Part shown: in pieces, positions 1 to 64,000 of the stretch | Layout of the letters: each line of letters starts with the position of its first letter | How positions within the stretch are numbered: the first letter of the stretch is position 1 | From: Podarcis tiliguerta | Lineage: Eukaryota | Length of the DNA stretch: 64,000 nt | Assembly: GCA_965153285.1 (NCBI GenBank) | Contig: OZ229112.1 | Reading direction: 5' to 3' (one strand) | The notes under the pieces: generated by a model | The model's input: the letters and a program-made list of their open reading frames with translations, nothing else | Database searches by the model: none | What the model was told of the DNA's origin: nothing | Translations under genes and position numbers: made by a program

Positions 1-47
1 ACCACTACTAGAGATGGAAAAATTGAGTGAAAAAATGAAGAAAATAC

Positions 48-99
48 CTTTGCCATTATGTCAGCATATGCCATATAAAGATAATCTTCTTCCAGTTTA
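48..99 (-). CDS. RYR2: RYR2 exon ~79 (52 nt)
   Basis: KLEEDYLYMAYADIMAK; AG/GT. Confidence 0.94.
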
Positions 100-1092
100 C
101 TGTAGTGTAATAAAATGAAGAATAAGTGGTTACTGTTTATCATAAAAGAGACAATTGTTACATACCCATGAAGGGTGCTTTTATGTGCCTGTAATGTGAC
201 ATCAGGTAGCAGTTACTCATAGTGGTGCAGGCCGAACAGATCATTGTCCAACTTTGAGAAGGCTTCTGATGTTTTGCTGTCTCTATAGCCAGTTCTATGA
301 TGGCAAGCCACCTTGGCTGTGAGTCCTGGAAGACCTGCTTCCTGCCTTGCAAGCCTTTTTTCATCTGGCCTGGCAGGGCCCTGACTGACTCTAGCTGCAG
401 AAGCTGAGACTGCTTAACAGACTCTTAACAGATTCACTATTGTTTAGTGAATTTTGGTGGGGTGAGAGGTGTTTGTTGCTGTTATTGAAAAGTGGCAAAC
501 AAATAAAAATTCCCTCACATTATTTTGCCTGTTCTCCTAGAATATGGTTTTCAGCAAATGAAATATAAACAAACAAGGTCCTACGGACAATTGTAATACC
601 AAAATATTCAGTTAGTAATTGTTTTGTGCTTCAGTAACAGAAGAAAAGACATCAACATCTTTCAAAATTCAACTTTGCTCAACTTTAGCTAAAACATTTT
701 AGTTGAAATAGCTATAGCCTTTTCTCTCTTAGTGATGAATATATATTTTTTTAAAGAGATATAGATGAATTCAAAATTATTTGGTATTTATACTTCACAA
801 TCCCATTCAAAATCCTAGGAGGGAAATAACTGAAGAACAATTAAAACACTATGTGTTATATCCAACCAAGACATACTCAGAGCACACCCGCTGAAATCAA
901 TGGATCATGGCTAGCCCAGTGATTTCATTGGGTCTACTCCAATATTGATTTAGTACAATACAATCCTATGAACTGGCCCTAATTTATTTACATTTAGCCC
1001 ATTACTATTTCTAAGTGAACTAAAAATGCACATCTGGAGAGAAAGCAATTAATGAAAAATCATAAATACCCTCCTTCTCCCATCACTCTCAC

Positions 1093-1196
1093 CATTTTTC
1101 AGTTAATGCTGTTCGACTGAACAGTAAAATAAGCTGGTGCAAAGGATCAACTCTCTTAATGCATTCATCTTCTTCTGGTGGTTCTTCTCCAGGTTT
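1093..1196 (-). CDS. RYR2: RYR2 exon ~78 (104 nt)
   Basis: KPGEEPPEEDECIKRVDPLHQLILLFSRTALTEK; AG/GT. Confidence 0.95.
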
Positions 1197-1471
1197 CTAT
1201 TAAAGAAATACGAAAACATCAAGATTTTAAATATTTGATAACCTGTAAATGTGTTTATGTAGAAGTCTTATTCATATGCCATCAAATTTACTTCCATATC
1301 AATGGGCTTAGATGAGGGATGCTTGAGGAATGTGTTCTTTTCAATATGAGCTGAACTAATCTACATGCCTCAGACTAATGTGTGGATCAGAACTCAGTTG
1401 TCCAAAGACTTTCACCTTTCCCAAATATTATGTCATAGCTCTTGACTAAAAAAAAAATACATCAAACTATG

Positions 1472-1619
1472 CAGTGCTTTTTTTCTTTAAAAAAATGTTT
1501 AGGGATACTCTCATTTTCCTACTCATATTGAAATACTGCCCCTCAATGAGGCCAAACTTAGATCCACAAAATTTTTAGGGGTATGCGTACCCCTGCATCC
1601 CCCCAGGAAAAAAGCACTG
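1472..1619. mobile_element. Non-autonomous hAT-type MITE
   Basis: TIRs CAGTGCTTTTTT...AAAAAAGCACTG; perfect 8-bp TSD AAACTATG (1464-1471 / 1620-1627). Confidence 0.85.
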
Positions 1620-2345
1620 AAACTATGTTTTAAAATAGCATGTTAGACCATCTGCTAGCTACAAGAGCCTGTGAGTCCCTCTGCACAAGAGTCATCAATA
1701 TGATTTTTAAATGGCTTTGCTATGGTCTCCTGAGAGTTTAAACTTAATCACACTGGCTACAGAATTTCTAATGCCAACTGATGTCCATAAAAGAAATAAC
1801 CACAATCTCATGTCTTGCTGAAATCCCTTTTATCTGAAAATTGCATTGCTGCTTGCTCATCACAGCTCCAAGCATGGAACTGGGGATTTGACTACATTAT
1901 CTCCCCCCACATTTCCTTCACTGCCTCCAGTTTCCTGCCTCTCTGGATCTTACTTGCTGAAGCAGGTATTTTAGTCCAGCTGTTCAAAGGTCCTTTGCAG
2001 GGCTCCCTCTTGCCTGCTTTCCTGATTGTTTCCACTTGATCCAGGAGTTTCAATGTGCCCTAGATTTAGGGACTGGGAAAGGTCTATTTTGCTCCCTACC
2101 CTAAGAATATGGTTGATCAGGCCAATGGCCCAACAATCTAGCACCCTGTTTCACAGTGGCCAAGCAGATGTCTGCAGGAAACCAGCAAGTAAGACCAGAG
2201 CACAAGAACACTCTCCCCTCCTTTCGCTTCCAGCAATTGGCGGCATATTCCCTGACGTTGCCACCTTTCGGAACTGCCATGCTGTGCAAAGCAATTGCCC
2301 TCAACATCAACAAAAGGTTTTAAATACCATGAACTGCAAACATAC

Positions 2346-2442
2346 TGCTAAATCTTCTATCAGTGTGTCTTCAAAGTAGTGGTCTTCTGTTTCCACCCAC
2401 GACTTGTCATATCCTTGAAGAAAGAGATTGACAGCTCGATGC
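2346..2442 (-). CDS. RYR2: RYR2 exon ~77 (97 nt)
   Basis: HRAVNLFLQGYDKSWVETEDHYFEDTLIEDLA; AG/GT. Confidence 0.95.
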
Positions 2443-2692
2443 CTGAAAAAGAAAAGGGAAAGTAGTGTGTATGTATGTGTATATGACCATTCCATATTAG
2501 TCTAAAATTTTGAACATACCGAATAAGCAAAATAAATAACTACAACTGGTGAACAATTTAAAAAAGAGGTCTTTGTTGTTCATTCCATAAAGCTTATTAT
2601 GAATTAACTGGATATGAGGATTCATTGACTATAAGCATGATCTGAAACTACATGTCACCTTTCCTCCCTTCTATAAAGTATTGACTATAAGA

Positions 2693-2781
2693 AGATATAG
2701 ATAGATGATAAGTAGATGATAGATAGATAGATAGATGACAGATAGATAGATGATAGATAGATGATAGATGCGTGTGTGTGT
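2693..2781. repeat. Imperfect (GATA)n microsatellite followed by short (GT)n
   Basis: tagatagatagatagat runs, then gtgtgtgtg. Confidence 0.9.
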
Positions 2782-2904
2782 TTCATGGTTTGTGGAATGT
2801 GATCCAATTTTGAAACTGATTTCTGATATTATAGTTTTCATTCTCATTGCATTACATTGTACACTGCTTAGAGAGTATTGTGATTAAACATTATATACAT
2901 TGTC

Positions 2905-3660
2905 TAAATCAGTACTCTACATGGGGCTGCCCTTGAAACTGACCAAGAAACTCCAGCAGGTGCAGAATGCCGCGGTGAGACTCTTTACATGGTCCTCACC
3001 ACAGGATCACATTCACCCAGTGCTATACCAGCTGCACTGGCTCCTGGTGGAGTACAGAATCAGGTTTAAGGTGCTGGTTTTTAACGTTTAAAGCCCTATA
3101 TGGCCTAGGACCCTCATACCTACGGGACTGCCTCCTCTGGTATGCCCCACGGAGGACCTTACAGTCTGCAAACAACAACACTCTGAAGATCCCGGGTCCC
3201 AGGGAAATTAGACTGGCCTCAACCAGAGCCAGGGCCTTTTCGGCCATGGTCCCAGCCTGGTGGAACGCTCTCTCACAAGAGACTAGGGCCATGCGGGATT
3301 TGACATCTTTCTGCAGGGCCTGCAAGACAGAGCTGTTCTGCCAGGCCTTTGGCCAGAGTGCAGTCTGACCTATTTTCCTTTGTATAAGAACAAGCATGAA
3401 GGAGGCCCCCCAGGCTGTTCACAGGTCCTTATATGATCAGTGAAAGCAGTTGGTCCTGGCAAGTATTAACCGCTCTTAATCTTAACCTGATAACTGCCAT
3501 TTGTCCAGATTTTAATTTGTCTGAATTAATTTTAAGATGTATTTTAATTAAGTGGTGCCTGTTTTTATGTATACTGTGTTATTTATACGATGTTAGCCAC
3601 TCTGAGCCCGGCTCTGGCTGGGGAGGGCAGGGTTCAACTAAAAATTATCATTATTATGTT
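2905..3660 (+). mobile_element. L2-clade LINE 3' fragment (RT C-terminus plus 3' UTR); boundaries approximate
   Basis: KKLQQVQNAAVRL...HIHPVLYQLHWLLVEYRIRFKVLV and RAFSAMVPAWWNAL, typical of L2 ORF2 ends; ATT-rich tail. Confidence 0.75.
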
Positions 3661-3910
3661 TCTTTTTGCAAAGTACAAGCAGAGAAGCCAATAAGGCTTG
3701 CAGAGCCTGACTGGGAGACGCTATGATTGGTCTGATCACCCACAATAATTTTTAAATGAAGTGTATAGCCAACCTGCTAGGCATTTTTAAAGTTAACCAT
3801 CTTAGTTCCTTGTTCAATTGTATTCCCTCATTCACCCCTCCCCTCCTAGTTAGCAATATACCTAGGTGGACAGCAATATAATATACACAAATCTTCATGA
3901 TCACACGCAC

Positions 3911-4023
3911 CGTGGAAGATTATATAGTGGTGCCATTCTGAAGCAAGCCACCACCGCTCTTTTTCTCTGTTTAGATAGAAGTTTGTGCCATACTGCTTTT
4001 TTTGATCTCTGAGGATGCTCAAC
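3911..4023 (-). CDS. RYR2: RYR2 exon ~76 (113 nt; calmodulin-binding segment)
   Basis: [37 protein letters not shown]; AG/GT (GTGCGT). Confidence 0.95.
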
Positions 4024-4197
4024 CTGTAGCACACATAGAAACAGAAAACAGAAATTAAACACCTCTTCTAGACTGTTGCTTCATTAAAAAAAATAAAAAT
4101 AAAACCTCATAACAGTTGCAGGCGAAAAATACTATGCTGAAGTATGGTGTTAGCTTCTTATTGGTTCATCTAAAATGCCCTAAGCCTAGAACACAGT

Positions 4198-4228
4198 GTC
4201 CCGTCCCGTCCCGTCCCGTCCCCGTCCC
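4198..4228. repeat. (CCCGT)n pentanucleotide microsatellite
   Basis: gtcccgtcccgtcccgtcccgtccccgtc. Confidence 0.85.
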
Positions 4229-5328
4229 CCCGCCAAATTATCCCCAGTTAGGATATCTTGCTCTACTGGTTTTTAAAATGTTAAGAAATATTATATGCAA
4301 TACTATGCATATAATTTGCTTAGTATGTGCAATAACCAAATGCATATATATGCAATATATGCAATAACCAAATGTTATATAAATGGCAAAATGAAAACTT
4401 TTTAAAAAGGTTTTGGTCATCCCCATTCGAATCTTTACCAGAATATTATGGCCACAATCTAGAAAATTATGCCCCCAGCAAGTCTTTGAAAACATGTTTC
4501 TTGAACAACTGCTCCCCTGTTGCCCCACAGGAAACTGCTTTAAAAAAATAGATTTCAGAAGTCATCTGTGATACAGCACGCAAGTCTGCTGTCCAAAGGA
4601 AAACAAAGCAGATGTTCCACAGGAAACATGGAAGATTTTGGATATGCTTAAAGTTATCTGGAATATAGCTTACTACTTCTAGTAGTGGTGGTAGGTGAAG
4701 GGACTAGCAGGGGAAAAGCTTTTCTTTTTAACTTCCCCACTTCTAATTTGAAAAATAAATAGTTCAGAAAACATTTAAACTACCCGTGGCATACTTGTTT
4801 ATTTTGTAAGAAAGATCAAGACCATTAAAAAGAATTTAATGTTAATTGGAGTTAAATAGAATTAGCTAAAACATAAAATATAAATGTTACGTACATTGGT
4901 CACCACAGATTTACTTGGGAAACAATATTGGTCTTTATAGTTAATCAAAAGATAGTACTTCAAATCACATGCTGGTGAGGTCACTTTTAAATTAAAGAAC
5001 AGATCTCTGATAAAAGAGACAAATTTACCTAATTACCATGGGGGGGGGGACACATAAGGATCATACTGTGAATACGGAAACTTAATTAGTCAGGCAAAGA
5101 AATCAAAGCACCCTTTGGAGGTAATTGTGTATTACAACTGTGTATTACAAAACAACCCTCAGTGCAGAATAAACAAATGTGGAACAAGCATGTTATGAGA
5201 ATGGGCATTTAAAAATGTGATTTAAAATATAAGTTAAAAGACAAAAATATATTCATAGGTTAAAAAAAAAAACTATTAATAGGTAAAGCTAACATAATTA
5301 GCAATATGAAAAGACACTCCATACTTCC

Positions 5329-5364
5329 CCTTTTGAAAAATTTTCTGCCCCGACTAGGGAATTT
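5329..5364 (-). CDS. RYR2: RYR2 cassette exon ~75 (36 nt) with non-canonical GG donor
   Basis: Good acceptor (tttttattattacttccAG), then KFPSRGRKFFKR: same length, phase 0/0 and K....GR pattern as recalled human KSKRVGRRHYCL. Followed by GGAAGTAT instead of GTAAGT. Confidence 0.78.
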
Positions 5365-6119
5365 CTGGAAGTAATAATAAAAAGGAAAGTAATAGATGAA
5401 GCAAAAAATGAAAGACCAAAACAATGTACTTTATATAGATAAAAGAAAGCTTTGGAGAAAAGTGGAAAACCTCAAGACTTGATGGCTTTTGATTTAGGGC
5501 CAAACAACACACAAACATGTCACCTGGAACTGTGTGAATATTTTTAAAAGTGTACACAGTGTACACAGCAGTAAAAGTGTACACAGCAGTCATTTTGGGA
5601 ACCAATCAGGATCGCAGTAACATTTCCTCCTGCACTGTGTAGTCTCATGAACAGCTCCAAAGCTGCTAATTGGCATGGGAGGGAAGCTCTATTATTGTGT
5701 CAGTGGCATGTTTCAGAACATAACTGCGAAAAACCAGCCTAACTGGGAGCATTAAATCAAGTTGACTTTATTCTGGTGGTATGTGCCGTTAAATTGTTAA
5801 TCGCCTACTCATGGGCAGCATGGAAGTTTTAAATGAAAGCTATAGAAAATCATTGAGTTATGCCAGCAAATACTATGGATCTCTGTATTGAAAATACTTA
5901 TGTATGCACTTCCTAGTTGTTTTTCTGTAAATTACACATTCTGAACAAAATAGATTCATGTGTCCATAATATTTTCTCACTGTACTATTTCTTACTGTAC
6001 TATTGTGGTAGGAATCCCAGATTCCCAAATTGTCACAATGCTACAAAAAGTATATTTGAAAGCCGTAGTTGAGAGCCTTTTAAAAATAGACTTTAAGAAT
6101 ATTAAAATATATATCTAAC

Positions 6120-6254
6120 CTGTTCCAGATGAAAAAGTACACTAGCTATATCCAGGACCCTTTCCACCGTCTTCTCCGGATCTGAAGTAACTTCAGTCCT
6201 GTTTGGTAGATCTTTGTAAAGAGCAACCTGCCACCTAATGGCGGGATCTTCAAG
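6120..6254 (-). CDS. RYR2: RYR2 exon ~74 (135 nt)
   Basis: LEDPAIRWQVALYKDLPNRTEVTSDPEKTVERVLDIASVLFHLEQ; AG/GT. Confidence 0.95.
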
Positions 6255-7079
6255 CTGCAGGAAGAAGGGATTTTATGAAGAATGTAAGCATTAAAAATAA
6301 GTATCAACTTGCTAGGACCAATATAAACCATTCTTCTAACCAGAACTAGCCTACATGGGTTGCCAAGACTCCCTTGTCAAGTCTTATCCAATTTTTTCTC
6401 CAGAATTACTAACCCTGGGCAAATCATCAAGTAGCAAGATACAGCCTACAGCAGAGGACAATTTATATAACTTACACCTCCGAGACTAATACATGGACCA
6501 AAATATAGCTATCCCTTCGGATTTCACACTTTTCCAAATTTTGTGATAGAGTTATTGGCTCAAAAAAGTACCGAAAGGCTTAAAAGCACATTTTAGAATA
6601 ATATATTTTTAGAAATCTCAGTTAAAATACATATTTAAATATTTTTACGATAAAATACATATTGGAAGTACAGATAGACCCACACACACACTGCAGATTA
6701 ATGTGGAAACGGGGTGGACAAGTGCAAAACTGACATGAACTGGACCAATCCATCCATCCCTACCTCCAGATGTTGTTGAATGACAACTCCCATCATTCCT
6801 AACCACTGTTCATGTTGGTCGAGGCTAATGAGACTTTGAATTCAACAACATCTGGAGAACCACAGGTTCCCCACCCTTCTCAAAGGGAATAACATTGCCT
6901 CCTCACTGGAGGACAACCAAAAAGCTGTTTTAACTTTCTAGTCCTTTACCTTGAAAGTTCCAGCTGCTACCATGGTAGCATGATAGATAATGAGTTTGAA
7001 TACAGCAGGGCTTAGTTCTGAATAAACATTCATAGGACCACGCACAATGATGCAAGAAGTGGCAAAAAAAAAAAAAATA

Positions 7080-7415
7080 GGACCCCTGAACATTAGGTCC
7101 AGTCGTGGCCGACTCTGGGGTTGCGGCACTCATCTCGCTTTATTGGCTGAGGGAGCCGACATACAGCTTCCGGGTCATGTGGCCAGCATGACTAAGCCGC
7201 TTCTGGCGAACCAGAGCAGTGTACAGAAACGCCGTTTACCTTTCCGCCGGAGCGGTACCTATTTATCTACTTGCACTTTGACGTGCTTTTCGACTGCTAG
7301 GTTGGCAGGAGCAGGAACTGAGCAACGGGAGCTCACCCTGTTGCGGGGATTTGAACCGCTGACCATCTGATCGGCAAGTCCTAGGCTCTGTGGTTTAACC
7401 CACAGTGCCACCCAC
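7080..7415 (-). mobile_element. Sauria SINE (near full length)
   Basis: Reverse complement reads gggtggcactgtgggttaaaccacagagcctaggacttgccgatcaga...gcttagtcatgctggccacatgacccggaagc...ggggtcc; flanked by AAGTGGCAA direct repeats (7057-7065 / 7417-7425). Confidence 0.88.
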
Positions 7416-8581
7416 AAAGTGGCAAGTGAACAACAAATAACAGATAAGAGCCAGATGCTGGCATGAATGAGGCCACAACTTAATTGTCACAGAAAGAAGA
7501 GATTTGGTTTAGGCATGGATTGAATGATCAAGCAGGCTGTAGGTTACTCTCTTGTACATAAGCTTGCAAACATAAAATACACTATTTCGCACAACCATGC
7601 CTCTAATCTACTCCTCATCGCTGTCATACAGATACCAAGCAGTCAATATCTCCATTATCTCAAAGACAGAACTTTTCAGTAGCTTAACAGTTCCATATGC
7701 TGCAGGATAATTAGCCTTCCAGATATACAATATGATTTATTGTACTTTTATTGTATATTCCTTTCATATTTATATATTGTTCACTGCTCTGAGGAGCTTT
7801 GGAGCAAAAAGTGGTGGGTGTCTGCGCATGTATATTAGGATTATTCATTAATTTATATTCTGCTTAATACCAAGATGGCTTTTAAGACATACCTAAGAAT
7901 CATATAAAAATATGTCTATTGTATATTACAGTGGTTCAGAAATGGTTCTGCACGGCAGTAGCATGGTGTGGAGGCATTAAAATAAAAAAGCTCTCCATCC
8001 GTCATGTAGATTGCAGAGTTCCTGTGCAAGGGCCAGTTGCTTCCAAAAATATGCAGTAGTGTCATAGAAACTTTCCAGTTGAGGGTGCAATACACATGAT
8101 AAGCAACTCTTACATATTACAGCTACTTCAAAGAGCTGCTGCCACACAAAAGTGCTTCCAGCAGATGAGTGAAACTTTGCAAAGGTTAATTGCCACTAAG
8201 CCAGTAGCATGCTACTCCAAACAAACCACAATGTGAAGCCAAAGTCTGTTTGAGTGCAAACATCACAATCCCTGGTTCACAAGTAACACCAAGTCAAGGA
8301 CAGTGATTTGTTGCTCCTTCTAACATTAGGGAAGGAGCAAAGCAGAAGTAATCTGTGAGTACACTCTATAAGTAGAAAACTAAACTGGATATTCCTAAAC
8401 TATGCGCTTTAACCTAAAAGGCCATTAAAACAGCTACACAAAAGAGTGTTAGTTACTATGAAACAGGGCAAAGCATGAGATATTTGACTCTTTAAAACAA
8501 ACAAACTCAACTACATAGATGGTATCCTGAACACCATACAGAATACGCAAGGGTGACCAAGATGCAATACTTTAAAATTAC

Positions 8582-8641
8582 CTTGCCCTGTAAGTGAAGG
8601 TTATTACGTATAATATCTCGAACTTCATCTTCTGTGTCTTT
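8582..8641 (-). CDS. RYR2: RYR2 exon ~73 (60 nt)
   Basis: KDTEDEVRDIIRNNLHLQGK; AG/GT. Confidence 0.94.
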
Positions 8642-9839
8642 CTGCCAAGAAAATATACATATTATCAATAGGTTCATTTTGTTACAAGCATGTAGTTCTG
8701 AAAATACTATGTAACAGATCGTATTTGCCAGTAGTCAAAACAGAACAGGTTATATTCTGAATGGTGGTGGTAAGACAGTATATGGTATATATACAGTATA
8801 TAGATTGTAGTTTATTCTGTTACTAATATCTGCCTTAGGTGTGGGTGGCAATTGCCCTGTTAAGTGTGGAAACAACTGTAGTTTTGCATGTGTTTCCTTT
8901 GAGTATGGTGTGCAGAAGACCTCCAGTGCTTTTGCAAAACATTTAAAAAGAATACTTGGGGGGGGGGGGAATCCAGTTCTCACTCATTCAAGTCATTTAT
9001 AAAGATGTCAAACAACAAAGGCCCCAGAACAGAACCTTGCAGCACCCCACTTGTCACTTTTTTCCCAGGATGATGAGGAATCATTAAAGGGGGCCTAGTT
9101 GAAAACTGTGGTATTTGTTTCATATCCCTGCTTCATTAAACTTTGCAGTGCAGCCCTACATATATTTAAAAAGTGGTCCCCGCTCTATGCATCTTGTCTG
9201 CAGTATCCAAATCCTGTTTAGTGATGGTAAAACCACATCATTTTTATGCGGTCAATTTATGAAGTGGGTGAGTGAGTGATGCAGCTGTGATGGGGCATGG
9301 CTGGCTCCTTCCCATAAGTAAGCCCCATTCAGTGCAAAGGAACCTCCTGCGCCCCTTTGCTGCAACCTTGCCTCTTGCATGCAGGTGCCCCATGCTACTG
9401 GGAAATGTGGCAGCTACCCAGACACCTGAAAGCAAGAAGCAAGCAAAGTTGAAAAGTAGGGAGAGAGGATGGACTTGGGGCTTCCTCGGTCATGAACTCC
9501 TACTCACTGAGAAGCTACACTGAGTGCAAAGGCACTCTCTTTCAGGTAAATCGGCCCAGAAAGGAGAGGAAGTTGCGCTTGGAAGTTGCGCAGAAGCTTA
9601 AAGAAAATGAGGCAGGAGGGTGGTAAAGACGACACGATCTGGTTCTGGGCACTGCAGAGAAATCTGAGACAAAGTAAGAAACCACATATGCCAAACACAC
9701 CTCGCAGGATAAAGCATTTTCCCTATAGAAATAATTATGAAGAATGGCAGGTATTGAAAAATATATAGGACAAGTAAGAGGGAACACATCACCTCTCTGC
9801 CAACCTAGATATAAAAGCAGATCTGTATAGTTAACCTAC

Positions 9840-10010
9840 CATACTTAATCTGTTTTTTGCCAGTGCAATTAGTTCTTGGTCACCAGGGGCACAAATATTT
9901 AGCCCAACAGGCAGAAGTCTTTTTAAAGCTGCCACAATAAGGGAAGTCTGTGTGGAATAACGATCACCTTTCCGCTTCATTTTTTTCCTTTCCTGATCAG
10001 AAACAGCTGC
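9840..10010 (-). CDS. RYR2: RYR2 exon ~72 (171 nt)
   Basis: [57 protein letters not shown]; AG/GT. Confidence 0.95.
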
Positions 10011-10651
10011 CTGCAATATATAAGAAGAAATCATTTTCAAGTTGTAAAAAGAACAATTGGTCTTACCTGAAGTGTATTTTTGAGAGTGGGGCATCGTATC
10101 CAATGGAATGGAATGGATGTTCACCCTGTTGTGAGACACTAGACAGGAGCAAAGACTTGTGGGAAGTAGGCTGGACTCCCTCAGTTTTCTGGATTTGCCA
10201 AGCCAAGTACTGACAGAGTCCATAAAGAGAAAGAAAATACCTGCCTACTTCCCCCTTCTGGAAATTTCTATAATAAAATCTCTAAATTGCTAAGTATCTG
10301 AATGGCAAGGAAACACAACACAAGGAATGTGACAAACTAGCACTCAGGTTAGAGCATATTCCTCCCAACAGTGTATAGCAGAGCACCCTAGGGTTGGGTC
10401 CATTGGATACAATGCCCCACTCTCAAAACTACACTTCAGGTAAGTCCAGCTGTTATTTTTAGTTTGTGGGGCATCATATTCAATGGAATGGGACATACCA
10501 CAGCTGAGTCACCAATTCAGGCAGGTCCCATCTCTGCAATACACTGACTATAATACATGTTGGAGCACCGTAGGACCCAAGGCTGCCTGAGCTGAGGACA
10601 GTTGGTTCAATTTGTAATGTCTGGTAAAGATGGAAGATGCCAACCAGGTAG

Positions 10652-10897
10652 AAGAAGAAGAAGAGTTTGGATTTGATATCCCGCCTTTCACTCCTCTTCA
10701 GGAGTCTCAAAGCGGCTAACATTCTCCTTTCCCTTCCTCCCCCACAACAAACACTCTGTGAGGTGAGTGGGGCTGAGAGACTTCAAAGAAGTGTGACTGG
10801 CCCAAGGTCACCCAGCAGCTGCATGTGGAGGAGCGGAGACGCGAACCCGGTTCCCCAGATTACGAGACTACCGCTCTTAACCACTGCACCACACTGG
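10652..10897 (-). mobile_element. tRNA-derived SINE (Squam3/MIR-core-like) inserted in the DIRS YR remnant
   Basis: Minus strand begins ccagtgtggtgcagtggttaagagc (A box)...gggttcg (B box)...gtgaccttgggccagtcac (core); (CTT)n tail; GGTAG flanking repeats. Confidence 0.75.
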
Positions 10898-11367
10898 TAG
10901 CTGCCATACAAATGTCCAACATGCGCCAAAACATGAGATGGATGGGGTAATTTAAGGGAATGATAAGCCAAGAAAATACAGGCCCTAATCCATCTCGCTA
11001 AGGTTGCTTTGGAAACTTTAACCCCCAAGGTAGACGAGTGAAAGGATACAAATATAGAGTCATTATTTTGGAAGGATTTTATATAATATAAGTAGACTTT
11101 GAGAGCTCTGTGCATGTCCAGGGAGTGCCAGGCTTGCTCCTTAGGATGTTTTGGACGTGGACAGAAAGTTGGGAGAATCAGTTCTTGTTGGACGTGGCAC
11201 TTTCAAAAGGAAGGAATGGTAGCACCATCTTATCCTTGTAGAAAATACAAAGATGTTTAGGTGTAGAAAGGGCTGAAAACTCTGACACTCTGCATGCCAA
11301 AGTGATTAACACCAAAAAGAGAACTTTGAAAGAAAGGATAAGGGAAATCTAAAGAAAAGGGGGGCTT

Positions 11368-11607
11368 TGTTGTTGTTGTTGTTGCTTAGTCGTTTAGTCG
11401 TGTCCGACTCTTCTTGACCCCATGGACCAGAGCACGCCAGGCACTTCTGTCTTCCACTGTCTCCTGCAGTTTGGTCAGACTCATGTTTGTAGCTTCAAGA
11501 ACACTGTCCAACCATCTCGTCCTCTGATGTCCCCTTCTCCTTGTGTCCTCAATCTTTCCCAACATCAGGGTCTTTTCCAGGGAGTCTTCTCTTCTCATGA
11601 GGTGGCC
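11368..11607 (-). mobile_element. BovB (RTE LINE) 5'-truncated 3' end
   Basis: MRREDSLEKTLMLGKIE...WRALVHGVKKSRTRLND; (CAA)n tail; 12-bp TSD AAAGGGGGGCTT (11356-11367 / 11608-11619). Confidence 0.9.
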
Positions 11608-12387
11608 AAAGGGGGGCTTCAGAAACTAGTAAAAAACTTAGCTGAGTCAGGAGAGCCGGGAGGAACATACTGTCTGCATCTAGACAGGAGGAAAAACTTC
11701 CCACGAGTCTTTGTTCCTGTCTAGTGTCTTGCGACAGAGTGAACACCCATTCCGTTCCATTGGATATAACGCTCCATGAAATAAAATACAAAAACAGTCA
11801 CCTATTCAATATAGTTGACCCCCAAAAAGGGGGCACGGGAGGAAAGATTATAACACAACAAAAACCAAGACTCTAAATGGAATCTGGACTAATTTTTATC
11901 ATTCAAGCATTTGTTTTAAAAAGATGATGGAAACAAAGGAAGCAACAAGATTATCACAATAAATCCTACACTACTCCATCATAAACATGAGTAGTCTGGC
12001 AAGTTTTCAATATTTGCCACACTTGCAAGGAAAAGGCAGATGAGCATTATGAGCAAATGTGTAATTTGGAGAAAGTTGGACTTGATTATTAATCACTTAG
12101 AGGTTTTATTACTATTAAGCAGTCTATACATTTTGTAAAATAAAGAAACAGATGGAAAAACACTTTCCAAACTAGAGGAGTTTGCTTCCAACCTATACCA
12201 ATCCAAAATTCTTATTCATCTCTAAACAAAGTATTCTTAGAAAATATGGTAATGGTATAAAGAATGTATATGAAATGTAAAAGATTATTAATTCCAAAAT
12301 TGTTTTTGCTGCAACAACTTAAAGCAAAAAGGGGATTGGTCAGTATATGTTGAGAAAATTCCATACAACTTCTGTAGTTTTATATAC

Positions 12388-12480
12388 CTTGGACATCTTG
12401 GACTTTGTATCAGTAATAAGGAAAGACATGTTGTTGATTTCATTCTGCACTACGAAATTTTGTTCTTCCCTTTTAAAATT
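12388..12480 (-). CDS. RYR2: RYR2 exon ~71 (93 nt)
   Basis: [31 protein letters not shown]; AG/GT. Confidence 0.95.
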
Positions 12481-13478
12481 CTGAAATTGTATAAAGAATA
12501 TTTTGTTAAGTACACAAATTAGAAATCAGAAGACACCCTCAATCCTTCTTACTAGTATGTGGAAGAATCAACCCACAATCCCTGGTTTAGAGTAATGTCT
12601 GAATGAAGGACTGTTTTGCTCCAAACAAACATAAAGCCAAGGTTTGTTCTTACTTTGCCAATCATAGTTTGAGGAAATCAAACCATAGCCTTGTTTTGGA
12701 TATAATTCTGAACAAGGGGTTGTGGTTTGAGTCCTCCATGCACCAGGGAGGAGGAGTGAAACAGCCAGGTGGTTCATCATGAATACATCTGTTAGCTATG
12801 GTTAACCACAATATCAAAACTCAGTCCTTCAAACCTTACTTCAGGACCTGTATAAAGTTTATCTTAGTCACTAGATTCGATTTATAATATAGTAAATTAG
12901 GCATTTAAATATAGTATAACTAACCTTTATCAGTGAACAACAGTCGTCATTAGAGATTGAACTAAATGTAGGTGCACAAATAAATATTTGCAGAATCCGC
13001 AAATAAATATGACAGTGGTGATACAATACAAGCCTAATACAAATGAACTTTTTGTAACATTTTAAAATGTGGAAAATGCTATATATTGTATACTCTGTTC
13101 ACTCTTCCTAACAATCCTGATAGGGCATGGTTGCTTCCATCTTAAGTGCCTCCACTGAGAAGTTTGGGCTTTAATTCAGGTCATATGCCTTTTTATTCAC
13201 TGAATGACATCACTGCATTAATACAAACATCTTCTGGGAAATAAATGCACACTCACACATTCACTAAGGAATTGTATAAAACTGCCACCAGCTAAACAAG
13301 GTATGGACTTTTCAGAAACGACACCTTCCACAATCTCTTTAAAATTATTCCTTGTTTAATGTCTGCACAAAACCTTCCTCTCAACCTTTTGGTTCCTGTC
13401 ATATTGTCTCTCTTTCCATATCCCCTACAATGATGGGCATTCTATCTGTTTTGCTACAAACAAAAATAATGCATTTAC

Positions 13479-13566
13479 ATGGGATTTTGACCAGTAAATG
13501 AATACATCAGCAACCATACGAAACAGGTCCTCTGCCTCTGGATTAGGTTCTTTTAGCCACTTTGCT
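13479..13566 (-). CDS. RYR2: RYR2 exon ~70 (88 nt)
   Basis: [29 protein letters not shown]; AG/GT. Confidence 0.95.
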
Positions 13567-13897
13567 CTGAAATTAAACAAAGAAAAATGTTTTCCATCAC
13601 TTTTATTATTCCAGATAAAGCAGTTTACAAATTTTTCATAGAGCATTTAGCAAAGTCTGCATTTATCTTAACTTTCTAGACTAGAGATTGTACTTCCCCA
13701 CCTGTTCTCTCCACTATTCATTTCTGATAAAGAGTGAGGAATCTGGTTGTGTAATCATTCTGGCAGAGAAGAGATTACAACTCGTGGATCACAGACTCGC
13801 AGAACCCCAAAATACTGCTTTGAGGTGTGTGTTTTTCCATCAAACTGTGCATAAATTTAATGAAATAAATAAATGAATAGATTTATAAGCCATGTAC

Positions 13898-14138
13898 CTG
13901 TTGTAGTCCACAAATCTAATCAACAATGGGTAGAAGGCATAAAGGTCCCGTGCCAATATTGTGAACTCATCTAGGATGAGGAGTTCTGCCTCCGACATAT
14001 CTCCCCGGCCTTCTGCTCTTAAATGTTCTTCATCGGATATAACCATTGCAGCTTTTTTCTTCAGTTTCTCCATCAGTGGCAGAAAATGCGTTTTCAGGAG
14101 CTGAGGCTTCACTTTGCTTATGATAGGCTGAGAAAACA
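13898..14138 (-). CDS. RYR2: RYR2 exon ~69 (241 nt)
   Basis: VFSQPIISKVKPQLLKTHFLPLMEKLKKKAA...LLIRFVDYN; AG/GT. Confidence 0.95.
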
Positions 14139-14628
14139 CTATGTAAGGAATTCATTAATTTTATATCATACTAATATATGAAACTATACTAAAAGATGTT
14201 GCATTCCCATAGTAGGTATATTATACTCCAGTGACTACTCTCTTCCTCCAAATATCTATTTCATTGTCAGGGTCCTGGTTCAGTTCAAAGGCATGCAAAC
14301 CTGGAATCGCCTAGTGAATTCTGTTCTGAATCCAGTCTTTTGCAAAATCTTGTCAATTCTTTGTTCCTATCACTAGAACTACTTACACTGTCTGATAATT
14401 TAGAATACAACCTGCCTCTTGTCCTTGCTGGTCTTTTCCATTTAACACTCTTCAATCAATTAGAAATCTGTCTGCTGAAATAATCTATATTTACATTTCT
14501 CAATTTCTTATTTCTTTTTAATGTATTCTTGTTCGGCTTAAATTCAGAATAGTATTAAGTATTTGCATAGCAATGGAATCCAAGCAAAAATAAATTAAAT
14601 AATTCATATTATTTTTCTTTCATTTTAC

Positions 14629-14949
14629 CTGCTAATTTCTTCATCCAGGCTCCCTCATCTATGCCCAAATTATTATGTATGATTTTCAGTATATTTCCTA
14701 GAAGGGTATTCATATGCTCTGAAGTCAAAGCTGTGCAACACATTTCACTATTGTCAGGGTTGCTTTCTGGTCCATGCTCCCACCAGTGTGACATGTAGCT
14801 ACAGAGCATAGGCAGTACAACTTCCATTACATGAGGCATTTGTGTGTAGCGAATGCCAGATTCAGCTAATTCCACAATTTCTTCCATTAGCTTCTCCAGA
14901 GAAGGAATGTTCGGAGAAAGTTCTTCTACACTGTTTGGTAAGCTAAGAC
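14629..14949 (-). CDS. RYR2: RYR2 exon ~68 (321 nt)
   Basis: [34 protein letters not shown]...[12 protein letters not shown]; AG/GT. Confidence 0.95.
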
Positions 14950-16160
14950 CTAAAAGAAATAATATCGGTAACAATAAAAAAAAAACTTTACTTGACACCA
15001 ATAGTGAATGAACTCTTATATTTATCCTGATCAGATTTTTCCTTTCATACATTACTAGTATTTTAGTTAAGACAAAAATACACTTTTATCCACATTACGA
15101 AGAGATGTGATTTAATATCCATTATTATTAACATCACTTAATGGTTCTTTGTCCTAATAAGTGGTTTATAATTTTTGTTAAATATGCAAATAATATTATT
15201 TACCTTAATGCAATCTAAAAGTAAATAATCAAAATGAATTGAAAGCATATATTTGAAACCTTTGTTCAAGCAACCCTACAAGCCATGGGAACAAACCATA
15301 TTTTTTAGTGTTCCTCCCTCTTCCTACTCCTTCACTCACACATATGGCTTCATTAAATATTGTCTTACTTTATCAAAACGTAGTTTACTATTACATTCAA
15401 ATCATCAAACCATTACAATTACAAAATTGTAATTTGGGAGCAAACTGTAGCTTGCAATTCATATTTGGAAGCCTCACTCATCAGTTCAGATAATAGCCAA
15501 GTTGTCTTTGGATCAATAAAATCTCCTTATGAGTGAGAGGGGAAGATAAGAGGAAGGGGAAGGATTGTGATGGAGCCTAGATTTCAAGAACCTCTGGTGC
15601 ATATTTATAATGAGCTTTCACGACTATGAATTTATCACCCATGAGATCTAAAGCAGGAAATAATGATGGTTTGTTTAAAACAAGGGTAACCTCAAATCAT
15701 GGTTTATTAAACTGGTTTATTTCAAAAAAACCAGTTTGTTGAAATAACAACAATTTAGAGTTCCGATATCAACTACTGTTAATCAAAAACTAAAGTAAAA
15801 GCTTCTACTCTTCTCCTTATGCCAAAGAAGTGAGGTGTCAAGTGAGCCCAAGGCCTGCTGCAGTTCATTCTGATCAAAATAAACCATGGTTTATCAGGAC
15901 ATTTGAACTACCAATGTATCAACCATATTAACAGGAAGTCACTTTGATTTCAATTGAAAACTCTGAGCTTTCCTCTCAACTCCATATTGTCCACTGAAGA
16001 CAATATGCCTTTACAAGTTTAGGCACTTGCCAAGGAACAAAGGAAATATAAAAAAGCAACAGGCATTAACACGTAAGAAGGTCATAAAATGAAAGGCATC
16101 TACATAAGCAGTGGTGTCTGGATAATTTATGAAATTTACGTTGGAAGCCATTTTTTGTAC

Positions 16161-16291
16161 CTGTTCTATCTCTTGTAGTCTTGGTGTTGTAAATAGAATG
16201 TGTGTTGTGATGGTTCAGATGAGTTTCTAAGAATGCCACAGGAAAGGCACCAGCAAATGCAGCTAGGCATTCGCCTAAAGCTGAGCGCTGC
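16161..16291 (-). CDS. RYR2: RYR2 exon ~67 (131 nt)
   Basis: [43 protein letters not shown]; AG/GT. Confidence 0.95.
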
Positions 16292-16984
16292 CTGCAGAAT
16301 GAAAAATTCAAGTTAGAGAAGCAGCAGAAATAAAGAAACCACCCATTGAAAGCTCAGGAGAATATAATTATCTTCACCTGGAACCAGAAAGCCAGTAAAA
16401 TAGACACCAACTAATGTACTCAACAGGGATACAACCAGTGAAAGAGCCCTATATGCAATAATTGCCATCCGCTTTATTTCTGAAGGCAACAGACCTCAGA
16501 GCAGGGAGTTTGATGCACAACTTAAAACACACAGCAGCTTCACTTGATATGGCCTTTATTTACTGGGTTACACAAAAAGGGGATTAATAAACTAAAGAAA
16601 GTAGCCATTTGTTGGGTCTGTAATCCCATTACCTATGCCAGCTGAGGATGACTCTCATCATCAGCTGAAACCTCGGAAAGTGGCAAATAGCTATTACCAA
16701 CAAACTAAACTTGGTCCACCAGTTGTAACTATTCCTAGGAAATTGTGCACTTGCTATTATGACACATGTCATAGTAACCTCTAGGCTAGGCTAGACTACT
16801 GTAATGTGGTGTGCATGGGGCAGCATTTGAAAACTGTTTGGAAAGTTAAATTAATTGGTACCCACTTGAAGGGTAGTTTTACATTGCTTTGCATAAGCTG
16901 GATGAATGGTTAAAAGAAAGAGACAACAGCACCACCCTAATTGTGGAACCCAGGAGCAGTGCATTGGTGCCCTCCTGACACCTG

Positions 16985-17008
16985 TGCTGCTGCTGCTGCT
17001 GCTGCTGC
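16985..17008. repeat. (CTG)n/(CAG)n trinucleotide microsatellite (~8 units), intronic
   Basis: tgctgctgctgctgctgctgctgc. Confidence 0.9.
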
Positions 17009-17322
17009 CACTTAGCTGGATGGGCTAGAGCAGGGCCAGGTAGAAGCAGCAAGGTCAGAGCCATCCAGATGCACTGGCAGGACCACTGCTGTCACTCTGG
17101 TGCTGCCACCAGTTTCTTCCCCAACCTCATCCCCCACCCCATCCAGGCAGACAGTGATGCCATCCGTGTCAGGAATTTGGCTCCATGGCTCACCAGATGC
17201 ACTATTCCCGTAGAACCCCTTCCTGAAGAGATCCAGCAAGACAGCCTGACTTTTTACCTTTAGAAAGTGAATTAAGAATTGTTTTGTTCCAGTAGGTCTT
17301 TGGAGACGAGCCCTTTTTGATT

Positions 17323-17378
17323 ACATAGAATCATAGAGTTGGAAGAGACCACAAGGGCCATCGAGTCCAACCCCCCTG
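17323..17378 (-). mobile_element. CR1 extreme 3' end fragment
   Basis: Reverse complement: gggggttggactcgatggcccttgtggtctcttccaactctatgattctatg; same tail as the CR1 at 35160-35220. Confidence 0.8.
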
Positions 17379-17662
17379 AACTGGTATAAGTGTTTATGTC
17401 TTCAATCTACTGGCCGTATTGACCCCTCCCCCCCCCCTTTCAGCTCTTGATTTTATATTGCTGTTGTTGCTGTTTGACATAAATATTGTTAACTCCACTA
17501 ACGGCTCTATAGAGCTATGTTTGGCAGGATGTGAAGTTTAAAATGAGTACACAGTTTCACTGAAGTGACTGATAAAAATTTCCAGATTTGCAACAGAGGC
17601 AGGATTCCGCCCTAAACGTTCACAAGACATTTTGGGTAGTGGTTTTGATGTTTCCCTCTTAC

Positions 17663-17744
17663 CGCTCCACATAGATACTCTTGCTTGTCCCCAGAGCATA
17701 CAAGCTGGCCAATATTCTGTAACAAGAGACTTGAACATCTTCCA
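17663..17744 (-). CDS. RYR2: RYR2 exon ~66 (82 nt)
   Basis: [28 protein letters not shown]; AG/GT. Confidence 0.95.
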
Positions 17745-17929
17745 CTGAAGAAAATGGAAATAAAAGAAAGCATTTTAAAGGTAATTCATTTCACCAATAT
17801 GCAAAACACAGCTGAGAAGGCAATGTAAATCTTTCAGGAAACCATTTTAAACAATATTAAGTATTATGTATGGAATTATTATAATATGCAAAAACAAAAA
17901 TTGATTCTATCATGAAATAAAAGCTATAC

Positions 17930-17985
17930 TGTCACATCAAACATACCAAGAATGAATATTGTCACATCAAACATACCAAGAATGA
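17930..17985. repeat. Tandem duplication, 30-bp period, 26-bp identical unit
   Basis: TGTCACATCAAACATACCAAGAATGA at 17930 and 17960. Confidence 0.9.
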
Positions 17986-18481
17986 GTCTAAATTCTAGGA
18001 CACAAAGGCTTGGAGCCGCAGAAAGCTGACTTTCCTGCCGCCTCCTTCCCTCTCCCCTCAAGATGTCTTTCCTTAAGGGCAGGGGACCCTCCTGAACATG
18101 ATGGGTTGTACCCAAGGGAAGAAAGCGGGTTCCTGAAAATTTCATGAGTTGAAGTGCCACTCATGGAAGGTGCCACCACCTGTTTTGCAAGGATCGCCGC
18201 TTCCACCACAGTCGCCTGCTAAATAGCCACCCTCATTCAGCAGGCCATCCCAACCTGAAACTGCCAGGGGGAGGGGGTGGCAGGAAAATCCGCTTCTACC
18301 AGACTCATTTCCCCAGATCATCTGCTGCCACCTTATTCAACCTAATTCTTCACCATAAGTGGAGTGGTGGCAGCCACAGAACCCTAAATTGGCCAGCTGT
18401 TCTGGAATCTAAATCCTGGGAGCAGGGATCCCAGGGCTGGTAGAAGGAAGAGCCAGTAGAGCAGTACAGCTGCTGCAATCT

Positions 18482-18690
18482 TAGAGTTGCCATATGTCCA
18501 GATTTTCCTGGACACAGGAATACCACAGTTGACAGCAGAGTCTGTGCTGAAATTGGCAAATGTCCAAGTAAAAATCGGCATATTTTATTTTTTCCTTGAT
18601 TGTGTCCAAAAAGCTCAACAACTTTGGGCAAACAACTTTGCTCAAAAACTTTTCTGTCCAAATTTTCACTGCTTGAAATGTGGCAACCTA
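18482..18690. mobile_element. hAT-type MITE (TAGGGTTGCCA-like TIR family)
   Basis: TAGAGTTGCCA...TGGCAACCTA; 8-bp TSD TGCAATCT/TGCAGTCT; related copy at 51428-51615. Confidence 0.75.
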
Positions 18691-19045
18691 TGCAGTCTGT
18701 GGCTTGCCTGAGCCACCCCATCCACTGCCTCTTCTCCCACTGAAATTCACAGTGCCATCTGTCCGTAGTCAAACAAATGGCAGTGTGATGACATTTCCAT
18801 TTTTCTTATATGTGTAGATAATCACTAATCAGAACTGTGGCAAAGGCAGAGATAGAATATTTAAGTCAATAACATTAATCCTGGGGTCTTTATGCTAAAA
18901 TTATTGAGACCAACTGCAACTAAATCAAGGCACTGCCTACAGTAAATGCCTGGAATATTTGTAGCCAGGCTTTATTAATGTCAAACACAAAATATTCAAG
19001 ACTTGGTGATACAGAAGTACCTCATATTTCTATTTAAATACCTAC

Positions 19046-19284
19046 ATATTAAATCTTCTCCAAATTGATGCTGTCCAATGTGTTCAAATAATGAAGATAG
19101 CACTGGCAGAAGAGCCATAGTGGTATAGTTAATTATTTGTGTCACTCCTTTTGGCTGAGTCCTAGTGTGCGTAAACTGCCCCTGCTTAAGATTCTCCATT
19201 GTCTTCTCCAGGTCCTCTGCAGCATTATCCAAAAATGTCCTCAAAGCCATCTTCACAGACTCCAGTCCTGTCTTCATCACTGTC
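19046..19284 (-). CDS. RYR2: RYR2 exon ~65 (239 nt)
   Basis: [37 protein letters not shown]...QFGEDLI; AG/GT. Confidence 0.95.
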
Positions 19285-19788
19285 CTACATATTTATATGC
19301 ACATAAAATAATATTAAATTATGTAATATACAAAAGGAATAAAATTCCTTAGTCCCCACAATATATAAAATAGAAGGGTGGAGACCAGTGAAAAAGCTCT
19401 TTAGCAATCAATGTAAGCGATGAGAAAAATGCACAAGAGGGCAGCAGCAGATCATGCAACTATTGCATTAATCATTTCCATGGTAGATAAAATACTGTAT
19501 ATACCATATGGTCGTTTGAGCTGATTTTACATCAACAGTATTTACACTGCATTGTTGGAACCAAAAAGGCAGGCTTATAGCTTCTAATAATAGCATAACC
19601 CAGCTATTTTGATCAAACCTGACATTTTTGAGAATAAAATGAGATAAAACCAGTACTAAAATTTAGTCTCAAAAGGATGAAAAATGTTTCTGCATATTTC
19701 ATTTATCTATTTATCTATAATGACCCATCAATGTCCACAGGGCTTTATAGAATACAAGCAAAAAGGTCCCAGTTTTCACCATTTAAAG

Positions 19789-19924
19789 CAGGCTTCCTCA
19801 AACTCGGCCCTCCATATGTTTTGAGACTACAGTTCCCATCATCCCTGACCACTGGTCCTGCTAGCTAGGGATCATGGGAGTTGTAGGCCAGAAACATCTG
19901 GAGGGCTGAGTTTGAGGAAGCCTG
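19789..19924. mobile_element. Palindromic hAT-like MITE
   Basis: CAGGCTTCCTCAAACTC...GAGTTTGAGGAAGCCTG, with internal inverted ACTACAGTTCCCATCATCCC/GGGATCATGGGAGTTGTAG; degenerate relatives near 6765-6878, 25200-25330, 51045-51170. Confidence 0.75.
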
Positions 19925-20226
19925 AAACAAAGGATTAGCTGTTTTCATTAGGGAATAGACATGGGCATGGGCATGGATACATTTCCCCTGATTGAAGTAA
20001 TTACCAATACTTTAGATTAGCAGCAATTCTCTATTCTCCATTTTGTTTTTGTTTTTTACTGTTTTAAATAATCTTATGTGTAAATCCCGGTTGTTTAGAA
20101 GACAATTAATAAATCAAGGCTAACTGTCCCTTCCACCATCCCCAATCAACTTAACATTTTATATCATTTATTTGTTTTAGTATTAAAATGGTGAACCACT
20201 TTGGGCACTTGGGCAGAAAGGCAGTA

Positions 20227-20229
20227 AAA

Positions 20230-20272
<43 letters not shown>
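20227..20272. repeat. (AAAT)n microsatellite
   Basis: About 11 AAAT units. Confidence 0.92.
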
Positions 20273-20363
20273 CTATTGAGCTTTGTGTTCCAAATCAACT
20301 TTAGTGACTTATTTACTTTGGAATCGAAACAAAAATTCAATGAACTTATGCTTAGCATTTTAC

Positions 20364-20424
20364 CTTGCATCCAAAGTCTGTCCCAAGATATGCAGACAAT
20401 TGACTATTGAAGTTGCATCATTTC
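20364..20424 (-). CDS. RYR2: RYR2 exon ~64 (61 nt)
   Basis: GNDATSIVNCLHILGQTLDA; AG/GT. Confidence 0.94.
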
Positions 20425-23400
20425 CTGAGAGGTGAGATAAGAGAGTAATTATAGTATTCCTTTCTTTTGGTGAATTAACAAGTGGGGAAATGTGCATCAG
20501 AGATGAAAATTGTTGACAGAATGTTAACTAAAATATTGTTTCAACCCTTTTAGCAAATGCCAAAAGCAGAAACAATTATTAAAAGCACCATAAAGCTGGT
20601 TGAAGCAGACAAAACATATTTCATGAATGTGGTGAGCAACACAAAACAGTATTTATGTGATTTTATAAGTGCAGTTAGATCTGTGTATCTCCTAAAAATA
20701 GGGGCAGGCTTGTAATTCAACCTAAAGCAGAAACCTCAGTCTCTCTTCCTCACTCTTTGTACGATTGCATTGAATTTAGAAGCCTGTATATCATTATATA
20801 GTTGCGACTATATACCACTACTGAAACTAAAGCTACCATATACCAAATAACTTAATTGACGAGCTTTCAACTTCTAGAAATCCTTTTTCAATTACAGTTG
20901 GGATTTGATCATGCTGATATCAAAAAACTCTCTCTTGAAGGGCGATTATATAGTAGATATTTTGTTCAAGTGAGAGTCAAAGGTAAACACCCAGAAATCA
21001 ATTCAGTCACACATAAGCACTTTGAGGTGTTTTTAAAAGTGAGTTCTAAAAATTGTTTCACTTTTGTGGGATTATATCCCCTGTGAGTTGCAGGTGTTGT
21101 GATATAAAAAAGATTGCAGCTGGGATCCAAGGAATTAGCTCCCCCCCCCCCCCAACAGCAGCGCTGGTATTATATGATCAACTAAACTATAAAGCACAGA
21201 AACATGCTATCTGTTCCTAAAGTTATTGGAATTATTTCCTGTGTGGATTCCACATAATGGCAAAAACAGAACAAGGTTGTGATGATGCCATTTATATTAA
21301 TGTGTTAGCGGCATTAAGCCATATTGAGCCAATATATATGTAAAACTAACTAAAGTGTGTGGGTTAATAATGCTTTAAAATCAGACTGATGTCCTCCTTA
21401 CAAATATTTTAAGATTGATGTAGAATTCTTTTCAGACTCCAGAAGAAAAGCAAAAAGCCTAACTGTATAAATGGAATCTCATGACAAATTTAATGAGAGC
21501 AAATGAGCTAAAACCTATGCAAAAATCATATATGTTGAAATTAAATGATAACTGCAATTTTTATTAGGAAACCTGAAATCCACAATAAAAATTAAAAGAG
21601 AGTATAAACTGTGGCTAAAGAAAACCAAATTATTAAACATTTATTAAAACAGGGATAGAGCTTAGAAATACAAGAATTATAACTGTTTCCAACTACTTTC
21701 AAACAAAAAATTATATTGGTATATATCAGTTTATTAATTTAAAGCATTTATATACCGCCTTGAATACAAGGCACCTTAGCAAAATTAAAAACAAGAAAAT
21801 AACAATAAATTAAAGAAACGGTAGATAAAAGTGAAAATAATAATCTGTTTTTTTTAAATATGTAGGGTATTGAAATGTTTCTAAATGGTTCAAAATGTCT
21901 ATATGATAGATATATATCTAGCATCTAAAAGATGGCAAAGTTGGTGCCAGGCACAACTCCTTAGTGAAAAACTCCAATACTGAAAAAGCCCTCTTCCTTA
22001 TACATAGAAGCCTCACCTCTGACGACCTTTGCACAAGGTCAGGTTGATATGGCTTACAATTTTATACACAATTATAATTGCACTATTACACAAGCAGTTA
22101 TTATACAGCAAATCCCATATAAGAGATACAACAGTAGCACAAAGTTCTACTCAAGACATACTATGTAAAAAAAGAAAGTGGATTACCTTTATGGTGCTAT
22201 ACTATAAATAAAAAATAGCCAGCAACTACATCGTTTGTGGGACTTGCAACAGTATATTCCCACTTAGTAACAGCAATGTGCATATTCAGGAACAGGAAAC
22301 TCCTTTTTATCATGCTCTGTTTTCCACACACACACACCCCAACTGCCATTCATCATTCTATGGATACAGAGCATGCTTCACTTTCATTGGGCTTGTTTTT
22401 TGTTTGTCTTAGATTTGCTTTACTTATGCAAACATTGGGGTCCCCTCCCCTCCCTGGGCATACTGATACCTTCCTCTTGTTTACTGGTGGCCCCATTTTG
22501 GTGCCACATTTGTCGTCTGCATTCAGAGGCAGTAATAATCAACAACAGATTTCTGTTGTTTCAACATGACAAACCTTGCCTTGATCACGCCAGGAACAAA
22601 AGGGAAAGAGGCAAGAGAGAATGTTTTCACTAAACTACGTCTGAACCACTGAGATATACAAAACTAAATACAACACATACATTTTTTATCTGGAGCTCAA
22701 TTTTCATGTTTAAAATGTGCAAAATTTCAGAGCTGCCATGAAACTACATTGTTATAAGGCTTGAGACGCACTTTTCAAGCTTATAATGCCTTTTAGTTTT
22801 ATCTTAAAGTATCTCCTTTCATGACTAGATTCCATTTTTTACGTGTTTATTAATACACTTTTGTATCCTCTGTATTCCAGTAAAAGAAACTGATTGAATT
22901 AGCTAAGCAAATTGCATGAGAACTTTTTTTAAAAAAAATCTTTCTCTTTTTCTTTTGTTCAAGTCCTAGATGCTAAGTACAGCTCAGACAAAAGCTCCAA
23001 AGCCTGATATTAAGGCCAGAGAAAACTATGCAATGCCTGAGCTACCCTAAATGGTACCCTAAGCTACCAAGGTTTAGGTGAAGGGGATGTGTGAAATCCC
23101 CAAATCTGACCAAACTCAGGCAAGCTTCTCAACTAGATCTAGGCAATGCTTAGCCAGAATCCTTATGTATATACTATATAATAAAAGTAGAAGCTGCAGT
23201 AAAATGCTGCAGTATGTCCTCATCTACTAATAGGAGTACTCCTCTTCAGAGGACCAAAAATGACTGCCTACAGTCACATAAGCTCAAGGCCACATTATAA
23301 TGGGGTAATTGAAACAGTTGCACCAGGGTCCTTACTTGCCCCAGACTCTGACCTTTCATGTTTTTTAAAGTAAGCTTCCAGCTCTCCTAGAAGGAAATTT

Positions 23401-25442
23401 ATGAAGCAAAATGTGCAGGCAGCCTTCTAAGCAACTTTTGTGAGATGAGTCATCTTGGCTATTTTTGCTCCTTCAGTGTTTTCAGTCAAAGGGTCAAATT
23501 AGAACTATGATTGATGAGTGCAATGTTTCGACACCAGACAATAGGAATTCCTGGGGTCCAAACAGCTGCTGTTTTCTAAAGCACTGCTATTTTCCACTTC
23601 CCTTTAGTGTACTTCTCTTTCCTGTTTATGTCTCAATTTTAGTTCCCTACTCCCCATTTCCCCTTCTTTTCTTCCAAGCAGCCAGGATGCATCTTCCCTG
23701 TAGTGGGTTCAAATGAGATCAGGTACCCCACAAGGAGTTATTCTCTGTATATACTATTGTTAAAGCCCTGCCCCATGTCAGATGCAAAATGTGAAAACTT
23801 TGCAAAGAGGAATAAGCTCTTGCTTTGTAGGAGCTGAAATCCAGGTACTCATTAAGAATCAAAGAATAAGTGCAACTACTCAGAAGTAGATCTTAATGGA
23901 CTTACAGGACTGCAGTCTTGGCTTTCTCATCTGTGTTAAGACCCAATCTGTGAACTTGACACTTTCCCCCAGTCTGTCATTGTTTAATACAGTTGTATAG
24001 TTAAAGGAGCTTGTGTAGTTTGGCAGGAAAGGAACAGGATTTATCAGCTCATTCCCAAAGCCTGTATGAGAAGCAAACTATTTTGCTTCTGACTTTACAG
24101 ATTTTTAATTGTTAAACAATAAATGTATAGGGTTTAAACTGTTAGTAATGCAAAGCTCAGTTGGCCTCTGCAACAACTCAGCACACTGTTAGCACCAGGA
24201 CAGGCACCAAAGAAAACCCCTTAGGGTCTGGATGTTGGAAGGCAATTTAAGTGATCACTGTATATCATTGAGTTGCACACTAAGAATGTCAGAAATAACA
24301 TAAAGGAGCTAGACACTGAACCATATTGCCATCTCAAACAAACTCGTTAAATAACATTATAGGTTGCATAGGGTATAGAGCATTGCTAAATGTCAAGCAC
24401 TAGCATTATATTCAGTTTATTGATATTATGCAAAAAAAAATGGTGGGTTTCAGGTGAATTCTTCTATGTTAGCTGTCATCTTAGCTAAATAATTCTTGCA
24501 TGGCTTATCCAGGACAATGAGAATCTGAAAAGTGACGATGAATACATTCACAGAACGTATCAGTAAACCATTTCAAATGTATGTTTCTGAAATGATCTAG
24601 GTTGTAATTAACCTTCACCTGTTCCTGGATCTTCACACCCTTCCAGTTGGGGAGATGCAAAAGGAGAGGCTTTCCAAGAGTAAATTATTGCACTAGGGCT
24701 CTGGAACAATAATTCATTCTGCATATGCAACACCTGCTGTATTGTGAAAATGGACCAGCCAACTCACTCTGCCAATTTACATGGGATTTTTCCTTACCCT
24801 TAAACAGGGACTGCCATGCAAGTTTTCCATGTACTGAAAGGAGAGCAGTGGGGTGACTTGTTTTTCCAGCACACAGCATAGTTCCCTAATGAGCTGCCCA
24901 AATGGAATGTCTCTACTGGATATGGGGAATAAAGTTACTAGATTGGGGTGAATTTCCATGGTCCATATACGTATGGATGTGGTACTTCACACTGTCAGTA
25001 ACATGGAAAATAAGGCACTGAATAAATTCATAGTAAGTCTCAATAAATTGATGTCTTATTGCTTTAACAAGATAATTGTTTTTTTAAGTCAAACAGTCAA
25101 TAGAAAGTTTATTGCAGAACTTTTTGGTTACCACATAAATATTACTGGCTACCCTAAAGGATTTTTAGTGGGTCACAAAGTTCATGCTCTTGGTCAGGAG
25201 TAGCCAGTGTGGTGCTCTTTCGATGTTGTTGGACTATACCTCCCATCATCCCTGACCTTTGGCTGTGCTTTCTGAAGCTGATGGGAGTTGTAGTTCAAAA
25301 ACTGGAGAGCACCACATTGTCTATCCCTGCTCGTGGACATGCAGTCATGCAGCATACATCAAAGCAGCACAGACATAGTTGCAAGTAATGGCAAAGAAAA
25401 TCAAGGGATGCTCACACAAGAATTTGTCAAGGGTCTCCTTAC

Positions 25443-25492
25443 CAAACAGTGAAATCCTATGCCTGACAAGAACTCCAAGTTTGCAGAATAGG
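25443..25492 (-). CDS. RYR2: RYR2 exon ~63 (50 nt)
   Basis: SLFCKLGVLVRHRISLF; AG/GT. Confidence 0.94.
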
Positions 25493-25538
25493 CTGAAGAC
25501 AAGGGGTAAATAAAAGAGAAGGGAGGGGAAAAGGAAAT

Positions 25539-25586
25539 AAAGGAAGGAAGGAAGGAAGGAAGGAAGGAAGGAAGGAAGGAAGGAAG
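25539..25586. repeat. (AAGG)n microsatellite ((CCTT)n in the pre-mRNA, upstream of exon 63)
   Basis: About 11 AAGG units. Confidence 0.92.
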
Positions 25587-27354
25587 AAAGAAAAATAACA
25601 GCTGATATATGAGCAGGAAAAAGCAGCATGATGTTTTGCAGAAAGAATTCAGTCTCTGAGCAGAATGTAGGACTGAGAGTACTATAAAAGTTTCCAAGAG
25701 CAGCTCTTGACAAACACGGTTAAGTAAGCACATATTGTAATTAAACAGAGAATAACTGACAATGACTATTTATACAAATGTCCTTAATGAAATCTCACCA
25801 CCAACAACAAAAAGTCACTGAAATTTTAGGAAGCAAAATGCAGTCAGTAGGCTAGTTTAATATCATCATTGCAATTTTAGAAGCGATAAAAGATTCTGAT
25901 TGAGACAAATATAAATGTTTGGTGGTAAAATATATTAAATTTATAAATGAGTAATCATGTTAAAACTTCCCTTTATTTTTAATGAATAATTTTATTGTTT
26001 AACACACAACCAACATCAGTTGCTATCCAACCCAAAGTTATTAAGATGTGCTTGAACCTATTAATTTAAACGGACTTAAGAACATCTCACTCAGTTGGGT
26101 AATCATTAATTTAAAAAATCCAAAGTAGATATGAACAATGAATTTACTTAATGGCTTCAATCCAAAGGTTCTATTTCACTGATGGAAAGTTCTTCCATTC
26201 ACCTAACACAAGCTCTGCTCACAGAAGGGCTCTTTCTGTGAAAGGAAGCATCTTCAATGAGCAGAACATAAAACAATCCCCCCTCTCCTCCCCTACACAT
26301 GGTTCTGGCCTAACATCCCCCCAGTCTTTTTTTAAGGGTCACATGGAGAAGGAGAGGTTGGAAAGCCCTGTTGCACAAATGACAGCCTTTGTGTAGGGCT
26401 TTCACTAGTGGATTCATGATGTGAATCCAACTCAATGTGTTTTGAGTCACTGTGGTGCTCATGAAAGCTCTCACGGCTAGGGAGACAGAGAATACAAAAG
26501 GTATAAGGAAATGGACAAATCTTGACATAAATGAAGTTACTTTTCATGACCAAATTCAGGTGTGTTTTTTTATAATAATGAGGGCTATTACGGACATTAA
26601 TTAATGTAACATACTCAGAACATACACAAAATAAATCAGATTTTAAAAATTGCCAGTTTTTCCAGATCCCCTCCACCAATAATTATTAATTTCTAAAAAT
26701 AGCAGTCATTACCAATGGTCTGCCCTGCCACACATTCCTCAGGCCCATATAATAAAAAAACCCAAGCCTATTCATCTTAGCCGTGCTGCCTGCACAGCCC
26801 CCTGTCTCTGAGGGCTCTTAGCAACATCTTCCAGAATTAATATCCTCCCTCTTCAGATGCCACTCAAAAGAAAAGTATACTTCCTGGCCTCTGACACATA
26901 ACACCAGTTATTACTGGTCACCGCTTAAACTGCCTGCATTCTAAGCTGTGATACAAAATGAAAATACTGTATAACTTACTGTACAAGCAATGTTAACGTC
27001 AATCAAAAGACTTTCTAAAGAAGGTAAGTCTTTGTTAACTACTTCTTCAACAATCCAGCACAACTTTTGCAATATACATAGAAAGCTGCCAGAGTCAGAC
27101 CATTGATCCAGCTTGTTTACTATGGGTTTACATTTCACTGGCTCTCCAGGGTTTCAGATGGGGTCACTCTCGGCTTTATCTGGAGATGCTGGAGGTTGAA
27201 CCAATGAGATACAGCCATTCTCATCAACGCATCTCATGTTGCTCATTCAGCATTGCACAACAAATGGGGCTTAGAGATTTCATGAAGTATTGTTAACTAT
27301 GTTATAAAACACATTAAAAAGAACCTCATGACTAACACCGAGAAAGAATCAATA

Positions 27355-27596
27355 CAGTGGTACCTCGGGTTACATACGCTTCAGGTTACATATGCTTCAG
27401 GTTACAGACTCTACTAACCCAGAAATATTACCTCGGGTTAAGAACTTTGCTTCAGGATGAGAACAGAAATTGTGCTCCAGCGGCAGCGCAGCAGCAGGAG
27501 GCCCAATTAGCTAAAGTCATGCTTCAGGTTAAGAACTGTTTCAGGTTAAGAACGGACCTCCGGAACGAATTAAGTACTTAACCCGAGGTACCACTG
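27355..27596. mobile_element. Tc1/mariner (Tigger-like) MITE
   Basis: TIR CAGTGGTACCTCGGGTTA...TAACCCGAGGTACCACTG; TA target duplications. Confidence 0.88.
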
Positions 27597-27654
27597 TATG
27601 AGTAACTCGCAACTCGCGCTCATTTAACTTGTGTGCATTCAGCTTTACATGCAA

Positions 27655-28001
27655 AGAAAGGGACCCCTGACCATTAGGTCCAGTCGCGGATGACTCTGAG
27701 GTTGCGGCACTCATCTCGCTTTATTGGCCAAGGGAGCCAGTGTACAGCTTCCGGGTCATGTGGCCAGCATGACTAAGCTGCTTCTGGTGAACCAGAGCAG
27801 TGCACGGAAATGCCATTTACCTTCCCGCTGGAGTGGTACCTATTTATCTACTTGCACTTTGATGTGCTTTCAAACTGCTAGGTTGGCAGGAGCTGAGACC
27901 GAGCAACGGGAGCTCACCCCGTTGCGGGGATTCGAACCGCTGACCTTCTGATCAGCCAGTCCTAGGCTCTGTGGTTTAGACCACAGCGCCACCTGCATCC
28001 C
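27655..28001 (-). mobile_element. Sauria SINE (full length)
   Basis: High similarity to 7080-7415 across its length; TTTACATGCA on both flanks. Confidence 0.88.
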
Positions 28002-29073
28002 TTTATGCTATTTACATGCATAGCGATAAACAAACAAATAAATAATAGAAAGGGAGCATCTGGGGAGAAAACTTTGGCAATGCCACCTTCCATTGAACCC
28101 AATTTTGGCATTACATACTATCCTTGGAATGTAAGTTGAGTTAAGAGTCACCTGTATAGAGGTTGCGTTTGCATGTCTAAGGCAATACATGTTATATGGG
28201 ATAATCAGAGGCTTATGAATTCCTTAAAAAAAACAAAACACCTTCTCCTTACTCTCGCTCACGGCAATTCACTGTAGAACCTCGCCCACTACAAAAATCT
28301 GCTTTGGAGGGTTCCCCAACTTTCAGAGCAGACGTGAGTGTGGGATGGAGTTTGAGTGACTGCAACAGGCAGGAAAGGAGGAGCACTTCCTGTTGTTTGA
28401 GTGGAAGTCTATTGCACTGGTTGGCAGCCACCAGTAGGCATTTCAACAGGATAGGCTAAAAATTTGTCGCATTTCCCCCCCAACAAAGTATGCAGGCAAC
28501 TGCAATATAACCAAGCAAGTAAAAAAAAATTGTTGAATATATTGGTGAAATCAACTGTTATGTATACATGAAATGTGAAAGTTAATACTAGAATACAGAA
28601 GATACTTCAATATTTTAAAGGGGATTTATATTCCAGACATTAAAAAACCCCATTAGCAGGCATATTGGAAAAACAAGATTAAAAAGGGAGCTTTGTTTTG
28701 TAGTTCAATTTATGCATCCCTCAATAAAAAAATCCGCCAATTAAACATCATAATGACTGTTTTAGTTCTTTTACCAAAAGAAGAAAAAAATCAGCAGCCC
28801 AACCTGCCCCCCACCCTGAAACATGAACCATCTAATTGAGTAGTTACAATGTGGGAAGTAAGAAGAGCTTAGGAAACAGTAGTGGAGATGAGAAAAGGAC
28901 AAGGAAATTATTAAGCTTAAAGTCTTGGGGAGCTGATCACTCTGTGAAATAGACATCTCCATGTAAATTTCCTTCTTCATGTAAATTTGCCTCTTCTTAG
29001 CTCGGTATGTATGCCCATAAATCTGCCTGTGTTTTGTAGTAAGCTAATGGGGTATTATATTTTATGTTTTTAC

Positions 29074-29195
29074 CTTGTCACCATTTCTTTCTCCTTATTT
29101 GAGGCATGCCCCCCGCTGCTAAGAGGCCTACTTGCAGCAGATAGGAAATACAGGCGATGGTTCTTAAAATACTGGTCGATCAAAGGAAGTACAAC
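29074..29195 (-). CDS. RYR2: RYR2 exon ~62 (122 nt)
   Basis: [40 protein letters not shown]; AG/GT. Confidence 0.95.
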
Positions 29196-29666
29196 CTGGA
29201 ATACATACATGAGAAAAAATGGGGGGGGGGGACACTTATTATCTCAAGGCTCCATCTCCCACAATTCTTATTCATGATGGTTCTCTCTAGATCTGACAAT
29301 GAGCCATCCCCATTAACTCTGACATCATCACCAAGTACCAGTGTGAACAGACTCAGTGAAAGTAGTCTACTTGAAGGTCTGCCAGGTTGCTTTCCCAGTC
29401 CCATGGGCTCAGGACACCAAAGGTGCAACCCCCCCCCCTTCAAAAGGAAAGCCTACAGGGCATGTCAAATGTTGGGACAATGTCTTCGCTTGAGCTTAGC
29501 CATGCATTTTACTTATATTATCATACATGAATACCCAGCACAAGAGTATGAGCTTGTGTCCCAGGTTCTTCACTGCACCTAACAAGTAATTAGCATTAAA
29601 TCTCCACTAGCTTTATATATAACACATTTGATAGCAATAAAAAAGGCAAAAGAGAATATACTTTAC

Positions 29667-29731
29667 TTTAGCAAAGAACTTGATTTCTTGTTCATAAGGA
29701 AATTGTTCTCCTTTGCCTCTGCTGCCACCAT
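29667..29731 (-). CDS. RYR2: RYR2 exon ~61 (65 nt)
   Basis: DGGSRGKGEQFPYEQEIKFFAK; AG/GT. Confidence 0.94.
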
Positions 29732-30719
29732 CTGTATAAGAAAAGATAAACTATTGTTTTTTAAATGTAGCCTTTTCTATTATTCTTAAACCATATTTCT
29801 CATATATTGAATTGCATACATTCATATACGGTATGTAGGTAGCAATTTTATCCCTAACAGGTTTCTCCCTTTTTATCAGCAAAAGTGTGGCAACTGGTTT
29901 AATCTCAGTGGTAGCGATCTATAATTGCTTGCAAAAACCCCTAGTTCCTCCATTACTATTTCAAGATTGAATCAGCCTCCACCCTGAACTTAACACCATG
30001 CCTCTCCCCCCCCCCCCACTTTTTCTTTTAAGTAACTAGGACAAGGAAATGACAGGGCCTGTCAGAAACAATCAGACTAGATAATACTACTCTCAACCCC
30101 TACCCAAATCATGAGTGTAGGTGAAAATTTATTATTGCATATTAAAATTGAATACTGCATATTAAAAAAGGAATAAGGAAGGAAGGGCAGTCACCAAATA
30201 GATAGCTTGAACGCTGGAGTGTATTACAAATCATCGGAACATAAATTTTCAAGACAATGCTCATTTGCATACTGGTATGAAATTTATTTAAACTAGACAG
30301 ATTGCTTCCATTTTATATTTGTTTAAAAATTAAGACATATACCGAATGTTTTCTTCTTCTCTTCTTTACGAACTTTATGATCTATTTATGTAAGACCCGC
30401 ATTCTTTATATATGAACATGTGATGTACGATGTGAAGTTGCTCATTCATTTTTTCTACTAAACAGTAATACTAATGTTAAAAACTTAATGATTTCCAACA
30501 TTTTTTGGAGGACGCAATGGTCTTGTTCACATGACATGCTAAGCCAAACCTCCTCTCCAGGGAAGGAGCTCACAGACACTTTGCTTCTCCCCAGCCCTTT
30601 CTGATGCCATGCCAAGCTAATTCAAGGTTTGGCCTGGGGCTCAGGGCTAAGTTATTTCCTCGCTAACCATGATCTCTAACCAATGTTAAAATACAAAATA
30701 TTTATTTACAGTGACTTAC

Positions 30720-30835
30720 CAAACTCCAGAATATACTGATGGGCTTCATCCACATATCTTATCAGCTGCTGAAGAAAACTGTAAGCAAATCGTTTCTCGA
30801 TGGAAGGCGTGTCTAATTCTAGATCCTTTAGACCT
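30720..30835 (-). CDS. RYR2: RYR2 exon ~60 (116 nt)
   Basis: [38 protein letters not shown]; AG/GT. Confidence 0.95.
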
Positions 30836-32004
30836 CTAGAACGACAAGAGCTTTCACTCAAACTTAGAACCGAAAAAGTAGCTTTTTTGTACAAAAACAT
30901 GCAAATTATCACAAAGTTAGCTGTGGCCTTGTATATTCATCTACCTGCATATACTTTTAAAGTAATTTAGATTAAACTCATATTAATACAGCAAAAAATG
31001 TTTCTGTATGTCATGAATTTTTGTTTCTCTTTTCAGTTTGGCATCATTTTGCCTTGATTCAGATTTTAACCCAAACCACTGCATTGGCAAGTCTTAATAT
31101 GAGCCTCAGATTCTCCTCTCTCTAATTCTCCTTCAATATTATTATTCCCTGCTGCTTGGTGGCAAACTATATCTTCAGGTTACATCCAAATCAGCTATCT
31201 GTATCCCATCAGCTGGACAGATCAACTGTCACTAGAGAAAATGGCACCACTGTATAGGAATTTTCCTTAAATTCCTCCTGTACTATCCTTCTTATTTTAA
31301 GGATTTGATGAAAAAGTCTGATTGGGTGGCCTTTACAGCTTTCAGCTGTTTTAGGATGAGAAATATGTCATATTTTATAGTATTATTACTTCATGAGCAT
31401 TTCAGTTTTACAAACAAAAATGCACATATACTGGTGATAGTCAACTAAATTTTGCTCAGAGTAGACCTGTTTAAATTAATGAAGCTAACTTAGTCATCTT
31501 TATTAATTTAAATGGGTCTGTTCTGAGTAAAAGACTTAGGCCCAGATTGAACTGACCAGATGCCAGCACGAGGGCTCCTCTTAGTGCAACAAGGTTCCCT
31601 ACGTCCACCCGGCTACCCCAAATTCACGCTGGAATTCAGGAGAACCCCCAAAAGAGTGCAAGGGCGAAGAGGAAGGGCCATTCCACCTGGAAGCAGAAAT
31701 GCTTGCACTGACAAAAACTCTCAGAAGAGCGCAATGCTGAATTCTTCCCAGTGGTTTTGTAGCTGTCGTCCAGTGTTCAGGAAAAGTTCCGAAACAGAAA
31801 ACAAAAAGAACTTTGCAAATATTTCAGATTTACTACTTGATTCACATTTTAAACAAAAACTAAACTTCCTGCCTTTTGTGTGCATATGTGTGCGTGCATA
31901 TGTATTATTAAATAAATAAATAATACACACACCATATGGCAAAGGTTTAACTCAGCATTGTTTACCTTTTACCTAAAATCTATTGCAACACAGATTAGAA
32001 TTTA

Positions 32005-32142
<138 letters not shown>

Positions 32143-33582
32143 TTAGAAAAATGACACCATAGTTAAGGCTGAGGGGTGGCCAACTTAGGATATATTGTGA
32201 ATAACTTCAAAGAGGGTTATATTACTGTTTTATTCCAAAATGCCCATAATAAACTTCCACAATTCATTAAGCACATTACGGTTTAGTCATAGGTTAAAAA
32301 TATATATATACATTATGCAAAAAAGTACAACATTTAAAAACATAAAAGATTTGACAATTCAAATGCCAGAATCAAGGGGTCCTCACTGCCATAGCAAGTT
32401 TGTGGGGTGCAGAGGAAGAATTATTGGGCCAGAGCAGGTGCCTCACAGAAACAAGGCACGGGCCATGCTTGCTAAGGTCCCACGTTGGTGAAAGAGAGAC
32501 CGCAACAACAGAATGAGAGTGGGAAAGTATCCAGAAGATCAGTTTCATGTGGGATGGGAAATAGCAAGACACTCCTAAGGCTGGAGGAGATCTCCCAGAG
32601 AAAGAGCTGCCTTATAAGTAGCTAATTTGGGTAACCACTTCACACCTGCCTCTCCTCTCAAGGAGACTAGTTTATTAGATAGAGGTTGGGCCTGGCTTCA
32701 GTGTCGCAAGAAAGACATCACAGCGGTCTAACTATGCCCATCTCCCTAAGGATCTTGTAGGGAGGGAGTACAACTAACCACTTTCACACTGGCCTTAGCT
32801 GATGCACGTACTTCATCTTCCTTCAACAAAGTTGTGGTCTGTTTAATCCAAACCATTCATGTCTGCATCTTCTTCCTCCCAAGGCCCGAGGGAGGAGGGG
32901 CGCTGAGCAGCTCCATCTCCCAGTGCATAACACAATCAACTTAAATCTATGCACTACTCGTGAGGCAAGTCCACTATTCTTTCATTACCTCATCATTTGT
33001 AGGGTTAATATATGGATTTTTAAAAAATGAATTTCTCCCCACCTAGAATTCTTGAAAAGGGAGTCAGAGAATCACTTCTGCTTCTCCAAAGTGCTTTTTT
33101 CAATGCACTGCGGGTTAAAGCCATTATTTGATGCTCCCACCCTGCCTCATGGAAGGCTGTTCTACAGTATTCTTTGCACAGAGATATTAAGCATCAAAAG
33201 GGAACAGAGCACCAAATGAGTGCCTAATAACCCACTAAAAACCAGACATTAAAGACGTCAGCACATGATATATTATATGCATTTCTGATATGCTGTTTAA
33301 CAGTTGAATACAAATATTAAAGAGGATGGCAAGCAATATGTCTGCCTAGCAGGAGAAATTGGTGCAAGCAGGGCAGAGTTGCCCACCTGCCTTCCAAATA
33401 TCAGGCATCCCTCATGGTTCCTAGGGAGAAGGACGAGGCATGGAATGTGTGCAGCATTGGTGTCCTGACACCATACTCCCACACCTTTCTGAATTCCCCA
33501 CTCTTCACCATCTCCCTCTCAGGAACCAGCAGTGACACTTAGTGATCAGAAGACACAAGAGCAAAGTTGCCCTCTGTCCTGC

Positions 33583-34027
33583 CAGTGCTGGATTTACGTA
33601 ATAGCTAAACAAGCTACAGCTTAGGGCCCCACTCTCTTGGGGGCCCCCAAAAAATTTAAAGGGAAAAAAAACCCTGGGTGTACATTTCCAAAAAATAAAA
33701 TAAAACCTACATACAGCAACTGTGTTTTGTGTTGTAAGTAATGATGTAAGTAATGGGCTGCCAATCATTTTAAGTTAGAGCTTAATAATTATTTCACTAT
33801 TAATATACTTCTTAATTGTATTTCAGTTCAACAATTACTTTGTTAAAATACATATTTTCTTATGTGCAAATGGCTTTAGATACCTATTAGGTCCATAAAT
33901 TACCATATAGCATATATTCAACACAAAAAACAGCAACGATTTGCTGTTGACAAAGGACAGCTGGACATATAAAGGGCCCCATTACCTTCAGTGGCTTAGG
34001 GCCTCATCAAACCTAAATCCAGCCCTG
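33583..34027. mobile_element. Non-autonomous hAT element (445 bp)
   Basis: TIR CAGTGCTGGATTTA...TAAATCCAGCCCTG; 8-bp TSD TGTCCTGC/TGCCCTGC. Confidence 0.8.
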
Positions 34028-34596
34028 TGCCCTGCCCTGCCTGTAACTGCTATGATAGAAATGAATCTTTGCTAAAACTTTTCCAGTAGAATAAAGGAAA
34101 GAAGAATCAAAAATATGACTCAACTTTGCAAAGCTAAACACACTTTCCAGCACATTACCACCCCCTCACTGCTAAAACAGGCAACGCTTGACTTTATCTT
34201 CTGAGGTTTTAAACTGCATTTTGCTTTTTTTCTATTATCTGTTTTCATACTTACAGTTGGGAATGAAAATCCTCAATCTGACAAGATGTAGTTATTAGGT
34301 TGTCATTTAGCTAAAAGATAATTTCTCACAGTTCTATATTGTGGGCATCAGTCAAGAATTAATGTATTCTCTGCTAGCAACATCTTTTTACCTACTAAGG
34401 CATGCACTTTAACTTGGATAAGGCAAGGAAGACATTGAAGCAAATGCTTGCCTTTAGATTTTGACATAGTATTCTAAAGGAACATGGCATTGAAAGGTTT
34501 AAAAAGTAGATATAGCAAATTATGAGGTGGGATAGGAGTTTAAAATGGTTGGCAAAGACAAGTCGTGTTTGGATGGCTTCTGTCTGTGTATGTTTT

Positions 34597-35220
34597 AATG
34601 CGGCAGCTAAAAAAGCCAATGCAATTCTGGGCTGCATCAATAGGAGTATAGCATCTAGATCAAGGGAAGTAATAGTGCCACTGTATTCTGCTCTGGTCAG
34701 ACCTCACCTGGAGTACTGTGTCCAGTTCTGGGCACCACAGTTCAAGAAGGACACTGACAAACTGGAACGTGTCCAGAGGAGGCCAACCAAAATGGTCAAA
34801 GGCCTGGAAATGATGCCTTATGAGGAACGGCTAAGGGAGCTGGGCATGTTTAGCCTGGAGAAGAGGAGGTTAAGGGGTGATATGATAGCCATGTTCAAAT
34901 ATATAAAAGGATGTCACATAGAGGAGGGAGAAAGGTTGTTTTCTGCTGCTCCAGAGAAGCGGACACGGAGCAATGGATCCAAACTACAAGAAAGAAGATT
35001 CCACCTAAACATTAGGAAGAACTTCCTGACAGTAAGAGCTGTTCGATAGTGGAATTTGCTGCCAAGGAGTGTGGTGGAGTCTCTTTCTTTGGAGGTTTTT
35101 AAGCAGAGGTTTGACAACCATATGTCAGGAGTGCTCTGATGGTGTTTCCTGCTTGGCAGGGGGTTGGACTCGATGGCCCTTTTGGTCTCTTCAACTCTAT
35201 GATTCTATGATTCTATGATT
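34597..35220 (+). mobile_element. CR1 LINE 3' fragment (ORF2 C-terminus still open)
   Basis: [50 protein letters not shown]...; (ATTCTATG)n tail. Confidence 0.93.
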
Positions 35221-35664
35221 CATATTGTAGGAAATAACATGTTTTGAAAAACTCTGAGGCCTTATTTTTTTAAATTTAATAGCTGATATATACATCAAGA
35301 ATTACTAGGTGGGATAACCCATACTGTGTATCAGTATTATTTTGTTCCAAAATTATTCCCAAATCAATATCTTCAAAATACACAATGATTTCTTTGTATT
35401 TTTTTGCATAGTATCATTAGTATATGTAGCCCTTCATACATATGGAAGCCAAAACAAACCCTGGTCCCTGCTGTACTACTCAGGCCAAATATTTTTATTA
35501 ACTTCCAGAATGCATTTATATGTTCTAAACATATGTATATCTGAATCTATACCCCTATAAACCTGGGTGAATTATTGCAATCCTGTTTTTTTTAAATTAA
35601 TGGTTATTGTTAGGAAACCCAAGCTAATAATTCACGTTTGTAAAACTATAAGCAAATTCTTTAC

Positions 35665-35740
35665 CTTTTGCTTCAAGCTCCATCTTCTTTTTCTTTGCCC
35701 ATATATTGTGATAGTTTTCAGCCATCATTTCAGCCATAGC
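35665..35740 (-). CDS. RYR2: RYR2 exon ~58 (76 nt)
   Basis: [25 protein letters not shown]; AG/GT. Confidence 0.95.
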
Positions 35741-36489
35741 CTGATGAAATAAAAGGATTTGTTTCATAACAGCTAATCTTAAGTCATGCTTGTTATGCAT
35801 TTTTGTTTTATTGTTTTAGGATATGGCAGTCAGCTTCACAATAGCCAATTTTAAATGAAGCTTCTTTTGCATTTATTTTTACATTATTATGCTTTTGCTA
35901 AAGTTGCAAAGGTGCACTTCAGATCCGCCCCCGACCCAATAATTAGCTTCCTAGTACATTAATTTTACAAATCTAAGCTTCAAGAAATGATCTCAAACAT
36001 TAGAAATGTTTGCTTTAATGCAGAGAATTGGTAAAAACTGTCACGCAACAGATTTCTCCTCTGCTACATTGGCTCTTATCCCTAATCACTGCCATGGCAC
36101 AGAATTAATTGTTATTGCAGTTCTTAATTGTTCTAACTGATTTATCTTCTTGAAATTTTTTTTCAAACCAAAAAACTACTCAAGATACATTGAAGAAGCT
36201 GTACGCTGTTCTCTGCTTGGGACTACTCTTTGTAGTCCACTTTTTGTAACCGAAATTATAATACAAATGTTGAATTTAAGCACCTACAATAGCACCCACT
36301 AGTTTTTGCTGCAAAGACTAACCTGCTTAATCCTCTGGAAATTCTTAAAATTGTACAGATGTCATATATATTTATGAATGATAGCTACCAGAGGATAAGC
36401 AGGGAACTTGCATTGTACAAACACGGTGAAAGAAACAAAAGCTTTCTTAAATGTTTCTAATACATGACATTAGCTGTGATATGACTTAC

Positions 36490-36567
36490 ATGCAGTTCTC
36501 TGGAGAGGGTAACATTACTCATGTCAATTGCACGAGGGCTATAACCATGGACAGTATCTACAGAAAC
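36490..36567 (-). CDS. RYR2: RYR2 exon ~57 (78 nt; S2814-equivalent site)
   Basis: VSVDTVHGYSPRAIDMSNVTLSRELH; AG/GT. Confidence 0.94.
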
Positions 36568-37945
36568 CTGAGTAAATATTAACAGATGTGTAAAAAAAGT
36601 AAAAAGAATAACCAAATACAAGTTAAAAAGTTAAATGACAACTTACAAAGGATAAGAGGTTTATTAACAAATCCATCGGGAAAGAGGGAGCAATTGACAA
36701 TCAGCCTACAAATATTTCTCTATTAAAATGCAAAATGCTGCAGATTAATAAGAGTTAGGCACAGTCCAGATAATATTTTTTTATAATAAAAAAACATTGT
36801 TAGTACAATACTGACGTTTTGGGGACTTTATGAAACTGCATTGTGCCAATTTTCCATTTATCTAAATGAATAATTGGCCTGTGCAAGGAATCACAGTGAA
36901 ATCAAATAGAAATGGAACCAAAAGATGAGACATGCTGAGCATTAATACAATATTCTTCCAAAAACTACAGGTACATGATACAAATTTCTGCTTGAAGAAA
37001 TGGTCTATCTACTGGAAAAGGCAAAGAATATTTTAAAGAAATGAATGCTGCCATTTCTCTTTCCCCAGAATCTCTCTTGAAACACTATCCAGAAAAATAA
37101 TAATGGACTTGGTTGTAGATTAAAGTTATTTTCTAGAAAATACTGCAATCCTGATAATCATTTATCAGGAATAGTTGCGATTACCTATACAGAGCAATCC
37201 AAACTCCTGACCTGCCAAGCTAGAGGAGTTAGGATGTGATGGAAATCTTGCTCCACAGGGTTCCACTGGGTTTTTTTTGGGGGGGGGGTGTCTGCTACCA
37301 TGGAGGTCTCTGTTTCATGTACCAACAGCAGAAGCAAACATCCCTCTCCCTTCAGTAACAGCCAGCATAAACCCCCAAAACTGGGTGGGGAGGAAACAGA
37401 CTTGGTTAGCGAATGTTCCATTGGAACATAAGCCAATCCAGTTACCAGCAATGAACCTAATCTGAGTCTCTCTGCTGTACCAGCCTGGAGCTGGCAGAGC
37501 AAAGAACAACAGTTGTGTATCACCTTCTGCCCTAGGCCAGCATAAGCAGCAGAACCTCAGATATGGTGGTGGCTCCAACACTCCACTGAACTCTGATGCT
37601 CCTGGCCAGGAGTTGGGATTGCAGCTCTAAGACTCTTTAAAAATAGCAAGTTTAAAAAAACACATACAAAATAGTGTCACAACACTGTATAATTCAGTCT
37701 GTATTACTTGATTCATTCAAAACTGCACACACAGCTTTATAATTTTCCTCACCTCTTTTCCCTACATGTGCAACACAACTGAAGTACAGCAGCAAATGAA
37801 GCTGGCACCTGATTATTTTTCATGACGATAGTATGCCAAATCCTCCTCTACATCTAAACTAGTCCTTTATATTTATTAACCATTGGATGCCTGAGATTAT
37901 GTTACGCGGTAGAAGCAAACACTTGCAGCATGATACAGGATGTAC

Positions 37946-38083
37946 CTGACTTGTCTGTGATATTCGGCGTGGCCTGTTATAAAGAGCCATAGTATCTCCT
38001 TCCCTCGTTCTCTCAACCCGCCATCCCCAAGCAAGCATGGTTTTCAAGGACTCCTTGATTGGCCATCTGTAAATTTCTTTCTC
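37946..38083 (-). CDS. RYR2: RYR2 exon ~56 (138 nt; S2808-equivalent site)
   Basis: EKEIYRWPIKESLKTMLAWGWRVERTREGDTMALYNRPRRISQTSQ; AG/GT. Confidence 0.95.
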
Positions 38084-38734
38084 CTAGGGAAAACAAATAG
38101 ATGGTTATGTTTTTAGTTATCAAGTAGCTGAGAGGACAGTACACTCTCTTATAACACTGTTTGTTATGTTATATTTTAATTATTACATAATTTAATAGTA
38201 ATCTAATACTTGCCTAGGTTATCTCCCAGACCTCTAGCTAACTCTGGTATAGCATAAAAATGTGAGAATAACCAGCATACTACCCAGCATGTCCACATTG
38301 GAATGCAGAAATATAGCTTGATTCTACAAATATTCATTTTAAAACAAGTTTCACTGCAGTCAAAGTAACAAACTTTTCACACACAAAAATGGAATCAGAA
38401 GTGGGATGCAAGGATGAATTGCAATATCACTGTATGATGTAGAGATGATGAAGTTACATTACCAGTCATCTCAGATTATCTCAACAGGTGTACACAAGAC
38501 AAGACAAGGGAAGTCTTGGACAAAACAAGAAAAATGATAAGCCCATCACTTAAACTCAATATGTCAACGTAGGCCAAAGAGAGAGAAGCAAATTATTTGT
38601 TAAAAGGTGCAGCTCATGTAAAGGTTTGATGAAAAGATTCATAAAGAGGGTAGCCCTGACATGAGGTGAAAAACTGAGGAATCTAATTCTATGTGTTTAG
38701 AATTCATAGATAAGCCATTCTATTTTTAGGGAGG

Positions 38735-39075
38735 CCACCAAGGAACAAGACACATACTGGATGTCATGGAGTGTGGTATCAGCCAGAAATGTAGCTGCCC
38801 TGGAAATTTTAAGTAACATTCTTGTTACACAGTCTAGGTCCTGATAGGAATTCTCTAGATCATCCAGCCATATGAGGGATGCCCTGGTAAACACTGAGGA
38901 TGGACACAAGTGTTGAGTAGCAAGGACAGCTGCCTCATGCGCTCTGCATAAGGCGAAGTCCAGTCACCATTCTGAAGAGTCCTTAAACTGTGCATACCCA
39001 TTTTTAGGAAGAAGGAATTTAGCAATGAGGGTGACACATGATTATCCATGGCTGGGTTTTTCAGCATATTCATAA
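38735..39075 (-). mobile_element. Probable degenerate DIRS gag-like (ORF1) fragment
   Basis: LPKNGYAQFKDSSE..LDFALCRAHEA..SSVFTRASLIWLDDL..KISRAATFLADTTLHDIQY resembles vertebrate DIRS gag; recognised by eye only. Confidence 0.5.
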
Positions 39076-39365
39076 ACTGTTGGTCAAGGTTATAAAACCT
39101 ATTGGCTATGATGACTTTTTTATATTGTAATGAAGTGCCCTACTCTCTTTCCTCTCTCACAAGTCCTGCCTCAGACCAGACGAGAAACTTCAGACTGGTG
39201 GAACATGCTCAATTTGCACAAAAATATCATTAATTCCGTCTTCCTAACTTAGAATGTGTTCTAATATATGAGAGGAGTTCTATTGTTTTATATATCACTA
39301 AAGTTAATTTTAATAATAAAATGAAAAGATCACCACAAACAAAACATTTGACATGAACTTCTTAC

Positions 39366-39455
39366 CTTTTCGGCTAACAGTTTATATTGTTTCATTAATG
39401 GCTGCACTTTGGAAGATTCTGAGTATGTTTCACCATATATCCACCCATTTGCAAA
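39366..39455 (-). CDS. RYR2: RYR2 exon ~55 (90 nt)
   Basis: FANGWIYGETYSESSKVQPLMKQYKLLAEK; AG/GT. Confidence 0.94.
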
Positions 39456-39670
39456 CTGATAAAAATAAAAAGCGGGAGGGGATAAGCTGAACAGGAATCT
39501 TGATGTCATTTATGTTTTGGATGGTGTTTTTGCATGCTATCATTATGCTACACCCACTTGTCCAAGAGAGCTAGACTCACCAGCATATTTTTGCCTTGGT
39601 TATTTTGAACTTAAAATGACTTAACAGCTGTAATAACAATATCCTATATTCTAATTAGTCATGCAATAAC

Positions 39671-39720
39671 TAAGAACTTCTTATCATATATATGATTATT
39701 AAGAACTTCTTATCATATAT
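39671..39720. repeat. Short tandem duplication (21-bp unit, 29-bp period)
   Basis: TAAGAACTTCTTATCATATAT at 39671 and 39700. Confidence 0.85.
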
Positions 39721-41089
39721 ACTAATAGTGAACTCATTCTCATAATACTAATGTAGCCAAAACAGCTACATTATCCATGCACAAGCTAAGAGGAACCCAA
39801 AGGTTTGCAAAACTTTTTTTTAAAAGATGGGGGAAGAAAATCATCTCCTCCCCAACAACAACAAAAACAGCCCATTGACTGAGCACACTTAGAGGGCATG
39901 GAATGCTGACTAAGTGTTAGGGAATGGAAACAGAAATGTGGCTGAGGAGGTGGAACAGAGTGGAGCACTCCAGTGCACCATTGTGCTGCAGGTCCCATCT
40001 ATGGAGAGAATTTTCTGAAAATCTCGGTGTCAAACTTATCTTTGTTGCTTGTTTTTCATTTCTGTCTGTCTCGCTCCTTGGTTTCAACAAGAAGCAAGGT
40101 TTTTTAATTGGTTGCCCTAAATATGTGAATAATTCTCGCATATAATATGCAGTATTATATGAATAATATTATATGTATATACTCTCCAGGTTTCCTAAAG
40201 TAACAGATGCATACAACAATGAATATAATTGTTTAAAAATACTCATGTATTAATACCGATAAATTTATGTTGCAGAAATATAATACTGAATGACACTTGA
40301 GTCTTTTATATGTATAATATACAATTTTTGCATATAATTTTGCATATAATTAGTTGGCTCAGATATAATGGGAGACTTGATATAATGGGGGGAAAGCTCA
40401 ATTGAGGCAGAACTACCAAATTCTGGGAATAAATCCATTTAAAGTGGATTATTCCAGCTTCCCTAGTCCCAACTATAGTAGATATAGACTTAAATCAAGT
40501 GCATTTTAAAACAAATAGTAACTAAAAGCTTGCATGTGTATGTTGTGGTCATGAAACTTATATTTTTACCACACAAGAGGTGCTCTTCAAAGAGAACAAT
40601 TTTTTTTAAAGGAACATATATTAAATAGTGCATGCATGATGCAGAAGCATTGTAAATATACCTGGGATCCATCCACCCCACGGCACTAATATGCACCGTT
40701 GGTAAAATTGGATCAGATACTTATTATTTCTATTTTTCTAGATCTACAATGTCATTTTCCAGATAGAAGGCAACCATGCAAACGCAACCATCCAAATATC
40801 TGATAACAAACATAAACATCCTTACTAAAAGCAAAAAGCAAAGAAAAAGTGTTAACTAATTAGATTAGTATAAATGTAAAAACAGGGACTACTCATTTAC
40901 TGAAACTCAGAAGATAAATGCATTTAAAGAAAACTTTTTGATTAAAGAAAGAAGACTGTTCTACTCATGCAACATAAACAAGATTCCATGATGGATACTA
41001 AAAATGGAAAATGTGTTTCAGACTATTATCCAGACAGATTTCTAATACTTTAAATATGCTTTGGGGGGAAAAGTTGCTAAACATTTTAC

Positions 41090-41168
41090 CTTTTCCATGC
41101 ACCATTTATCATGGGAATGTTCTGCATATTTGTTAATAAAGTAGTCTAGCTTTTCAGGAATTGTAATG
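41090..41168 (-). CDS. RYR2: RYR2 exon ~54 (79 nt)
   Basis: ITIPEKLDYFINKYAEHSHDKWCMEK; AG/GT. Confidence 0.94.
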
Positions 41169-41509
41169 CTAGATAAGAAAATACAAGACCAGGATTAATA
41201 ATATATATAATAAATTGTGCATTCCTTTTAATCCTTCTTTCATAAAAAACAGTTGATCATAACATACTTAGAGCCCTAAAAGAGCTTGAGACCAGCAAAT
41301 ACCTAGCAGCCCACCCCCCAATATAGACCAAGTTAAGCTTCGATATGTTCCAAGGAAACCCTGCTGATCATTACAAAACAAGCCAAATGTTGTTTGGTAG
41401 TAACATGTAACTGGACCTCCTCTGTGATGACCCCCTTTGGAATAATTCCCTGAAGTGGTCCAAGAAGTGGTTACAGTAATCAGCTTTAAGTGCCTCTTCA
41501 ATATACAAT

Positions 41510-41872
41510 ACTTGTCTCCCCAGCTTTCCCACAAGGCAGCAAAGGTTTAGGATCAGAGTTTTCCTTCTCCTTGATTGGCTACCTTCCCAGGTTGACAAGC
41601 ATCATCTGCCCCTCACTTCCCTCTATAGCCTGTGCAGAAACTGCCTTCTTGAGCGTCAGACCCACTATTGGTCTCATCTGCTCAATCTGCCAGAGCCAGG
41701 GGAAGTCTCTAGCTCACTGAGGATTAGAGACCCATCAGCTACCTTCACCTTGTTTAGCCAGCCAGTTGAAGTTGTTTCCTGGGATGTGGCTGCTGTTGCA
41801 TGCGGACAGCTTCTAGGAACTGCAGGCGAGAGCTGAGTGCGTGTTGGACAAAATACACCAGAAGTGGCACAA
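41510..41872 (-). mobile_element. Probable RTE-clade LINE 5' UTR-like fragment
   Basis: Minus strand contains ctgggaaggtagccaatcaaggagaaggaaaactctgatcctaaacc, a motif I associate with RTE 5' regions; GC-richer than the flanks. Confidence 0.4.
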
Positions 41873-41891
41873 CAGTATAATAAATCCTTAC

Positions 41892-42055
41892 TTTGAAGTA
41901 TCAACAGGTTGTGGATTAAAGTTCCCATCTGAATCCATGGACGCTTGCTTTTCCATCACACCCACATAGTTTGATTCCATGTAATCAGGAGGCAAAGCCC
42001 CAGCCACTGCACTCAGGCATGGCAAGGCCAGTTTGAATAGTTCCTGTTCATATTT
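41892..42055 (-). CDS. RYR2: RYR2 exon ~53 (164 nt)
   Basis: KYEQELFKLALPCLSAVAGALPPDY...FNPQPVDTS; AG/GT. Confidence 0.95.
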
Positions 42056-42996
42056 CTGGGAAGACAAAGTAGAATACAAAAGACCTAGCAATGAATTGAG
42101 ACAGCCTCTATTTTTGCTGGAAAATTAGCAATGTTTTAGTATCTGAGCTAGCATCCCTTGTACTTTGATCTACCATGGCGTGTACATTCAGGATCTTCTC
42201 TAGGCAAATAGCACTGGAGGGAGGGGTTACATTTCTCCTCCATATCTATGGTGATCCTGATTATTATTACCCCACCCCACAGGGCCCCACAGTCGAATTT
42301 TTCAAAACATGACATTAAATACAAAGATGAGTCCTTAGGTGGTTCCAGGGCACCACCATTCACTTAAAAAAAGAGGAGGTAGTGCGAAATCTTTTTCTGA
42401 AACCAGCTTTCTGCCATCTTCTCTATTTTATCCCATTTATTTACTTTATTTATTTGCATTCTACAGAGCTCCAAAACTGAAGGATAACAAGTAGTATATA
42501 TTGGTGACCCATGGTAATTATAATGGCCTTATCAAAAGGAGTGGAATCATGAAGCAGCCACCATGTAAAGTGTCCTCACAATTTGGCAGGACTGCAGACA
42601 TGGCCTCCAATGTGGTATGAGGAGCTATGGCCAGAATTATCAGAGGAAATAAAACCTGGCATGCATGTGCAAGCACTTGTTTATACACAAAGGAGTCACA
42701 TTTTGTATGTAATGCACAATTATTATTGCATATTTGGAAATTACTCATTTTCAAAGAATACTGTCTTCACATTACGTTAAAAGCCAGGGACCCTGGTACA
42801 ATAATTTAGTTGCATTCATGGCTATAAATTGTCATTTTTATAGACTTATTTTATTAAGCAATCAAACTTTGCTGGGGAAACTATGAAGAACATTTAATAA
42901 AGGGTTTGCAGGAATATCCATTTCTCAAAAAAGACATTAGAAAAATTAGAGTACATTATTTTTTCAACATGCTTAAAACATAAACTTAAAAGTTAC

Positions 42997-43137
42997 CTTT
43001 TGAGATAAGGCATCAAAAATACCCCAGAACAACTTCCTGGACAAATGAAGTTCTTCTTCTGAAGCAGCACCAAAGTTGCCCCATCCTCCTGGTAAACAGT
43101 AATACTTCCAACATCTTTCATAATGATTTGTCAGCAA
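42997..43137 (-). CDS. RYR2: RYR2 exon ~52 (141 nt)
   Basis: [47 protein letters not shown]; AAG acceptor, GT donor. Confidence 0.95.
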
Positions 43138-43434
43138 CTTGGGAGGGGAAAAAATAACTCAGTTTCAGAGAATCCACTATAAACTTTGTAGAGCAGTTAG
43201 GTATGATCACTTTCAGGTACTGAGACATAGACCTCCAGGTATAGGGCAATATAATAATGATGATGATGATGATGATGTGATCTGTTTTGAAGAGTGTGCT
43301 GGATGTAAATGACTGTGACGAAATGTTTTTGCTTCACAGTGTAGTCAAAATGCTGTTATCAGATCTAGATTCTGAAGGATGATGGTAAGTGGCAGTTGTA
43401 TATTCTGAAAGGGAAGATTAAAGACCACACTCAC

Positions 43435-43525
43435 CTTAAGAGGCATCTTTGCATGCTCATTTAGCAGTGGAATATCAAACACTAATCTTCTCAACAAATG
43501 TTGCATCATTGAAGGCCTCAGCTGA
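43435..43525 (-). CDS. RYR2: RYR2 exon ~51 (91 nt)
   Basis: [30 protein letters not shown]; AG/GT. Confidence 0.95.
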
Positions 43526-43829
43526 CTGCAAGTAGAAAGAAAAAAGTGAGTGGAAAATGTGTTCTACTGTTGGAGGATAGCAAGCAACCTACTTTGCAGA
43601 CCTTATCCAAACAGTGTAGAGTTTATTCTGCATGTCTATTTATACTTTGTTGTATTTCTTTGGATTCTCTTATGACTTATGAGAATAATTTTAAGAAACC
43701 CATAAACTTGTATTCATCCATTCCAATCCAACCCTATGAATATTCACAGTTCAATGGAATTTATTCCCAAAGAGGTGTGATGTCCTGTTGCTATTTCAAA
43801 GCATCCTGAGTACATTCAAAGCATCTTTA

Positions 43830-43905
43830 ATGTATTTTAATCTTTGCTGGAAGCTGCCCAGAGTGGCTGGGGAAACCCAGCCAGATGGGCGGCATGCAGA
43901 TAATA

Positions 43906-43953
<48 letters not shown>
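43830..43953 (+). mobile_element. L2 3' terminal fragment with (ATT)n tail
   Basis: ggaagctgcccagagtggctggggaaacccagccagatgggcgg followed by ~15 ATT units. Confidence 0.7.
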
Positions 43954-44139
43954 CTTGAGTCCATTATCAGGGAGGTGACATATTGGGATTATAATATACA
44001 ATATATTGGGCGGCTCCCAACAGAATACTAAAAACACGATAAAATATCAAACATTAAAAACATTTATCACCAATGTTATTAAGAGACACTTTCGCTCTAG
44101 AAACTAATTTTCCTATAAATCCCAGAAGTATACGCTTAC

Positions 44140-44360
44140 CCACATATGGAGAGTAGGCACTCTTCAATAGAGTCCCGTTGAGCTTTGGTAAGAGAGCAGC
44201 CCTTGGAAAGTCGGTACACAGTATGTAGCAAGGAATCTATAAGGGAAGCATGGTGTTCTGTGCCAGCAAAAAGAGGAGCACATCTAGTTAATAAAGGCAA
44301 AACAGCAGTGCAGAGGTACCGATTGAGAGCCAGGGCCATATCTGTAGCACTCAGAGCAAC
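44140..44360 (-). CDS. RYR2: RYR2 exon ~50 (221 nt)
   Basis: [31 protein letters not shown]...CLLSICG; AG/GT. Confidence 0.95.
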
Positions 44361-45226
44361 CTATAAAATAAATTGTAAAGCTATTAAGGTAGGTAAGTTT
44401 TGTTCTATACAAAATGGTTACATAGTAACATGATGACAATCTATTAGGTTTGCTTTCAAGGAAGGCAAGATGGATTTTTATAGGAATAAAAGGACATTAT
44501 GAGTGTGCTATACTTGTTTTGTTTTCCTCTGCCATTTGTTTTCAATATTTAAAAAACTCATATATTTGCTAAAATCACATAACATGTTCATTATTTCATA
44601 TTTCATTTCCCATTGTTTTAATTGGAAGATTCAGCTGTCTGTAATCACAAAATATAAAACAATAAAAATAAGAACAGTCAATATAATTAATTTACAAAAT
44701 GCCTGTGTAATGTAATGTAATGTAATGTAATCACGAACTCCTCAGATGGTGTGAACTGCTGAGAGTGCCATACAATGATGTTTACACACCTACTAAATAC
44801 ATTTTTGTTTAGGCACTTCTGAGGTGTAACCCAGTCATTTATGGAAGATTAATTTTATATTTTATGAAACATTTTGCTGTTTTAAAGTCTGATTTTTTTA
44901 TATAAAAAAACTTTTATTGTTCACAGATTTTGTGTTTCTGCAGTTTATTATTTTTTTTTACTTTACACTGCTTCAATGGCTTTGTGCTCTGAATTTATCT
45001 AAACATTTGTTTATTATTAGTAGATAATAATATCTTACATGAAAAATTGAATTTGTCTAAAGTTATACAATACATCCATGGAATTTGAAGTCAAGTCTCC
45101 CAACTTTCAATACTCAATTCTAGAGTATTGCAAAAACTTTCCTTATCATTTTCGAGAAGTCAGAATACATGCATGGTATAGATCTAAATCAAAGAGAGAA
45201 CCTAGTAATCAAAAGTTAATTGTTAC

Positions 45227-45396
45227 CGTATCTAATGAAGCAGCAGCACGAAGATCTGGCAGAAAGCCAACTTCAAGAAGGTGTAGAAGAAAATCCTGGT
45301 CTTCAATCCCATAGACCCTGTCAAGGAACAATACCATGGCTGCCTTGTGGTCTGGGCAAAACCCCTCTGACATATCAGGTTCCACTGCAGTACCAT
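45227..45396 (-). CDS. RYR2: RYR2 exon ~49 (170 nt)
   Basis: [30 protein letters not shown]...LRAAASLDT; AG/GT. Confidence 0.95.
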
Positions 45397-46131
45397 CTGG
45401 GGAAAAAAATCAATTACACAGATTTCTGGTACTGATACAAGCAAATTGTACCTGCAACAAAATGTTGCAGCATAGAGTGCTTCTGTTCAGGATTTCGGGC
45501 AATCCAATTCATTCCTCCTCCCCTCTAGTTTTCCCCTCTGACATTAGTCAGCCAACAGTCCATGTCCACTGAGCATGTTCAGTCCTCAAATGGCTTGTTT
45601 CCCCTGAAAGTTTTTCTGTATCAGCAAACCTGGGATTCTCCCAAGACTTATGGCATCATACCTCCCTCTTGAGCATTGATGGTACCAACTTGCCTACATA
45701 AGGACCGGCTCTCAGAGAACTGAGATCACTATTAGGATATATGATTGCATAACTACTTCCTGCCAAGAGGAATGAGTGTATGAACATCCTCTAGACATCC
45801 TCTAGATGGCTTACCCATTTTCTTGACTGAATAAAGGGAATTTGGCAGATAAAACCTAAATCATTCCAATCACAAGCACTATGGCATCCTTGTTATTGCA
45901 AATATTGATACTGAACATCTAGTTATTGGTTTACTATCTTCGAATCATTATTTAATAATCACATACTCCTGCAATTCTACAACTGAGAGGCTCATGCCAA
46001 GGAAAGTCAGGGTGAATTTCTGTTTCATTTCCATTTTAATTTTCATACGTATTTGAGAAAAAGGTATTGTAAATCAGTCAGGCTTTTTATGTTAGAACAT
46101 ATCAGAAATAAAAATGGAACACTTTTCTTAC

Positions 46132-46252
46132 CTTTTGCTATTGTTGGCATGTGGAAAGGAATACTAATCACACCCACCAAATCTTCCAAAGGAATCAAAG
46201 ACCGCAGAATGGATCGTATTCTAATCGCTTCCCCTTTGCCAGCATGGATTAG
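46132..46252 (-). CDS. RYR2: RYR2 exon ~48 (121 nt)
   Basis: [40 protein letters not shown]; AG/GT. Confidence 0.95.
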
Positions 46253-46763
46253 CTAACGAAGGAGTAATGCAAACATTTGTTTATATGATTGATATCATAA
46301 TATGTACACATATTATTCATAAGCAAGAGAGTAACAGTAATGATTTCAAACAATGATTTAAAAATCTAGAATACTGGGGGGCTACAGCAAAGCTTAACAT
46401 ACAGGTATTCATGAGAAGCTAGAGTTATAGTGCACAGTATATTGACACTAGGTTGGAAAGTTGTAGTGCTTGTGTTAAGTATGTTTGGAAAGCTTCACTC
46501 ACTTAGAATTGAAGAGGTAACGGTGTCAATGGTTGCATTTCCCGGTATGCTAAAGTGCTGTTATGCTTTAAAAGTCTGAATGGATAAAGCCAAAACTCAT
46601 ACTTAAGTTTCTCAAGAGTATACCACCAACAGCAGCAGCAACTTACAACTTGATACCCATTCAGAAACAGCAGTACTATTAAACCTGTGCTCTGATTTTA
46701 ACCCTTTAGCAGCAAGTAGATGTTAAACAAGGATGATAAACACTAGTAAACAACAGAACCTAC

Positions 46764-46869
46764 ATGCATTTCTGGAGCACAGCGTCCTAGGAGATCAATC
46801 AAAGCAGCATAAAAGGTCATGATGGCATTTCCCATGTGAATGGTATCGTCTTCTTCTTCCACCTCACTT
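46764..46869 (-). CDS. RYR2: RYR2 exon ~47 (106 nt)
   Basis: [35 protein letters not shown]; AG/GT. Confidence 0.95.
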
Positions 46870-47875
46870 CTGTTTAATTTGTTTTCCCAACAGGAAGGAA
46901 AATAGAGGGTCAGCAAGGAATTTGTTATGGAAGCTTAACTTTGTTACAAAATCAAGACTAGGTTTTATCCCTGGTGTATCTAATAATAATTGCCTCAGAC
47001 TGACTCTGGAGTCCAGTTATATAGACTTCTAACATTGCTCCACAAGAAAATGTAGCTTGAGGTATCTCTTTTACATTTATGTAATGAGCCATCCACATGT
47101 AGTCACTGCAAGCCCTATGCTAATTCAGTGAAGATTACCTTCATGGGGCACTGTGAATCAAACCACAAAGGGAACAATGCCAGGCTGCTGAAGGCAGGTA
47201 AGATGTTACCTCAAGTGGTGGCAAAGGGTGTGTGTGTTTTTCTGTCTCTAAAAAGAGGTGTGGGGCTTGGCCATCTCCTCTTCAAAGGTAAGCCAATCCC
47301 CCAAAGTTCTTAGAATTTGCCCTCCCTCTGCTCATTACAGACTTTTTCATGAGAGATGGTCTCATGAAAGGTGTGTGGAGAGGAGTTATTTGGCCCAGCC
47401 TTAAACCCTTCCTCCTACACCTGCAATAAAAGGACTTACACCATCTGATATTTAAGAACTATGGAAAGACGACTGCTCTGCCCCAAAATGAATTATACAG
47501 TATTTATTTTCCAAAGCATCTTAGTAATACATTGATATACTCCATTGTTAATAAGTTATGCAAAGTCAGTGAATTATGGTACTGATTCAGGAGTAATAGA
47601 AGCTGTCAAATTCAAGGCAAATATCTGCCTATTTGTGGTATAATAAAATACTACTATTCTGATTTACAACAAAAAGAAAATGTACTATTATTACGAATAC
47701 TCCCAAAAGTTTCAAATGTTGAATTCTTGGGGACTATTGCATTTAGAAACCTGTTAGGTTTGGCAGCTGACAAAGTATTTGCACATTATGAATAAAGCCT
47801 TATTTTAGAAAACTGAATTCTGTAAGACCTATTACAAAATAGGTCTGGGGAAGTTAACCCCTTCTTTACTACCTA

Positions 47876-48094
<219 letters not shown>

Positions 48095-49030
48095 TCACAA
48101 TCCAGGGCTTACATGGGGGTGGGAACAAGCCTAGATGAACTGGTACCAGCACCATGTTGCTGTGCCAGATGAAGCAGAAATTTTATTCATTACACGATCC
48201 AGCTGTAATGACAGCCTCCTAAGAGTGACGGGAGAAACCCACGTCTAAGTAAGCTGAGAAGGTGACTATTATATTCTGGCTGCAAGCAGGGCAATCCCAC
48301 TATATCCAGATCAGGAAACATTGGAATGCCTAGCCAAATCAACCTTTACAAGCCATTTAGAGGACTTTCAGATTTCTGACATATTGTTGGGAAGTAGAAA
48401 AGTGAAAGAAACACGGACAAAAAGTAAGGGGCTGGGGTGAAAAAGACTTGGGGGAAGGGAGTTGAAATGGGCACTTGGAGTGTGCATATAGATGAATTTT
48501 AACACTCATCCAGTGTTACCAAATGCTTATTTAAGTTCACTCTTTTGTTGCTTCAACCTCTTTGCTACAACAGTACTTTCATCATATTCTTAGCCACCCT
48601 GGTTCAAGGTAAAGAACAGTCATCTTGAAATCATTGCAATCTAGAGCCTGCATATTCAGATTTGTAAAGGCTAATGTTTTATCAATGATTGCAATATTCT
48701 GCAAAAGCTTGCTCTACAACACTTGCACATACAACACACTACTTACAAATCAGCAAAGAACAAAAGGAGAATAATTAGAAAATTGATGTCACAGTTACAC
48801 AGGCACATAGCAAAACAGAAAGCAATATAACTGTTCCCATATTTAAAAAATAGAATACAAAATAACGTTTCCCAATTTTAGCCCTTCAAAACAAATGAGA
48901 AAGGCTGGTGACATAAAACACAAGAGGAGCACCACTTAATTTGGTGCATTAGTAGCAGTGATAGTCAAAGGTTTATATAATTATTTCGGAACAACAATAG
49001 TGGTACAAAAATAATAGGCTCCTACAGTAC

Positions 49031-49166
49031 CATTGCAAAAAACAGCAAAACGAAGAAAATCCAAGTATCGTTCTCCTTCCACTGGGTTCCATCCAATATC
49101 TGGGTAACCTTTAGAAATCAGCAATGAGCAGCTTTGCAAACCACATCCAGCCAAGTAGCGGACTAC
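49031..49166 (-). CDS. RYR2: RYR2 exon ~45 (136 nt)
   Basis: [13 protein letters not shown]...[26 protein letters not shown]; AG/GT. Confidence 0.95.
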
Positions 49167-49299
49167 CTAAGAACAAGGCAAAATTAAACAAAAGAGGCAT
49201 TTACTGCAAAAAAAGAAGAAAAAGCTCAAGCCAGTATTCTAATAGGAAGTCCTCTTTTACTCCCTTTTCAATAGACTGGCTATTGCAGCAGCAGAAACC

Positions 49300-50070
49300 C
49301 AAAGAAAAACTAATGCTATTCTAGGCTGCATCAACAAGAAGTATAGTGTCCAAATGAAGGGAAGTTGCCATCCTGCTCTCTTCTGCCTTGGTCAGACCAC
49401 ACCTGTAATACTGTGTCCAGTTCTGGGTTCCACAATTTAAGAAGGATATTGACAAGCTGAAATGTGTGCAGTGGAGGGCAACCAAGATGATAAAGGCTCT
49501 AGAAACCAAGCATTATGAGGAACGGTTGAGGAGACTGAGAAGAGATTTGATAGCCATCTTCAAACACCGTATCTCAAGGAAAGGTGGAGCAAGCTTGTTT
49601 TCTCCTGCTATGGAAGGTAGGACCCAAACCCATGGAGTCAAGTTACAAGAAAGGAGAATCTGATGAAACATCAGGAAAAACATTCTGACAGAGCTGTTTG
49701 ACAGTGAAACAAACTTGCTCAGGAGGTTATGGGCATTCCTTCATTGGAGGTTTTTAAGCAGATGGCCATCTGTCATGGATACTTCTATTGAGATTCCTGC
49801 ATTGTTCTGCCCGGACACTGAGGTTCAGTGCCGAGGGCCTTCTGGCGGTTCCCTCGCTACGAGAAGCCAAGTTACAGGGAACCAGGCAGAGGGCCTTCTC
49901 AGTAGTGGCACCCACCCTGTGGAACGCCCTCCCACCAGATGTCAAAAAGAAAAATAACTACCAAACTTTTAGAAGACATCTGAAGGCAGCCCTGTTTAGC
50001 GAAGCTTTTAATGTTTAATAGGTTATTGTGTTTTAGTGTTTTAGTGTTTTGTTGAATTATTTCATTGGAA

Positions 50071-50101
<31 letters not shown>

Positions 50102-50158
50102 GCAGGGGGTTGGACTACATGACCCTCAAGGTCTCTTCCAACTCTACAATTCTATGAT
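49300..50158 (+). mobile_element. Older CR1 3' fragment interrupted by an L2 insertion
   Basis: Degenerate KANAILGCI.../HL*YCVQFW; CR1 tail resumes at ~50101 (gcagggggttggactac...attctatga). Confidence 0.8.
49805..50100 (+). mobile_element. L2 3' fragment nested within the CR1
   Basis: TRQRAFSVVAPTLWNALP...FRRHLKAALF; (ATT)n tail; ATTG at both junctions. Confidence 0.75.
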
Positions 50159-51284
50159 CTAGTGAAAAATCTAGACAAACGTGAGACCTTAACGTCATGT
50201 GACTGTCTGATAAGCTGCTGGCACAAATTAATGAATGGGGTGCACTTGGGGGGGGGGGAGCATACTGAAGCTCCACTGAATTCAAAGAAATGTAAACATG
50301 CCGAACTTCCTTTGAACTTCTCCCAATTATGTAAAATTTGTGCAGCGTTGATTTTTCTCCTGCATCAGTGATCTATTCATTGATTTTCCCAGAGAACACT
50401 TCACTTCTCTACTCTTTTAAAGATGATTACCACAAGCTTATTTATTCATGCTGATTATTCACAGATCTGCTTTTCCACTCAGGTCGTGTTCCTCTGTAAT
50501 TAAACTAAAAATCAAAATCTAGTTTGAAAATGTGTACGTACCTCCACACATTTAAAATAGGGTCATGTAAGATAGCTGCTGATCAAGAAACAGCAACTCA
50601 GAGATGGAAATAGATTTCCACATAGATCCTGTAGGATGGGGCCACATCCTGCAGCACTATGAATACCCAGGTCCAAATTTTTACTAGTCAATGGCTGTTA
50701 GTCATGGCAGCTATTTTTTAGCTCTGGTATCAGAGGCATTTGAAGACACAAGTAGTAGAAGAATGTTCATGAACTACTTGTGGGCTTCCTAAAGGCATCT
50801 GGTTGGTCACTGTAGGAACAGGAAGCTGGACCAAGCAGGCTTTTGCTCTGATCCTGTGGGACTCTTCCAAAGCAGATCAATGTCATTAACCGTTTCTGAG
50901 TGAATCTTGGGATCACAGAATCATGCTGCTGTTGATGACAGTCAGTTGTTCAGTTGCTGGGAGGTAGAGAGGGTTGCAAGTCTTATAGGAGATTATAATC
51001 CTATGGTAAGCAACATGGATGTGGAAATCTTATGACAGGGAAGGGTATCTGAGAGAGTCTTCAGATTTTGGATTCCAACTCCCATCAGCCCCAGCAAGCA
51101 GCACCAATGGTCTGGGATAATGAGAACTGCAGACCTGCAACATTTGGATGCTGATAGGTTCTGTACCCTTGTGCTGTGGCATTTCGATGGCTACTACTGT
51201 ATTTCATTAGTAAACAGATGCTTACAAAGATATGCAAGATACATATGTATAAAAATATAGTTAGCTATTCAGAAGCTGGTTTAC

Positions 51285-51388
51285 CTTTTCTAGATCAGGT
51301 TCCCGCAAAGCTAGTGCAAGCTCATTATTATCCATTACAGATGCTGCTGCAACATCCAAAGGAGTCGATCCACGCATAGAAGGGGATG
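51285..51388 (-). CDS. RYR2: RYR2 exon ~44 (104 nt)
   Basis: [35 protein letters not shown]; AG/GT. Confidence 0.95.
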
Positions 51389-51427
51389 CTGTTTAGAGAA
51401 CATTTCAGAAATGTTTAATGTATATAA

Positions 51428-51615
51428 TAGGTGTGCCATACGTCCGGAACTTCCCAGACATGTCTGGAATACTGCATTCGTCAGCAGTGTCCAGATGGAA
51501 ATTGCCCAAATGTCTGGGAAAATCTGGACAGCACTTTTCTTTTCGCTCAACAACTTTGGGCAAACTCAACAACTTTTCTGCCCGGATTTCCACTGTTTGA
51601 AATATGGCAACCCTA
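51428..51615. mobile_element. hAT-type MITE, same family as 18482-18690
   Basis: TAGGTGTGCCATA...ATATGGCAACCCTA; 8-bp TSD GTATATAA/GTATGTAA; shared internal gctcaacaactttgggcaaa. Confidence 0.78.
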
Positions 51616-52016
51616 GTATGTAAAATGTAAAGAAGTAGCATGGCTTACAAATAAATATCACAACTAAGCAAAATTACTACCCAAAGGACACAGGTTCCAT
51701 GTTATAGGTAAGGTTCTTAATTTTTAAAATGAACCTATGTACTTTTTGTTCAGTCAATGTCATTACAATTTTTAATATAATTTAGTAACAGTATCATAAA
51801 AAACACTTTGCTTCACACGTCCAGTATAGAAAAATCTGTTCTGGGCAGGCTGTTCTGTACAACTACTGTGGTAGTGAATGCAAAGCGACTCACTAACATG
51901 CTGGGGCTTTGAACAAAGGTGCAATCCACAACCTGTGGACTCCAAAGACTTCTTAGAGAACAATAGAATATATGGGTTGTGAATTGAAGGGACAGAAGAC
52001 TCTTTAGAATACTTAC

Positions 52017-52149
52017 CAAGCCCCACACTGCTGTTTTCCAAAAGATAGCTAAGATGATCAAACATAGCCTTTTGATTCTGCCTGCTGATGCGGCAAAAAT
52101 AACATAGAAAACGACAGCAATTTGCCACCATCTTAGGAAAGGTGATTTC
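52017..52149 (-). CDS. RYR2: RYR2 exon ~43 (133 nt)
   Basis: [44 protein letters not shown]; AG/GT. Confidence 0.95.
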
Positions 52150-52484
52150 CTAGACAAACAATACTATGTTAGAAAAATCGAACAGTTTGTAAAAAACAAA
52201 AACAAAAAAACCTCTGCATTTTAATATTTTTAATGTGTTTTGTGAATTTTTGCAGCTGCCAAAAATTCCTTATTTTACAAAACATGGTCCTGCAAGTTAT
52301 TTCTTCTGCGTATCTTCCAAACAGGCATTTGGAACACTACACATTTCTGATCTATTCGCAAGTGGAGGCCGTCTGCAGAAATCAAAATGCAACAAAAATA
52401 ATTTAGCTTAATTTAGCTTTAATTTAAATCCATGAGTTCATCTTAAGTTCCCTTCAAATTAATATTTTGAGGATCACTTTATAC

Positions 52485-52736
52485 CAGGGGTAGGCAACCT
52501 AAGGCCCGTGGGCCGGATGCGGCCCAGTTGCCTTCTCAATTCAGCCTGTGGACGGTCCAGGAATCAGCATGTTTTTACATGAATAGAATGTGTGCTTTTA
52601 TTTAAAATGCATCTCTGGGTTATTTGTGGAGCATAGGAATTCGTTCATTCCCCCCCCCCACAAATATAGTCCAGCCCACCACATGGTCTGAGGGACGGTG
52701 AACCGGCCCACAGCTGAAAAAGGTTGCTGACCCCTG
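52485..52736. mobile_element. hAT-Charlie-like MITE
   Basis: TIR CAGGGGTAGGCAACCT...AGGTTGCTGACCCCTG; GGCCCG subterminal motifs; degenerate 8-bp TSD CTTTATAC/CTAGATAC. Confidence 0.8.
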
Positions 52737-53294
52737 CTAGATACTAACACACTTAAAGCTCTTTCTATCTTCTTTGTCTTTGAATTTCATATGCAGTCAG
52801 GATTAAACCAATACCTAGGAACTTTTCTGTATCAGTAAGAAAATATAGCACCACACTCATTTTTACATTTAATTAAAATTTAATTAGACACAGAACCACA
52901 ACGAATAGTTTTTATATCTTTATAGCAAAAAGGGGCATGGTGTTTTTTTCCAAGTAAATTCTTAAGGGCGGTATCCAATGCACATGGGGGAAGAGAAAGA
53001 GGCCGATACAGAGGAGGATGCTTTCAGCCTTCCTCTCCATTCACCAATTTCTGCTTCCAAAACATACCAAGCTAAGGAGAATCATGTGCTCACTACCTGG
53101 TAGAGCAAAGAAATGAAGGTATAAATTGAGATACGTATCTTGAATATGGATGCTGCCTATTTACAATGGATTTCCTTCCAGTCTGGAAGGGGGTCACATT
53201 CCATTAAAAGAATGTAGCCCAGATACTGCATCCGCACTTGGATGCATGTTGAATTTAGGATTGGGGCTCCAATTCTAGGAACTGATATGCATCT

Positions 53295-53408
53295 CGAAGC
53301 TACCAGCATGAGTTTGACCAAACTGCAGGAGGCAGTGGAAGACAGGAGTGCCTGGCGTGCTCTGGTCCATGGGGTCATGAAGAGTCGGTTATGACTAAAC
53401 AACAATAA
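53295..53408 (+). mobile_element. BovB extreme 3' fragment
   Basis: Similar to the reverse complement of 11385-11500; CAA tail; TSD ATGCATCT (53287-53294 / 53409-53416). Confidence 0.85.
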
Positions 53409-53496
53409 ATGCATCTAGGAGCCTGATTCATCATATGTATCTCCTTCATTGGAACTGGATTTTGGCCCTTAATGAAAGTTAAGCTGCTAACTATAA

Positions 53497-53687
53497 GCTG
53501 TGTACCCACTCTACCTTTAAAGCACCTTCAAAGCACATTTTGTTCCCCTCCACGAATTCTGGGCACTGTGGTTTGCTAAGAGTTTCTGGGAATTGTAGCT
53601 CTGTGAGAGGTAAACTACAGTGCTCAGAAATCTGTGAGGGAAAGAATGTGGTTCAAATGTGCTTTAAAGGCATAGTGTGTACACAGT
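53497..53687. mobile_element. Palindromic MITE
   Basis: ctgtgtacccactctacctttaaagcac...gtgctttaaaggcatagtgtgtacacag inverted termini. Confidence 0.6.
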
Positions 53688-53708
53688 CTATATCTGGCAT
53701 TACAGTCA

Positions 53709-53867
<159 letters not shown>

Positions 53868-54186
53868 TCAAAAATTTACCAACCACTTTGAAATAATAAA
53901 TAAGAATACAATAATAATTGTTTTAACTATTGTCCTTTAGTACCGTGTCATATAAGAGAAAGAATTTTAGGAGGGCATACTCTGCAAAAATTATGCAGGC
54001 TGCCACTCTGCATTCAGTGATAGATAGAAGCTGCATGAAATCACTATGGTGGTGGCTTGTCTTTTCGCATTCAAAATGTATGAATATCTTCAAAATAAAC
54101 AGAAGCTCATGAGAGTCATTTCCCCCTATAACTGATTAGACCTAGGATTAATCAAACAAATTAAGAGAAAAGAAAAAGGGTTTTAC

Positions 54187-54460
54187 CCTAATCCACGAAT
54201 CATAAGCTTCTCTTCTTCCTTGCCCATTCTGACACTGAGGAGAGACCGGATCTGACCAAGAGAAGCAAGTAAGCTGATTGTATCTTCCACAGATACGCCA
54301 TTTATAGTGTATGTCTTTGGCAAGGCTCGAACCAGACCACCAACTCCATCATATTGGCGATGTAGCAAAACGAACATGGCCCTCACCAACTCTGGGTCTT
54401 CTATGACTGATTCTTGAGCCCATCGTACCATGGTCTCTGAGATCAGCTGTTGGAGAGTTG
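54187..54460 (-). CDS. RYR2: RYR2 exon ~41 (274 nt)
   Basis: [24 protein letters not shown]...[10 protein letters not shown]; AG/GT. Confidence 0.95.
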
Positions 54461-55523
54461 CTAAATGTAGAAAGCATTAAGACAAATATATAGCAATGCT
54501 TTTTCACCTTCAGCTCCAGCGAGTTAAGTGTATAATATGCTATACGTATTAGAACTAGAAATTTAGAAAAATGCCTTTATTGAATATTCTTACTAAATCA
54601 ATAATACATAGTTCAGCTTATTAAAAGGTAATGGAAAGACAAAAGTGACATTGGATTTTAAAGTATTACTATCATATTCATCTACTAAAACTTTCATAAA
54701 TCATTTGCCAAAAAAAAATCTTTTTTTAATTTATGGAAACGTATCATTGAAGTTTTTTTTAAAAAAACCACATTCAACAGCAAGAAGGTAATTCCCCATT
54801 TATAATCGAAAGCTGTGAATAATTTCTGGTTTGAATAAAATTATTTGTTGAAAGCGAAACAATCAATGGGTAGAGCAATCCTATACTTCGGTTACAATGC
54901 ATAAACATCACCATTACACTGGCAAAATTGCAACTATATCTGATGTATTATTCTCAGTCCGGGGGGAAACATATGCAGCTTGAAAAAATGCTAATGCTGT
55001 GAGCATGTCAGATACATTACTAGCATTCTTTGGAATGCTGCCAGACCCTATGTCAATATCACACAGAGGGACACAATATCACACAGCCTGGGCAGAACAA
55101 ACCAGCGTCATTTCTTTCACATTGCCAACATACAAGAAACACAGAGAACCAGGCAGCATCACAGGGAAGGGGAATTCATGGCACTATTTTGTAAAGCAGG
55201 CACAGACACATACAAACGCTTTCAGGAATACACTTCTTTTTCTGCCCAGCCCTATGCCACAATGGAAGAAAGACGCATAAACAGGCACAAATATGCAAAC
55301 AGGCTCAGGAAGCTTCTAGCTCACATTCACATGGGGAAATTCCCTCCCCCCTTTCCCAGTAGCCATCATTCATTGAAAAAAGGACGGTAGTTTTTGTGTT
55401 CACGGAAACTTGTACAGAAAAAGAGGTTATGGTTGGATTCAGACAAACATATCAGACTCTGCTTGATGCAATTAAATCATCATGGGGTTTTTTTTTATGA
55501 TATCCACATGCTACTCTACTTAC

Positions 55524-55667
55524 ATGGCTTTTTAGCATCATCATCAATGGGCTTCTCAGCTTGTTTCTTTTTCAAGTGTGTGACTCTTTCCACAAGATAT
55601 AGCAGGCGACCTTTAAGAGTTAAATCACTATTTCCATCCAGAATTCCATCTTCATCTAACTGAATTC
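55524..55667 (-). CDS. RYR2: RYR2 exon ~40 (144 nt)
   Basis: GIQLDEDGILDGNSDLTLKGRLLYLVERVTHLKKKQAEKPIDDDAKKP; AG/GT. Confidence 0.94.
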
Positions 55668-56314
55668 CTAGGTGTAAAAATTCAAATGTTTATTAGATAT
55701 CTAGAAGTCAAAAAGATACTCTCTTTGTGGGGGGCCTAAAGAAGGCTGCCCGCCCTCCACGCCCCCCCCCCCACTTTTACTCTGGGTGGGTGGTCCATCT
55801 TGAAAGCTAAAAGGAAACCATGATTTTTATCTACAGTGCATCAGAACCAAACTTCCAGCATATTATCTCAGCGGCAGAACGTAAGCTCAGGTCGCCCAGA
55901 GTGTGTGCACAGAGCGCATTCCCAAGTGGGTCAGGGCACAGAGAGAGCTCGCTGTGGTGTGCCTCACAAACCACACCTGGAGTGCATATGCCGCAGCCTC
56001 TGTCCACCCCCAGGTCAAGCTTCACCCAAGGATAGAGCTGCCATGGCTGGCTGCCTTGCATGCTGCACATGCACATCACAGCCCAACAATTGCCACCAAC
56101 TCCTCTCTCTCCACTCCCAGCTCAGGCATGACCTGGGAATGGAGTTGTGGCTGGTGGCATTGGGCGCAAGGAAGCTATCTGTCTTTGCAGCTCCCTCGTG
56201 AACCCGAGCCAGGCTCCAATAAGAGAGCCTGTGTGTGGGCTCCTGGTTGCACCCCCTTAAAAGACACGCCTGGGCCATGGCCCCCACAGCTCCCCCTCTC
56301 ACTACGCCAGTGTA

Positions 56315-56555
56315 CAGTGGTACCTCAGTTTACAAACTTAATCCGTTCCAGAAGTCCGTTCTTAAACCGAAACCATTCTTAAACTGAGGTGCACTTTCCC
56401 TAATGAGGCTTCCCGCCGCCAGTGCCCTTTCACCTTTCAGATTCCGTTTTTAGACTGAGGTAAAGTTCGCAAACTGGGACACTACTGCCGGCTTTGCAGA
56501 GTTCATAAACCGAATTGTTCGTAAACAGGGCTGTTCTTAAACCGAGGTACCACTG
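56315..56555. mobile_element. Tc1/mariner (Tigger-like) MITE
   Basis: TIR CAGTGGTACCTCAGTTT...AAACCGAGGTACCACTG; TA target duplications; same termini as 27355-27596. Confidence 0.88.
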
Positions 56556-57254
56556 TATGTAGAAAAAATAAAAATAGCCACTGCCACCGTGGCTGCTGAG
56601 AAGACCAAGGAAAGGGGAAGGGTACTCAGGCAACAGCGGTGTCCCCGCAAACATCACCAGTGACATAGGCCACATGATTTGCCCCAACATGCCACATGGT
56701 GCCAGGTCTGCTCAGTTCTGCAAAAAACTTTACTATTAATGACCTACAAATCAAGCCACAATTTTGCTTCAAACAGTAATGCAACCATTACAAGGCAAAA
56801 ACCTGAGCACTCTGATTTTTACTATCCTGTCATGATTGTCAGTTACTCATTTGCAGTGTTGCATAGCTTCTACATTGGTTCTTTTACATGCCTGAAAACA
56901 TGTACTTTAGTAGCCCAAGTTCAATGAATCAAGACTACAGCTTGCCACTATCATGGAAGCTGTATTTTCCACACAACCTATGCAATTTTTTACACTTCAA
57001 ATGGCAGCCAATATGATATCTGTGGGCCCAAACCTTATAATGATCTACCTGTCCATGTGTCAACACAACACTATTAAAATGAGGTTGCTTGCTTAGGAGG
57101 AAACTGGGAAACAGGAAGACTGATGCAGACCCAAAGGCTTTGTAATTTCTCTAATATATCTTTGAGTTTTCTAATAAAATTGATGAAATTATTTTATTTG
57201 TTTAAGCAAATAAAACAAGAATAAGTATAAGAACAAGAAAAAGTTAAGATTTAC

Positions 57255-57360
57255 CACAGTGTGCCATCAAATCTTCATGAAAATCCAAGAGGTGATCCCT
57301 TATTTCTTCAGGACAAGGGCAATCATTTTTATCATCCTTAAAATTCAGCAGCATATTAAT
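57255..57360 (-). CDS. RYR2: RYR2 exon ~39 (106 nt)
   Basis: [35 protein letters not shown]; AAG acceptor, GT donor. Confidence 0.94.
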
Positions 57361-57582
57361 CTTTTAAAAAACATACAAATTAATAATTACATTTCAGATA
57401 TGTTTACAAGGTTATGTATAAGATAGGAGGAAACATTTTACTATAAAACTGATACATTCCAATAGCAGATTAATATTCCCTATCTTCTTTGATAAGAAGT
57501 CCCTGCTCTAAGCTAATCTTTGGGGTGGAGGGAAGAGGGGAGGAATCCCTGTTTCACAAGCAGACGTCCTTTAGACTCTTTA

Positions 57583-57949
57583 AAGGTAAAGGTAAAGAAA
57601 CCCCTGACAAATAAGTCCAGTTGTGAACGACTCTGGGGCTGCAGCACTTACGTTGCTTTACAGGTCGAGGGAGCTGGCGTTTGTCCGCTTCCACAGACAG
57701 TTTTTCCAGATCATGTGGCCAGCATGACTAAGCCACTTCTGGTGAAACCAGAGCAGCGCACGGAAACGCCATTTACCTTCCCACCTGAGCGGTACTCATT
57801 TATCTACTTGAACTGCATGCTTTTGAACTGCTAGGTTGGCAGGAGCTAGGACTGAACAATGGGAGCTCACCCCACTGTGGGGATTCAAACCGCCAACCTT
57901 TCAATCGGCAAGCCCAAGCGGCACAGTGGTTTAACCCACAGCACCACCC
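57583..57949 (-). mobile_element. Sauria SINE (different subfamily)
   Basis: (ACCTTT)n tail; shared catgtggccagcatgactaagcc core; perfect 12-bp TSD TTAGACTCTTTA (57571-57582 / 57950-57961). Confidence 0.9.
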
Positions 57950-58216
57950 TTAGACTCTTTAGCCATGACAATTAAATGGAACCTTGATGTATGGAGACAA
58001 TATATTTCAATATCTGGTGCTAGCTGAAGGTCATCACCTGCTTTAGAGCACCTAGCATCTGGCCATTTGCTGGAAATACCAAAACAATTCTTCTGTTATT
58101 ATAGCTACCAAAAATCTGATGATGTATTGTTCAGGAAAAGCAGTATGCAATGCAAATTGATTCTAACCTTGAACAAAACTTGAATATAAGAAGCTGCCTC
58201 CTATTTTATGTTATAC

Positions 58217-58417
58217 CTGTTCCTGTGGTGGAGACCGAAACTCCTTTGTTTTCTTGGCTGTCAGTGCTGCAGACATATTTAATGCCTGCATAACCTCATT
58301 GTATCGGAAACGCTGATTCTCTTGAAGTTTTAATACAAAATCATCTGAAAATGCTACAATGGCTTCTATCCGATGGCGTATCTGACAGTCACAAAGGTAC
58401 TGAAGTAAATGACACAT
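58217..58417 (-). CDS. RYR2: RYR2 exon ~38 (201 nt)
   Basis: MCHLLQYLCDCQIRHRIEAIVAF...FRSPPQEQ; AG/GT. Confidence 0.95.
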
Positions 58418-59087
58418 CTGAAAAAGAATGAACAAGGGGGAAAAGTTACAAAACACAAACTATTAAAATTCAACCAAGTTTTTTTTTAAGAGTTAGATGT
58501 ATGCAAATGACGGGCAACCTCATGGCAAACAACACTCTTTTCTTTCAGTAGTGGTAATACGTAAGTTTATCCACATCACTCTTATTTTTCTAATTCTCTT
58601 TTTGAGTTGTGATATTTGTGGGTTAGCCCCACACTTTCTAACACAACCCAAACACCTTTTTGTTTTTGGGATTTTTCTAAGTCTTTGATTTCAAGTTTTC
58701 ATTATCTCTCGTTCTGAATACTAAAAAAAGTCTACCCTCTTGCCTTCACATATCTTAGCACAAACCTTTAATTTCTGCTTTGAATCATTCTGTTCATATA
58801 AATTTGTTTGCTTGTTTGTGTGTGTGAAGTACTTTCCTCCATGGATTGCCTTCAATCCAGAAGGTAAGAGACTCAGGCCTAGGGGACAAAAGTAGTCCTC
58901 CGGGCTTCTCTACTTAGCCCTCTGGACTATCCTCAGGCCTCACCTCTTACCAGTGCCTTTGCCTCAATGGTAGATGTCCTTGAAGTGATAATGCCCCTTG
59001 CTTGCCTGGATGGAGGATGGAGAAATGTGGATGGGTGAAAAAAATAGCCATAGCAGATGTCATTACGATGGATTATTTCATGATTAC

Positions 59088-59877
59088 CTGCAATTTCACT
59101 GGCTCAGGAAGTTTCATTTGAAGGAGTCCTTCTTCTGGGACCTTCTCTCCTCCTGTCTCCAAATTTAGTCCATCTGCAATTAATTCTTTTTTTGCTATTA
59201 CTCGAGTCTCATCTTCATGGACTGAGTCTTCCTTAAAAACACTAGGTTCAATCAGCTGCAAGATATGCTTCAGGTCTCCATTATGGAAGATCCCCATTAT
59301 GAGAAGAGTGTAAAAAAGCTTGATCAAAGGAACAAAGAGAAACTCTGTAGTCCCACCTACTGGATCTCTGACATGGAGGCTGCCCTCTTGAACTGCCTCC
59401 GTCAGCATCTCTATGGTTTTAGTCTTCAATATTTCCAGAGGAAATTCAGGACTGTACTGATAACACTCATTGTTGATTCTTACAAAACTGGGAGAGGAAA
59501 ACTGCATTCTGGGCCGTAGGGAAGTGCTGAGTCCTATGCCAGGTAGGCCATGCTTTTTGTTTTCATCAGGGAACAAAGTAATGCTCTTAGTCTCATCTGT
59601 CATGGGAACAATAAATTCATTGTTCATCATCAGCCTTGCAGTAGCGTAAGTATTAAGGTGAATGTCAATTAGAAGATCATAATAGCCGGCACGTAGCAAG
59701 CCCGGCATATACTTGTTCTCAATTGCATAAAGAAGCTGAGACTCATCCACATGGCTGCACATGGCATGCGCTACTCGATTATTCCCAAGAGCACAAACAG
59801 CTGAGTACAGTCTGAGAGTATGGTAGTGGAATTTCAACAATTCTTCTTGTTCTGACAATTCTAAAATGTCTATAGAC
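59088..59877 (-). CDS. RYR2: RYR2 exon ~37 (790 nt; includes divergent region DR3)
   Basis: SIDILELSEQEELLKFHYHTLRLY...EGLLQMKLPEPVKLQ; AG/GT. Confidence 0.96.
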
Positions 59878-60018
59878 CTGTGGAAAAGAAAGTTTAATAA
59901 TAACTTCACTATCTAGGAAAAGTGAAATGTTATTTTTTATAAAAATCACTGAGAACGGGTCAACCCGCATGAGTATGAAAATGGTTGCTTAAGTGAAATT
60001 AAAATATACTACTGTTAG

Positions 60019-60091
60019 AAATGCTTATATATTTTTGTTGCAGCTCCTACTTGTATTAAGTAGGAGCTGCAACAAAAATATGTAAGTATTT
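60019..60091. repeat. Near-perfect inverted repeat / hairpin
   Basis: 24-bp perfect stem 60029-60052 with 60058-60081; 5-nt loop; extends to ~34 bp. Confidence 0.92.
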
Positions 60092-61288
60092 TTTACCCTG
60101 ATCTTCAGCCAAAAAACAGTTTTCAGAGTGGTGCACAAAGAACAGTAATAAGGTGGTCCCCATCATGCTGCTCAACATATCAATATGACCAATGAAACAA
60201 TGGGGATCAACTTCATTCCCTCCATCAATTATGGTGTTTTGAAGTTGCTTCTCCCTTTGGCTGGCTCCCTTAGATAACTCTCCGCATGGCTCAGAATGCT
60301 GATGGACAGATTCAAGTTCTGCCAGTTGATGGTGACAGCAGCTGAAGCTAAACAAAGGCTTCTGAAGGACTGCAGAAGTGTTTGTCCTAAGGAAGTGACA
60401 GAACATGGTGCTGCTCCTAATGAGTTGAGGGGGTGAGAACTGCTGGCTGTTTTGGATCCACCCACCAAGCGTCTAGCAATGACTAGAAATCACAGCGAGG
60501 AAGAAGAACACCATATTAAAAATTTAAGAAACCCAATGTAGTCTGCAGGCAAATCACCACAATTTAAATGATACTAGGATGTTATGCCCCTGTTCCTCAG
60601 GAAGACCATCACAGCAAGGGAAAAGCTAACCTGCTCCTATCCCATCCTATCCCATCAAGCAGAGGAGGAGCAATTGCAAGGAGCTTTCCCCCACTCTCCC
60701 TGCCACACTGCTCCAAATTCCAGTTGCTCTGAGACTTCAGAACTAATGAGAAGAGTATTCTAGTCCCATTCATTAGCCTGAGGATCATGGCCCATATGGC
60801 TGTCTGTGTGTATTTATGAGGTGCAGTGGGGAGTGTATTACTGTATTCAGAATATTTTGATTGAAAGGGGAAAACCTCAAAGGGTTGCGTCTAATTATGT
60901 CTGTCCATTGATGGAAGACACTTTGATCCACTGGAGGCTTTCAACAGCAGAACAGGGAGGAAGGCAATTTTCACTGATCCCCCCTCCCATAACCTCCTGC
61001 ACTCCAAATCCCACCATATCTGGTCAAGAGGGTTGGGGGATGCTTTGGGACAGCATGAGGATGTGGGTGATACAGTGATGGTGTAAATCAGCAAATATCA
61101 CCTCCCTCCCTGATCTATTGATGTAAGTCTTCGCTAGATCAAAGATCCTTGGTCAGTGGAGAGGCACCACTGGATACATCCCAAAATTAATAAAAGACAG
61201 AAACATAAAACTCCGGAAATTTGATTTGTAATAGCATGAATGTCACCATAACATTCCACCTTGATTTATAAATGCAAACAAGGAATAC

Positions 61289-61515
61289 CTGTTTTCCTCT
61301 GGGATGTGAAGTGACATGAACTGCAAAGGCTCCAGGCACTGTACTGACCAGCCTTGACGTTCACTGATCCGTGATATGTCAACTTTCAGAAAGTGGTTTG
61401 GTACTCTACTCCAAAGCACATGTGTCAGAAACTGAACATGCAGACGGGGAGGGCACTGGGGGACTGGGTTTTTGTGCTCACTTTTGAACAGGCCAGCTGA
61501 CAATGGCATTACATT
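61289..61515 (-). CDS. RYR2: RYR2 exon ~36 (227 nt)
   Basis: [30 protein letters not shown]...HIPEEN; AG/GT. Confidence 0.95.
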
Positions 61516-62000
61516 CTGGAAAGAGCAAGGCAGAGTTGCAAAAATTAAGACTCCAGCAGATGGCAAAGTACAAAGCAAACATTATGCATGACGAGTCTAC
61601 AGCCCGCCCCCCTTCTGACTGTGGGCAAAAGGCTTGTGGTTCGTTTGGTTTCCTGGGAGGAAATATACAGCTTTCATGTGAAGACTGACAACATTTATGG
61701 GTCCCATGTTTTTGTTTTTATCTTATTATGGAAAGACTATTGAATACACTGTTTCTTAGTAGCACCCTCCAGAAAAGTCAAGGTTTGGGCATAAAGCTAC
61801 CTAATGATTGAAAGGGAACTGGAAAAATAATCCCCCTCCTCCACGTAGTAATTTTAGGCTTCTGTGAGTAAGTAGGAAGAGAGACCTCTCAACACTATGT
61901 GATACTGTTTCGAAGGTTTATGAACTCAAAGAAAAACCCCAATAGTACAAACATTCTAAATTCAACAACACAGCGCAGGAACAAATGGTTTTAAAATTAC

Positions 62001-62087
62001 CTTTATTCTTCCCAATTCAAATTGGAAAACATTGGGGCTTGTGGCTTGTGCAAATACTGCAGGAAATAATTTAGTGCTTGGTTCAAC
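62001..62087 (-). CDS. RYR2: RYR2 exon ~35 (87 nt)
   Basis: [29 protein letters not shown]; AG/GT. Confidence 0.95.
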
Positions 62088-62243
62088 CTAAATCATGAAC
62101 AAACAGAAATGCATTATAATTCAAGATGATAATTTCTGGGAATGGAAATTTATTTTCCATGAATACTCCAAATTATTATTATTATTATTATAGATCAGTC
62201 TAGTTGTCTGTTCTTGAACAAATGGCAACCTAAGAAGAATTAC

Positions 62244-62403
62244 CTGATAATAGGTGCTTAGCTCTTTGCCATTAGCTGTGAAGGACAGGACACCAGTTGC
62301 AGCATCAACCGAACAGCCAATCTCGAGCCCATTGTTATTGCGTCCTTGCCCGGGACTCATGCTCTCACCAGCGCATACCATATAGCAGTTGCTGCGTTTG
62401 ATG
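62244..62403 (-). CDS. RYR2: RYR2 exon ~34 (160 nt)
   Basis: [29 protein letters not shown]...LSTYYQ; AG/GT. Confidence 0.95.
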
Positions 62404-62611
62404 CTGTATTTCAAAAGATGAGCAGCATATGAGATACTGTGGAAGCTGAATGTTGCAAACCAAGATCTCAAACACCATTGGGCTCCAGTGTACACATGGG
62501 CACCTGCATGCATAGGGGCTACATTATTCTAACTATGCACTTATGTCCTACTAGAATCATTAGGAATTCACACACCCTTCACTTTCAAGGGCTTGTATCC
62601 AATGTCCTAGT

Positions 62612-62990
62612 TCAGATCATAATTCCAGGCTTCATAAACCATGATTAATGAAGCTGGGAAGCAGTGCTGAGACCAAGGACTCCTCTCTCTCCCTGTGTGC
62701 CACTTGTGTGCTTCATTTCTTGCTGGTATTAAACCAAACTTCCCTGTTATGTTGAAAGTGGGGAACTCTAGCTTAATGTCAGCCAATAAGATAGCCTAAT
62801 AAACCCAGATATTATCTAGGGTTGTTAATTAATATTAAGCTAGAGCTCCCTGTTCAGACATAATGAGGAACTCATTGGCTTAGCCTAAGTCAGAAATGAA
62901 GGGCTGAAGCAGCACAGAAGGGGAAGGTGAGGGGATGAATGACTGGTCCCAATGTCTGTTCCCAGCTTTTATGAAGCCTGAAATGATCAT
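62612..62990. mobile_element. Old palindromic MITE-like element
   Basis: Nested inverted matches: ccaggcttcataaa/tttatgaagcctg, aagctgggaa/ttcccagctt, ctctagcttaat/attaagctagag. Confidence 0.55.
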
Positions 62991-63443
62991 TCAAACTGAA
63001 CGGCTCTCTATAAATGTGGAGTAATAGCACAGAGCTACATTTAATGTTCTTTAACTACAAAAACAGCAGTCAGTATTTTTCACTACTTAAACAGAGAAAG
63101 GGTTCTGCAATTTACGTTCCAAAGGCTACTGAGTGTATTTAGATCACAGTGTGCATTGGATTGAAAAAAATTAAAAACATAAAGCTTCACAAAGCCCTTT
63201 ATGGAAACAAAATAAAATACATGTCTTCATATCTTCCTCAGGAATAAACTAGACAAAAGGGCAACAGAATGCATTTTTTAAAAGACGATATATTTGGCAA
63301 GTGTTTATATATAATTTTGAAACATACAAACAAAAATAGAAACATTACGAATCAATAAAGCATCCTTAGTCTTATAATGTAATCACTATGATGCACAAGT
63401 TTTGATATCACATAATTCCAATCTAAAGAGAAACAAAACCAAC

Positions 63444-63604
63444 CTCTCATGAACTTTCCCTTTTTCATCTCCTAGGGTTACAGTAACAGTACGGACTCTA
63501 TCCAAATCAAAGCTTGTGTCATACTGATGGAAGTCAGATGTAATCCAGCCCACCCAGACATTAGCAGGTTCTTGTCCAGGAAAGATACGCACAGAATAAT
63601 AATA
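63444..63604 (-). CDS. RYR2: RYR2 exon ~33 (161 nt)
   Basis: [20 protein letters not shown]...GKVHE; CAG acceptor, GT donor. Confidence 0.95.
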
Positions 63605-64000
63605 CTGTCAAGAAATTTTAAAAGACCGTTTTGAGTGAAAACTTCCTTCTTGCATAAAAATCCATAGCTGATTCATAATTAGGAATTAAACAAAACCTAT
63701 CTTGTGTTTTCAATTTCATTTTGTCCCCAAACAGCCCCTTCTTTGACCTACTGGTCAGTACAAATTTTTAAACATTCATCTTTGTAAACTGGTTGAATGG
63801 CATGGTCCTGCAATGTTTTTTGTAATATAAATTAATTCCATGTCCTGCACGGGATATTACTAGTAGCACTGGCCAATGTGCTTCAACTGCGAAAATACAC
63901 CATTAAATAACTTCAATGTAGTTGCTATGTGACAGCAGATTGACTTTAAATATCCATATTGTGTTATTTATAGACACCATTGACAAATATGGTGATGAAA

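Follow-up and report, generated by a model that had tools for sequence, protein, structure and literature searches.

The window, a 64-kb stretch of lizard DNA, carries RYR2 on its minus strand, and the short exon 75 that is the subject of this analysis sits there between exons 74 and 76. The features of this locus are given in Table 1, together with the exons of a bird-like homologous locus, L001, that is described below. A slash marks an exon-intron boundary within a sequence, or the two ends that are brought together at a splice joint.

Table 1. Features of the RYR2 exon 74-76 region in the window and exons of the bird-like locus L001.
Feature	Position	Strand	Remark
RYR2 exon 74, 45 aa (LEDPAIRWQVALYKDLPNRTEVTSDPEKTVERVLDIASVLFHLEQ; LEDPAIRWQ...FHLEQ)	6254..6120	-	91-93% identity to solved RyR2
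Exon 74 donor CAG/GTTAGA, canonical GT	6119-6118	-	
Intron 74, 755 nt, between exons 74 and 75		-	
Polypyrimidine tract and AG acceptor of exon 75 (ctttcctttttattattacttccAG)	5365..5395	-	
Exon 75 acceptor ttattattacttccAG (ttccAG)	AG at 5366-5365	-	
Exon 75, 36-nt cassette, phase 0/0, no stop, peptide KFPSRGRKFFKR	5364..5329	-	
Non-canonical 5' splice site of exon 75, GGAAGTAT (+1..+8)	5321..5328, GG at 5328-5327	-	
Canonical GT 4 nt past the end of exon 75 (GAA/GTATGG)	5323..5324	-	use would give a 40-nt frameshifting exon
Intron 75, 1305 nt, GG...AG	4024..5328	-	joint 4022/5328 in X1 contig
GCTAATTA, 27-34 nt past the exon 75 donor	5295..5302	-	putative QKI-type element
ACTAAT (QKI core motif), 239 nt into intron 75	5085..5090	-	single site
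RYR2 exon 76, calmodulin-binding helix (starts VEHPQRSKK)	4023..3911	-	100% identity to solved RyR2
L001 exon 74	5698-5832 of L001		
L001 exon 75	8148-8183 of L001		
L001 exon 76	from 9727 of L001		

Reading of the minus strand agrees with the preliminary description of this DNA, which had proposed a strong acceptor followed by exactly 36 nt at phase 0/0 and then by a GG donor; all of its coordinates were right, including those of the GT at 5324-5323 and of the ACTAAT at 5090-5085. Exon 75, its position, its length and the GG that follows it are read directly from the window. Its codons are AAA TTC CCT AGT CGG GGC AGA AAA TTT TTC AAA AGG, encoding KFPSRGRKFFKR, and a longer read of the 5' start of intron 75 gives GGAAGTATGGAG. 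Across all 64 kb of the window's minus strand the pattern AG-N36-G[AG]AAGT occurs once, at the exon 75 site, and the match of the exon to this pattern is more than chance.

The identity of the gene follows from the flanking exons, which are 91-100% identical to solved RyR2, their identity to RyR1 and RyR3 being much lower. Exon 74 corresponds to residues 3520-3564 of pig, 3519-3563 of human and 3518-3562 of mouse RyR2, and exon 76 to the segment that starts at residue 3577 in pig and 3576 in human and spans 3575-3611 in mouse. The calmodulin-complex peptides of RyR2 in 6y4o and 6xxf match exon 76 as well. In every solved RyR2 there are 12 residues exactly between exons 74 and 76. Solved RyR1 and RyR3 are like RyR2 in the conserved flanking exons, including the calmodulin-binding helix, but their exon 74 and 76 equivalents are contiguous (3608/3609 and 3456/3457, respectively) and contain no insert. 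The 12-residue gap in RyR2 and its absence from the two paralogues demonstrate that the insert is RyR2-specific. The proposal that the window contains an RYR2 exon 75 with a GG donor was therefore well founded: the flanks match solved RyR2, and the 36 nt form 12 codons in an open frame. Short inserts at the same exon junction are present in the RyR1 models P0135, P0150, P0168, P0159 and P0169 (from sea snake, turtles and pig). These isoform inserts all start with V (for example VWTHKEIWQ, VRGCR, VSYYRVARSLGLG), as read-through of a GT donor would give, and they probably reflect faulty annotation and not an RyR1 equivalent of exon 75.

For a survey of the 5' splice sites, the Naja naja RyR2 model P0214, whose 85-100% identity exon by exon marks the window as squamate DNA, was mapped onto the window, which placed 45 exons. 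Once three alignment ends that fell in introns had been resolved, the other mapped donors in the window were GT in 44 of 44 cases. Exon 75 does have the sole non-GT donor, as had been claimed, although the count is of 45 mapped exons and not of the 47 given originally. The snake model, annotated as 'hypothetical protein', contains a segment that falls at window 51956-52123, where it is in the wrong frame and runs into an intron with stops; the real exon near 52016 ends TTG/GTAAGT (first intron base 52016), and P0214 is mis-annotated there.

Despite the mismatch at +2, the exon 75 donor AGG/GGAAGTAT matches 8 of the 11 positions of the CAG/GTAAGTAT consensus, and a match of at least 8/11 is reached by just 11 of the 43 scored GT donors of the window. 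The AAGTAT at +3..+8 is found otherwise in 1/43 of these scored donors. On the published U6 measure, which covers +4..+8, the donors of lizard and L001 both score 5/5 and the human donor 4/5. The features by which Parada 2014 recognized U2-type non-canonical sites, that is, consensus outside the dinucleotide, an AG acceptor and a pyrimidine tract, are all present. A U12-type intron was considered and rejected, since the donor reads GGAAGTAT as against /RTATCCTT and a TCCTTAAC-type branch site is absent from the last 80 nt of intron 75.

Sequencing runs provided evidence on both the GG and its use. From DNA run X10 (organism C), contig 16 (1954 nt) covers 4762-6400 and differs from the window at 17 positions, none of them at 5321-5330. 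The GG is hence present in independent DNA, a direct observation, and is not an assembly error. A comparison of this kind had been suggested beforehand as a check for an assembly error or a private mutation, and the GG proved to be kept in the DNA of a close relative. At window position 5354, X10 has A in place of C, which changes the minus-strand codon AGT to ATT and thereby Ser to Ile at residue 4 of exon 75; that very closely related animals differ by a replacement is in keeping with a weakly constrained exon 75 peptide. Position 3985 of the window is polymorphic in organism C (G/A, 7.7 of 15.3 depth), and the contig of organism A, the source of run X1, has A only. Since organisms A and C share this polymorphism they must be very close, either as members of a species complex or as populations.

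Run X1 is transcriptome-sized and shows no depth over most of intron 75; its data are contigs and not raw reads. A 58-nt X1 contig with a depth of 125.6 has 5357..5329 joined to exon 76, the joint 5328/5329-4022/4023 being recorded as 'skips 1305, both = 2'. This joint has three equivalent placements, and because only 5329/4023 gives an AG acceptor, intron 75 is GG..AG. The 5329 to 4023 junction that had been predicted from the DNA is therefore observed as an mRNA-type joint in a contig from a close relative of the window species; that the X1 RNA comes from a close relative follows from exon 76 of organism A, where three third-codon positions are unlike those of the window. The junction evidence concerns the downstream side of the exon only (5329/4023), X1 contigs over exon 74 being absent, perhaps through filtering. 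The X1 contig for exon 76 (depth 142.7) ends precisely at 4024, the point on which paths with inclusion, with skipping and without splicing would converge. The junction contig begins at 5357; if the intron starts with GG, this is the first 31-mer by which spliced and unspliced RNA can be told apart. This latter start, although it is not a direct reading of the donor, hints that organism A has GG as well. From the contig ends we infer that exon 75 would be included at a level of about 88% in X1 (125.6/142.7). The 40-nt form (5325/4023), which would use the GT 4 nt downstream, was present in no contig, it being understood that contigs drop rare forms. Raw RNA run X18 gave 0 reads at the locus, and X5 was found on intron pieces only. 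Together these results indicate that intron 75 is very probably a GG-AG intron spliced at the GG. Within intron 75, at window 4248-4467, X1 has overlapping contig variants with depths of 19-62 and 1-6 differences each, the rest of the intron being without depth; these have the appearance of an interspersed repeat that is expressed and not of a retained intron.

A word search with exon 74 returned genomic ORF fragments only (P0001-P0029, from squamate, bird, fish and mammal), and the search of representative sequences likewise gave fragments, with no full-length RyR2 among them, each search having been run with single exons. The ORF fragments P0012-P0014, which have the human-type exon-74 peptide, were left out of the alignment and of the locus scans. 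In 8 of the 9 clear amniote partial RyR2 models FHLEQ/VEHPQ is continuous without an insert, in line with the expectation that gene predictors miss this exon. The insert-less models come from the birds Grus, Lamprotornis, Colinus and Merops, the tortoise Gopherus, the cobra Naja and the mammals Pteropus and Ovis; the one model with a 12-residue insert is that of the bat Hipposideros (P0202, RSTCMRWKYYSM). A Chelonia mydas model (P0205) has GKPLVGRIGLFT and then 63 aa of junk after FHLEQ, and may contain exon 75. The insert is also absent from transcript-derived fish fragments (P0108, P0173 and P0033) and from one tetrapod fragment (P0190). There appears to be a systematic annotation gap, such that nearly all automatic sauropsid RyR2 models and many mammalian ones are without exon 75.

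The peptide encoded by the exon had been described as strongly diverged, and this is what the comparison of lizard KFPSRGRKFFKR with bat RSTCMRWKYYSM gives: the two are nearly wholly different and of the same length. Basic residues recur in the 12-residue inserts, and an aromatic pair is found at positions 9-10. The comparison shows a fast turnover of the exon 75 peptide. The peptide itself is barely constrained, so that what matters may be its length, its charge or no more than the spacing.

A metagenome scan with the exon-74 alignment produced one locus, the 15.8-kb L001 (JGI Ga0065711_1041912), whose exons match bird RyR2 models best; scans of genome contigs and of viral contigs with the same alignment gave no match. 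Exon 75 of L001 reads tttccAG / AGATCTGCTTGTGTAGGCCGAGGCTATTTCTTCTGG / GAAAGTATAGAG and consists of 36 nt in an open frame, encoding RSACVGRGYFFW. Its donor, TGG/GAAAGTAT (within 8148-8195), is GA and thus neither GG nor GT. The local alignment of lizard and L001 scored 27, against 13.1 +/- 1.6 for 300 shuffles, 0/300 of which reached 27, and the exon 75 site is the sole part of the 3.9-kb exon 74-76 interval of L001 that aligns with the lizard. The two match at 26 of 40 positions just upstream of the exon. Identity is 19/36 in the exon itself and 15/18 in the donor region, G[G/A]AAGTAT[G/A]GAG[T/A]GT, which indicates that the splice signal has been preserved more closely than the coding sequence. 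AAGTAT at +3..+8 is common to the lizard GG donor and the L001 GA donor. Weak GT sites in frame follow 18-24 nt further on in L001, which also has a GT at the same place as the lizard GT that lies 4 nt downstream of the exon.

These data modify the view that both the length of the exon and its GG donor have been kept amniote-wide. The length has been, with 36 nt in the lizard, its close relative, L001 and the bat, but the dinucleotide of L001, the one archosaur-like locus obtained, is GA, and the common feature is therefore a non-T (purine) at +2 and not G. As judged from mammalian GG (in the literature), squamate GG and bird-like GA, a donor with non-T at +2 probably dates back to the amniote ancestor. 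The GA donor of L001 is a candidate natural GA-AG intron.

The motif ACTAAY was found 45 times in the window, against 80 expected from shuffles; it is below expectation and not enriched, and QKI motif enrichment was accordingly rejected as evidence. The QKI-type ACTAAT to which attention had been drawn is indeed present at 5085-5090 (+239), but as a single match it is at chance level. No ACTAAY lies within ~200 nt of the lizard donor, where there is just GCTAATTA at about +27. L001 has ACTAATTACCTAAC at +40, which resembles a bipartite QKI element, and another ACTAAT at +300. As far as sequence alone can tell, the layout of motifs in lizard and L001 is compatible with control by QKI.

In mammals, this exon has a history of its own. 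The Takasawa/Okamoto work, as reviewed in PMC8553518 and PMC9033130, describes an intron 75 that starts with gg in rat, mouse and human and an exon 75 of 12 residues. According to the same reviews the exon is included in heart, aorta and kidney and skipped in islets, cerebrum, cerebellum, pituitary and adrenal, and changing gg to gt in human insulin-producing cells impaired insulin secretion and synthesis. A mouse study cited in a further review reports that exon-75-containing RyR2 impairs insulin secretion, and a meeting abstract refers to mice in which the splice type of exon 75 is altered. Human exon 75 has +2G and 4/5 U6-type matches at +4..+8, and its inclusion is QKI-dependent, with a delta PSI > 0.9 in cardiomyocytes; minigenes with +2T or +2C became QKI-independent, and QKI exerts its effect through U6, which it engages from the intron adjacent to the 5' splice site (bioRxiv 10.1101/2025.09.04.674271). 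Ryr2 splicing is altered in the QKI-knockout mouse heart. The mammalian facts that the preliminary description had given (12 aa, a GG donor, inclusion in heart, skipping in islet and brain) are thus in print. By the same token the novelty it implied was overrated, because a GG>GT minigene, an edit of gg to gt, the altered mice and the QKI link have already been published in mammals.

Taking all results together, we consider it likely that the lizard site is the squamate orthologue of RYR2 exon 75, a frame-preserving GG-AG cassette in which the +2 defect is offset by pairing and inclusion depends on an activator. The exon would put 12 basic/aromatic residues directly before the calmodulin-binding helix of the cardiac ryanodine receptor, and the major spliceosome would remove intron 75 as an intron of the GG-AG type. 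The handicap at +2 may be offset by perfect complementarity at +3..+8 (AAGUAU), as both the donor sequence and the human work suggest. By analogy with mammals, inclusion would probably take place only where an activator such as QKI binds the downstream intron, as in heart and muscle, and the exon would probably be skipped elsewhere, in neuro-endocrine tissues.

A different explanation of the same observations is that exon 75 is spliced at the GG but is constitutive, or noisily skipped, in reptiles, the perfect pairing at +3..+8 being enough without any switch and without QKI. The 5/5 U6 measure of lizard and L001, as against 4/5 in human, agrees with this, and so do the depth of the X1 junction contig, ~88% of that of exon 76 (125.6/142.7), and the lack of an ACTAAY near the lizard donor. 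However, the exon-76 contig ends at a branch, which indicates a second upstream path in X1, and in human +2G alone leads to QKI-dependent inclusion even with good U6 pairing. Insert-less tetrapod and fish transcripts (P0190, P0108) exist as well, and we therefore regard constitutive splicing in reptiles as unlikely.

Another possibility, for which we see very little room, is that the productive donor is the GT 4 nt downstream, which would turn the site into a 40-nt frameshifting poison exon whose transcripts decay. GAA/GTATGG is indeed present, L001 has a GT at the same place, and a rare form would be dropped from the contigs. Yet the only junction contig found uses 5329 and not 5325, the 36-nt form is protein in all solved (mammalian) RyR2, and the downstream GT simply equals +5/+6 of the GGAAGT consensus. 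It is hardly credible, finally, that the GG stems from an assembly error or from a private mutation of a GT site, or that the 36-nt frame is a chance pseudo-exon, readings in favour of which nothing was found: GG is present in the independent DNA run X10, which carries a different organism label, and gg in rat, mouse and human, while the pattern is unique in 64 kb, is homologous to L001 and has been seen as a spliced junction.

A GG-AG cassette in a squamate is of interest since exon 75 adjoins the calmodulin site and in mammals separates the cardiac from the islet/brain channel, and since the mammalian GG donor is the published model of QKI rescuing a defective 5' splice site. Squamate GG together with bird-like GA suggests that the +2 defect is old and maintained and that +3..+8 is the conserved part of the signal. 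Tentatively, and with rather more reserve than for the orthology and splicing of the exon, we propose that +2 may have been held 'not T' since before the mammal/sauropsid split (>300 million years), drifting between G and A with AAGUAT fixed, and that selection would keep a donor that pairs with U6 and is rescued by an activator as a cardiac/neuro-endocrine switch of RyR2. If +2 is truly maintained as 'not T', this would be natural evidence of selection keeping a catalytically handicapped donor as a switch.

Conserved GA-AG introns are known from FGFR genes and ITPR1, as cited in Parada et al. 2014 (PMC4176328). As in L001, their donors are U2-type, carry a purine at +2 and follow the consensus at the other positions, and these introns are linked with alternative splicing. 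The FGFR GA site requires a canonical GT that lies 6 nt upstream of it, whereas exon 75 is without an upstream GT, and the GA site of L001 is a predicted donor. The QKI-dependent human exon 75 resembles the lizard exon in its +2G, its good pairing at +4..+8 (AGUAU) and its A/T-rich downstream intron with ACUAAY-like elements, which in the lizard are putative. Lizard and L001 differ from it in having 5/5 instead of 4/5 U6-type matches; the nearest ACTAAT of the lizard is at +239, whereas L001 has ACTAATTACCTAAC at +40. The mammalian gg/ag exon 75 in general is like that of the lizard in gene, in its place between FHLEQ and VEHPQRSKK, in size (36 nt/12 aa), in phase (0/0) and in GG at +1/+2, and mammalian intron 75 likewise stands alone in having a non-GT donor within the part of the gene that was examined. 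Differences are found in the length of intron 75, which is 1.3 kb in the lizard and 0.8-1.0 kb in mammals, and in the peptide, KFPSRGRKFFKR against RSTCMRWKYYSM in the bat. The mammalian GG oddity and its regulation were already known, and the reptile copy mainly shows its age; the new points are that a squamate has exon 75 with a GG donor, that the bird-like locus has GA next to a conserved AAGTAT, and that the exon is poorly annotated.
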